DNA from: a virus | Lineage: Duplodnaviria; Heunggongvirae; Uroviricota; Caudoviricetes | Reading direction: 5' to 3' (one strand) | Length of the DNA stretch: 39,041 nt | IMG/VR virus record: IMGVR_UViG_2667527592_000008 | Shown: positions 1 to 39,041 of the stretch, in pieces | How positions within the stretch are numbered: the stretch's first letter is position 1 | Layout: each line of letters opens with the position of its first letter | The notes under the pieces: generated by a model | The model's input: the letters and a program-made list of their open reading frames with translations, nothing else | Database searches by the model: none | What the model was told of the DNA's origin: nothing | Program-made: the position numbers and the translations under genes

Positions 1-10009: not shown

Positions 10010-10021
10010 TTATCAGGCTCC

Positions 10022-11443
10022 TTACAAAATCATGTCGATGCGACCGGCAAACACATGCAGGCCGTTAACCACGTCGGCAGGGATCGCGCAGTCCAGGCGA
10101 TTTGCATCTTTCCCGTTTCGCTGAACGCGCAGTTTTGCCTTATTCGCTTCCACATTCTCCAGAATTTCAGACTCCTCCAGCTTGAGCAGCACGTCATACA
10201 GTTCGCTTTCCACTTTTGCGATGGTTCGGGTGCTGAGTTTTTCACGCGGGAAGCGAAGGCTGATACGTTCGCGGCACGCCTTGCGGGTGTAGTCCAGCGT
10301 TCTGATGGACGTGATATCCAGTAACGAGACATCAACCACACCCTGAGCGTTCACTGTGTAGGTACTGACCGCACGCACAATCTGCACCGTATTACCCGGT
10401 CCAACCTCAACCGGTGTCAGGCCGTTATGCAGGGCGCTTTCCTGCTCGTTACGGCTTTCGCGCTGTGACATGGCGACCACATCCAGCCCGGACAGCGCCA
10501 GCGAGTTCAGCGGGCGTGCCGGGTCTTCTTCGCTCGCCATTACTGCGCCGTAGATGGCGGCCAGCACAGCAGGAAGCATCACAGAACCACGATACCAGGG
10601 GACAGACACGCGCCCGCTGTTCACACCGGCTGCCAGGGTGATCCCGTTTCCCAGACTACCTGTCCAGCCTGCACAACCAATCGCGCCACGCTGTTCCATC
10701 GCGTTCCCGGTTTTCTCCAGGTGCTGCTTCAGGGCGGCAAGGGCTGGCGTGGTACTGAACGGACAAATCAGAATGTTGTGACCGGCAGCAAAGACCGCAT
10801 CAAGTGCGGGCTGAATATCCGGGTCCATTTCGCCGCTCGCCATCGGCGTGGTAGCCACTACAAGGCCGGTTGCAGTGGTGGATACCGACAGGGTGATATC
10901 ATTCCCCCAGGTACCTTTGGTCCGGGCGGTCACTGTCAGTTGAGAGGTGTCAGATTTGTATTCCCCCGTGACCAGAAGCGATGGCGTCTGCGTCATTGCC
11001 GTCACCAGTGCCGGAATGATTTTCGACGGTTCATCCCCGACGTCCACATTAATGGCGATCTGCTCGCCAGCAATCCATACCGACAGCGTACCGCTGCTGG
11101 TTGCAGTGCCGGTGACTTTAACTGCGCCTGTTGCCGCTTTTCCTGCACCACCGTCTGCAATACCGATAACATCCAGTTGCAGATAGCTGTTGGCGTTAAT
11201 GGCCGCGCGCGCCATTGCTGCGGCCAGTGAACCGGCCCCGAAATACAAATCCGCTTCGTCTTCGGAATACACGGAAACCGCATTCAGGGGGGTGGCGGTG
11301 CCATCAGGCAGCATCGGGCCAATCACCAGAACACGCTGTTCGTTACCCGGCAACGTGTTAACGGCCAGCCGGGTATTAAACTCAAAATGCACACCGGGCT
11401 TACGGATACTGCCCGAAATGGTGTCAAACTGAATTTCACTCAT
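10022..11443 (-). CDS. Tail sheath protein (Mu L-like)
   Basis: 473 aa ORF with N-terminus MSEIQFDTISGSIRKPGVHFEFN, typical of myovirus sheath proteins; followed by the tube gene. Confidence 0.9.
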   Translation of the reverse strand: MSEIQFDTISGSIRKPGVHFEFNTRLAVNTLPGNEQRVLVIGPMLPDGTATPLNAVSVYSEDEADLYFGAGSLAAAMARAAINANSYLQLDVIGIADGGAGKAATGAVKVTGTATSSGTLSVWIAGEQIAINVDVGDEPSKIIPALVTAMTQTPSLLVTGEYKSDTSQLTVTARTKGTWGNDITLSVSTTATGLVVATTPMASGEMDPDIQPALDAVFAAGHNILICPFSTTPALAALKQHLEKTGNAMEQRGAIGCAGWTGSLGNGITLAAGVNSGRVSVPWYRGSVMLPAVLAAIYGAVMASEEDPARPLNSLALSGLDVVAMSQRESRNEQESALHNGLTPVEVGPGNTVQIVRAVSTYTVNAQGVVDVSLLDITSIRTLDYTRKACRERISLRFPREKLSTRTIAKVESELYDVLLKLEESEILENVEANKAKLRVQRNGKDANRLDCAIPADVVNGLHVFAGRIDMIL

Positions 11444-11669
11444 CGGAGCCCACCTGTTTCTCTTTCTTCGCCTTCGCTTTTTCTGGTCCGGTGTCCTGTT
11501 CTGCCGTTTCAGGCTCTTCAGCCACCAGAATCAGGTCACCATCCTGAACAGCGCGCCGGTAATAAGCGGTGTTTTCAACGATCACCGCTTCCGTGGTGAT
11601 GTATTTCCGGGCGTTATCCTCCATCGGGAACTTCATCCCGGGAGCCGCCTTAACCTTCATTTTGTTCAT
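11436..11669 (-). CDS. Small conserved Mu-like protein preceding the sheath gene (gp38 position)
   Basis: 77 aa ORF in the Mu gp38 position with a lysine-rich C-terminus; overlaps neighbours on both sides. Confidence 0.55.
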   Translation of the reverse strand: MNKMKVKAAPGMKFPMEDNARKYITTEAVIVENTAYYRRAVQDGDLILVAEEPETAEQDTGPEKAKAKKEKQVGSDE

Positions 11670-12231
11670 GCTGTTGCTCTCTTAATTCATCCAGACCACA
11701 GATATCTGCGCCGTATTGCGTACCAATTCGCAGTAAATCCGGGTCAGGGTCTGACAGACGGCCGTGGTAACGGTTGAAAGCCATATCCGCTTCTGCACCG
11801 CGCTCCGGCCATTTGCCGTTTTCCAGCGCGTGCTCCACCCAGCGGGTATCAAACTCACAGGCAAACACGGACATTGCCCGCTCTGCCACGCCAGTGTTAA
11901 ACAGCGTCCTGACCCGCCCGGGTTCGAAATAATCAATCTCCAGCCCCAAATCCTGACCGATCAGCAGGCGACGGACGGATTCAACCAGCAGGTTTGTACC
12001 GACCTCATCCCGGACGGTGCCTCCCTGTCTGGCGCTCTGTTCGCTGCGGGTGTTGTAATCACCCACCACAACCACAAAGCGTCCGGTGGCAATGTATTTC
12101 TGGCGTGACGTGGAATAGCGTTCGGTTTTCGCGATGCCGCCGAACGTCACCCAGGCTGCCGGAAGGCTGCGAACAATCCGGCCCGGGTCTTCATCCAGTT
12201 CACCGGCATAGGTGCGGACTTCCCGCACCAT
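11650..12231 (-). CDS. Mu gp37-like head-tail joining protein (DUF1834-like)
   Basis: 193 aa ORF in the Mu gp37 position between the gp36-like gene and the sheath region. Confidence 0.6.
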   Translation of the reverse strand: MVREVRTYAGELDEDPGRIVRSLPAAWVTFGGIAKTERYSTSRQKYIATGRFVVVVGDYNTRSEQSARQGGTVRDEVGTNLLVESVRRLLIGQDLGLEIDYFEPGRVRTLFNTGVAERAMSVFACEFDTRWVEHALENGKWPERGAEADMAFNRYHGRLSDPDPDLLRIGTQYGADICGLDELREQQHEQNEG

Positions 12232-12284
12232 TTTCCCCAGACCACAACGCAGACGTTCAACCAGCGCCCGTTCAATTTCAGTAA

Positions 12285-12716
12285 TCAGAATGCACCTCCC
12301 CGCGTGGACTCACGCCCGAACTGACGGGAGCCGGAGCGGATACGCACCTGTGACGATGACGGGATCACGCTGCCGGACGTATCCCGCCCGAGGTTGATTT
12401 GTCCTGCCGCGACTTTCTCCAGAAAGCGGATGGCGTCCCGGTAGCGCATCTGAATTTCTTCTGAGCTGATACGGTAATCGGTCGCCAGGTGATAACGGGC
12501 GATATCGCAGCAGTAACCCACCAGAATCCCCGGGCTGTCAGGCCACGGGGTCCGGTAACGCCCTACCAGATAGCCATCAATCTGGGCACTGGCGCGCGCA
12601 AGCGCGGAAGCCAGTTTTTCTTCGTCGATGAATCCCGTCATGTTTTCATCCGTCAGTGTGCGCGCCTCGCGTTCACTGAACGCCATGATGAACTGTTCCG
12701 GTGTGGCGTAAGACAT
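12285..12716 (-). CDS. Mu gp36-like head completion protein (DUF1320-like)
   Basis: 143 aa ORF starting MSYATPEQF, the characteristic N-terminus of gp36/DUF1320 proteins; located after the capsid-proximal gene. Confidence 0.7.
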   Translation of the reverse strand: MSYATPEQFIMAFSEREARTLTDENMTGFIDEEKLASALARASAQIDGYLVGRYRTPWPDSPGILVGYCCDIARYHLATDYRISSEEIQMRYRDAIRFLEKVAAGQINLGRDTSGSVIPSSSQVRIRSGSRQFGRESTRGGAF

Positions 12717-12719
12717 GGG

Positions 12720-13052
12720 TTACTTCTCCTTTTTGTCCGCTTTCTGCGCTGCTTTAAGCGCAGCTGTCAGTTCCCGGACCTTCCCGCGCTCTTCTTCCAG
12801 CTGCGCCGTCAGTTCGCTGACTTTCTGGCGTTCGGCATCCAGCTGTGCGGCCAGCTCATTACCCCGGGCCGCGTCGTTCTGGCCGGACGCTTTATCGCGT
12901 TCGACCACAATCAGCATGGGGTCAGCCTTCAGCACCGCCAGCTGTTCCGGGGTGAACGCATCCGCAGGCCATGCCTTCGTGGTTGCGCTGTGTGCCACAC
13001 CGCAGCGGCGAAAACCCTCACGGCGGGCGGTAATTTCAATCACCTTTTCCAT
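12720..13052 (-). CDS. Mu gp35-position protein with C-terminal coiled coil
   Basis: 110 aa ORF directly downstream of the major capsid gene; C-terminal half is a heptad-like AQLDAERQKVSELTAQLEEERGKVRELTAALKAAQK. Confidence 0.55.
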   Translation of the reverse strand: MEKVIEITARREGFRRCGVAHSATTKAWPADAFTPEQLAVLKADPMLIVVERDKASGQNDAARGNELAAQLDAERQKVSELTAQLEEERGKVRELTAALKAAQKADKKEK

Positions 13053-13055
13053 GCA

Positions 13056-13964
13056 TTACTCCGTCGTACCATCTGAACCAAATGCCATCTGCCAGAAGCC
13101 GTAACCGCCGTTACAGCGCGCTTCGGCACCAAACAGGAACTTCTTACGCTTGAACACGTTGTCGCTGTTGTAGTCCGTCTGCTCCACAAAAACAGGCTTT
13201 TTACGCAGCTGATAAATCAGCGGTTTCACCGGTTTGGTGGTGTCAAACAGGAACCACGCAGAATCCGACGCCAGCTCCGGCATCACCAGCACTTCGGCGG
13301 TATTGCGGTACGGGTTCGGCGTACCGTCCGGGAACTTCTCGGCGGTCATCAGGTAGTTCGCGTCATCCTCCAGCGCCGGTGGCACAACCAGCAGATTCGG
13401 GCGAATTTTAAGGGATGCGCCTTCGTCATCTTTCAGACTACGCATGGCAGTTCTGGCGGCACCGTAGGAGGCTTTCGCTTCGGCAAGCGAGCCAACTTTG
13501 AGTTTTTTGGTGCCTTTGTTGGACACCGATTTACCGGCGACCAGGTGGTCGGTATCAAAGAACGGCTGGCCGTCGTAACAGGGATTGGTAAAACCGTTAC
13601 TGATAAGGGACGCCACAATATCTGCCGGGAGTTCTGCCGCCGACTGTCCGGCTCCTTTTGCCTGAAGGGCATAGCCCATAATCTGGTCGTCCTCGATGTC
13701 GTTACGATCGACTTCAACCGTGGCTTCCCAGTCCTTGTTACGGATGGTGTAGTTAAATGCCGCCAGTGATTTAACGACCTTGTCACCAATCCACTCGCGC
13801 ATTTTCGGGAAACGACTTAACCAGCTGTAGTCGTTTTCCTTGCCGTTTGATGGCACTTCCATTGCCACCTTCTGCCAGTCAGTTGGTGACTGGTCGAAGG
13901 CTTTCTGGAAGGTGGCCTTCAGATTGATAAAAATCTGTTTGACGTTTTTAACGTTGACTAACAC
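13056..13964 (-). CDS. Major capsid protein (Mu T-like)
   Basis: Long ORF in the Mu T position. Start moved to an in-frame GTG preceded by AAGGAG (six-nucleotide spacer), which also removes the overlap with the upstream gene; the ORF track extends to 14006. Confidence 0.85.
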   Translation of the reverse strand: MLVNVKNVKQIFINLKATFQKAFDQSPTDWQKVAMEVPSNGKENDYSWLSRFPKMREWIGDKVVKSLAAFNYTIRNKDWEATVEVDRNDIEDDQIMGYALQAKGAGQSAAELPADIVASLISNGFTNPCYDGQPFFDTDHLVAGKSVSNKGTKKLKVGSLAEAKASYGAARTAMRSLKDDEGASLKIRPNLLVVPPALEDDANYLMTAEKFPDGTPNPYRNTAEVLVMPELASDSAWFLFDTTKPVKPLIYQLRKKPVFVEQTDYNSDNVFKRKKFLFGAEARCNGGYGFWQMAFGSDGTTE

Positions 13965-13974
13965 GTTTTGCTCC

Positions 13975-14370
13975 TTAACTGAAATGAACCCAGACGCCAT
14001 CGCCACAGATGCCGATCACTTTCCCTGCGACAGGACGGGCGCTGCTGTTGTCGGTTTTTGCCACGGTTACGCTGTCTTCCACGTAGCACAGCTTGCCGAC
14101 CTGCGATTGTGTGACCGGGTCTGAGGTGCTGTTCACCATCAGAAAATCTTTGCCGCAACGCACCAGAACGGTGGCGTCGCCATCACTGCCCTTGCTGTTA
14201 TCCACCCAGCCATCAGACACGCCCAGCGTAATCTGTGAGGCCGTGGCACTGGCCGGAACGGCATAACCGGATGCGTTAACGGCCACCATATGACCACCAA
14301 AAATTTCGGTCGTAGCGGCAACCGGCACCGGGTTCAGTTCGCCGTCACGATAGGGGGTATTGCGATCCAT
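13975..14370 (-). CDS. Small head protein between protease/scaffold and capsid (Mu Z position)
   Basis: 131 aa ORF, start abutting the stop of the protease/scaffold gene; serine/threonine-rich. Confidence 0.55.
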   Translation of the reverse strand: MDRNTPYRDGELNPVPVAATTEIFGGHMVAVNASGYAVPASATASQITLGVSDGWVDNSKGSDGDATVLVRCGKDFLMVNSTSDPVTQSQVGKLCYVEDSVTVAKTDNSSARPVAGKVIGICGDGVWVHFS

Positions 14371-15495
14371 TTACTCATCTCCTGCGTAACGGGCGACATC
14401 CTCTGGATCGACGCCCATCATTGAACAAATGGCGATATCAACATCGACGTCATCGCCGGTTTTAATCTGCGCCGGGGCAGGCGACGGCGTTTTGGGTGGT
14501 TTGCCGCCGGTCTGGGTCTGACTGAGCGCAACAAGTTTCGGTGCGTTATCCAGCCAGGACTTAAAGCCGTTGATATCGCGGCTGGCGTAATCTTTCGCCC
14601 AGCCTTCCTGTGCCGGAAGCAGTCGCCCGTCAGACAGCGCCGCCTGAATCAGTGCCCCGGCTTCGGCCTCACCGGACTGTTGCGCCAGTGCGGCATAACG
14701 CCCCTGAAGTTCTTCGAAGGCAGCAAGGGAAATGTGTTTTGACGGGTCATAGGCACTGGCTGACAGGCTGGCGATTTGCTCGTCTTTCTGATTCAGCAGG
14801 GCCAGCAGGCTGACGGATGCCGCCGCCGTTCCCTGACCGTTCGAAATCATGTCAACGACCTTTTGCAGCTCGTTTTTGATATCTTCCGCCGTTGAGGTAA
14901 CCGGGAGGTTAAGCATCCAGCGCAGACTGGACAGCAAATCGTTTAACAGTTCTTCATCCACTGTTGTGGTCTCCGTTTCAGTTGACAGACTCGCCAGACG
15001 GCTGGCCGCAGCCAGCATGACCGCGTCCATACCGTCCAGCGCCGGGGTATTGGTCAGTGCGGCGTGTAACAGTTCGATGACTTCGCCGCGCCGGTTGTAT
15101 CCAAATACCGGGGAAATAAATTTGTACTCACCGGCGGCAATCATGGCCGCCGCGTTCTCCGTCCACTCCACACCGATGGCATACAGGCCCGAACCTTCAC
15201 GCCATTCCACCTGGCTGAACCAGCCCGCCGCCGGTGCGGGCTTGCCGTTGTTTACGGCGCGCAGCGTCTGATGTTCGTAATCAATGACAAAAGGCGTGGC
15301 GCGGGCGGCCACCTGTGCGACAAGCTGCGCGGCCAGTTCAGCAGTCAGCACCCATTTACCGCTTTCGACTTCATCGGTATGTGGGCGACCATCCACCGCG
15401 CTGAACTCGCCTGCCGGTAACAGCTGGATTTCGCTGTGGGTTGCTTTAGTAATTTCGAGGCTTAACGCCGCAATTTTCAGTTTCATACGCGGCAT
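14371..15495 (-). CDS. Prohead protease/scaffold protein (Mu I-like)
   Basis: About 374 aa; MPRMKLKIAALSLEITKATHSEIQLLPAGEFSAVDGRP N-terminus typical of Mu I proteins. Start uncertain (GTG at 15540 or ATG at 15495/15486), none with a clear ribosome-binding site. Confidence 0.75.
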   Translation of the reverse strand: MPRMKLKIAALSLEITKATHSEIQLLPAGEFSAVDGRPHTDEVESGKWVLTAELAAQLVAQVAARATPFVIDYEHQTLRAVNNGKPAPAAGWFSQVEWREGSGLYAIGVEWTENAAAMIAAGEYKFISPVFGYNRRGEVIELLHAALTNTPALDGMDAVMLAAASRLASLSTETETTTVDEELLNDLLSSLRWMLNLPVTSTAEDIKNELQKVVDMISNGQGTAAASVSLLALLNQKDEQIASLSASAYDPSKHISLAAFEELQGRYAALAQQSGEAEAGALIQAALSDGRLLPAQEGWAKDYASRDINGFKSWLDNAPKLVALSQTQTGGKPPKTPSPAPAQIKTGDDVDVDIAICSMMGVDPEDVARYAGDE

Positions 15496-15514
15496 GATGA
15501 CGGAAGGGGAAGCC

Positions 15515-15544
15515 GGGGTACTGTGGAGGGTGTTCAGCACCCTG
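15515..15544. repeat. Copy 1 of conserved palindromic element GGGGTACTGTGGAGGGTGTTCAGCACCCTG
   Basis: Directly visible; inverted repeat GGGTG-TTCAG-CACCC. Lies at the 5' edge of the protease/scaffold gene, downstream of an AT-rich palindromic tract (15574..15603). Confidence 0.6.
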
Positions 15545-15695
15545 CCATAACGCGAAAGGATAAAAGGGGAAATAAAACCGTTTTTAAAACCCTTTTAAAA
15601 ACGATTCTGACGGCATTTATGGGATGCGGTGCTGTTATGCCTCATCCATGAAGCGTTTATGCTGTCACAGCCGATTACAGCGCGTTTGTCGCCAT

Positions 15696-16247
15696 TCAGT
15701 CAATCACACGCGCAAAATAGCGGTTTGCGGTGTTCTCCAGCTCGTCGATGTCGTCCTGCACGAGCTGAAGGAAGGGGCGCGCTGGCATGTTGACCGTATA
15801 CGCTCCGACCGTTGCGCTCTGCACAAAATTACTGTTGCGCTTTTTCACAAAACGGCTGCTGACGCTGCCGTTTTTGTACTGTTTAAAATGCAGGTTCTGC
15901 GTCCGTGCCTGATGGCGGATCTCGCCGCCTTCGTTGTGGATACGGGCATAACGGACGTTTGTCCCGACCGTGGCCTCGTTATTGTTAACCGCAGAGCGGA
16001 TACTGGCAGCCAGTCGCCCGGACTTCTGAAGGATTTGCCCGGGGCCGCGCCGTTTCGCATAGGCCGGACTCCAGCCCATCCATTTCGGGCGACCCTGTTG
16101 TTCAAAGTTAGTCTCAACCGCATCCAGCATGGAGCCTGCAAGCGCCGTCATCAGGTCGCGCCGGTCCTTCACGGAACGAATCAGTTTCCCCAGCGTGGTG
16201 TTATACGCGCTTAAATCAATCTTAATATCCAGTTTACCGCTGCTCAT
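15696..16247 (-). CDS. Virion morphogenesis protein (Mu G-like)
   Basis: 183 aa ORF after the F-like gene, overlapping its stop; Mu G position. Confidence 0.7.
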   Translation of the reverse strand: MSSGKLDIKIDLSAYNTTLGKLIRSVKDRRDLMTALAGSMLDAVETNFEQQGRPKWMGWSPAYAKRRGPGQILQKSGRLAASIRSAVNNNEATVGTNVRYARIHNEGGEIRHQARTQNLHFKQYKNGSVSSRFVKKRNSNFVQSATVGAYTVNMPARPFLQLVQDDIDELENTANRYFARVID

Positions 16248-17410
16248 GATGCCTCCGGTGTGTCCTGCATAACCCAGTCTGTCAGCACGTCATCCTCCAC
16301 CGTCGCCACTGACCAGCGGTCGCCCGACTGTAACGCATACCGCCACGCGTTACCGTCCTGCGTGACATGCTCCGCCCGTTCGATGGTTTGCTGCATCAGC
16401 ACATAGTCGGCGGCGGTCGGGGACGTGTCTGTTGCACTGAGGCGCTTCATGACGTCAGCCGTAAGGTTTACCGTCTGCCGTGCAGCGCCCGTGGCGGCGA
16501 CCTGTTCCGGTGAACGGATGGCCAGCGGATATCGCTGGCGCGCATCCAGTTCGCTGACGTTCGCCAGTCCCCGGGCAAAATCCGGCCCGGTCAGTGTGCC
16601 GGTGACATACTGGCGGGCGCTGCGGTAATCGTATTTTTCCAGTTCCGGCTGCCATGCCACTTTGCCGGGGTTAAAACCGAAGCCCGGGTCGGCGGTATAC
16701 ACGGAGCCGTCCGGCATCTTCAGCCCCATTGTTCTGATGGTCTGGCCCGGCTGGCCATATTCCTGCTCAACCTCAACCAGTCGCCCCTCGCTGCTCTGTA
16801 CCGTCAGGCCATATTTCTCCACATCCGACGCCGAACGCGCCCGGATACGGCAGCGGCAGTGATAACCGTCCGGGGGATATAAAAACGCCCAGACAGGATC
16901 ATCCGCCCGGGCGGTAAAACCGTTCAGGGCGGCGTGTTTCGGGCGGGTGTGAAGGTCCATCACTGCCACGCGCTCAAAATAAGGCCGGTCAGCCACGTTC
17001 GCCATCTGCTGCTGATAACGTCCGGCGTTATATGACGACTGAATATTGGTATCAAATATCGTGCGCAACCGGCGCGGCGTCAGTTGTCTGCCGTACAGTT
17101 CGCCGGTGTCCTCGTCCACAATCAGCCGCTTACCCAGCCAGCCTTTTTTCTCCAGCAGCGGCTCCAGTTGTGCGGCAAACTCCCGGAACGTCCCGCCGTC
17201 AGCCAGTGCCGCCGTCAGGCCATCACGGATATCCTTCAGAACATCCAGTTTCAGCACGCCCGCCACCGTGAACGCCCGGGCGTGTGCGATGTCCTTCACA
17301 TCGTGCCAGCGGAAGCCGATGACGTATCCCTTGCTTTCGAAATACTTAATCGCTTCTTCCGGCTTCAGGGTGTACGCATAACCCAGGTCAACATCGTCAA
17401 CAGTCGGCAT
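16244..17410 (-). CDS. Head morphogenesis protein (Mu F-like minor head protein)
   Basis: 388 aa ORF immediately after the portal gene, with overlapping start; Mu F position and size. Confidence 0.8.
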   Translation of the reverse strand: MPTVDDVDLGYAYTLKPEEAIKYFESKGYVIGFRWHDVKDIAHARAFTVAGVLKLDVLKDIRDGLTAALADGGTFREFAAQLEPLLEKKGWLGKRLIVDEDTGELYGRQLTPRRLRTIFDTNIQSSYNAGRYQQQMANVADRPYFERVAVMDLHTRPKHAALNGFTARADDPVWAFLYPPDGYHCRCRIRARSASDVEKYGLTVQSSEGRLVEVEQEYGQPGQTIRTMGLKMPDGSVYTADPGFGFNPGKVAWQPELEKYDYRSARQYVTGTLTGPDFARGLANVSELDARQRYPLAIRSPEQVAATGAARQTVNLTADVMKRLSATDTSPTAADYVLMQQTIERAEHVTQDGNAWRYALQSGDRWSVATVEDDVLTDWVMQDTPEAS

Positions 17411-18992
17411 TCAGTCGCCCCCAGATATCCGCCACAAAGAATGCCTGCGTCAGCAACTGCCGCAACGTTTCATCCGGCAGCTCCGGCCACGCTTCCGCCA
17501 GTACGTTCATAGCCTCGTCTGCATCCCGGCCTTCCTGTATGGCCTGCACCAGTGGGGCCACCAGTTCGTTCATCCCCTGCGCGATGGCCTCTGCCGGAAG
17601 CTCTGCCCGGTCGATGGCGTTCTGTGCCGGGTCGTCCTCCCCGTTGTCCTGCTGACTGAGTGCGGCAACATTCATCCGCTCACGCAGCTGGCTGAGGCCA
17701 GCCTGCACAGGGAGAGACTGTGCCACCGGCACCAGCACCTCTTCGCCGTCTTTCGGGGTGGGGATGCCGGTTTTTTTGCGCACCCACGACGCCGGGATAT
17801 CCTTCATCCCCACATTGTTGAGCAACACGCTGACGGCTTCCGCCACGCCCTTAATGTCAGCTTCCTGCTGCACATCAAACACCAGGCGCGGAAGACGGCG
17901 TGACGGGATATCCTGCCAGCCGTTGAGACTGGCCATCATCTGTATCAGACTGCTGAACATGCCGGACAGCTGGCGTGCATCAGCGGTCAGAATGTCGTGC
18001 CGGACCTCGTTATGGACATTACCCAGTGCGTTGGTGGAGGTTTTACCGTCGGCCTGGCTGGTCAGCGTACTGCCCAGAATCACTTTTGAGGTGGTACGCT
18101 CCGCCCATTCCACCATCGACATGAACGCCTCCGGTCCGCCGGATGCGGCTTCCTTGAACTCGATTTCGTTACCCTGCGGCAGGGCTGCCACCGCTTCATG
18201 ACCCAGATTGACCAGCGCCTCAAGAATGTTATCCCGGTCTTCGTCACTGGTGCCCTGTGCATAGTACGCAATGCGCGCTGGAAGACCGTAAATCTCCAGA
18301 AATTCCGCCATATCACGCAGCGCAAAGTTTTTAAACAGATACGGCCAGACCAGTACGCGGAACAGGCCGGATGAACCCAGGAACCCCGACCGGGCGTTGT
18401 AACGGTGAACTAGCCAGCCGAACGGCCACAATGCGGAACCGTCCTTACCGTCTTCCCCACGGTTGCCGTCATCCAGCCGGAGTTCGTCATTGTGTTCCGG
18501 CAGAGTTATGAACCAGTTATGCGGGCGCAGCGTCACCGCATCCGGTAACCATGTTTTATCCACGAACGCCCAGCTGATTTCCTGACAGCTGAAGCCGTAA
18601 CCGACACTGCTCATCCCGTTGAGGATGATGTCCTCCATGTCCGGGATGCCGTGCAGCCATTCATCCACGGCGGCGGCCAGCTCCTTTTCTGCCTTCGAGG
18701 CATTGCGGGGCGGCTCCACCGACCAGTCCAGCGTCAGCAACGCTTTTTTGCGCTTTTCCATCTCGGCGAACAGATGGCCATCACGTTCTTCCATATCCGC
18801 AAACAGCATCGCCTGCGCCGGAAGATAACCGCGTTCGGCTGCTTCCAGAATACGCGGCAGTTTTCTGATGTTCAGACCACGGGACGGGTGATCGGGATAG
18901 ATGCGCAGTCGTTCCGCCACTCTGACCGACTGCGTTGTTTTGAGTGCCTCACGTTTCAGCGGGCGTCCGTAAATATCAACAAGCTGTGCCAT
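17397..18992 (-). CDS. Portal protein (Mu gp29/H-like, DUF935 type)
   Basis: 531 aa ORF directly downstream of the large terminase gene; N-terminus MAQLVDIYGRPLKREALKTTQSVRVAERLRIYPDHP is typical of Mu-like portals. Confidence 0.9.
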   Translation of the reverse strand: MAQLVDIYGRPLKREALKTTQSVRVAERLRIYPDHPSRGLNIRKLPRILEAAERGYLPAQAMLFADMEERDGHLFAEMEKRKKALLTLDWSVEPPRNASKAEKELAAAVDEWLHGIPDMEDIILNGMSSVGYGFSCQEISWAFVDKTWLPDAVTLRPHNWFITLPEHNDELRLDDGNRGEDGKDGSALWPFGWLVHRYNARSGFLGSSGLFRVLVWPYLFKNFALRDMAEFLEIYGLPARIAYYAQGTSDEDRDNILEALVNLGHEAVAALPQGNEIEFKEAASGGPEAFMSMVEWAERTTSKVILGSTLTSQADGKTSTNALGNVHNEVRHDILTADARQLSGMFSSLIQMMASLNGWQDIPSRRLPRLVFDVQQEADIKGVAEAVSVLLNNVGMKDIPASWVRKKTGIPTPKDGEEVLVPVAQSLPVQAGLSQLRERMNVAALSQQDNGEDDPAQNAIDRAELPAEAIAQGMNELVAPLVQAIQEGRDADEAMNVLAEAWPELPDETLRQLLTQAFFVADIWGRLNADC

Positions 18993-18995
18993 TAA

Positions 18996-20693
18996 TTACC
19001 ATCCTCCTGAACCAAAACGCCCGCCACGGTCACGCCCGCTGCTGCGTGGGGTGTGTATCTGAAATTTTGCGCTGCGCGATACCGCCAGCGTCCACAGCAT
19101 GTGCAGACAGTCCGGGCCATCATCGTGGTCGGCTTTGGGGTAGTGGCGCAGCTGGTCAATCAGCGTCTGATGTGCCGGACTGATGCGGATCAGGCCGTTG
19201 GCCATATGCGGCTGAAGGGACTCAATACGCAGCGCTTTATCCTCCAGCGGGATGACCGGCAGCGCCGGAACCGGCACGCCCAGCGCCGCCGAACGCTCAA
19301 CCAGCACGGTACGCAGAAACTCCTGAAACTGGACGGACTCAAACGACCAGCACAGACAGTGGTATTCCCGCTGATACTTAATCACGTCTTCGATAAGTTT
19401 GTTTGGCAGACGTCGGCGGATATCGGCTTCAACCACATCCAGAATGCCGGTAAAGCGGTTAAAGCCCCCCACGAGAATGGCCGACGGGTCGCGGTTTTTG
19501 TTTTTCTTCCCGAGACTGGGGTCAACAGCACCATAAAACACCCATTCATCAAGACGGTTAACCCAGAACTTAATGCAGCCCGCAAACAGCGCATCTTCAC
19601 CGCTGACCGGGTCGTTCTGGTATTCAGAATCAAAGGTGTCATGACCGTCACGGACACGGATTTTCATCAGTGCCAGCAGGGGACGCGCCGCCCATGACAC
19701 CACCGACCCGGCGAGCATGTCGGCTTCGTTCTGTCGGTAAAGTGCCTCTGCTGCTTCCGGCTGTTTGTTGCGGATGAGTTCTTCCCACTCGTCCCACAGC
19801 TTCATATTGGCAGGCCACTGAATGACGGCCTTAAAACGGGCCGTTTTCCACATCGGGTTATTGAGTGTGCGCGACAGTACGGAGTCGTAATGCAGGATGG
19901 TTCCGATATAAATAATATCTGTTTTACCACCAGCCTCGCCCAGCGGCATCACGGTTTTGGTGAGCCAGTCATGCAGCTTGTCGCGCTGCTCCGGGTTACG
20001 CACCATCTCGTCGTTCTCGATGTCGTCGAGGATAACCAGGTCAGGACGGTACGGACCGTGGCGCAGACCACGCAGCTTTTTACCACTACCGGCAACGGTC
20101 ACCTTGATATTGTTGGCCGTGACGATGGTCCCCATACGCCAGACGCGACCCTGCCCGCACACTTCCGGGAAATCGTTTTTTAAACGGGGGTTAAATTCCA
20201 GTTCAGCCTTGATGGCTTCCAGCATCGGATAAGCCTGGTCGATACTGTCCATAATGATGACCGGATAATGCTTAATGGCCCGGATAATGGTCCACAGGGT
20301 AAACAACTGAGTCACCAGCGTGGATTTTGCTTCACCACGGGGCGCGGCGATGGCGTCGTTCTCCGGGTCCGGGCTTGCCACAACCTGTGGCAGACGGCTG
20401 AACAGGTATTTATGCAGCTCGCTTTTTGCCGGGTTGCGGACGTAGTGCGGGAAATAGTTTTCGACAAAATAATCGTAGCCCGTCACCGGGTCACAGACTG
20501 CCGCCCGGCGGGCCTGTGTGGCCTGCGGGTTTACATCGAACCCCAGACATTCAGCCTCGATGGTCTGGCGGAGGTTGGCGATGTACTCCTGCAGGCTTCT
20601 CTGAAACTCTTTAATGGAAAGTTTACGTTTTGCCACGTCACACCTGCGCTGCTTCTGCCTGCGCTTTTTCGATACGTGCGCAGGCGATATCAA
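18996..20693 (-). CDS. Terminase large subunit (Mu gp28-like)
   Basis: 565 aa ORF with ATPase-like and nuclease-like regions, followed by the portal gene. The ATG at 20693 overlaps the methyltransferase gene by 56 nt; an in-frame GTG at 20636, one base after the methyltransferase stop, is an alternative start. Confidence 0.9.
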   Translation of the reverse strand: MISPAHVSKKRRQKQRRCDVAKRKLSIKEFQRSLQEYIANLRQTIEAECLGFDVNPQATQARRAAVCDPVTGYDYFVENYFPHYVRNPAKSELHKYLFSRLPQVVASPDPENDAIAAPRGEAKSTLVTQLFTLWTIIRAIKHYPVIIMDSIDQAYPMLEAIKAELEFNPRLKNDFPEVCGQGRVWRMGTIVTANNIKVTVAGSGKKLRGLRHGPYRPDLVILDDIENDEMVRNPEQRDKLHDWLTKTVMPLGEAGGKTDIIYIGTILHYDSVLSRTLNNPMWKTARFKAVIQWPANMKLWDEWEELIRNKQPEAAEALYRQNEADMLAGSVVSWAARPLLALMKIRVRDGHDTFDSEYQNDPVSGEDALFAGCIKFWVNRLDEWVFYGAVDPSLGKKNKNRDPSAILVGGFNRFTGILDVVEADIRRRLPNKLIEDVIKYQREYHCLCWSFESVQFQEFLRTVLVERSAALGVPVPALPVIPLEDKALRIESLQPHMANGLIRISPAHQTLIDQLRHYPKADHDDGPDCLHMLWTLAVSRSAKFQIHTPRSSGRDRGGRFGSGGW

Positions 20694-21378
20694 AATACTG
20701 GTTAGTCATTTCAATGCCGGTAAACCGTCCGCCACGGGCAAGTACCGGGATGGCGGTGGTGCCGCTTCCCATAAACGGATCGAGAACGTGCGCATCCGGT
20801 GCCAGCGGTTTAACCAGCTCGGCCATCAGCTGAACCGGCTTTGCGGTCATGTGCAGTTTTTCGGACGGGACAACACGCTGCGTAATCACACCCGGGAACG
20901 GGCCACCGTGCGGACATTTGTCGAGTTTTCCGTTGCTGCCCCAGACCACATACTCGGCCTGATGCCGGAAATAGCCGGTGTGTGGCGCACGGGAAGCCTG
21001 CGTTTTATCCCAGACAACAAGACCACGCCACAGCACACCACCGGCCTGAAAAACGTCGGTCATGGTGGGAAGCTGTCGCCAGTCACTGAACACCATGACA
21101 TAACCACCGGGGCGCACAAGGCGGGCAGCCCCGGACATCCACAGGGTGCTCCAGTATGCCCAGCTGCGCTGGTCGCGGTTATCCCCGCTGAACTCGGCAT
21201 ACTGGGTGTGACCGACATACTTGTCCGAAGGGGCCATGCTGCGGTCTGATTTATGTGTGCCACCACTGCTGTAAGGCGGGTCGGTAATGACGGCATCAAA
21301 ACGTTCGGATAACGCCGGCAGCACATCAAGAACATCACCGCAATACAACGTTGCGTTACCAATAATCTGTTTTTGCAT
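20638..21378 (-). CDS. DNA methyltransferase, beta-class (probably N6-adenine; N4-cytosine not excluded)
   Basis: 246 aa with catalytic DPPY near the N-terminus and AdoMet-binding FMGSGTT near the C-terminus; the motif IV-before-I order defines beta-class amino-methyltransferases. No restriction endonuclease partner is adjacent. Confidence 0.85.
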   Translation of the reverse strand: MQKQIIGNATLYCGDVLDVLPALSERFDAVITDPPYSSGGTHKSDRSMAPSDKYVGHTQYAEFSGDNRDQRSWAYWSTLWMSGAARLVRPGGYVMVFSDWRQLPTMTDVFQAGGVLWRGLVVWDKTQASRAPHTGYFRHQAEYVVWGSNGKLDKCPHGGPFPGVITQRVVPSEKLHMTAKPVQLMAELVKPLAPDAHVLDPFMGSGTTAIPVLARGGRFTGIEMTNQYFDIACARIEKAQAEAAQV

Positions 21379-21424
21379 TACAAATCCCGAATATCAGACG
21401 GCCCGGAAAACCGGGCCGCTGTGG

Positions 21425-21925
21425 TTAACTGAAATTATCCTCAAGCTCTTTAGCGAAGCCTTCGAGCACCTCAAGAAACGGGGCATACTGTGCCGGGTGA
21501 CGCTCCTTGATGAACGCGCCGAGCCGCTGCACCACTTCCAGTGCCGTGGCGAGCCGGTCGGTTTCCGGCAGGATTTTTTTGCTGCTGGCCACCGCCTTAC
21601 TGAGACTGTCGGACAGACTCGCCAGCAGTTCGACGGACTCCTGCGGCGGGATGTCCGGGTTCTGGTTCAGCCGTTCAAGCGTCGTCTGACACTTCACCAC
21701 CAGACTGATAAGCACGGTGCGGGCGACACTTTCCAGTCCGTCACCGGCGAGCGCGTGAGCGGCCCGCAGCTTGTCCCAGTCGTCGCCGTTCTTCATCGCC
21801 TGCGTTTTCCAGCGCCGCGCGGTGTCGTGCGGCACGGCGAACTTCATGGCGACGATATCCAGCGGAAGCTGGTCAAAGATGTACCCGTTACGGACTTTGT
21901 CCCTGATATCCTGTGACCACGCCAT
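21425..21925 (-). CDS. Mu gp27-like protein (DUF1804-like; putative terminase small subunit)
   Basis: 166 aa ORF upstream of the methyltransferase and large terminase genes, in the Mu gp27 position. Confidence 0.5.
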   Translation of the reverse strand: MAWSQDIRDKVRNGYIFDQLPLDIVAMKFAVPHDTARRWKTQAMKNGDDWDKLRAAHALAGDGLESVARTVLISLVVKCQTTLERLNQNPDIPPQESVELLASLSDSLSKAVASSKKILPETDRLATALEVVQRLGAFIKERHPAQYAPFLEVLEGFAKELEDNFS

Positions 21926-22167
21926 TAAGTGTCCTTCTGAGCCTGTTCAATCCTGCGCTGAACTTCGTCGGGATTTTCAAGAACAAACACGTTTTTCCCG
22001 GTATCCAGTTCAATGACCGTGCCATCATGTGTACCGTACTGACGGTAAAAATGGGTGATGCGTTCAGCGAGCACCATGACAGCGCCAGCACCTCCTGAAC
22101 CTCTGTATTCTGTAAATCTGATAATGCTCACTGTGTCAGACCTTCGAAAAATCAGTTCTGTGAACAC
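21925..22167 (-). CDS. Hypothetical protein
   Basis: 80 aa ORF between the lipoprotein gene and the gp27-like gene, with overlapping start and stop; actual start uncertain. Confidence 0.4.
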   Translation of the reverse strand: MFTELIFRRSDTVSIIRFTEYRGSGGAGAVMVLAERITHFYRQYGTHDGTVIELDTGKNVFVLENPDEVQRRIEQAQKDT

Positions 22168-22334
22168 TGCCGGATGCCGTCAATAATCCGGCAGACCTGC
22201 GCCGCCGCGTCTAACAGCTGTCCCGTTCTGTTAATGTCTGTGCATCCCACCGGAAGCAACATCACCAGAAACAGGGCCAGAACACAGCGCGCGGCTTTAC
22301 GTGGCGTTCTGTGGGTCCAGTGCTGACGCGTCAT
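22152..22334 (-). CDS. Small lipoprotein, possible outer-membrane spanin component
   Basis: 60 aa with a hydrophobic segment followed by LLPVGC (lipobox-like); start overlaps the endolysin stop. Confidence 0.45.
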   Translation of the reverse strand: MTRQHWTHRTPRKAARCVLALFLVMLLPVGCTDINRTGQLLDAAAQVCRIIDGIRQCSQN

Positions 22335-22876
22335 ATCGCCACGCGCTCCTTCAGCCAGCCATAAACAAACGATTCGTTAGCCTCGCGTTTCTCCGCCAGT
22401 TCCAGATAGCGGTCCCCCTGCGTACAGTTCAGGGCCGTCAGCATCACCCGTTCACCGTCCTGACCGCGATTATTCAGGAAGGCGCGCAATGCACTGATGG
22501 TACGAGGCCCGATGCGTCCGTCTGCGTCCATATCCGGGTACAGCCTGCCGCGCAGATTGAACACATTCAGCCAGCGCTGAAGCATTCTGGACGCCACGGT
22601 TGGCCCCATATTCACACCGGTATCACACAGCTCTGCGGCAATATCAGGGGATAATGCGGCGACCTGGTCGAATCGCGGACCGTACCAGTAATCGGCTTCA
22701 AGGATGTCCAGCGCCTGCTCGCGGGTTAAATCGCGCATATCACCACGGTATCCGTGGGCACGGGCGACTTTTTCCGTAATGCCCCATTTGGTCGGACCGC
22801 CCTTATCATCCGGGTGATTGACATAACCACCTTCTTTGCCCAGGACTTCATCAAAAATTTTATCTTTTGATTTCAT
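22331..22876 (-). CDS. Endolysin: GH108-family lysozyme with C-terminal peptidoglycan-binding domain
   Basis: N-terminal FDEVLGKEGGYVNHPDDKGGPTKWGIT is the glycoside hydrolase 108 signature; the C-terminal half resembles PG_binding_3. Follows two small membrane-protein genes. Confidence 0.85.
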   Translation of the reverse strand: MKSKDKIFDEVLGKEGGYVNHPDDKGGPTKWGITEKVARAHGYRGDMRDLTREQALDILEADYWYGPRFDQVAALSPDIAAELCDTGVNMGPTVASRMLQRWLNVFNLRGRLYPDMDADGRIGPRTISALRAFLNNRGQDGERVMLTALNCTQGDRYLELAEKREANESFVYGWLKERVAI

Positions 22877-23162
22877 GTGGATGCCTCAGTAACGAAAGGA
22901 TTTTTGACAAATTCCCGTGCGCCCACACGATAAGCGCACAGAAAACCAGATTCAGCGCCACAACCAGCCAGCTGGAATGTGTGTACGTACCGGACAGCCA
23001 GCGGAACGGGATGATGACGTAGCCGAGCATCAGCCAGTACGCCAGCCAGGTAATCATCGGTTTATGCGCTGCACCGTGGCGGCGATACACAAACAACCCC
23101 AGCACAATGGCGAGACACAGCCAGACGTTCACGATACCGGCAAGGCTACTTTCCATTTCCAC
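22860..23162 (-). CDS. Small membrane protein with three predicted transmembrane segments (holin/antiholin candidate)
   Basis: 100 aa with three hydrophobic stretches (LAGIVNVWLCLAIVLGLFVY, MITWLAYWLMLGYVIIPF, WLVVALNLVFCALIVWAHG); immediately upstream of the endolysin gene. Confidence 0.55.
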   Translation of the reverse strand: MEMESSLAGIVNVWLCLAIVLGLFVYRRHGAAHKPMITWLAYWLMLGYVIIPFRWLSGTYTHSSWLVVALNLVFCALIVWAHGNLSKILSLLRHPHEIKR

Positions 23163-23538
23163 CCCCTCCGCCGCGCAGTCTGGAAAACAGGCCGAACAGC
23201 GATGAAATTTCCTGTTGATAAAGAAAGGTCAGTATCTTGATGGATAACGCCGAGACACCGACCGCACACAATGCATCGAGTGGCTTGTCGTTGTAGTGGG
23301 TCAGCCACTGCATCAGTGACGCAGCCACGCCAGCCCCCAGAACGCCAACCACAAACGCGACGAGCAGGTGGATAGCCATTCGCCATACCGGGATTTCTTT
23401 CTGCTGCGTGACAACAAAAAGCGCTCCGGCAAACGCGCCCACCACAACCCCGAAATCGGTATTGGTGAGAAGGCCAAACACACTGGCACCACCGATGGTG
23501 ACTGCCACAGCTCCGCCGCCTGATAAGGGTTCAGACAT
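23146..23538 (-). CDS. Small membrane protein (holin candidate), first gene of the lysis block
   Basis: Start moved to the ATG preceded by AGGAGAAA (MSEPLSGGG...); glycine/alanine-rich hydrophobic segments and a glycine-rich C-terminus. The ORF track extends to 23598. Confidence 0.55.
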   Translation of the reverse strand: MSEPLSGGGAVAVTIGGASVFGLLTNTDFGVVVGAFAGALFVVTQQKEIPVWRMAIHLLVAFVVGVLGAGVAASLMQWLTHYNDKPLDALCAVGVSALSIKILTFLYQQEISSLFGLFSRLRGGGGGNGK

Positions 23539-23674
23539 GAGTTTCTCCTGTAAATCTGAGCCACTGACGGCCCGTAAATAACACCCGGTCAAAGGCACAG
23601 AATGACTTTTGCCGGGCGCTATCCCTTAAGGTGCCTTGTGGTCTGAGTGGACAGGGTAAACGGTATGCTGTGGT

Positions 23675-23704
23675 GGGTACTGCTGGGGGTGTTCAGCACC
23701 CCCG
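23675..23704. repeat. Copy 2 of conserved palindromic element GGGTACTGCTGGGGGTGTTCAGCACCCCCG
   Basis: Directly visible; 7-bp inverted repeat GGGGGTG-TTCAG-CACCCCC. About 140 bp upstream of the first lysis gene; near-identical to the copy at 15515..15544. Confidence 0.65.
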
Positions 23705-23726
23705 GCAGGTTGATTATCTGGATGGG

Positions 23727-24014
23727 TTAAAGAGAAGCGAGTTTTAATGGTGGCTTATAACATGCCCGCGCCAGCAGGTTAGCTCTTTCCACGGCATTAC
23801 GCATTTCCCGTTCTGCGTCAATCATTCTGTTTACGGCTGACAGCACTTCATCATGATTCGTTACTGATTCCGGGCTTTGGGCCTGTTTCGCCAGGTAACT
23901 GGATAAACTGCACATTTCAGCATGTCGGCGACGGGCTGCATCCCGGGCCTTGTCTGAAAATGCGGTATATTCACCGAGTACTGCATAGTCGATATCGGTG
24001 TCAGAACGCATCAT
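23727..24014 (-). CDS. Hypothetical protein in the position of Mu C
   Basis: 95 aa ORF with a strong ribosome-binding site (AAGGAGA, seven-nucleotide spacer, ATG) immediately after the Mor-gene terminator; no recognisable helix-turn-helix. Confidence 0.5.
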   Translation of the reverse strand: MMRSDTDIDYAVLGEYTAFSDKARDAARRRHAEMCSLSSYLAKQAQSPESVTNHDEVLSAVNRMIDAEREMRNAVERANLLARACYKPPLKLASL

Positions 24015-24040
24015 TTCGTGTCTCCTTTTTTCTGAGGCCC

Positions 24041-24075
24041 ATTAATCAAAAAGCCCCACCTGGGTGGGGCTTTTC
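24041..24075 (-). terminator. Intrinsic terminator overlapping the 3' end of the Mor/C-like gene
   Basis: Minus strand reads GCCCCACC-CAGG-TGGGGC then TTTTTGATTAA, with the stop codon inside the U-tract; the plus strand also shows a T-run after the stem. Confidence 0.7.
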
Positions 24076-24509
24076 AGCGAAGTCTGTTTTTGTCGTCGGT
24101 GTATCAGTTGCCATGCGTACCGGTCTGAAATGCCGTAACGGGGACAGAGCAGTGCCAGCGCCTGCCGGTGTGAGCATCCGCCTTTTACATGCTGCTGTAA
24201 ATCAGCCATAAAACGGGTGTTACGCAGGGCACGTAACGCATGATCGCAACGGGGAATGTAAAACGGTGCGCCGCCAAGAAAACGGATCAGTTTGTTGATT
24301 TCGTCTTCGGTCAGCACGTCATGTAACAGGGCATGGACACCGCCGGTGCGTTCGGCGTGTACGCCGGTTTTACCGCTTAACGTCACGCCACCAAAAGAAC
24401 GAATCAACCGGGTCAGGGCGGGGAAGCCAATCACGCTAATCAGTTGCTGCACGGAATCGGGCAGCAGTGCCTGCGCATCGCGAAGATCTGTTTCACTGAA
24501 GGTCTGCAT
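24042..24509 (-). CDS. Mor/C-family transcriptional activator
   Basis: 155 aa; C-terminal region GGAPFYIPRCDHALRALRNTRFMADL...LCPRYGISDRYAWQLIHRRQ follows the Mor/C helix-turn-helix pattern. Located after the GemA-like gene, as Mor is in Mu. Confidence 0.8.
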   Translation of the reverse strand: MQTFSETDLRDAQALLPDSVQQLISVIGFPALTRLIRSFGGVTLSGKTGVHAERTGGVHALLHDVLTEDEINKLIRFLGGAPFYIPRCDHALRALRNTRFMADLQQHVKGGCSHRQALALLCPRYGISDRYAWQLIHRRQKQTSLKSPTQVGLFD

Positions 24510-24608
24510 GATGGCGTCTCCGGTAGTAACTTACTGTTATTATAGCCATACATGATCGCCTGTACAGACCATAAAAAACCTCCGCGTTTGCGAAGGTTTT
24601 TGTTCATA

Positions 24609-24947
24609 TTATTTTTTATTCTCGTTTATCAACACCAGGTATCCTCTGACATACTCCCATACTTTCTGGTTATCTGTTGGATGCACTTTTCGACAATCTA
24701 TGGCTTCATTTCCATAATCGCCAATGTCAGCTTGGGCTTGTGTTAAGAGAATAACCTTCCTGAGAGCGCATCCTCTGATGGTATCCTTTGAAATATCATC
24801 CCAGCCATTCATGTATGAATAAGCCAGATTACGTTGTGCCTGATAATCGCCCTGTAATGTTTTTTTGACCAAATCTTCCTCTGAATCAGAAGCATGGGAT
24901 ATCCCTGTAAAACATAAAGTCAGAATAAGTAATAACAGTTTTTTCAT
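24609..24947 (-). CDS. Secreted protein with signal peptide (AT-rich moron; loosely Sel1/TPR-like)
   Basis: 112 aa with N-terminal MKKLLLLILTLCFTGISHA signal-like segment. The gene is visibly more AT-rich than its neighbours and sits between the GemA-like and Mor-like genes. Confidence 0.6.
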   Translation of the reverse strand: MKKLLLLILTLCFTGISHASDSEEDLVKKTLQGDYQAQRNLAYSYMNGWDDISKDTIRGCALRKVILLTQAQADIGDYGNEAIDCRKVHPTDNQKVWEYVRGYLVLINENKK

Positions 24948-25339
24948 TTACGTCTCCTTGAATCTTTAACCAGCGCCACCATCACTCCAAAAAGCTGTTC
25001 ATCCGTCAGCCATTCGATCACATGTTGCTTATACATGTGAGATGCCAGTCCTTCTGCATACGCCCAAGAACGACCGGCATCAGCCAGCAACGCTTCAATT
25101 TTGGATAATACTGATTTTCTGCTCATTGCAACACGAGGGCGGCGACCTTTACCAGCGGGTGCCTTGCGCGGGAATCCCTGTTCGTGCATGTATTCCCGGA
25201 TGATGCGCAGTTCATCGAGATTGCAGCGTGTGGTGCTGGTTTTACCGGTCAGGCGGGCCAGCGTCTGGCGATAAAGGGCATCATCCCACCCCAGATACGC
25301 CTGACCAGCTTTAATGGCCCCGATCATCTTTTTCAGCAT
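24944..25339 (-). CDS. GemA-like protein (Mu gp16 / DUF1018 family)
   Basis: Start taken at MLKKMIGAIKAGQ; the pattern LARLTGKTSTTRCNLDELRIIREYMHEQGF...GRRPRV..SR...KIEALLADAGRSWAYA...HM...EWLTDEQL matches GemA/DUF1018. The ORF track extends to 25438. Confidence 0.75.
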   Translation of the reverse strand: MLKKMIGAIKAGQAYLGWDDALYRQTLARLTGKTSTTRCNLDELRIIREYMHEQGFPRKAPAGKGRRPRVAMSRKSVLSKIEALLADAGRSWAYAEGLASHMYKQHVIEWLTDEQLFGVMVALVKDSRRRK

Positions 25340-25589
25340 GTTTGTTATCCTCAAAACGCACGGTAAAACGTGAAACGCCAATCCCTGACAAGAACGCAGC
25401 GGCACGGTCAAGAGACAACCACGTCTTGTAATCGCCACGGCGTTCCTGTAGAAAATAGGACACCCCGGCGCGGCGATTCACAGCGAAGAGATGATACACA
25501 CCACCGAACCGCTGCACGACGAACTCATCCACGCCACCGCTTTCAGCCTGTTGCCGAAAGGCTGCCATTCCGATTTGTTCAATCTTCAT
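25311..25589 (-). CDS. Hypothetical early protein
   Basis: About 92 aa from the ATG at 25589 (the ORF track uses a TTG at 25598); overlaps the GemA-like start. No family recognised. Confidence 0.45.
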   Translation of the reverse strand: MKIEQIGMAAFRQQAESGGVDEFVVQRFGGVYHLFAVNRRAGVSYFLQERRGDYKTWLSLDRAAAFLSGIGVSRFTVRFEDNKHAEKDDRGH

Positions 25590-25594
25590 AATGA

Positions 25595-25634
25595 CCAAAA
25601 CACTACTTTTGGCAGACCAAAAAACATGTTTTGG
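25595..25634. promoter_or_regulatory. Two tandem CCAAAA-N6-TTTTGG palindromes (operator-like)
   Basis: CCAAAACACTACTTTTGG and CCAAAAAACATGTTTTGG with centres about 22 bp apart, just upstream of the gene starting at 25589. Confidence 0.45.
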
Positions 25635-25743
25635 CCTGCATTTGATTACTGTTTAAACAACTCGCGAAATCAGGAACGTCGAGTTTCGGTGATGGCTTTC
25701 ATCGTGTTGTTGCTCCGTGATTCAGAAAATTTCATGCCGGGCC

Positions 25744-26154
25744 TCAGTATGTGAAATAGACAGTTGCCACGCCGTTATAGTGATCAAACGACACGGCGTT
25801 TACCTCATAACTGGCCGGTAGCTTCGAGCCAAGAACGTATCCGGGCCACGTTTTCCATGGAATTTCTCTGCTCTCACTGTCGCCATATACCGTACATCCC
25901 AGTGAGCCTACAGCTTCATAAGAACGCTTACCGCACGTTATGAACCCCAGATGTTGCTTACTGCCCTTAACAGAAATCGGGAGAGCACTGGCTGATGCGT
26001 TAGCAGCGTCCCGCTCCTGTTGGCTTGCGATATTCGCAGAGTTTGCAGCAGCTACAGCAGCCGTGGTCGCAGCGGCAGATGCCACAATAACTGCTGAAGC
26101 CTGCGTATGTTGGGTAATGGTTAGCAATGCCGCCACAAAAATCATTTTCTTCAC
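25744..26154 (-). CDS. Secreted protein with signal peptide, unknown function
   Basis: 136 aa; N-terminal MKKMIFVAALLTITQHTQA followed by an Ala/Ser/Thr-rich linker and a cysteine-containing C-terminal domain. Confidence 0.55.
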   Translation of the reverse strand: MKKMIFVAALLTITQHTQASAVIVASAAATTAAVAAANSANIASQQERDAANASASALPISVKGSKQHLGFITCGKRSYEAVGSLGCTVYGDSESREIPWKTWPGYVLGSKLPASYEVNAVSFDHYNGVATVYFTY

Positions 26155-26166
26155 CTGGCACCTCCT

Positions 26167-26349
26167 TTACATACCGTGATTTTTCCAGCGGTTTTGGGCT
26201 GCGCTTCTGTTTCGCCAGACACCGTAAAAACGAATAGAGGACCACTCCCTAAAACCAAGATATCTATAGCGAACAACAAGCCGATTTGAGATACGGATAA
26301 GTTGCCCCGGCTTTGCTATCAGCAGTCTTGCCTTACGGTTTTTCATCAT
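26167..26349 (-). CDS. Small basic ORF, translationally coupled
   Basis: 60 aa ORF whose start overlaps the stop of an upstream 57-codon ORF (about 26346..26519), which in turn overlaps the stop of the 26519..27148 gene. Coding status uncertain. Confidence 0.3.
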   Translation of the reverse strand: MMKNRKARLLIAKPGQLIRISNRLVVRYRYLGFREWSSIRFYGVWRNRSAAQNRWKNHGM

Positions 26350-26518
26350 TTTGCTCTCCTGCGTTTCTTTGCTTCGCGTCGTGCAGCTGCAATACCGGTA
26401 TGGCGGCGCTTTTGTGCCGGGATGATGTTGTCAGCCATCAGGACATGTGGCTTTGCAATTAGCGCAGAAGCCCAAAAACGAGTCGGGTACGGTAACAAGC
26501 CGATACATGCCACACGCA

Positions 26519-39041: not shown

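Follow-up and report, generated by a model that had tools for sequence, protein, structure and literature searches.

Phage Mu's strong gyrase site (SGS) lies at 48.7% of the Mu genome, in the gap between genes G and I, where the annotation places a gyrase cut site, a predicted terminator and the late promoter PI. Only the right arm of the SGS is essential, the left being dispensable (PMC10052514, PMC13284261), and the phased anisotropic bending signals of the right arm are thought to drive wrapping of the DNA on the GyrA C-terminal domain (PMC10052514, PMC13284261, PMC6379681). In gyrase structures a 35-bp G-segment is flanked by 49 bp of wrap (PMC13284261). On the transcriptional side, the C-dependent promoters of Mu, Plys, PI, PP and Pmom (PMC2582627; PMC4461284), combine a weak -10 with the lack of a -35 and head the lysis, head and tail/baseplate operons; the activator C binds a 16-bp imperfect dyad that is centred at -43.5 and overlaps the -35 region (PMC2582627). 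Among Mu-like prophages, the one in E. coli O157:H7 Sakai has an SGS that is reported to have been alone among foreign sites in supporting Mu replication (PMC10052514). Candidate gyrase sites in the prophages of E. coli O157:H7 Sakai, H. influenzae, S. Typhi and N. meningitidis lie in a central intergenic gap, as does the locus described here. Oram and Pato are said to have found in 2004 that the central sites of the H. influenzae and S. Typhi prophages are cleaved by gyrase, yet do not support Mu replication; thus positional homology is no guarantee of SGS strength. To our knowledge, the lineage typified by the prophage of EPEC E2348/69, to which the present locus belongs, was not among the Mu-like prophage gyrase sites tested in that work.

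The DNA analysed here, a stretch of 39,041 nucleotides referred to below as the window, carries on its minus strand the late genes of a 36-kb Mu-like E. coli prophage, as judged from an ORF listing and Pfam matches over the 39-kb window. Gene order and Pfam identify a Mu-type portal gene (17397-18992), F gene (16244-17410) and major head gene T (13056-14006), all on the minus strand, and a GemA gene and a Mor-family gene are present further up. The slot of Mu gene G is occupied by a virion morphogenesis gene (15696..16247, minus strand; PF05069, E 2e-26; "phage virion morphogenesis protein" in PGAP) whose stop codon TGA is at 15698-15696, and the next gene in the same direction is the protease/scaffold gene I (14371-15486, minus strand; PF10123, E 2e-98). 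A prophage in E. coli GF75 matches the region at 100% identity and one in EPEC E2348/69 at ~97-98%, and the lineage is carried by 55 of 5426 complete E. coli genomes (~1%, EPEC E2348/69 included). Comparison of the insertions in GF75 (in an RHS element) and E2348/69 (in eutC) gives prophage ends TGTAAC...CCCCACA and a length of 35,975 bp, which in window coordinates spans -876 to 35,098. A nucleotide search of a phage collection found no close DNA-level relative, the best match being 71% identical and limited to part of the coding sequence; among sequenced phages the nearest is ST405-OXA48phi1.1 of Klebsiella, whose gpI is 44.5% identical. The genes that flank the gap show only ~30-45% protein identity to those of Mu, which sets this lineage apart from Mu itself.

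The intergenic gap between the G-like gene and gene I is 209 bp long (15487-15695). An earlier note on this DNA had given it 155 bp by starting the protease gene at GTG 15540; the start is most likely ATG 15486, which is the PGAP start and is conserved in relatives. The gap is central, as expected of an SGS in a transposable Mu-like genome. Measured from the repressor (c) end, the AT-rich block within it lies at 54% of the 35,975-bp prophage (54/46), 1.5 kb away from the exact centre, so that the site divides the genome 46/54 compared with 49/51 in Mu. The homologous block of Klebsiella phage ST405-OXA48phi1.1 is at 51% of its genome, and the start of gene I falls at 49-53% of genome length in ten complete Mu-like genomes. 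An Rfam search of 15300-15900 (E up to 1) returned no matches.

Between the G-like gene and gene I sits the AT tract that had drawn attention in the earlier note, the 30-mer AAAACCGTTTTTAAAACCCTTTTAAAAACG, found as described at 15574..15603. It forms most of a block, CGTTTTTAAAAGGGTTTTAAAAACGGTTTTATTT (15570..15603, minus strand), that is made of two phased TnAn units and is marked out by an inverted repeat, by periodicity, by alignment to Mu and by constraint. The inverted repeat is a perfect one of 11 bp, its arms (15579-15589 and 15593-15603) being separated by 3 nt, and reads CGTTTTTAAAA-GGG-TTTTAAAAACG on the coding strand. Perfect inverted repeats of at least 11 bp with a short loop occur at only three places in the 39-kb window, and composition-preserving shuffles contain 0.045 of them per window, with any present in 7 of 200. 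The same tract doubles as a 12-bp direct repeat; it is both direct repeat and palindrome because each of the tandem TnAn units is self-complementary. Positions 15564-15623 show the highest 10-12.5-bp A/T periodicity among all 60-bp stretches of the window. The tract is a genuine, non-random feature, and one of a known kind.

Its best homologue is the SGS right arm of Mu. In the best local alignment between the window gap and the Mu gap, the AT block and the T tract that follows it (TTTTTAAAAGGGTTTTAAAAACGGTTTTATTTCCCCTTTTATCCTTTC) pair with Mu 17912-17962 (TTTTTAAACCGGTATTTAACGGTGTATGAATCCCGTTTTATCTTCCTTTC), with a score of 28 as against 16.5 +/- 2.6 in dinucleotide shuffles, a score reached by 2 of 1000 of them (p ~0.002). 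The T tract belongs to a pyrimidine-rich continuation with phased T-runs, CCCCTTTTATCCTTTCGCGTTATGGCA (15543..15569, minus strand), which aligns to Mu GTTTTATCTTCCTTTC and could represent a distal part of the arm, the tail of a terminator, or both. Likewise, Mu shares GATTTT(C/T)(T/A)AACC(T/G)GTATTTAACGG with an Sp18-type prophage of E. coli O157:H7 (0 of 1000 shuffles); the sequence used is that of strain H2495, which we take to be the same prophage type as that of Sakai. The gap of the Sp18-type prophage has the GATTTT..AACC.GTATTTAACGG block, a likeness to the present gap, whereas at the DNA level the E2348/69-type lineage has no match to that prophage. The resemblance to the Mu SGS extends to the layout. 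The same G-I slot near the genome centre is used, the arm is on the I-gene side of the putative cut, phased flexible A/T blocks alternate with G/C, the arm overlaps a hairpin and a U-run, and a C-type late promoter comes after it. Differences from Mu are a 12-bp distance between the TnAn blocks, which make up a perfect palindrome, an arm-to-core spacing that is 4 nt shorter, and a variable putative core; gyrase action, experimentally defined at the Mu site, is here a prediction from sequence. As a positive control for the periodicity measure, the Mu right arm ranks at 0.01-0.02% among Mu windows at 40-50 bp, and in relatives the rank runs from 0.02% to 2%; the measure is only modestly specific.

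Where gyrase would cut is less clear. A candidate cleavage core, GGCATAACAGCACCGCA (15625..15641, minus strand), resembles the Mu cut-site sequence GGCATAAAATCAGCCGCA, and the 4-bp stagger is predicted, with low confidence, near 15637-15631. When the 133-bp Mu SGS Topo-Seq fragment is aligned to the consensus, the 4-bp stagger is AATC (17876-17879), matching the annotation. A search with the whole 133-bp Topo-Seq gyrase consensus, by exact base or by W/S, was dropped, as the Mu SGS was not among its top hits. A one-arm A/T template was instead built from the Topo-Seq consensus (PMC6379681, supplementary sheet S2). In Mu this template gives a local peak exactly on the true cut, but the peak ranks at 0.9% genome-wide, which makes the template only modestly specific; in the window the local optimum is at 15633-15637, with the peak at an arm start of 15633, inside GGCATAACAGCACCGCA and within the top 0.2%. 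With the arm starting at 15633, the AT tract falls mid-way in the predicted 49-bp wrap. Among E. coli variants the candidate core has 6-7 variable sites and a 1-nt indel, and no conservation of it was found in other genera, which weakens the precise cut prediction. Variation in the core agrees with reports that changes elsewhere than in the right arm are tolerated.

Conservation points to the AT block itself. Across 10 E. coli variants of the gap, 1 of 34 columns is variable in the AT block compared with 26 of 92 (28%) in the upstream gap (Fisher p = 0.0012), and 5 of 27 in the pyrimidine-rich stretch 15543..15569. The arms of the inverted repeat do not vary among these variants, and because they are invariant no compensatory changes are seen between them. 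Further afield, the palindromic form of the block is also found in Buttiauxella and in the Klebsiella phage, and Mu and the Sp18-type prophage have a recognisable version of it. The block of Intestinirhabdus, Trabulsiella, Photorhabdus and Xenorhabdus takes the form of 11-bp direct repeats, TAAAnGGGGTT, and no block hairpin forms in any of these four genera (z 0.1, 0.6, -1.1; about 0), where a separate strong terminator lies upstream of the block. Given that four genera keep the block without the potential to form a hairpin, the common constraint is on a DNA pattern and not on RNA pairing. The pattern is widespread: tandem TTWAA-type units occur within 300 nt upstream of gene I in 10 of 43 loci, as against 0.015 expected per 300 nt, and extend to beta-proteobacteria, and A/T periodicity is enriched in the gaps, with 15 of the 43 in the top tenth of blocks. 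The sequence of the units differs from clade to clade (TTAAACAGG, TTTTAACCGGGC, TTTATAAAGCG), and the alternation of A/T with G/C at 11-12 bp is kept. Specific bases, TTTTTAAA..GG..TTTAA, are kept across Mu, the Sp18-type prophage and the enterobacterial and beta-proteobacterial relatives.

On balance, and with a confidence only a little better than even, we read the AT block as the gyrase-wrapping arm of a Mu-type SGS that lies next to a C-type late promoter for gene I. The persistence of the block in relatives that lack the hairpin is one reason for reading it as an arm. The G-I gap would then serve a transposable prophage of the Mu-like kind as its central control module, built as in Mu. 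Flexible TnAn and G-rich units, repeated every 11-12 bp, would be wrapped by host gyrase about the C-terminal domain of GyrA, and gyrase would cleave roughly 30-40 bp upstream of the wrapped run, near 15631-15637. Processive supercoiling from this near-central site would help the prophage ends to meet for replicative transposition. The palindrome, on this account, would be a by-product of placing self-complementary TnAn units in tandem, and in the E. coli lineage it may in addition weakly terminate transcripts of the upstream lysis/head operon as an intrinsic terminator, a role predicted for the overlapping hairpin in Mu. On the promoter side, a Mor/C-family activator would bind the dyad at 15538..15523, centred at -43.5, upstream of a weak -10, CATCAT, at 15499..15494, and initiation at the ATG of gene I, or 1 nt before it, would produce a leaderless mRNA.

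In another reading the palindrome is primarily an intrinsic, Rho-independent terminator that would stop the lysis/terminase/head transcript past gene G and insulate it from the PI unit, any likeness to the gyrase arm being secondary. We regard this as possible but rather unlikely, and it is compatible with the gyrase-arm reading. On the coding strand the tract forms a hairpin of 11-16 bp (-12.3 kcal/mol, z -2.75), closed at its base by C-G and G-C pairs and followed by the U-rich GUUUUAUUUCCCCUUUUAUCC. The homologous stretch of Mu is annotated as a predicted terminator and folds at -19.8 kcal/mol (z -3.7) before UUUUAUCUU, and in 1994 Zha, Zhao and Howe reportedly placed the 3' terminus of the Mu lys mRNA in the G-I gap. 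The state of a second hairpin speaks in the same direction. Buttiauxella, Intestinirhabdus, Trabulsiella and the Klebsiella phage have a post-G hairpin, AAACGCGCTG...CAGCGCGTTTTTATC, which in Buttiauxella folds at -15.1 kcal/mol (z -4.9); in the window what appears in the same place is a degenerate remnant of it, CAAACGCGCTGTAATCGGCTGTGACAGC (15661..15688, minus strand), with z -1.2 and no U-run. With that terminator degenerate, its role may have passed to the AT hairpin in the E. coli lineage, and within this lineage the invariance of the block, the hairpin and the U-run fit a terminator equally well; the palindromic form seen in Buttiauxella and in the Klebsiella phage also fits. On the other hand, the stem is nearly all A-U, with only 2 G-C pairs in its perfect part, and a sigma-70 and terminator consensus scan of 15000-16300 called neither a promoter nor a terminator in the gap, although such a scan is uninformative for an A/U-rich stem or an activator-dependent promoter. 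Also against termination as the primary role is that Intestinirhabdus, Trabulsiella, Photorhabdus and Xenorhabdus keep the block and cannot form the hairpin. Termination by the AT hairpin is therefore plausible as a second function of the putative gyrase arm, rather than as its primary one.

The earlier note had taken the AT tract together with a conserved element downstream of it for a compound late promoter. A late promoter for the protease/capsid block is supported. The element, the 15-mer GGGTGTTCAGCACCC, is indeed present at 15528..15542; it has two exact copies in the window (15528 and 23687) and one copy with 2 mismatches (3612), and at up to 3 mismatches it matches 8 times where 1.2 matches are expected, a number reached by 0 of 100 shuffles. 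It overlaps what is probably the binding site of an activator. The conserved unit is shifted by 4 nt from the 15-mer and is a 16-bp imperfect dyad on the minus strand, GCTGAAC(A/C)CCCTCAGC, here GCTGAACACCCTCCAC at 15523..15538, which we propose as the site of a Mor/C-family activator at a PI-type promoter. This dyad is conserved upstream of gene I in 15 related loci, and 1 of 27 columns of the dyad region is variable among the E. coli variants. Its consensus is GCTGA-N6-TCAGC in enterobacteria and GCTGAAG-CC-CTTCAGC in Natronospirillum (L021), and the perfect palindrome GGGTG/CACCC of the 15-mer is confined to the E. coli lineage. Two further promoters in the window, both on the minus strand, would carry it. 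The second, of Plys type (23653..23697), has the dyad GCTGAACACCCCCAGC at 23697..23682 and a -10 TACCCT at 23658..23653 and lies upstream of the holin/lysis genes (holin PF16931). The third (3569..3622) has the dyad GCTGAACACCCTCACC at 3622..3607 and a -10 CAGACT at 3583..3578 and precedes a baseplate-wedge gene (phrog_180). Close relatives each have two copies of the dyad in range, one before gene I and one ~8 kb upstream, just past the activator gene. Thus the motif stands before lysis, head and baseplate genes, and it does so at equivalent positions in relatives.

The presumed reader of the dyad is encoded by the same element. A Mor/C-family late transcriptional activator gene of 155 aa is found at 24042..24509 on the minus strand (PF08765; phrog_836, E 3.5e-42), and homologues of it occur in 11 of 14 motif-bearing loci as compared with 2 of 29 others, a co-occurrence for which phylogeny and short contigs are confounders. 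The geometry is that of a Mor/C late promoter, a dyad of ~16 bp near -43.5 with a -10 and without a -35. If positions are counted from the first G of the dyad, every locus that bears the motif, and likewise each of the three copies in the window, has a yAnnnT-type hexamer at positions 40-45 or 41-46 (CATCAT, TATGCT, CACAAT, CAGAAT, TACACT, TACCCT, CAGACT, GACACT, TAATCT and others), and the start codon of gene I is at positions 51-54 in 16 of 16 cases, the 15 loci and the window. Upstream of gene I the -10-like hexamer is CATCAT (15494..15499, minus strand), at a distance from the dyad that is constant across loci. This hexamer is a weak -10, and the lack of a promoter call in the sigma-70 scan is what an activator-dependent promoter would be expected to give, though it is no positive evidence for one. 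The predicted transcription start on the minus strand is 15487/15486, at about position 52, with the dyad centred at -43.5 from it, as is the binding site of Mu C.

The A of the ATG of gene I is 7-8 nt past the hexamer, and the baseplate-wedge gene has its ATG (3571) exactly 7 nt past its hexamer, at position 52 from the start of the dyad. The mRNAs of gene I and of the baseplate gene are thus predicted to be leaderless, with the ATG at the predicted start, and this would account for the missing ribosome-binding site: the earlier note was right that none of the candidate start codons has a clear one. The cI mRNA that phage lambda makes from PRM is leaderless. The predicted transcripts resemble it in having the A of the AUG as their first base and in lacking a Shine-Dalgarno sequence, and differ from it in that the leaderlessness is predicted from promoter geometry, concerns late structural genes and is clade-wide. 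Three other readings of this stretch were rejected. A sigma-54 promoter (TGGCAG...TGAA) has, by inspection, the wrong spacing and the wrong GC element and is missing at the other copies; CTGAAC as a -35, with a start ~15 nt before the ATG, conflicts with the sole consistently placed -10-like hexamer, which is at 40-45 and not at 24-31; and a mini-ORF or translational coupling through a second ATG at 15495 would place that ATG inside the predicted -10.

Compared with Mu, the late promoters differ in several respects. The recognition sequence is of the type GCTGAA-N4-TTCAGC, a single Mor/C homologue is found here as opposed to the Mor-then-C cascade of Mu, and the third promoter lies between gp45-like and gp46-like baseplate genes and not inside N. 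Mu gene I has an annotated ribosome-binding site, whereas the I and baseplate transcripts of this lineage are predicted to be leaderless. Margolin et al. are said to have described the C-dependent late promoters of Mu in 1989.

The other half of the compound promoter, in which the AT tract would act as an UP-like or curved-DNA module that stimulates the late promoter alongside the activator site, is not supported, and we consider it improbable. The tract does share its gap and strand with a real late-promoter motif and lies upstream of it; phased A/T-rich DNA upstream of promoters can in general stimulate transcription, and the T-rich stretch 15569-15543 is at about -55 to -82. However, the tract itself is at -87 to -116, whereas the A/T-rich DNA of an UP element, which the RNA polymerase alpha C-terminal domain touches, is at about -40 to -60, and no such tract is found upstream of the other two promoter copies (23697 and 3622). 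TnAn blocks are flexible rather than statically curved; Hagerman reportedly found in 1986 that AnTn is statically curved and TnAn is not. The best homologue of the tract is an SGS arm, and Mu Plys needs only -60 to +8, which suffices (PMC2582627).

We likewise give little credence to the idea that the tandem TTTAAA(C)-GGG units bind some other protein (a nucleoid protein such as Fis, IHF, HU or H-NS, or else MuB or an unknown phage factor in charge of prophage domain organisation) with no part for gyrase: conservation at the level of single bases does exceed what generic bendability might require, and domain formation in Mu depends on IHF, Fis, HU and MuB as well (PMC3820752), but by inspection the AT tract matches neither the IHF (WATCAANNNNTTR) nor the Fis consensus, units that vary by clade while keeping an 11-12 bp alternation of A/T with G/C are as expected of a structural signal, and the homologous stretch of Mu is an experimentally defined gyrase arm.

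A broader proposal can be made, tentatively and at odds that we judge to be clearly against it. TnAn-GGG units at 11-12 bp may be a signature, common to the Mu-like prophages of gamma- and beta-proteobacteria, of the SGS arm or of the site of an unrecognised domain-organising protein. The late promoters of this clade, for their part, may use the A of the start codon as the transcription start, which would make the mRNAs of the head protease/scaffold gene and of a baseplate gene leaderless. Both the TnAn-GGG signature and such leaderless late promoters may be previously undescribed, and if the signature is true, the SGS would be predictable from sequence alone. What is new here comes down to the form that the arm takes in this lineage, the recognition motif of its activator and the predicted leaderless architecture; the basic picture of Mu biology is unchanged. 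If the gyrase-arm reading is true, this prophage lineage carries its own version of the central gyrase site of Mu, a second and diverged natural example for working out what makes a gyrase site strong, and the 11-12-bp pattern of TnAn and G-rich units could help to locate sites of this kind in further transposable prophages by their sequence. From the promoter analysis comes a recognition motif, open to testing, for a member of the Mor/C family outside Mu, and the analysis predicts that some late structural genes of these prophages are translated from leaderless mRNAs.

The tail-fibre end of the prophage runs 876 bp past window position 1. On the right, the last 3.9 kb of the window (35099-39041) belong to the host rather than to the prophage and carry a disrupted RHS repeat-associated gene. 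The prophage ends lie at about 35092-35103 in the window, at 3821-3830 and 39795-39803 in the compared locus L002, and at 3654-3663 and 39379-39387 in L048. Apparent 4-bp direct repeats (GAAG; AGTG) flank two independent insertions of this lineage, in an RHS element in E. coli GF75 and in eutC in E2348/69. Mu-type transposition is expected to leave a 5-bp flanking repeat, and the exact assignment of the prophage ends may be one base out. About 180 bp from the repressor-proximal end lies a second tandem TTAA-type unit, TTAACGGGTTTTAAATG (34905-34921, minus strand), and the stretch 34884-34983 ranks among the top A/T-periodic stretches of the window. This stretch and its TTAA-type unit may be part of the prophage end or of an enhancer region.

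Within the late operon, a DNA methyltransferase gene (20638-21378, minus strand) separates the DUF1804 gene from that of the large terminase, a slot at which Mu has no gene. In the Mu-like Sp18-type prophage of E. coli O157:H7, the F-like gene is set apart from the G-like gene by a stretch for which RefSeq lists a 'tRNA-OTHER' (L047 1065-1145), read from the opposite strand. The final codons of the Mor/C-family activator gene overlap a canonical terminator hairpin, AAAAGCCCCACCCAGGTGGGGCTTTTT (24045-24075, minus strand), which is followed by a 95-aa ORF (23727-24014; phrog_7152) and then by the lysis late promoter.

Only three perfect inverted repeats of at least 11 bp are found in the window. 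Among them is GGTATTGCCGTTC (4048-4080), a perfect 13-bp repeat with a 4-nt loop; it falls within the coding sequence for the baseplate V-like protein (3625-4278, minus strand). In the G-I gap, the motif CATAA(A/C)NGC occurs three times on the minus strand (15613-15661; copies at 15661, 15639 and 15621, spaced 22 and 18 bp), and these copies carry in-phase A/T signals further upstream of the AT tract, the proposed gyrase-site arm, so that about 100 bp are covered.

Inverted-repeat arms flank the -10 hexamer on both sides, as in ATGCCGCC-GACACT-GGCGGCAT-G, and the 3' arm terminates in the start codon of the head protease/scaffold gene I. Such repeats are present in L009 (9962-9985), L010, L011 (9951-9973 and about 1789-1811), Mu (L001 9027-9049) and the Sp18-type prophage (L047 about 1815-1835). 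If transcribed from an upstream promoter, the repeat would form a fold covering the start codon.

Just upstream of I, in all loci with the NCTGAAN dyad of the late promoter (the window and L003-L007, L009-L011, L013, L014, L018, L021, L023 and L035), the I start codon is located 6-8 nt past the -10-like hexamer (window 15484-15499). The start codon of the gp46-like baseplate gene in the window is likewise 6-8 nt past such a hexamer (3569-3583). Given this spacing, we predict from sequence that the mRNAs from which late structural genes of this clade are translated are leaderless.

Follow-up and report, generated by a model that had tools for sequence, protein, structure and literature searches.

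An open reading frame lies between the gp27-like and large terminase genes of a Mu-like E. coli prophage. Judged from its sequence, it encodes an orphan beta-class amino DNA methyltransferase that is intact and predicted to transfer methyl groups. This prophage makes up the window, i.e. the whole stretch of 39,041 nt that was analysed; strain Ec55 has a prophage that is 99.9% identical to it, and it occurs in EPEC E2348/69 as well. From the place of the gene in the late region, its junction with terL and the motifs of its product, we infer that it is quite likely a late-expressed orphan N6-methyladenine (m6A) methyltransferase that shields progeny DNA from restriction, carried as accessory cargo in a variable slot.

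Identity, class and chemistry of the enzyme

The methyltransferase gene (20638..21378, minus strand) starts with ATG and encodes 246 aa. Strain Ec55 has the identical protein under RefSeq WP_021536553.1, and the RefSeq label of the gene there already reads DNA-methyltransferase. The protein matched Pfam PF01555 N6_N4_Mtase (E=6.5e-23; 82.3 bits against a cut-off of 26.7), PHROG 67 ‘DNA methyltransferase’ (1.1e-55) and, as the top PADLOC model, the Type II MTase model PDLC03321 (MTase_II; 1.6e-64), of which the whole length was covered. Read from the sequence, motif IV of the catalytic loop, i.e. DPPY at residues 33-36 (21271..21282, minus strand), stands ahead of motif I for S-adenosylmethionine binding, i.e. 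FMGSGTT at residues 202-208 (20755..20775, minus strand), and this order defines the beta class. Both motifs align with the DPPY and FMGSGTT of M1.HpyAVI, and the stretches TDPPYSSGG and DPFMGS were unchanged across the 40 homologues aligned. The original prediction of a beta-class methyltransferase with DPPY...FxGSGTT motifs thus agrees with the ORF, with both motifs and with the Pfam, PHROG and PADLOC scores. Antisense ORFs also lie over the gene, e.g. 20614..21249 (plus strand, 211 aa), and are shadow ORFs of the methyltransferase frame.

The AlphaFold (AF2) model of the protein (pLDDT 84, pTM 0.84) shows a Rossmann-like methyltransferase fold that agrees with solved beta-class enzymes, the best Foldseek matches being M1.HpyAVI, CcrM, M.BceJIV, TTHA0409, MboIIA and RsrI (probability 1.00). 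The Pfam gathering threshold, which the protein exceeds, the motif order and the fold all place it in the beta class. In both sequence (E=5e-15, residues 24-236) and structure (Foldseek E about 2e-14, TMt 0.77-0.81) the best match is M1.HpyAVI of Helicobacter pylori (PDB 5hfj/5hek), a compact beta-class N6-adenine enzyme with the same motif order, a similar small size (232 aa) and likewise no separate target-recognition domain. However, the two share just about 22-24% identity, and M1.HpyAVI comes from a bacterial restriction-modification context, in contrast to the phage-borne orphan described here; because the identity is so low, the specificity of M1.HpyAVI is not transferable. A role in DNA recognition is ascribed to disordered loops of compact beta-class enzymes, M1.HpyAVI among them, and by analogy the low-confidence loops of the AF2 model, at residues about 40-70 and 129-134, may be DNA-recognition elements.

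The product of the reaction is most likely m6A. The best matches in sequence and structure, i.e. M1.HpyAVI, CcrM and M.BceJIV, are all adenine enzymes, homologues are labelled adenine-specific by JGI (an automatic assignment), and motif IV is DPPY without variation throughout the family, which favours adenine and is still compatible with N4-cytosine. N4-cytosine enzymes mostly have SPPY or SPPF. It is therefore unlikely that the enzyme is an N4-cytosine rather than an N6-adenine methyltransferase, with the same biology and another chemistry. PF01555 takes in both kinds alike, and the N4-cytosine structures 8s9m/8s9o and 1boo are among the significant matches, but these structural matches (A. 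vaga N4CMT and M.PvuII) score weaker in Foldseek.

Position within the late operon

The gene is preceded by that of a DUF1804 or Mu gp27-like, small-terminase-like protein (21425..21925, minus strand; Pfam PF08822, 1.8e-52; PHROG 756, 1.8e-67) and followed by the large terminase gene terL (18996..20636, minus strand; PHROG 38, 3e-143), after which comes a Mu-type portal gene (17397..18992, minus strand; Portal_Mu, 2e-95). The TGA stop of the methyltransferase gene (20640..20638) lies one base before the GTG start of terL (20636..20634), the minus strand reading ...CAG GTG TGA C GTG GCA... at this point, and the RefSeq/PGAP annotation gives the same GTG start. In Mu, gp27 (12316..12891) is followed 7 nt on by gp28 (12899..), with nothing between. 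The location between the gp27-like and large terminase genes, the distance of one base to a candidate terminase start and the lack of a gene at this position in Mu, all stated in the original prediction, are thereby confirmed by the DUF1804 and terL profile matches, the annotated start and the Mu coordinates.

The coupling junction CAGGTGTGACGTG (20634..20646, minus strand) consists of the last two methyltransferase codons, TGA, one base and the terL GTG. Since the stop is one base before the GTG and the Shine-Dalgarno sequence of terL, AGGTG (20641..20645), lies inside the last methyltransferase codons, translational coupling to terL is probable. The form CAGGTGT[G/A]ACGTG is kept in Yersinia, Serratia and L052, and the terL junction is still present in E. 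coli copies without the methyltransferase. Directly past the DUF1804 stop there is a GC-rich hairpin (21395..21421, minus strand; core GGCCCGG-TTTT-CCGGGCC; RNA folding -28 kcal/mol, z = -3.75), which is kept in E. coli with or without the methyltransferase, as well as in Yersinia, Trabulsiella and L052. As it has no T-run, it is not a classical terminator, and it was not called by the terminator scan. No sigma-70-like promoter or intrinsic terminator dividing the methyltransferase gene from the late operon was found by scanning either. Mu-type late promoters need an activator and a sigma-70 scan is blind to them, and because of this dependence a late promoter would have been missed.

The late transcription unit would accordingly be ordered as lysis genes, gp27-like gene, methyltransferase, terL and portal. 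Having no promoter of its own and being inside this unit, the gene is therefore probably silent in the lysogen and made only in lytic growth, and the enzyme would appear shortly before the packaging of replicated phage DNA. Progeny DNA would then be methylated ahead of encapsidation and would resist the restriction enzymes of the next host.

We consider it highly improbable that the gene instead serves the lysogen, with the host chromosome being methylated for epigenetic regulation or for protection from a co-resident restriction system. Orphan methyltransferases may act as regulators, and the gene is widespread among E. coli lineages, as would fit a benefit to the lysogen. Regulatory orphan methyltransferases are discussed in PMC7736820. 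However, the gene is embedded in the late lysis/packaging operon, in the same orientation and with no promoter-like site, while true lysogen-expressed cargo of the gp27-terL slot is typically found on the opposite strand. In addition, related prophage methyltransferases such as M.EcoGII are silent in lysogens (PMC5778455).

As for possible partners of a late-expressed enzyme, the annotation of the whole Ec55 prophage, which ends at the tail-fibre gene, contains no restriction endonuclease, mom or com, and PADLOC gave no match for the three small neighbouring ORFs. There is also no space for a partner gene, because both abutting neighbours are identified phage genes. The enzyme had been described beforehand as an orphan with no restriction endonuclease nearby, and the prophage annotation and the PADLOC result are in line with this.

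Presence, loss and age of the gene

Among complete E. coli genomes with flanks at at least 95% identity, 35 of the 55 records have the methyltransferase and about 20 do not, and the IMG/VR loci divide into 13 with and 7 without. The methyltransferase-minus prophages, for instance those of Z1323CEC0011 and tcmA_3, are 98-99% identical to the plus prophage, and the proteins encoded on either side of the slot likewise share 98-99% identity. Alignment showed that a segment of 743 nt (20647..21389, minus strand) is restricted to the plus prophages, with the 7 nt TG[C/T]ATAC standing in its place in the minus siblings; in the IMG/VR loci, the gap between DUF1804 and terL measures 792 nt in plus forms versus 56 nt in minus forms. 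The same junction, at which the methyltransferase gene is cut down to its final 10 nt, occurs at all minus loci, and from their sequence the E. coli minus copies look like the product of one deletion. The comparison of related Mu-like prophages, a check proposed at the outset, thus reveals a genuine polymorphism, in that some near-identical prophages carry the gene and others do not. Most likely, the gene is dispensable accessory cargo that the sibling prophages have lost harmlessly.

The place of the gene beside the terminase had also raised the idea that the enzyme marks DNA for packaging. It seems to us very unlikely that the phage uses methylation to direct its own packaging or late regulation, i.e. 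that the proximity to the terminase is functional. The idea would gain from the gene being flanked by the gp27-like gene and terL, with a single base between its stop and the terL start, in an arrangement kept in three genera, and in phage P1 pacase cleavage requires Dam methylation of the pac site. This P1 precedent is cited within PMC5005818. However, the minus siblings do without the gene and keep DUF1804 (99.4% identical) and TerL (99.1% identical) as in the plus siblings, and one methyltransferase-minus prophage is of full length and located at a different insertion site. Moreover, the slot is empty in Mu and in most DUF1804-bearing phages, it carries unrelated cargo elsewhere, and the homologue of Salmonella Mu-like prophages lies between holin and endolysin, i.e. 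in the lysis cassette. A packaging mark is therefore disfavoured.

Across Mu-like phages, the gp27-terL junction serves as a hotspot for cargo in general, and other members carry DUF4145, DUF6527 and unknown genes in this slot. For the locus scan, a four-sequence DUF1804 alignment was used, since a five-sequence alignment including Mu gp27 was too divergent.

Mu-like prophages of Yersinia and Serratia harbour an orthologue in the same slot and with the same junction, i.e. stop, 1 nt and GTG. The methyltransferase is 83% identical to the orthologue of Yersinia and 77% identical to that of Serratia, and for the flanking proteins the corresponding values are 85 and 74% (DUF1804), 91 and 90% (TerL) and 77 and 73% (portal). 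The dN/dS ratio was 0.047 against the Yersinia orthologue and 0.08 against that of Serratia, with synonymous sites nearly saturated, and lay at about 0.05-0.1 over the comparisons, indicating purifying selection. Because orthologues occupy the same slot, have diverged like the flanks and show low dN/dS, the gene is a long-standing, selected resident; the term ‘insert’ used in the original prediction does not hold if a recent insertion was meant. Within the gene, codons 64-110 form a divergent allele patch, for which no donor was found among 120 retrieved homologues.

Selection on the gene also bears on whether it might be a remnant that is inactive or in decay, or might have an unrecognised partner with which it would form a cryptic restriction-modification or defence system; we regard both as extremely unlikely. 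The gene has been lost from roughly a third of sibling prophages, and the best PADLOC model for it bears the label Type II MTase. A remnant, however, would hardly have intact and invariant catalytic and cofactor motifs, such low dN/dS values and an ORF of full length at every methyltransferase-plus locus examined, and against half a system stand the identified phage genes that abut on both sides and the blank PADLOC result for the three small ORFs.

Relatives and proposed role in anti-restriction

The closest phage protein is 55% identical to the methyltransferase, and a megablast search with the 3.2-kb region as query gave no match among 50,697 phage records, so no isolated phage in this set is close in DNA. 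Within the family, the E. coli prophage enzymes share 46% identity with those of mycobacteriophages. Members of the same family, with 52-55% identity over ~94% of the length, are found in Bordetella phage BPP-1 (Bpm) and in P2-like E. coli prophages (e.g. Chuche), and these, too, are orphan cargo of temperate phages. Their genomic slots are unlike the gp27-terL slot, i.e. the homologue follows cro in BPP-1 and ogr, at the prophage end, in P2-like prophages. Some of the latter have a gene of a Com-family regulator upstream, and com precedes the methyltransferase in phage Chuche and in strain 2015C-3121. No characterisation of Bpm or of the P2-like prophage enzymes was found in the literature searched, and characterised relatives of the methyltransferase come no closer than about 27% identity. 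The literature on Mu-like phages, E2348/69 and transposable-phage morons yielded no account of the gene or its position, and that on Shewanella, Mannheimia, Chania and Salmonella nothing relevant on the methyltransferase; no enzyme listed in the E. coli O111 methylome paper corresponds to a Mu-like prophage methyltransferase.

In Mu-like prophages, mom has been replaced by non-homologous adenine methyltransferases, and many restriction enzymes are blocked (PMC3299994). These enzymes, i.e. Hia5, Hin1523 and Nma1821, are non-specific adenine methyltransferases (Drozdz et al. 2012; PMC3299994); they are likewise orphan adenine enzymes of mom-less Mu-like prophages, and broad protection from restriction is thought to be their role. 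They are no homologues of the enzyme described here at the family level. In contrast to this enzyme, which has DPPY at residue 33 in beta order, Hia5 belongs to the Dam-related enzymes and has its DPPY near residue 194 (about 191-194 in the Hia5/Hin1523 family; PMC3299994), and Hia5-type genes are found at the mom position at the prophage right end instead of between gp27 and terL. On the published description (PMC3299994), membership of the Hia5/Hin1523 family was thus rejected by class and by position. Mom and Com of Mu provide an analogous late adenine modification of phage DNA against restriction, although Mom is an unrelated protein that forms acetamido-adenine and is encoded at another location, and the Com regulator is absent here.

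Further orphan enzymes of the beta class are known from mobile elements. M.EcoGIX and M.BceJIII (PRK13699; PMC7736820), which align over the full length with ~27% identity (E about 1e-17), are likewise compact and anti-restriction enzymes; they are encoded in the plasmid leading region and act specifically on single-stranded DNA, with SAY as their target (PMC7736820). Membership of the PRK13699/M.EcoGIX family (NCBIfam NF010253) was rejected, with 75.6 bits against a cut-off of 244. M.EcoGII and M.EcoGI (PMC5778455) are also beta-class, prophage-borne orphans and are non-specific, but they are about 100 residues longer (~349 aa for M.EcoGII) and have a central target-recognition domain. Compared by BLASTP with the 352-aa homologue of phage 1720a-02, the methyltransferase aligned in the motif regions only (34% over 56 aa and 38% over 32 aa), and the M.EcoGII family was likewise rejected. 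The same applies to CcrM (NCBIfam NF050803), for which the score was 56.1 bits against a cut-off of 830, in the C-terminal motif region only.

Considering that the prophage lacks both mom and com, the methyltransferase would take the role that Mom has in Mu and Hia5/Hin1523 in FluMu-type prophages. The size of the benefit is uncertain, because a single site-specific methyltransferase guards against few restriction enzymes. Conceivably, the enzymes of this compact and unusually conserved family form m6A within a short motif or with relaxed specificity and thereby shield DNA broadly against restriction, a reading that we hold to be rather doubtful. If it were true, the enzyme would be the third independent replacement of Mom in Mu-like phages, after Hia5 and the M.EcoGII type, and a possible footprinting reagent.

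This kind of enzyme is well known and the gene is already annotated automatically; the main value of the finding lies in the plus and minus prophages, which constitute a tidy natural experiment. Since near-isogenic prophages with and without the gene exist in sequenced E. coli, its effect on host range and restriction evasion is directly measurable, and genes for defence and counter-defence may be sought at the gp27-terL hotspot.

A conserved beta-class methyltransferase

The methyltransferase gene was present exactly as originally predicted, at 20638..21378 on the minus strand, starting with ATG and encoding 246 aa. Residues 33-36 read DPPY and residues 202-208 FMGSGTT, placing motif IV ahead of motif I, the order found in beta-class enzymes. 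The protein scored 82.3 bits in a profile search with Pfam N6_N4_Mtase (gathering score 26.7), matched PHROG 67 ('DNA methyltransferase') with E=1e-55 and was covered end to end by the PADLOC Type II methyltransferase model (1.6e-64). It belongs to the beta-class PF01555 family, an assignment that, judged by these sequence matches, lies far above chance, and it had been annotated before, as the RefSeq label 'DNA-methyltransferase' (WP_021536553.1) indicates.

Degeneration of the catalytic motifs would speak against a functional enzyme, but in an alignment of 40 homologues with 54-83% identity to the query, TDPPYSSGG and DPFMGS were invariant and the stretch between them was strongly conserved throughout. 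The dN/dS ratio was 0.05-0.08 in comparison with the Yersinia and Serratia orthologues, at synonymous sites near saturation. An AlphaFold model based on the same alignment reached a mean pLDDT of 84, with only loops ~40-70 and 129-134 poorly defined; compact beta-class enzymes such as M1.HpyAVI read DNA by flexible loops and possess no separate domain. The top structural matches were the adenine methyltransferases M1.HpyAVI, CcrM and M.BceJIV. Considering that the DPPY motif does not vary within the family and that the best matches are all adenine enzymes, adenine is likelier than N4-cytosine to be the target base.

By both sequence and fold, the compact M1.HpyAVI is the nearest known enzyme, at about 23% identity. 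Membership was rejected for the Hia5 family (different architecture and position), the M.EcoGII family (likeness confined to the motifs), the plasmid-borne M.EcoGIX/PRK13699 group (75.6 bits, where the cut-off is 244, and about 27% identity) and CcrM, all of which nevertheless resemble our protein as orphan methyltransferases on mobile elements.

Presence, absence and alleles at the terminase junction

Upstream, the gene adjoins that of the DUF1804 (Mu gp27-like) protein (21425..21925, minus strand), which is itself directly preceded by an 80-aa ORF (21925..22167, minus strand; PHROG 7691, unknown function, E=3e-48), whose start codon is uncertain because the RefSeq lengths of its counterparts in sibling prophages vary (50, 68 and 106 aa). 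Downstream follow the large terminase gene, terL, and a Mu-type portal gene. The coding strand reads CAG GTG TGA C GTG at the terL junction, bearing out the predicted spacing of one base between the methyltransferase stop and the terL GTG, a start also chosen by NCBI's pipeline, and the AGGTG within the final two methyltransferase codons is likely the terL ribosome-binding site. Directly after the DUF1804 stop codon lies a GC-rich hairpin (21395..21421, minus strand; -28 kcal/mol, z = -3.75) lacking a T-run. It is kept in E. coli with or without the methyltransferase, in Yersinia, in Trabulsiella and in the IMG/VR relative L052, where it stands directly upstream of the methyltransferase, behind an extra gene, and the hairpin may act in mRNA stability or processing.

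As proposed with the original prediction, related Mu-like prophages were compared for presence of the gene. Of the 55 records of complete E. coli genomes in which the prophage lineage reaches at least 95% identity, 35 have the gene (plus forms) and about 20 lack it (minus forms). In the minus forms, identity to the window is 99.4% for DUF1804, 99.1% for TerL and 98.3% for portal; what differs is a 743-nt segment (20647..21389), in place of which they have 7 nt, TG[C/T]ATAC. This junction is identical in all minus loci examined and thus goes back to a single event. Before the terL GTG the minus loci keep CAGGTGTGAC, i.e. exactly the last two methyltransferase codons and stop; in a more distant Trabulsiella prophage, which is likewise without it, terL is preceded by another ribosome-binding site, CAGGGGTAATTGTG. 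The E. coli junction is therefore likely a deletion scar and the minus form a probable descendant of a plus form, although the plus sequence in the window does not account for the 7-nt filler.

Two methyltransferase alleles were found in E. coli prophages that share 99% identity otherwise (the window versus L034, L036, L043 and other comparison loci). They differ by 16 substitutions in a patch at 21049..21189 (codons 64-110), spanning helix 70-85 and strand 88-98 of the model. The dS of 0.885 inside the patch, compared with 0.078 in the remaining gene, indicates that the patch was imported by recombination from a diverged homologue; a search of 120 homologues turned up no donor.

A cargo slot in Mu-like phages

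Orthologues occupy the same slot in Mu-like prophages of Yersinia enterocolitica (83% identity) and Serratia (77%), again with the stop-one-base-GTG junction. The flanks have diverged similarly (Yersinia/Serratia identity: DUF1804, 85/74%; TerL, 91/90%; portal, 77/73%), and at 57% GC the gene is like its flanks. From the shared slot, the similar divergence and the matching GC content we infer that the methyltransferase is a long-standing resident of the phage lineage, not a recent insert.

Across 91 loci with DUF1804, taken from genomes and IMG/VR (L020-L110), the DUF1804-to-terL gap ranged from -12 to about 1568 nt, and the contents of this interval mark the gp27-like/terL junction of Mu-like phages as a cargo hotspot. 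The cargo comprises opposite-strand DUF4145 proteins, a DUF6527 protein, a recurrent 68-73-aa 'MADKLI...' protein, membrane and lipoprotein genes, and several proteins without family (e.g. L075 5030-5821 and L069 4978-5985, minus strand; L072 4707-5036, L070 5037-5393 and L022 1297-1518, plus strand). The DUF4145 domain is common in restriction and abortive-infection genes. In L052, a 99-aa putative lipoprotein gene (1914-2213) lies between DUF1804 and the methyltransferase, so the slot can take more than one cargo gene.

Homologues also occur elsewhere. In Mu-like prophages of Salmonella enterica (L010-L012), a 62% identical homologue (4001-4753) lies between the holin and endolysin genes, and the DUF1804-terL gap holds three small unrelated ORFs. 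In P2-like prophages the homologue follows ogr, in some behind a Com-family zinc-finger gene; com and a 55% identical homologue overlap in a P2-like E. coli prophage (L015 3838-4771) and in phage Chuche (L001 8778-9720). This module is analogous to the com-mom pair of Mu; no com-like gene stands alongside the Mu-like copy. Further homologues are found after cro in Bordetella BPP-1, in Burkholderia P2-like phages and, at 46% identity, in mycobacteriophages, and a database search brought up at least 5,972 proteins with E no higher than 1e-20. The gene is of an ordinary kind, an orphan methyltransferase that a phage carries as accessory cargo; no description of its position was found in the literature searched.

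Host prophage and proposed role

At 99.9-100% identity, the region matches a Mu-like prophage of E. coli Ec55, with genes for a transposase, a MuB-like ATPase, Mor, GemA and Mu-type head and tail proteins; its identity to a prophage in EPEC E2348/69 is 98.3%. The Ec55 prophage, whose last gene is a tail-fibre gene, is inserted in ypdF, split into two pseudogene fragments, one at each prophage end. A sibling is inserted between yigF and rarD, and a 200-kb E. albertii plasmid bears the methyltransferase gene in a copy of 97.6% identity, a pattern that fits active transposition (loci concerned: window about 33842..35526; L002 34847-36531; L006 6223-6594). Annotation of the whole prophage revealed neither mom, com, gin or an invertible gin segment nor any gene annotated as a nuclease, and the enzyme therefore remains an orphan, as predicted. 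Equally, Mu has no gene at this position: gp28 starts 7 nt after gp27, with nothing between.

A scan found no sigma-70-type promoter or intrinsic terminator between the methyltransferase and the lysis-gp27-terL operon. Most likely, by analogy with Mu, production of the enzyme would be confined to late lytic growth, and it would methylate replicated phage DNA directly before packaging, which would shield progeny DNA against restriction in the next host. The same job falls to Mom in Mu and to the unrelated methyltransferases Hia5, Hin1523 and Nma1821 in Mu-like prophages without mom (PMC3299994), and M.EcoGII is a precedent for a prophage methyltransferase silent in lysogens (PMC5778455).

The original prediction also considered that methylation might mark DNA for packaging. 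This is disfavoured, since the one minus prophage inspected in its entirety, which sits elsewhere in the chromosome and has no other methyltransferase, is complete, with terminase and gp27 practically identical to those of the window; moreover, the slot is empty in Mu and most relatives, and the Salmonella relatives place their homologue in the lysis cassette. Tolerance of the junction to insertions within the late transcript better explains the adjacency to terL than does a packaging role. The main interest of the methyltransferase lies in its natural plus/minus pairs, along with the cargo hotspot.

Follow-up and report, generated by a model that had tools for sequence, protein, structure and literature searches.

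In phage lambda, the lysis genes S, R and Rz/Rz1 follow an order of membrane protein(s), murein hydrolase and small lipoprotein, and the locus described here follows the same order. Tight gene overlaps, late expression and a soluble, holin-dependent endolysin are also common to both, although for our locus the late expression and the holin dependence are predicted from sequence. In the lambda paradigm, the o-spanin alone is inactive. The outer membrane can also be handled by single small proteins in place of a two-component spanin, namely the u-spanin gp11 of T1, which needs a C-terminal transmembrane domain (TMD), and the disruptin gp28 of phiKT, which is cationic and has no signal sequence. 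To our knowledge, one disruptin has been characterised so far. Roughly one in seven phages of Gram-negative hosts is counted as having no recognisable spanin, and how these phages cross the outer membrane is understood only in part.

Three further systems bear directly on the locus. Phage phiP27 has been listed as having a "separated two-component spanin" composed of a 64-aa i-spanin and a 51-aa o-spanin, both of them singleton families (Kongari et al. 2018, PMC6139136). The phiP27 o-spanin ORF is 53% identical to the 60-aa ORF of our locus, hereafter orf60, and the same pair of holin-family genes lies upstream; however, the phiP27 endolysin is an M15 peptidase, whereas ours is a GH108 enzyme, and the proposed 64-aa i-spanin is absent from our locus and from nearly all others with orf60. 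SfV-type Rz/Rz1 pairs (SfV, 118970_sal3 and ST11-VIM1phi8.3) share with orf60 the motif RSHW(S/T)HRxPRxxxKW, a homologous hydrophobic core and the lipobox cysteine, and in the Klebsiella phage ST11-VIM1phi8.3 the pair lies directly 3' of the endolysin gene, a GH108 homolog. Rz1 of this type has a proline-rich mature domain of ~70 residues and overlaps a 130-aa Rz, whereas orf60 has a proline-free mature domain of 30 residues, predicted to be helical, and no Rz. Finally, Sen1395/TtsA (PDB 6V3Z, 6V40) and gp61 of coliphage N4 belong to the same two-domain fold family as our endolysin. Recruited to a type 10 secretion system, TtsA serves the secretion of typhoid toxin, and its preferred substrate is LD-cross-linked murein; unlike TtsA, the enzyme studied here is encoded within a complete phage lysis operon.

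Prophage context and layout of the lysis operon

The window, i.e. the whole 39,041-nt stretch of DNA that was analysed (IMG/VR record IMGVR_UViG_2667527592_000008), is 100% identical to RefSeq E. coli chromosomes over positions 21400-24600, and the cassette is therefore already on record. As judged from sequence, the prophage in the matching chromosomes is Mu-like, transposable and intact-looking, and its Mu-type genes encode transposase A and B, Mor, a gp27-like DUF1804 protein, TerL, a DUF935 portal, a gpT head protein and a contractile tail. A sequence-only reading of the window had placed a lysis cassette at 22152-23538; all four ORFs are present there on the minus strand, with family matches well beyond chance, which for the first three genes are to lysis families (Table 1). 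The four overlapping genes constitute one late lysis operon, with overlaps of 11, 17 and 4 nt in order, the last of which is an ATGA between the endolysin gene and orf60. By analogy with Mu, a Mor-dependent late promoter is presumed to lie in the intergenic region 5' of the cassette. The downstream boundary is set by a 50-aa ORF, functionally unannotated in PHROG, with orf60 on one side and the gene for the gp27-like DUF1804 protein on the other. This ORF and DUF1804 are found together in the Mu-like loci alone; the ORF is absent from lambdoid loci with orf60, and is probably outside the lysis function. Searches of the small ORFs with PADLOC defence-system models and of the cassette's small proteins with NCBIfam gave no match.

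Table 1. Features of the lysis region and its flanks in the window
Feature	Coordinates	Strand	Remarks
Phage_holin_8 protein, 130 aa	23146..23538	-	PF16931, phrog_198; first cassette gene
Phage_holin_3_7 protein, 98 aa	22860..23156	-	PF05449, phrog_217
GH108 + PG_binding_3 endolysin, 181 aa	22331..22876	-	PF05838, PF09374, phrog_315
orf60, 60-aa lipoprotein-like ORF	22152..22334	-	phrog_7528; start overlaps endolysin stop
Acidic soluble ORF, 50 aa	21925..22077	-	phrog_7691 (E 3e-48); no TMD
Intergenic region 5' of cassette	23539..23726	-	13-bp GC-rich hairpin at 23680-23708
Mor-family gene	24042-24509		

Two different multi-pass membrane proteins had been proposed upstream of the endolysin, and both hydropathy and homology agree with that description. 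Kyte-Doolittle scans gave four hydrophobic segments in the 130-aa protein, the first two of them Gly/Ala-rich, and three (TMDs) in the 98-aa protein, and the homology of both is to holin families. The 130-aa protein (WP_001372993.1, named "phage holin family protein" in RefSeq) matches PF16931 at E 5e-25 (88.4 bits, against a curated cut-off of 26.4) and phrog_198 "holin" at E 1.5e-41; its gene starts with AGGAG-N7-ATG and its C-terminal tail reads RLRGGGGGNGK. The 98-aa protein (WP_021536556.1) matches PF05449 at E 2e-17 (63.4 bits, cut-off 25.4) and phrog_217 "holin" at E 2e-31, and its segments, basic RRHGAAHKP loop and basic C-terminal tail fit an N-out/C-in, class-I-like topology. Basic C-terminal tails and short loops only are found in both proteins, and overlaps join their genes to each other and to that of the endolysin. 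Lambda encodes its holin functions in one dual-start gene, whereas here there are two separate holin-family genes, and neither has a dual-start motif that would add positive charge. A holin/antiholin pairing is possible. Both families are annotated as putative holins; a literature search for Phage_holin_8 and Phage_holin_3_7 returned no experimental paper on either family.

The endolysin differs in type from the lambda transglycosylase. It is a GH108 plus peptidoglycan-binding enzyme, as the sequence-only reading had it, with an N-terminal GH108 muramidase domain (PF05838, E 4e-27) and a C-terminal PG_binding_3 domain (PF09374, E 1e-26), and it also matches phrog_315 "endolysin" and falls below the NCBIfam cut-off for "holin-associated N-acetylmuramidase". 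It is identical to Sen1395, whose structure has been solved (PDB 6V3Z), at 150 of 180 positions (83%), including all of residues 12-47 and the catalytic stretch EGGYVNHPDDKGGPT; an EGGY motif contains the glutamate E15. Purified Sen1395 hydrolyses peptidoglycan (PMC6996933). No signal, SAR or other hydrophobic segment was found in the endolysin by a 15-residue Kyte-Doolittle scan, and the enzyme should thus need a holin for export.

The orf60 family and its N-terminal kinship to Rz1

The precursor encoded by orf60 consists of a 16-residue basic n-region, a 14-residue h-region, LLPVG-Cys31 and a 30-residue mature peptide CTDINRTGQLLDAAAQVCRIIDGIRQCSQN, with a single hydrophobic segment at residues 12-35 and a polar C-terminus (Kyte-Doolittle). 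Its description as lipoprotein-like is supported by the signal-like N-terminus and the Gly-Cys31 pair; the lipobox in the clade of the window is atypical (LLPVGC). Lipidation of this allele is only putative, because Pro at -3 fails the PROSITE-style lipobox rule and because the tetrapeptide PVGC was not found in the searched part of the spanin supplement of Kongari et al. (2018). Canonical lipoboxes (LVGC, LAGC, LMGC and FAGC) are present in distant homologs. The mature peptide is predicted to form a proline-free amphipathic helix with two conserved cysteines; its net charge is 0 (-1 in phiP27) and its muH ~0.5. The AF2 model was of moderate confidence (pLDDT 62) and was used for secondary structure only. 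The only matches among solved structures were to designed helical repeat proteins; they reflect composition and were discarded as relatives.

We find that orf60 is a real gene under purifying selection: among 66 distinct alleles, dN/dS was 0.18-0.28 for the whole gene and 0.08-0.17 for the mature part. The 60-codon length is kept in 126 of the 136 recovered copies, and G30, C31, C48 and C57 are invariant in a family alignment extending down to 35% identity, so that both periplasmic cysteines available for a possible disulfide (C48 and C57) are invariant. The ORF matches phrog_7528 (E 6e-42; function not known in PHROG), and its family is very small and enterobacterial, with ~10 clusters among 1.8 billion representatives. 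A GTDB genome scan gave pattern matches and confirmed no relative; the sequences of the A2 alignment were too varied to build patterns from.

The orf60 cassette was recovered from 112 of 5426 complete E. coli genomes and from >270 viral contigs. Across 100 IMG/VR loci the gene order was Phage_holin_8, Phage_holin_3_7, a GH108 enzyme or an M15 peptidase, and orf60, which lies 0-21 nt after the endolysin gene in most of these contigs regardless of endolysin type; for three of the four combinations of clade and endolysin, the median gap was likewise within 0-21 nt. The clade of orf60 tracks that of the Phage_holin_8 gene while the endolysin between them has been swapped. With this one holin pair, the family has spread through Mu-like and lambdoid prophages of Enterobacteriaceae, its hosts being both Mu-like myoviruses and lambdoid phages with unrelated virion modules. 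A more distant member is preceded by a holin of another family, Phage_holin_3_1, and by a GH108 enzyme. In distant Phage_holin_8 cassettes (Cronobacter ENT39118 and Salmonella 118970_sal3), Rz/Rz1 occupies the position of orf60, and the 57-aa ORF that lies ahead of Rz in the Stx phage GER2 lies ahead of orf60 in phiSTEC1575-Stx2k.

The first 34 residues of orf60 are 50% identical to the SfV-type Rz1 of the Klebsiella phage (pairwise E 2e-8). A family HMM searched against 13,126 ORFs retrieved three SfV-type Rz1 proteins at E 1.5e-7 to 8e-6, and the next match had E > 1. The mature part of orf60 showed no similarity to Rz1 mature domains in Smith-Waterman comparisons against shuffled sequences (p 0.13-0.99). 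Because the N-terminal and lipobox region is common to both, orf60 probably descends from an Rz1-type o-spanin gene, in keeping with Kongari et al. (2018, PMC6139136), who list its counterpart in phiP27 as an o-spanin.

Search for a partner of orf60

The cassette is ordinary except for orf60, which resembles the outer-membrane subunit of a spanin and for which no inner-membrane partner was found. The sequence-only reading had likewise seen no i-spanin, the product of Rz in lambda, and two six-frame scans of the whole 39 kb bear this out for the coding strand: one gave no other lipobox ORF, the other no ORF with an N-terminal TMD and a long soluble/periplasmic domain, and together they returned only known cassette genes and two early-region signal-peptide ORFs. 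Minus-strand ORFs of 30-85 aa nested within the cassette contain no TMD. In the orf60-bearing loci screened, tblastn with Rz queries from SfV, 118970_sal3 and ENT39118 detected no Rz homologs or remnants, and a GER2 Rz query similarly gave no Rz near orf60.

Three ORFs of other loci were considered as partners and rejected. The 64-aa i-spanin ORF proposed for phiP27 begins at a TTG, matches nothing in PHROG, runs antisense to a 90-aa ORF with a full-length phrog_36812 match, and occurs in only two of the 100 orf60 loci and not in the window. On this sequence evidence, the published i-spanin call looks spurious and there is probably no gene. A 57-aa ORF with a C-terminal TMD beside orf60 in phiSTEC1575 is absent from the window, and it is no i-spanin substitute because GER2 carries it ahead of a normal Rz. 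A 144-aa protein with an N-terminal TMD, encoded downstream in L009, is an unlikely partner, since a similar-looking ORF (by eye) follows the complete Rz/Rz1 in 118970_sal3.

Neither a u-spanin nor a disruptin was detected in this phage. The only hydrophobic segment of orf60 is N-terminal, and it thus lacks the C-terminal TMD that a u-spanin of the T1 gp11 type needs. In contrast to the phiKT gp28 disruptin, the mature peptide is not cationic but net neutral, and it follows a lipoprotein signal peptide.

Proposed role of orf60 in lysis

On balance, we think it probable that the operon is the late lysis operon of a Mu-like prophage in which orf60, as an Rz1-derived lipoprotein, takes part in the last lysis step. 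Following the lambda paradigm, one or both holin-family proteins would accumulate and, at a programmed moment, make the inner membrane permeable, and the other may modulate the timing. Permeabilisation would release the muramidase, which would then degrade the murein. Translation of orf60 would be coupled to that of the endolysin, giving a precursor of the Sec/SPII type. This precursor most likely receives its lipid at Cys31 and then goes to the outer membrane, given that residue +2 is a Thr rather than an Asp. What results would be an amphipathic lipopeptide, 30 residues long and with two cysteines, on the side of the outer membrane that faces the periplasm. Being Rz1-derived and in the spanin slot, it would most likely act in the last step, when murein degradation is complete, by making the outer membrane weaker or breaking through it, and could do so alone or with a partner not recognisable as an i-spanin. 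Several points count against this reading: no i-spanin was found, and a lambda-type o-spanin is inactive on its own; thirty mature residues are too few to span the periplasm; the mature domain has no proline and no similarity to Rz1; and the lipobox has Pro at -3.

Tentatively, and with distinctly less confidence, we raise the possibility that the orf60 family is a new outer-membrane disruptor, i.e. a miniaturised Rz1-derived lipopeptide of 30 residues with an amphipathic helix and two cysteines, that differs from two-component spanins, u-spanins and disruptins. If orf60 does act alone, it would represent a fourth route through the outer membrane and the published spanin assignment of phiP27 would be corrected. 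The cassette offers a compact testable case, with a conserved o-spanin-derived lipoprotein, no partner, and an endolysin with a crystallised close homolog.

It is unlikely, in our estimation, that orf60 is not a lysis gene and instead encodes an outer-membrane lipoprotein for superinfection exclusion, receptor masking (cf. Cor and Llp) or lysogenic conversion (cf. Bor), located by chance in the gap, rich in morons, that separates the lysis genes from the packaging genes. Small disulfide-bearing prophage lipoproteins such as Llp and Cor are known exclusion factors and provide a precedent; furthermore, unrelated inserted genes separate orf60 from the endolysin gene in phiP27, pPE4 and phiSTEC1575-Stx2k, and the same gap carries toxin genes in Rac-SA53. 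In the window and most other loci, however, orf60 is coupled to the endolysin gene by an overlap or a gap of ≤21 nt, and it travels with holin genes rather than with tail or receptor-binding genes, through phages whose virion modules are unrelated. The derivation of its signal region from an Rz1 gene and the lack of a PADLOC match also argue against such a role. If orf60 had no part in lysis, the cassette would be a routine prophage lysis module that is already annotated.

Quite improbable, we think, is a genuine two-component spanin with orf60 as its o-spanin, as in the phiP27 assignment, and with an unconventional partner such as a holin-family protein, an Rz of the host or of a cryptic prophage, or a very small unrecognised ORF. 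The phiP27 listing as a separated pair and the conserved periplasmic cysteines, which are described as typical of spanin subunits, speak for it (PMC6139136), as does the tracking of orf60 and Phage_holin_8 clades across swapped endolysins. The features of the phiP27 i-spanin ORF given above and its scarcity among orf60 loci weigh against it, and the combined periplasmic length of that pair, 62 residues, is the shortest in the 2018 survey (PMC6139136). A holin-family partner is further disfavoured by the short loops of both proteins and by the different holin family that accompanies the distant orf60 member.

Least probable of all, and very much so, is a functionally spanin-less phage in which orf60 is a harmless or minor accessory leftover of Rz/Rz1 after loss of Rz: although the Rz1 likeness is confined to the N-terminal region, no Rz remnant was found, and 91 of 677 (~13%) phages of Gram-negative hosts in the 2018 survey are without a spanin (PMC6139136), the low dN/dS of the mature peptide, the three cysteines that are invariant across members only 35-50% identical, and the kept length are unlike a decaying remnant.

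Lysis genes of the cassette

The window's genes lie on the minus strand, where four ORFs running from 23538 to 22152, with successive overlaps of 11, 17 and 4 nt, make up the cassette. The ORF coordinates, family matches and a hydropathy scan confirm the sequence-only reading on all of its descriptive points and support its interpretation as a lysis cassette. Both domains of the proposed GH108 and peptidoglycan-binding endolysin were matched in Pfam. The two small multi-pass membrane proteins differ from one another, having four and three hydrophobic segments, and fall into two families that Pfam and PHROGs assign to holins. The lipoprotein-like 60-aa ORF after the endolysin (orf60) carries one N-terminal hydrophobic segment ending in LLPVG-Cys31. 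As had been noticed, no coding-strand ORF of the window joins an N-terminal transmembrane domain (TMD) to a periplasmic domain in the manner of an inner-membrane spanin subunit (i-spanin).

Coordinates of the cassette and other features (window positions unless a record is named)
Feature	Position	Strand	Length	Remarks
Phage_holin_8 protein	23146-23538	minus	130 aa	ATG start with AGGAG upstream; Pfam E 5e-25; PHROGs: holin
Phage_holin_3_7 protein	22860-23156	minus	98 aa	Pfam E 2e-17; PHROGs: holin
Endolysin	22331-22876	minus	181 aa	Glyco_hydro_108 E 4e-27 and PG_binding_3 E 1e-26 (Pfam); PHROGs: endolysin
orf60	22152-22334	minus	60 aa	ATG overlaps endolysin stop (ATGA); phrog_7528, function not assigned there; no Pfam match
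DNA methyltransferase gene	20638-21378
Hairpin	23680-23708			13-bp GC-rich stem, 3-nt loop
95-aa ORF	23727-24014		95 aa	phrog_7152
Signal-peptide ORF	24609-24947	minus	112 aa	no Pfam match
Signal-peptide ORF	25744-26154	minus	136 aa	no Pfam match
CI-type repressor	34123-34785
Autotransporter-like ORF	34978-37608		876 aa	TTG start
Published phiP27 o-spanin	phiP27 20706-20861
Published phiP27 i-spanin	phiP27 20348-20542; L003 3170-3364		64 aa	TTG start; no PHROG family
57-aa ORF	L004 3326-3499; L007 1630-1779		57 aa	phrog_4493
Rac-SA53 lysis and toxin genes	L145 3798-4938
Uncalled orf60, strain GF75	L148 20678-20932			NZ_CP172208

The endolysin is identical at 150 of 180 residues to Sen1395 of Salmonella Enteritidis (PDB 6V3Z), and the stretch with the catalytic residues, EGGYVNHPDDKGGPT, is shared unchanged. 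Sen1395 has its catalytic domain at the N-terminus and its substrate-binding domain at the C-terminus, and the purified protein hydrolyses peptidoglycan (PMC6996933). The hydropathy scan found no hydrophobic segment in the window enzyme; without a signal or SAR segment it should, by analogy with the lambda paradigm, require a hole-forming holin. The 98-aa protein has three TMDs, and both its first loop and its tail are basic, a topology that fits an N-out/C-in class-I-like holin. In the 130-aa protein the first two hydrophobic segments are Gly/Ala-rich and the tail is basic and Gly-rich. Both families are described only as 'putative holins', our literature search found no published experiments on either, and neither gene has a dual-start motif adding positive charge; thus a putative holin with an antiholin or co-holin is a reasonable inference, nothing more.

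Under the RefSeq names 'phage holin family protein' (both membrane proteins) and 'glycoside hydrolase family 108 protein' (the enzyme), the cassette itself is already known and annotated. In NZ_CP082831 orf60 is the hypothetical protein WP_000198194.1; in the strain GF75 record it is uncalled despite identical DNA. The distinctive part is this conserved, partner-less, putatively Rz1-derived lipopeptide. On balance we favour, by a little, the reading that the late lysis operon is a normal one and that the step at the outer membrane, if any gene serves it, falls to an orphan lipoprotein descended from an outer-membrane spanin subunit (o-spanin); that orf60 would act alone, one portion of this reading, seems doubtful.

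Position and ancestry of orf60

A word-indexed search with orf60 returned close relatives only, from E. coli and Salmonella, and a HMMER profile search run exhaustively over 1.84 billion representatives gave about ten related clusters, all of 44-111 aa. G30, C31, C48 and C57 are invariant among members down to 35% identity. Canonical lipoboxes (LVGC, LAGC, LMGC, FAGC) are found in the more distant members. In the window's clade the motif is LLP[V/L]GC, and the atypical Pro at -3 leaves lipidation of the window's own putative lipoprotein unproven.

Among 100 IMG/VR loci of the family, the commonest order is Phage_holin_8, Phage_holin_3_7, endolysin, orf60. The preceding endolysin is a GH108 enzyme or an M15 peptidase, at a median gap of 0-21 nt in three of four clade/endolysin combinations. 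The window's clade comprises 20 loci, every one of them Mu-like (11 with GH108, nine with M15); the phiP27-like clade is lambdoid (M15 in 51 loci, GH108 in 26). For one of the more distant members, the preceding genes encode a Phage_holin_3_1 holin and a GH108 enzyme. The slot is that of the spanins: in more distant Phage_holin_8 cassettes, those of Salmonella phage 118970_sal3 and of Cronobacter phage ENT39118, an ordinary Rz/Rz1 pair stands in orf60's position. In phiSTEC1575-Stx2k a 57-aa ORF is followed by orf60, and the same ORF precedes Rz in Stx phage GER2. A role for orf60 outside lysis, for example as a lipoprotein acting in exclusion or conversion, is rather unlikely.

The 57-aa ORF has a C-terminal hydrophobic segment and stands immediately before orf60 in about 37 of the 100 loci, as it does before Rz in GER2; it may belong to lambdoid lysis regions as a small component that has escaped recognition. 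In the Rac-SA53 LT-IIa prophage, which has the same holin pair with a GH108 endolysin, the enterotoxin genes eltIIaA and eltIIaB come directly after these and fill the slot held elsewhere by orf60; tblastn found no orf60 copy in that record.

Over its first 34 residues the family shares 50% identity with the N-terminus of an SfV-type Klebsiella-phage Rz1 (pairwise E 2e-8). Searched against 13,126 ORFs, the family HMM found three SfV-type Rz1 at E 1.5e-7 to 8e-6 and nothing else below E 1. The mature domains of orf60 and Rz1 were unrelated in a shuffle-tested alignment; from this comparison orf60 appears to descend from an Rz1 gene, yet to encode a different, much shorter mature peptide.

Less probable than a role outside lysis is that orf60 works with an unconventional partner as half of a genuine two-component spanin. 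Kongari et al. 2018 list for phiP27 a 'separated' two-component spanin, a singleton in both subunit families, whose combined periplasmic length, 62 residues, is the shortest in their survey (PMC6139136); the phiP27 homolog of orf60 occupies the o-spanin coordinates given there. The window's coding strand holds no second lipobox ORF, and Rz queries of three types matched nothing in any orf60 locus searched. The published phiP27 i-spanin, present in only two of 100 orf60 loci, is antisense to a 90-aa ORF with a full-length match to phrog_36812; this i-spanin is probably a mis-call, not a gene.

Among 66 distinct alleles from viral contigs, orf60 dN/dS was 0.18-0.28 overall and 0.08-0.17 over the mature 30 residues, and orf60 is a real gene under constraint; these values disfavour a leftover of Rz/Rz1 decay, which we regard as improbable. 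In the AlphaFold model (pLDDT 62) the predicted signal helix is followed by another helix spanning residues 34-59. The mature peptide contains no proline, carries no net charge and, with muH of about 0.5, is amphipathic.

Genomic setting of the prophage

Several complete E. coli chromosomes match the 3.2 kb surrounding the cassette at 100% identity, and this stretch is present in 112 of 5426 E. coli genomes. Of the 119 megablast places of window 21400-24600 in complete E. coli genomes, 19 are on plasmids; plasmid replicons thus carry the prophage as well. Host records locate the cassette within a Mu-like transposable prophage, preceded by genes for a repressor, a Ner-like HTH protein, a MuA-type transposase, an AAA ATPase, gp16 and Mor, and followed by those for DUF1804 (gp27-like), a DNA methyltransferase, TerL, a DUF935 portal, the gpT head protein and a contractile tail. 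The methyltransferase gene is inserted between the gp27-like and large terminase genes of the late region.

The 188 nt separating the 95-aa ORF from the first holin gene contain a hairpin; it has no T-run after it on the coding strand and so is not a canonical terminator, and may mark the boundary of the middle and late operons. Two ORFs of the early/middle region have clear N-terminal signal peptides and may encode secreted moron products. The prophage end with the CI-type repressor abuts an ORF with an autotransporter beta-domain and PIC/Hap-type beta-solenoid repeats, and the phage may have inserted within or beside an autotransporter gene. Elsewhere, in other strains, this prophage is located in an rhs element or inside another prophage.

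Follow-up and report, generated by a model that had tools for sequence, protein, structure and literature searches.

In phage Mu, late gene expression is reached through a relay of two activators, in which Mor acts at the middle promoter Pm and C acts at the late ones, Plys, PI, PP and Pmom, and this relay is the textbook scheme for the Mor/C family. Three small ORFs lie between mor and C, and C abuts lys. The described C sites are centred at -43.5, at promoters with no -35 element (PMC2582627), and Mu C requires a clamp-binding motif with the consensus QPDLF for late transcription (PMC12867686). Ho and Harshey drew a parallel between Mu and T4, and Mu has no known equivalent of gp33 (PMC12867686); we use late transcription in T4 (gp55/gp33, with gp45 as the clamp) as an analogy only, for its dependence on a sliding clamp and its small helical co-factor, gp33. 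In surveys of transposable phages, "Mor/C" figures as a single core late regulator (PMC8705779, PMC4378225).

Layout of the locus and its likeness to Mu

The window (the whole 39,041-nt stretch of DNA analysed here) carries a Mu-like (transposable) E. coli prophage, whose right end lies <1 kb past window position 1, the content there being tail-fibre sequence only. The genes of positions 23675-24509 are on the minus strand, and all four elements that the initial annotation had noted there (an activator, a terminator, a 95-aa ORF and a palindrome) are found where it had placed them (Table 1). Megablast of positions 23000-25500 against phage records gave no match, and Rfam matches on positions 22000-26000 were sub-threshold only, all of them on terminator hairpins.

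Table 1. Features of the locus and of the late boxes, in window coordinates
Feature	Position	Strand	Basis or remark
Late box 3	3612..3624	-	Between baseplate V and gp46 genes, PP-like
Late box 2	15528..15540	-	Ahead of head protease gene, PI-like
First holin gene	23146..23538	-	Pfam Phage_holin_8 5e-25; start per RefSeq; first late gene downstream
-10-like hexamer TACCCT (predicted)	23653..23658	-	38-43 nt past C of CTGAAC
Palindrome/hairpin closing the activator/95-aa unit	23680..23708	-	dG -21, z = -4.2; overlaps late box 1
Late box 1, 13 bp, GTGCTGAACACCC	23687..23699	-	Ahead of holin/lysis operon, Plys-like
95-aa two-helix hairpin protein, phrog_7152	23727..24014	-	Family search, AlphaFold2, gene context
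Shine-Dalgarno AAGGAG of 95-aa ORF	24022..24027	-	Read from sequence; 7 nt before ATG
Mor/C-family activator, 155 aa	24042..24509	-	Pfam, PHROG, six-frame profile search, bootstrap grouping
Codons for clamp-binding motif QVGLF (residues 150-154)	24048..24062	-	Family alignment; PMC12867686
Intrinsic terminator within activator's last 10 codons	24048..24075	-	dG -20.6 kcal/mol, z = -4.3
Sigma-70-type promoter of activator gene (predicted)	24539..24566	-	TGTACA, 16 nt, TATAAT; 10/12 consensus match
Intrinsic terminator ending early (gemA + cargo) transcript (predicted)	24574..24601	-	dG -15.8, z = -5.0, then U6
Sel1-like secreted cargo gene, 112 aa	24609..24947	-	phrog_5882, function unknown
GemA-like gene	24944..25339	-	Pfam GemA 2.8e-18; RefSeq "gp16 family protein"; last conserved early gene

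The locus shares with Mu the activator's protein family, the gemA-activator-lysis neighbourhood, a C-terminal QxxLF clamp-binding motif, and predicted late promoters with a -10 and no -35, which stand before the lysis, head-protease and baseplate genes. In both, terminator hairpins overlap activator boxes (in Mu, right after mor and after C). It differs from Mu in five respects: there is one activator rather than two; the activator's promoter looks like a sigma-70 type with a -35, whereas that of Mu is activator-dependent; the terminator falls within the coding region rather than past the stop codon; the small ORF is downstream of the activator, whereas E18, E19 and gp20 of Mu are upstream of C; and the box is GTGCTGAACACCC rather than a TTAT..ATAA dyad.

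SuMu (Haemophilus), Klebsiella phage ST405-OXA48phi1.1 and the Pseudomonas D3112/MP22 group share the activator's subfamily (phrog_836, at 31-41% identity), and we found no late-transcription studies of them in the literature searched. As in the window, the one Mor/C gene of SuMu and of the Klebsiella phage is flanked by gemA and the lysis genes, and boxes are repeated at the same three late operon starts. Unlike the window, these two phages and the MP22 group have neither the 95-aa protein family nor an embedded terminator, and the Klebsiella phage also has no insulated promoter. Closest to the window in both activator and 95-aa protein are two related prophages, L012 and L027, which have boxes of the same family (CTGAACNCC) but retain an extra paralogue in the Mor position.

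The single Mor/C activator and its late boxes

The 155-aa activator matches Pfam Mor (PF08765) with 28.5 bits (cut-off 24.9; E=1.6e-6) and phrog_836, "late transcriptional activator", at 3.5e-42, and its family membership is based on these two profiles. RefSeq names it "Mor transcription activator family protein", and direct phmmer comparison with the PDB picked up Mu C only weakly, along the GG..YIP linker (E=0.5). GGxxxYIP is the glycine-rich beta-strand linker that joins the dimerisation domain to the C-terminal helix-turn-helix in the Mor/C family, and it is kept here (FLGGAPFYIPR, corresponding to FLGGRQFYIPC in Mu C and HLGGGQVYIPR in Mu Mor). At the C-terminus, the QVGLF sequence aligns with QPDLF of Mu C. 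Q150 and L153 are invariant in the family alignment and F154 is nearly so, and the QxxLF pattern is near-invariant at this end across 13 family members. An N-terminal motif of the form Qx[DE][LM]F is not present in the 155-aa protein.

A Mor/C profile built on 13 proteins, with Mu Mor and Mu C among them, was run against every stop-to-stop segment in six frames. Its sole match is 24045-24530(-), at E=8e-61, with a runner-up at E>1; as a positive control, the same profile recovers two genes in Mu. This agrees with the initial annotation, which had seen only one Mor/C homologue and had named a second one elsewhere in the prophage as the result that would overturn its reading; the six-frame search finds none. 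Its further suggestion, that the late cascade may be wired differently from Mu, stands in part. The two-step Mor-to-C relay of Mu is impossible here, but a single activator is not unusual, and most Mu-like phages carry one. The profile finds one gene each in the whole genomes of SuMu and the Klebsiella phage, there is one matching place in the annotated 5.4-kb stretch of the MP22/D3112 group, and tblastn with the activator gave a single matching place in each of the phage records matched (136/136).

The question of which activator has been kept was approached through the two-paralogue relatives, L012 and L027. The window activator is 51% and 49% identical to their lysis-side paralogues, versus only 37% and 33% to their gemA-side paralogues, and it groups with the lysis-side proteins in 192 of 200 bootstraps (96%). 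Judged by these identities and this grouping, the single activator is the C-position gene (the lysis-proximal orthologue), and the absent gene is the Mor-position one. The initial annotation had the C position taken by an unrelated protein, and this does not hold, since the activator itself groups with the C-position paralogues. The surroundings match the role of C in Mu, with the gene beside the lysis operon and boxes ahead of the late operons. They do not match the role of Mor: gemA is followed by a cargo gene, then a terminator, then a promoter before the activator is reached, and there is no second Mor/C gene for it to activate.

The box GTGCTGAACACCC occurs in three exact copies on the gene strand, compared to 0.12 expected with <=1 mismatch. 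The spacing between box and predicted -10-like hexamer seen at box 1 recurs at boxes 2 and 3, and also in L011, L012 and the Klebsiella phage, and this fixed spacing agrees with the described geometry of C sites (PMC2582627). In the Klebsiella phage, a related box, CCACTGAAGCCC, is found at the same three late places, and SuMu has a lineage-specific box there (GTGGAA-N5-TTCC). From position and spacing, we predict that the activator binds these boxes at promoters with a -10 but no -35.

Terminators and the activator promoter

The embedded terminator has the G+C-rich stem, short loop and adjoining U-run of an intrinsic terminator, and overlaps the activator's last codons as originally described. 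Its hairpin is GAAAAGCCCCAC-CCAG-GUGGGGCUUUUU, followed by GAUUAA, with a 7-bp GC core (GCCCCAC/GUGGGGC), the 4-nt loop CCAG and U5 (CUUUUUGAUU); A-U and G-U pairs lengthen the stem to 12 bp, into the U-run. None of 200 shuffles folded as well. A consensus terminator scanner did not report this hairpin, because the stem was extended into the U-run. The same nucleotides code for ...KSPTQVGLFD and the stop codon, and so include the clamp-binding motif. In L011, whose activator is 58% identical, the structure is preserved by two compensatory pairs (A-U to G-C and C-G to U-A), which turn T-Q-V of the protein into V-Q-T; this compensatory support comes from one independent lineage. The embedded terminator is absent from L009, L012 and L026, and is therefore not essential to the module.

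Upstream of the activator, the cargo gene sits in the slot that is held by the Mor-position paralogue in the two-activator relatives. In L003 another ORF, of 154 aa, takes its place within surrounding DNA that is 94-100% identical. Relatives have a hairpin at the same place as the early terminator that follows the cargo gene, but it is unlike in sequence. The predicted activator promoter comes next, where L012 instead has CTGAAC boxes before its second activator gene. A palindrome, CCTGTACAGG, spans the -35, and GATC occurs in the spacer. The promoter block hardly varies among the window, L003, L004 and L011, the last of which is divergent.

Nothing resembling a repressor operator was found at this promoter. 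The promoter was considered as a repressor or LexA site and rejected: the operator repeats at 33988-34027 are unrelated to it; CTGTACAG has its sole other exact copy at 36988, beyond the prophage; and its spacing is wrong for a LexA box.

Alternatively, the activator could come mainly from early transcription that partly reads through the upstream terminator, as for Mu mor, with leaky terminators alone setting the timing. The activator gene does abut or overlap gemA, with no promoter, in L009 and the Klebsiella phage, type B loci have a terminator ahead of the run of small gene, gemA and mor, and the promoter match taken alone is not above chance, since a promoter scan found 2 sites with 4.5 expected. 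We nevertheless regard read-through as an improbable main route, for the window and L011 share the ~42-bp block with TGTACA-16-TATAAT almost unchanged, despite 58% activator identity and unrelated upstream hairpins.

It is likely that the locus is built from one C-type activator, an insulated promoter, an embedded terminator and three late boxes, as the sequence features indicate. For the fuller explanation, of a "middle" regulatory unit with one tier of Mor/C-type activation, we put the chances at about even, taking the explanation as a whole. According to this explanation, the early transcript would meet the intrinsic terminator just past the cargo gene, and the sigma-70-type promoter would then serve the sole Mor/C gene that it precedes. 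Like Mu C at Plys, PI and PP, the activator would bind the late box around -52 to -40 and would thereby directly switch on every late operon. Most transcripts would be halted past the activator gene by the embedded terminator, which would shield the lysis genes from early or middle transcription, leaving a minority of transcripts to reach the 95-aa gene.

The 95-aa protein and what the locus means

The 95-aa ORF starts with an ATG 27 nt past the activator stop, and its AAGGAG bears out the strong initiation noted for it. In the window, the stretch from the activator gene to this ORF contains neither an activator box nor a promoter. The AlphaFold2 model (mean pLDDT 84) consists of two long helices, residues 10-46 and 54-85, with no helix-turn-helix, again as first described, and by residue count the net charge is approximately zero. 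Had the protein proved to be a divergent Mor/C member, the picture of a single activator would have fallen; it is unrelated, with a profile-profile probability of 0.05% by hhalign and no match from the Mor profile.

Other comparisons of this protein gave little. There was no tblastn match in phage records and no BLASTP alignment with Mu E18 or E19; of the family libraries, Pfam gave a sub-threshold match to GBP_C only and NCBIfam none; and a PDB profile search was uninformative. Fold searches of the PDB and BFVD returned generic antiparallel helical hairpins only (E > 0.07), among them the Uup C-terminal domain, membrane-fusion proteins and designed bundles. A clamp-binding motif was looked for in the C-terminal tail of the family and rejected, there being neither a Q nor a match to QL[SD]LF or QLxLxL. 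By eye, the tail has a hydrophobic-x-hydrophobic-x-x-L/F pattern.

A reading that builds on the initial annotation would make the Mor/C protein a Mor-like middle step and the 95-aa protein the true late activator at the palindrome promoters. The ORF does come after the activator gene and before the first late palindrome, and its ribosome-binding site is strong. The two-helix structure, which has no helix-turn-helix and a net charge of about zero, and the lack of kinship to Mor/C argue against this role, however, as does the fact that the ORF is reached only through terminator read-through. The late box is almost unchanged where 95-aa alleles are just 45% identical, SuMu and the Klebsiella phage box the same three late operon starts with no such protein, and the 155-aa activator is itself the orthologue of C-position paralogues. 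Together these make this reading very improbable indeed. By position, the ORF resembles the small middle-operon ORFs of Mu rather than C, as judged from the Mu gene order described above. The 95-aa protein probably serves as a modulator or in an accessory capacity rather than as an activator.

An exhaustive HMMER search reached family members of 31-46% identity, where a word-indexed search gave only those of >=75%, and the family now has 25 representatives, with identity down to 31%. A scan of species-representative genomes gave one locus. The family gene adjoins Mor/C or gemA in approximately 40 of 42 loci, which represent three gene orders. A terminator is found 25-37 nt upstream of it in most lineages, and the order of terminator, ~30 nt and ORF is seen in two unrelated contexts. 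Among members that are 31-46% identical, the conserved residues gather at one end of the hairpin, which fits one conserved partner.

These three observations (adjacency, terminator arrangement and clustered conservation) speak against a view in which the ORF is accessory cargo, e.g., host-directed or anti-defence, in a permissive slot between two terminators, with no role in late transcription and with its nearness to mor reflecting where permissive slots exist in Mu-like genomes. Several other properties favour that view. Within DNA that is otherwise 94-100% identical, the ORF makes up one of two slots of mosaic replacement, and its alleles show 45% identity in prophages where the activators show 99%. 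It is missing from phages that share the activator subfamily and the layout of boxes, truncated copies occur in some E. coli genomes, and in L007/L008 the gene follows one with no NCBIfam match, away from mor; family annotation and an informative fold match are also lacking. We consider the cargo view possible, if on the unlikely side. Given the variable alleles, the L007/L008 position and the absences, a dedicated partnership with the activator is only a possibility, and a modulator role is likewise put forward tentatively. In our preferred explanation, the 95-aa protein would be a low-abundance, protein-binding companion of the gemA-mor block rather than a stand-in for C, most likely tuning the switch (through the activator, the sliding clamp or RNA polymerase) or hitting a host target.

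A more specific and rather doubtful proposal is that the family is an unrecognised co-factor or anti-factor of clamp-dependent Mor/C late transcription, in a role like that of T4 gp33 or of an anti-activator, and that the terminator in the clamp-motif codons is a timing device. The 95-aa protein shares neither sequence nor a specific fold with gp33, and no clamp-binding motif is recognised in its family. If the proposal were true, the protein's partner would be the activator, the beta clamp or RNA polymerase, read-through of the terminator ahead of it would set its dose, and the terminator in the clamp-motif codons would time a one-activator switch.

The locus is a modest variant of a layout common among Mu relatives, in which C has not been replaced. 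Current understanding is not overturned; what is corrected is the first reading, in that the missing tier is Mor and not C. The locus would offer a compact one-tier switch, with a defined promoter, a clamp motif at the C-terminus only, three identical 13-bp boxes and a terminator overlaid on the motif, which places an RNA-structure constraint on that peptide. It also flags a small conserved family beside gemA/mor.

Identity of the single Mor/C-family activator

The window encodes a single Mor/C-family activator which, judged by its sequence kinship, is a C-type gene, not a Mor-type one. A profile of 13 Mor/C proteins, Mu Mor and Mu C among them, was compared with all six-frame stop-to-stop segments of at least 30 aa, and its sole match is at 24045-24530 on the - strand (E=8e-61; next best E>1). 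The same profile recovers both Mor/C genes in Mu, so it is able to see distant paralogues. The initial annotation had counted one Mor/C homologue, and a second was found neither in this six-frame search of the window nor at the right end of the prophage, <1 kb past window position 1, where there is nothing but tail-fibre sequence.

The initial annotation also assigned the C position to an unrelated protein of 95 aa, but the gene in this position is that of the activator itself. Mu has the order gemA, mor, E18, E19, gp20, C, lys, so that C abuts the lysis genes and three small ORFs lie between mor and C. Two related loci have two Mor/C paralogues, in the order gemA, Mor1, 148-aa ORF, Mor2, small protein, lysis (L012) or small protein, Mor1, two small ORFs, Mor2, holin, lysozyme (L027). 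The activator shares 51% and 49% identity with the lysis-side paralogues of these loci, versus 37% and 33% with the gemA-side ones, and a neighbour-joining tree clusters it with both lysis-side paralogues and with the proteins of two other related loci, L011 and L026 (192 of 200 bootstraps). By this grouping, the gene absent from the window is the one of the Mor position. Mu Mor and Mu C fall outside the group, so the duplication in L012 and L027 is separate from that of Mu. A single activator is the usual state among Mu relatives. The earlier interpretation is thus retained for the single Mor/C gene and the unrelatedness of the 95-aa protein, but not for the C position.

Judged by a 100% match to 2.5 kb of the window (23000-25500), the prophage is present in 58 of 5,426 complete E. 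coli genomes. One copy, as annotated in RefSeq, is a Mu-like transposable prophage with every gene on the window's - strand, in the order repressor, ner-like, transposase A, B, about 20 small early genes, GemA, Mor-family protein, two holins, GH108 endolysin, terminase, portal, head, tail and baseplate. Its host site is the capsid gene of another prophage: past the left end, 34978-39041 belongs to a lambdoid prophage with an interrupted major capsid gene, into which the Mu-like element has transposed. An inverted repeat of 18 bp (TATCCGTGCGGATAACAC / GTGTTATCCCTTCGGATA, 33988-34027) lies between the repressor gene and the ner-like gene, and probably represents operators for the repressor or for Ner in the early promoter region. 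Directly behind the endolysin gene is a 60-aa ORF (22152-22334, - strand) with a lipobox-like LLPVGC and a match to phrog_7528 (function unknown), which may be a spanin component.

Features of the regulatory region and putative late promoters
Feature	Position	Strand	Details
Activator ORF	24042-24509	-	155 aa; Pfam Mor above gathering score; PHROG 836 'late transcriptional activator', 3.5e-42
Intrinsic terminator, Mor slot	24574-24601	-	z = -5.0
Sigma-70-type promoter of activator, TGTACA-16-TATAAT	within 24539-24575 block	-	promoter scan; match alone not above chance
Embedded terminator, GAAAAGCCCCAC-CCAG-GUGGGGCUUUUU	24048-24075	-	-20.6 kcal/mol; z = -4.3; as good in 0/200 shuffles
Palindrome	23680-23708	-	downstream of 95-aa ORF; contains GTGCTGAACACCC
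Late box 1	23687-23699	-	upstream of holin gene; counterpart of Mu Plys
Late box 2	15528-15540	-	upstream of head protease gene; counterpart of Mu PI
Late box 3	3612-3624	-	between baseplate V and gp46 genes; roughly counterpart of Mu PP

The Mor slot and the embedded terminator

Directly after gemA, the Mor slot holds a cargo gene, an intrinsic terminator and a sigma-70-type promoter. The cargo gene encodes a 112-aa secreted Sel1-like protein and is swapped for a different, 154-aa ORF in the related prophage L003. The window and L003 differ in two mosaic slots with sharp bounds. One (24601-24950) is filled by these two ORFs and the other (23705-24010) by two alleles of the small protein, 45% identical; the DNA elsewhere is 94-100% identical. 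L011 has almost the same promoter block, of about 42 bp, despite an activator that is only 58% identical and an unrelated upstream hairpin; over 24539-24575, the block is near-invariant in L003, L004, L011 and the window. A perfect 10-bp palindrome, CCTGTACAGG, lies across the -35, and the spacer includes a Dam site (GATC); the block may be the binding site of a regulator or a methylation-sensitive promoter. In a comparison with the prophage's operator repeats, no similarity was seen. Elsewhere, gemA abuts the activator gene (L009), or two CTGAACNCCTTC boxes precede the second activator gene in place of the sigma-70-type promoter (L012).

The terminator described over the last codons of the activator gene is confirmed by its predicted fold, and sits inside the codons K-S-P-T-Q-V-G-L-F-D-stop. 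Mu C requires two clamp-binding motifs for late activation, of which the C-terminal one (consensus QPDLF) is common to Mor/C family members (Ho and Harshey, PMC12867686). In the 13-member alignment, every sequence has the Q and L of this motif and nearly every one the F, and the activator ends in QVGLFD. The hairpin lies over these codons, with the Q codon in the loop and GTG GGG CTT TTT (V-G-L-F) forming the 3' arm and U-run. The L011 stem has two altered pairs, each of them compensated (A-U to G-C and C-G to U-A), and its peptide reads V-Q-T in place of T-Q-V; one independent lineage thus provides evidence that the RNA structure is under selection. L009, L012 and L026 lack the hairpin, which is therefore a lineage feature and not a requirement of the module. 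A close relative, L021 (2930-2976), has CTG for CAG in the loop, so that the clamp motif has L in place of Q (SPTLVGLFD) and the hairpin is unaffected; in this naturally occurring variant, the RNA and protein features are uncoupled.

Late boxes and their putative promoters

The palindromic element reported after the 95-aa ORF is present, and its 13-mer GTGCTGAACACCC occurs in three exact copies, all on the gene strand, versus 0.12 expected (with up to one mismatch). Only box 1 is strongly palindromic and box 3 is not a palindrome, so the conserved feature is a DNA box, not an RNA hairpin. At +38 to +43 from the C of CTGAAC are the -10-like hexamers TACCCT, CATCAT and CAGACT, whose second base is A and whose sixth is T. 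With this fixed spacing, the box would span about -52 to -40 of promoters that have no -35. The same geometry is described for Mu C, whose site is a 16-bp dyad with its centre at -43.5 and whose required region extends from -52 to -34 (PMC2582627). We infer that the single activator binds the three late boxes.

Boxes have comparable positions elsewhere: the related GCTGAACCCCTTC before the lysis genes of L011 and L012 (with TACGCT and TATACT at nearly equal spacing), CCACTGAAGCCC before the lysis, protease and gp46 genes of Klebsiella phage ST405-OXA48phi1.1, and a box of SuMu's own, GTGGAA-N5-TTCC, at the same three late locations. In Mu, a terminator hairpin overlaps an activator box directly after mor and after C, and the window palindrome has this same double character. 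L003, L011 and L012 have a separate hairpin ahead of the box.

The head protease (15486) and gp46 (3571) starts are 51 and 50 nt downstream of the C in their late boxes (regions 15484-15540 and 3569-3624, - strand), about 7 nt past the hexamers (CATCAT, 15499-15494; CAGACT, 3583-3578), and neither start has a Shine-Dalgarno sequence. The box-to-start spacing is the same in the Klebsiella phage (L045, around 18070-18120 and 29750-29805), and the mRNAs of these two late operons may be leaderless. Inverted repeats rich in TTTTAAAA (15575-15606; AACCGTTTTTAAAA / TTTTAAAAACGATT) lie between the G-like gene and the protease gene, where Mu has an annotated strong gyrase site (17879); SuMu and the Klebsiella phage have similar TTTAAAACGGTTTTAAAA runs at this location.

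The 95-aa protein and its place in the regulatory block

The 95-aa ORF was correctly described as strongly initiated, starting 27 nt past the activator stop with AAGGAG 7 nt upstream, and as unrelated to Mor/C. Profile-profile comparison with Mor/C gives a probability of 0.05%, and the AlphaFold2 model is an antiparallel two-helix hairpin (pLDDT 84) with no DNA-binding fold. The protein matches PHROG 7152 (function unknown) over its full length, with no significant Pfam match and no NCBIfam match, and fold searches return generic hairpins only. An exhaustive HMMER search of 1.8 billion representatives gives a family of 25 proteins (E<=0.001), mostly of 88-99 aa, with identities down to 31%. 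Its conserved blocks, N-Y-x-A-L-G-E-Y-T-A...D-A-A-x-R-R and E-M-R-A-A-x-x-R-A-N-x-A-A-x-L-C-G, come together at the open end of the modelled hairpin, and the tip is variable.

The small gene occurs in three arrangements among about 40 loci surveyed: directly after the Mor/C gene (the window and L003 clades, L009, L011, L012, L026 and L028), directly before gemA-mor or mor (L016, L027 and L029-L033), or between a pRha gene and a gene without an NCBIfam match (L007/L008). In the first two, a canonical terminator is usually 25-37 nt upstream of the small gene start, and in the second it is non-coding. Where the order is small gene, gemA, mor (L029, 2945-3003; also L016, L031, L032 and L033), this non-coding terminator, with arms AAGCCCCGCC...GGCGGGGCTTTTT or AAAGCCCCTC...GAGGGGCTTTTTT, lies about 25-30 nt before the ATG and parallels the window's coding terminator; hairpin and small gene may move together as a single cassette.

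The linkage and the recurrence of the terminator favour a function connected with the regulatory block. Between the window and L003, the 95-aa protein differs by 55%, with activators 99% identical and flanking DNA 94-100% identical, and the family is absent from SuMu, MP22 and the Klebsiella phage; this mosaicism and patchy distribution argue for an accessory gene. The protein is not a substitute for C: there is no DNA-binding fold and no box or promoter ahead of the ORF, and the late box is almost unchanged between prophages with 45%-identical alleles.

In the mechanism that we propose, early transcription after induction would run up to the Mor-slot terminator, and the activator would be expressed from its own promoter. 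The embedded terminator would end most transcripts, the remainder passing the 95-aa gene to the hairpin at 23680-23708, and the activator, presumably with the beta clamp as in Mu, would fire the three box promoters. As a whole, the initial observation was correct and its elements are non-random; what is new is the insulation of the activator promoter, the overlap of a terminator with the codons of the clamp-binding motif, and an uncharacterised family of small proteins encoded next to gemA/mor.

Follow-up and report, generated by a model that had tools for sequence, protein, structure and literature searches.

Regulatory palindromes before small phage genes are common. In the OR and OL operators of lambda, 434 and P22, two inverted-repeat sites lie about two helical turns apart. 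In tandem phage operators, and in autoregulated small plasmid or phage genes, the outer bases of the half-sites are conserved, the centres are free and one of the sites is the stronger one. Other systems act on the messenger: in the com-mom leader of Mu, the coat-protein operators of MS2 and Qbeta and the autogenous repressors of T4, a structured leader abuts the start codon, and in phage translational-control hairpins alternative pairings expose the initiation region to differing extents. Mu also has the gem operon (gemA-gemB/mor), in the semi-essential early region, which was reported to escape early repression and to be constitutive in lysogens (Paolozzi and Ghelardini 1992, cited in PMC3820752).

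The locus that we describe here is a pair of palindromes at the head of the gemA-mor block of a Mu-like Escherichia coli prophage, directly before a small gene, orf92. We tentatively propose, with a probability of roughly 0.4, that the two palindromes are a tandem operator pair of orf92, bound by a protein on double-stranded DNA; hairpins formed in the RNA leader are nearly as likely.

The palindrome pair and its surroundings

The window, by which we mean the whole stretch of 39,041 nucleotides that was analysed, is a Mu-like E. coli prophage that is read on the minus strand; E. coli strains GF75 and 160-11H1 have an identical stretch. The window contains open reading frames of the size of transposases A and B (at 31691-33733 and 30779-31672, respectively), and Pfam matches to GemA and Mor mark gemA (24944-25342) and a mor-family gene (24042-24509). 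The features around the palindromes are the following.

24944-25342, minus strand: gemA (Pfam GemA), the next gene downstream of orf92
25311-25589, minus strand: orf92, 92 amino acids, ATG at 25589 (WP_000687850, phrog_7844, unknown function)
25586-25627, minus strand: upstream open reading frame (uORF) of 13 codons, MFFGLPKVVFWSL followed by a stop, whose start codon (ATG) lies within the centre of palindrome A
25593-25639, minus strand: whole array of four half-sites, readable as two 22-bp direct units, each of them an inverted repeat
25595-25612, minus strand: palindrome B (gene-proximal), CCAAAA-GTAGTG-TTTTGG in gene orientation
25613-25638, minus strand: palindrome A (distal), a CCAAAA-N6-TTTTGG core (25617-25634) with CAGA/TCTG flanks
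25637-25656, no strand: mosaic junction zone, where the homology to prophages with other upstream modules stops

The original prediction had placed two 18-bp palindromes of the CCAAAA-N6-TTTTGG type between positions 25595 and 25634, and both are present exactly there: the core of palindrome B is CCAAAACACTACTTTTGG (25595-25612), that of palindrome A is CCAAAAAACATGTTTTGG (25617-25634), and the distance from start to start is 22 bp. When one mismatch at most is allowed, these are the only two sites of this type in 39 kb, where 0.25 are expected. They are also the only two in the window when the spacer is allowed to vary (CCAAAA-N4-8-TTTTGG), in which case the chance expectation is 0.05 and none of 100 shuffled sequences contains two. 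The prediction had also proposed to look for other copies; none is found in the 39-kb window with the relaxed patterns, the early control region included, and in E. coli genomes the element occurs at a single location in each prophage.

In gene orientation the region reads GCAGG-CCAAAACATGTTTTTTGG-TCTG-CCAAAAGTAGTGTTTTGG-TCATT-ATG, and GACCAAAACA is common to three of the four half-sites. Palindrome A extends beyond its core, as an inverted repeat with arms of 11 nt (25612-25622 and 25629-25639) that are 91% complementary. In most relatives it is a perfect palindrome of 26-28 bp, (G)CAGACCAAAACAT followed by ATGTTTTGGTCTG(C), of which the window carries a variant with a CAGG flank and the centre CATGTT. 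Palindrome B ends 5 nt 5' of the orf92 ATG (25589), where it fills the usual place of a Shine-Dalgarno sequence; the pair thus lies upstream of a gene, as had been proposed, and this gene is a 92-aa ORF on the minus strand.

The RefSeq annotation of orf92 is that of a hypothetical protein. Its last 30 nt or so overlap the start of gemA, and the two genes are probably co-expressed. It is the only gene that is always linked to the palindrome pair, and it is always found directly downstream of it. On the other side, the element is joined to upstream modules of at least four unrelated kinds, no more than about 20 bp away from the outer edge of palindrome A, with homology breakpoints at window positions 25637, 25648 and 25656, in a zone that holds a semi-conserved TAATCAA (25642-25648 in the window, gene orientation). 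Judging from this sequence context, the palindrome pair is a local cis-element of orf92 and travels with it.

The stop codon of the uORF (TGA) overlaps the ATG of orf92 (as ATGA) in the window haplotype. The uORF is not conserved: in haplotypes whose palindrome A centre is CATATG, the upstream ATG shares the reading frame of orf92, and a protein of 104 aa (orf92 plus 12 aa) is annotated there in some cases, while in others this ATG is missing. We rejected the idea that the palindromes are simply the coding sequence of such a 12-aa extension, since in the window it does not share the frame of orf92 and other haplotypes lack its ATG.

The upstream module of the window consists of a gene for a 136-aa protein with an N-terminal signal peptide (25744-26154, minus strand; phrog_8805, no Pfam match), which sits between the palindromes and a small hypothetical gene of 60 aa (26167-26349, minus strand). 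Other prophages, the lytic phage Av-05 and E. coli plasmids with sizes of about 92-108 kb have the 136-aa module as well, at 77-87% DNA identity, and it looks like a mobile "moron". A 75-bp piece near the 3' end of the 60-aa gene (26176-26250) recurs with 91-96% identity in many E. coli genomes, often unannotated, and carries a terminator-like hairpin (26188-26202) on its opposite strand. An antisense small RNA ending at this hairpin was considered and rejected, as the hairpin is located within the 60-aa gene of the sense strand.

Conservation in E. coli and in more distant relatives

The E. coli clade was sampled as 48 loci from IMG/VR, metagenomes and complete E. coli genomes, which were collected via the protein or the flanking DNA and not via the palindrome, and which give 29 haplotypes over the interval from -55 to +279. 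Only 1 of the 24 sites in the four 6-nt arms is variable among these haplotypes, and none of the 4 sites of the linker, against 9 of the 12 sites in the two 6-nt centres. For comparison, the variable sites in orf92 amount to 14/93 at first codon positions, 8/93 at second and 52/93 at third positions. Constraint on the arms thus equals that at second codon positions, and the centres vary no less freely than synonymous sites do. The same holds for palindrome B taken separately, whose arms are invariant but for one C to T change and whose centre varies at 4 of 6 sites. That 1 of 24 arm sites varies, when 52 of 93 third codon positions do, shows that the arms are under strong purifying selection.

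The 5' end of orf92 is present in 58 E. coli genomes, and every one of them has both palindromes, the shortest of these matches still reaching window position 25637. Near-identical relatives devoid of the palindromes, which the original prediction had named as evidence against a function, were therefore not seen (0 of 58). On the strength of the sequence comparison, the palindrome pair is clearly a functional sequence, and more than a product of chance.

Relatives with 62-76% protein identity are found in Intestinirhabdus, in Leminorella and in four metagenomic Mu-like prophages (six intermediate lineages). Their register of 22 nt is unchanged and their pattern is ACCARA...TWTGG-N4-CCAAAATA...GGAWTGG, where GGA is the ribosome-binding site, and the blocks CCAAA, TTTGG, CCAAAATA and TGG are kept even where complementarity is lost. 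No insertion or deletion affects the 22-bp register or the 6-bp length of the centres in any E. coli or intermediate lineage. The two 22-nt units evolve in concert, as they agree better inside a lineage (13.7 identities out of 22) than between lineages (11.8), a value reached by 44 of 5040 permutations. Leminorella grimontii CP146357 has two copies of a related Mu-like prophage in one chromosome (L154 and L155), with identical orf80 and gene order across the region, and with a gene for an HNH endonuclease between the orf92 homolog and gemA. In two other relatives, sub-threshold Rfam matches (Chlorobi-1, 22 bits; RsmY 3' end, 20 bits) occur at the same place in both, around the 3' end of mor and the spacer that follows (L002, 1091-1149; L003, 628-686, minus strand), and are probably just a terminator hairpin after mor.

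Further away, a homolog in a non-Mu phage (L158) is preceded by a remnant of the element only, and no sequence of the E. coli type was found upstream of the orf92 homologs with 28-43% identity; the distant homologs do not have GemA as their neighbour. In the orf92 family, 7 of 12 lineages carry a significant perfect inverted repeat 13-39 nt before the ATG, and its core is often TTTG..CAAA. Three lineages have a sigma-70-like promoter that overlaps the inverted repeat, with a -10 hexamer ending 31-32 nt before the ATG (scores of 11.5-12.7 with a position weight matrix, PWM, and 9-10 of 12 with a promoter scan):

L150: TTGATT-18-TATTAT
L152: TAGGCA-16-TGnTATAAT
L156: TTTAAC-17-TATATT (PWM scan) or TTAACC-16-TATATT (second scan)

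Because the promoter overlaps the repeat in these lineages, the left arm would go untranscribed. The third of them is a Mu-like prophage in which orf92 is followed by gemA, and it has a terminator-like hairpin just upstream of the promoter-like site. Scans of genomes, metagenomes and viral sequences for more distant orf92 contexts yielded few new lineages, a scan of viral contigs with a loose DNA pattern was swamped by chance matches, and a wider alignment (A2) is too divergent for scanning.

Protein-bound DNA or structured RNA

The proposal that we favour, a tandem operator pair on double-stranded DNA, accounts for an anatomy made of four half-sites with conserved arms, free 6-bp centres and a constant 22-bp register. 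We infer that site A would be the strong one and site B the weaker, 22 bp apart on one face of the helix, and that they would serve orf92 as the first gene of the orf92-gemA block. The binder would most likely be a dimeric factor that evolves together with its site, the best candidate being the product of orf92 itself, in which case the gene would be autoregulated. Ancestrally, the site may have overlapped a promoter of orf92, with the -10 hexamer within the centre of site A; in the window this promoter would have decayed, and the bound protein would mainly hinder read-through from upstream into orf92-gemA-mor. The dimer-of-dimers operator of the original prediction is partly supported: half-sites, arms and register fit it, but the protein of orf92 has no recognisable DNA-binding fold.

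The internal regulated promoter that had also been suggested finds a counterpart in the promoter-like sites of L150, L152 and L156, and none in the window. Between 25200 and 26400, no promoter-like site is detected, the best PWM scores being 4.7-5.3 and misplaced. The hexamer equivalent to the -10 of the distant lineages is TGTTTT in the window and TATGTT, in the centre of palindrome A, in the majority haplotype of E. coli; it varies among E. coli haplotypes. Promoter overlap is seen only in the three distant relatives and, weakly, in E. coli of the c type. Since the window has no promoter-like site and this hexamer is variable, any bound protein would not control a well-conserved local promoter in this clade.

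Regarding the identity of the binder, the phage repressor is unlikely because the prophage has no further copies of the element, including in the early operator region, and a site for this repressor or for a regulon-wide factor was rejected on the same grounds. The motifs of IHF, Fis, CRP, LexA, TyrR, PurR, FadR and sigma-54, compared with the palindromes by eye only, do not fit either.

The orf92 family is tiny: 5.8 billion clusters contain 13 matches, and among 1.84 billion proteins only 8 cluster representatives belong to it. The protein has no Pfam domain, and a tblastn search for homologs in sequenced phages returned none; no homology to Mu gp14 or gp15 was found, and these candidates were discarded. 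Its AlphaFold model (pLDDT 82) has a beta-alpha-beta-beta-beta-alpha-beta topology. A Foldseek comparison of the model with the PDB and with viral models gave nothing significant or annotated, and the top fold matches are eL38 and the N-domain of FtsH, not helix-turn-helix (HTH) or ribbon-helix-helix (RHH) proteins.

There is also a weak match to ParC, a partition-associated protein family (NF041544 of NCBIfam; E = 0.003, 17 bits against a cut-off of 95), and hhalign of orf92 with ParC of the IncP-6 plasmid Rms149 gives a probability of 23% over 72 columns, with a common C-terminal motif. The motif that orf92 and ParC have in common is RG-x3-(F/W)-x-S-(L/F)-D-x-AA-x-L-x3-GV-x2-(F/W)-T, and the weak similarity extends over most of the length of orf92, far below the family cut-off; it gives orf92 no function. 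In Rms149 (our locus L181), the parG-parC spacer (48473-48505) contains a 7-bp inverted repeat, AGTGATT-GAGT-AATCACT, across the stop codon of parG, which may parallel the repeats before genes of the orf92 family, or may be due to chance.

The strongest alternative to an operator on DNA is that the four half-sites act in the early polycistronic mRNA and form leader hairpins right before the AUG of orf92; it accounts for the E. coli data about equally well. The hairpins may be hairpin A, with an exposed start region, or a nested helix (1:4/2:3) in which the 10 nt preceding the AUG are buried; they would set translation initiation and/or mRNA stability for orf92 and the overlapping gemA, and they could be bound by a protein, as a translational operator. 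The sense leader does fold better than shuffled sequences (z = -4.22 for the window and -5.85 for the majority haplotype), and palindrome A, as RNA, makes a stem of 11-12 bp. In the majority haplotype the two conformations are nearly isoenergetic (-23.5 vs -22.7 kcal/mol); in the window variant the nested form becomes the more stable one (-23.4 vs -18.7 kcal/mol). The array ends 5 nt before the AUG, at a place where the E. coli clade has no Shine-Dalgarno sequence and the relatives have GGA. The conservation of the element whatever the upstream module, and without a promoter, is also in line with a role in the RNA, as is the fact that the best fold match of orf92, eL38, binds RNA (SRP9/14 is a weaker match).

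The substitution pattern can be read in the same direction, up to a point. In 21 haplotypes, 99.2% of the cells are paired, and one compensatory change, from C-G to A-U, is observed; however, the covariation is not significant, as 58-92 of 500 shuffles reach the observed values. The four single substitutions in the arms are all A to G or C to U changes on the C/A-rich 5' arms, which leave a G.U pair on the sense strand, and none is on the 3' arms, but this 4:0 asymmetry reaches only about p = 0.06.

Among the six intermediate lineages no single helix is kept: for three candidate helices, 41/66, 20/36 and 31/42 cells are paired, and G.U pairs are not in excess over A.C, and still these lineages maintain both the blocks of sequence and the register of 22 nt. 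The length of the loops is constant, though RNA loops would tolerate changes, and the predicted start sites of L150, L152 and L156 leave the left arm out of the transcript. A known RNA family was rejected, since Rfam gives no match in the window (the best score, 17.4 bits against a cut-off of 55.8, is at chance level) and a search in the relatives gives nothing at the element. The fixed register, together with half-site blocks that are kept without complementarity, agrees better with sequence recognition and helical phasing than with RNA structure alone, and is one of the arguments for the operator on DNA.

A broader proposal, which we consider unlikely, is that orf92 and the double palindrome form a self-contained autoregulatory cassette that gates gemA and Mor, orf92 being a member of a new small family of nucleic-acid-binding proteins, eL38-like in fold and remotely ParC-like. 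If this were true, the orf92 protein would bind its own leader of four half-sites, as DNA or as RNA, and would provide Mu-like prophages with a second checkpoint on the switch from early to middle expression, or on the expression of gem in the lysogen.

It is improbable that the palindromes are a recombination or linker sequence, or cruciform DNA, which marks and promotes the mosaic junction and has no regulatory role. The joining of the four or more unrelated modules so close to the outer edge of palindrome A speaks for it, but the junctions are outside the palindrome, not inside. This explanation accounts neither for the base-by-base purifying selection on the 32 arm and linker positions next to free centres, nor for the place of palindrome B beside the ATG and the register conserved in distant relatives. 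The palindromes that are unstable or cleaved in E. coli are far longer than these.

The least probable explanation is that palindrome A stops transcription of the opposite strand, as an intrinsic terminator or a barrier, which would shield the upstream modules from antisense transcripts: an antisense hairpin A with a T-rich tail is flagged in two relatives (L002, TTGGTTATTA, and L005, GCTTGATTAT), but it is unflagged in the window, the runs of T are interrupted, the antisense strand shows no evident gene or promoter, and palindrome B and the fixed register are left unexplained. An intrinsic terminator on the sense strand was rejected, as there is no U-tract and none is flagged in the window or in the relatives.

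Comparison with described systems

If the palindrome pair is a real control point, the expression of gemA and of the Mor activator would be separable there from the rest of the early operon, and the pair would give a first functional handle on the rare, unannotated family phrog_7844. The prophages concerned form a widespread group of Mu-like prophages of E. coli, including that of EPEC E2348/69, whose upstream module is of the c type; that of the window is of the a type. Their natural haplotypes already carry mutations that discriminate between DNA and RNA, which makes the locus a clean test case for operators versus hairpins.

Like the OR and OL operators of lambda, 434 and P22, the locus has two inverted-repeat sites about two helical turns apart. 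It resembles tandem phage operators in the distribution of conserved and free positions, in the difference between its sites, in its location directly 5' of the gene that it would regulate, and in the overlap with the -10/+1 region of a promoter-like site in distant homolog lineages. It departs from them in that no promoter can be recognised in the window, the candidate binder lacks an HTH or RHH fold, and the arms of site A are unusually long (11-12 bp). As no copy is present at the early (Pe-type) control region of the prophage, the element lies outside the set of sites of the immunity repressor.

The likeness to translational control elements, of which com-mom of Mu is an example from the same phage family, consists in a structured leader that abuts the start codon and in alternative pairings that would expose the initiation region to differing extents. 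There is no sequence or structural similarity with the elements of com-mom, MS2, Qbeta or T4, and it is the stems that are conserved in sequence here, not the loops. Unlike in phage translational hairpins, the structure is not conserved in more distant relatives.

The locus shares its genomic position with the gem operon of Mu, where the gemA-mor block of the semi-essential early region begins. In Mu (NC_000929), gemA is preceded by a gap of 275 bp that holds only the doubtful reverse-strand gp15, and a hairpin, GGCGGTG-TTGCAG-CACCGCC, stands directly before the ribosome-binding site of gemA (4195-4215 of our Mu locus, L159). The position of this hairpin matches that of the palindromes and its sequence is unrelated; Mu has no homolog of orf92, and the upstream sequences are unrelated as well. 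The palindrome pair has no sequence in common with any of these systems. Nothing that is known is overturned: the pair is an uncharacterised example of a familiar kind and looks like an ordinary local control element.
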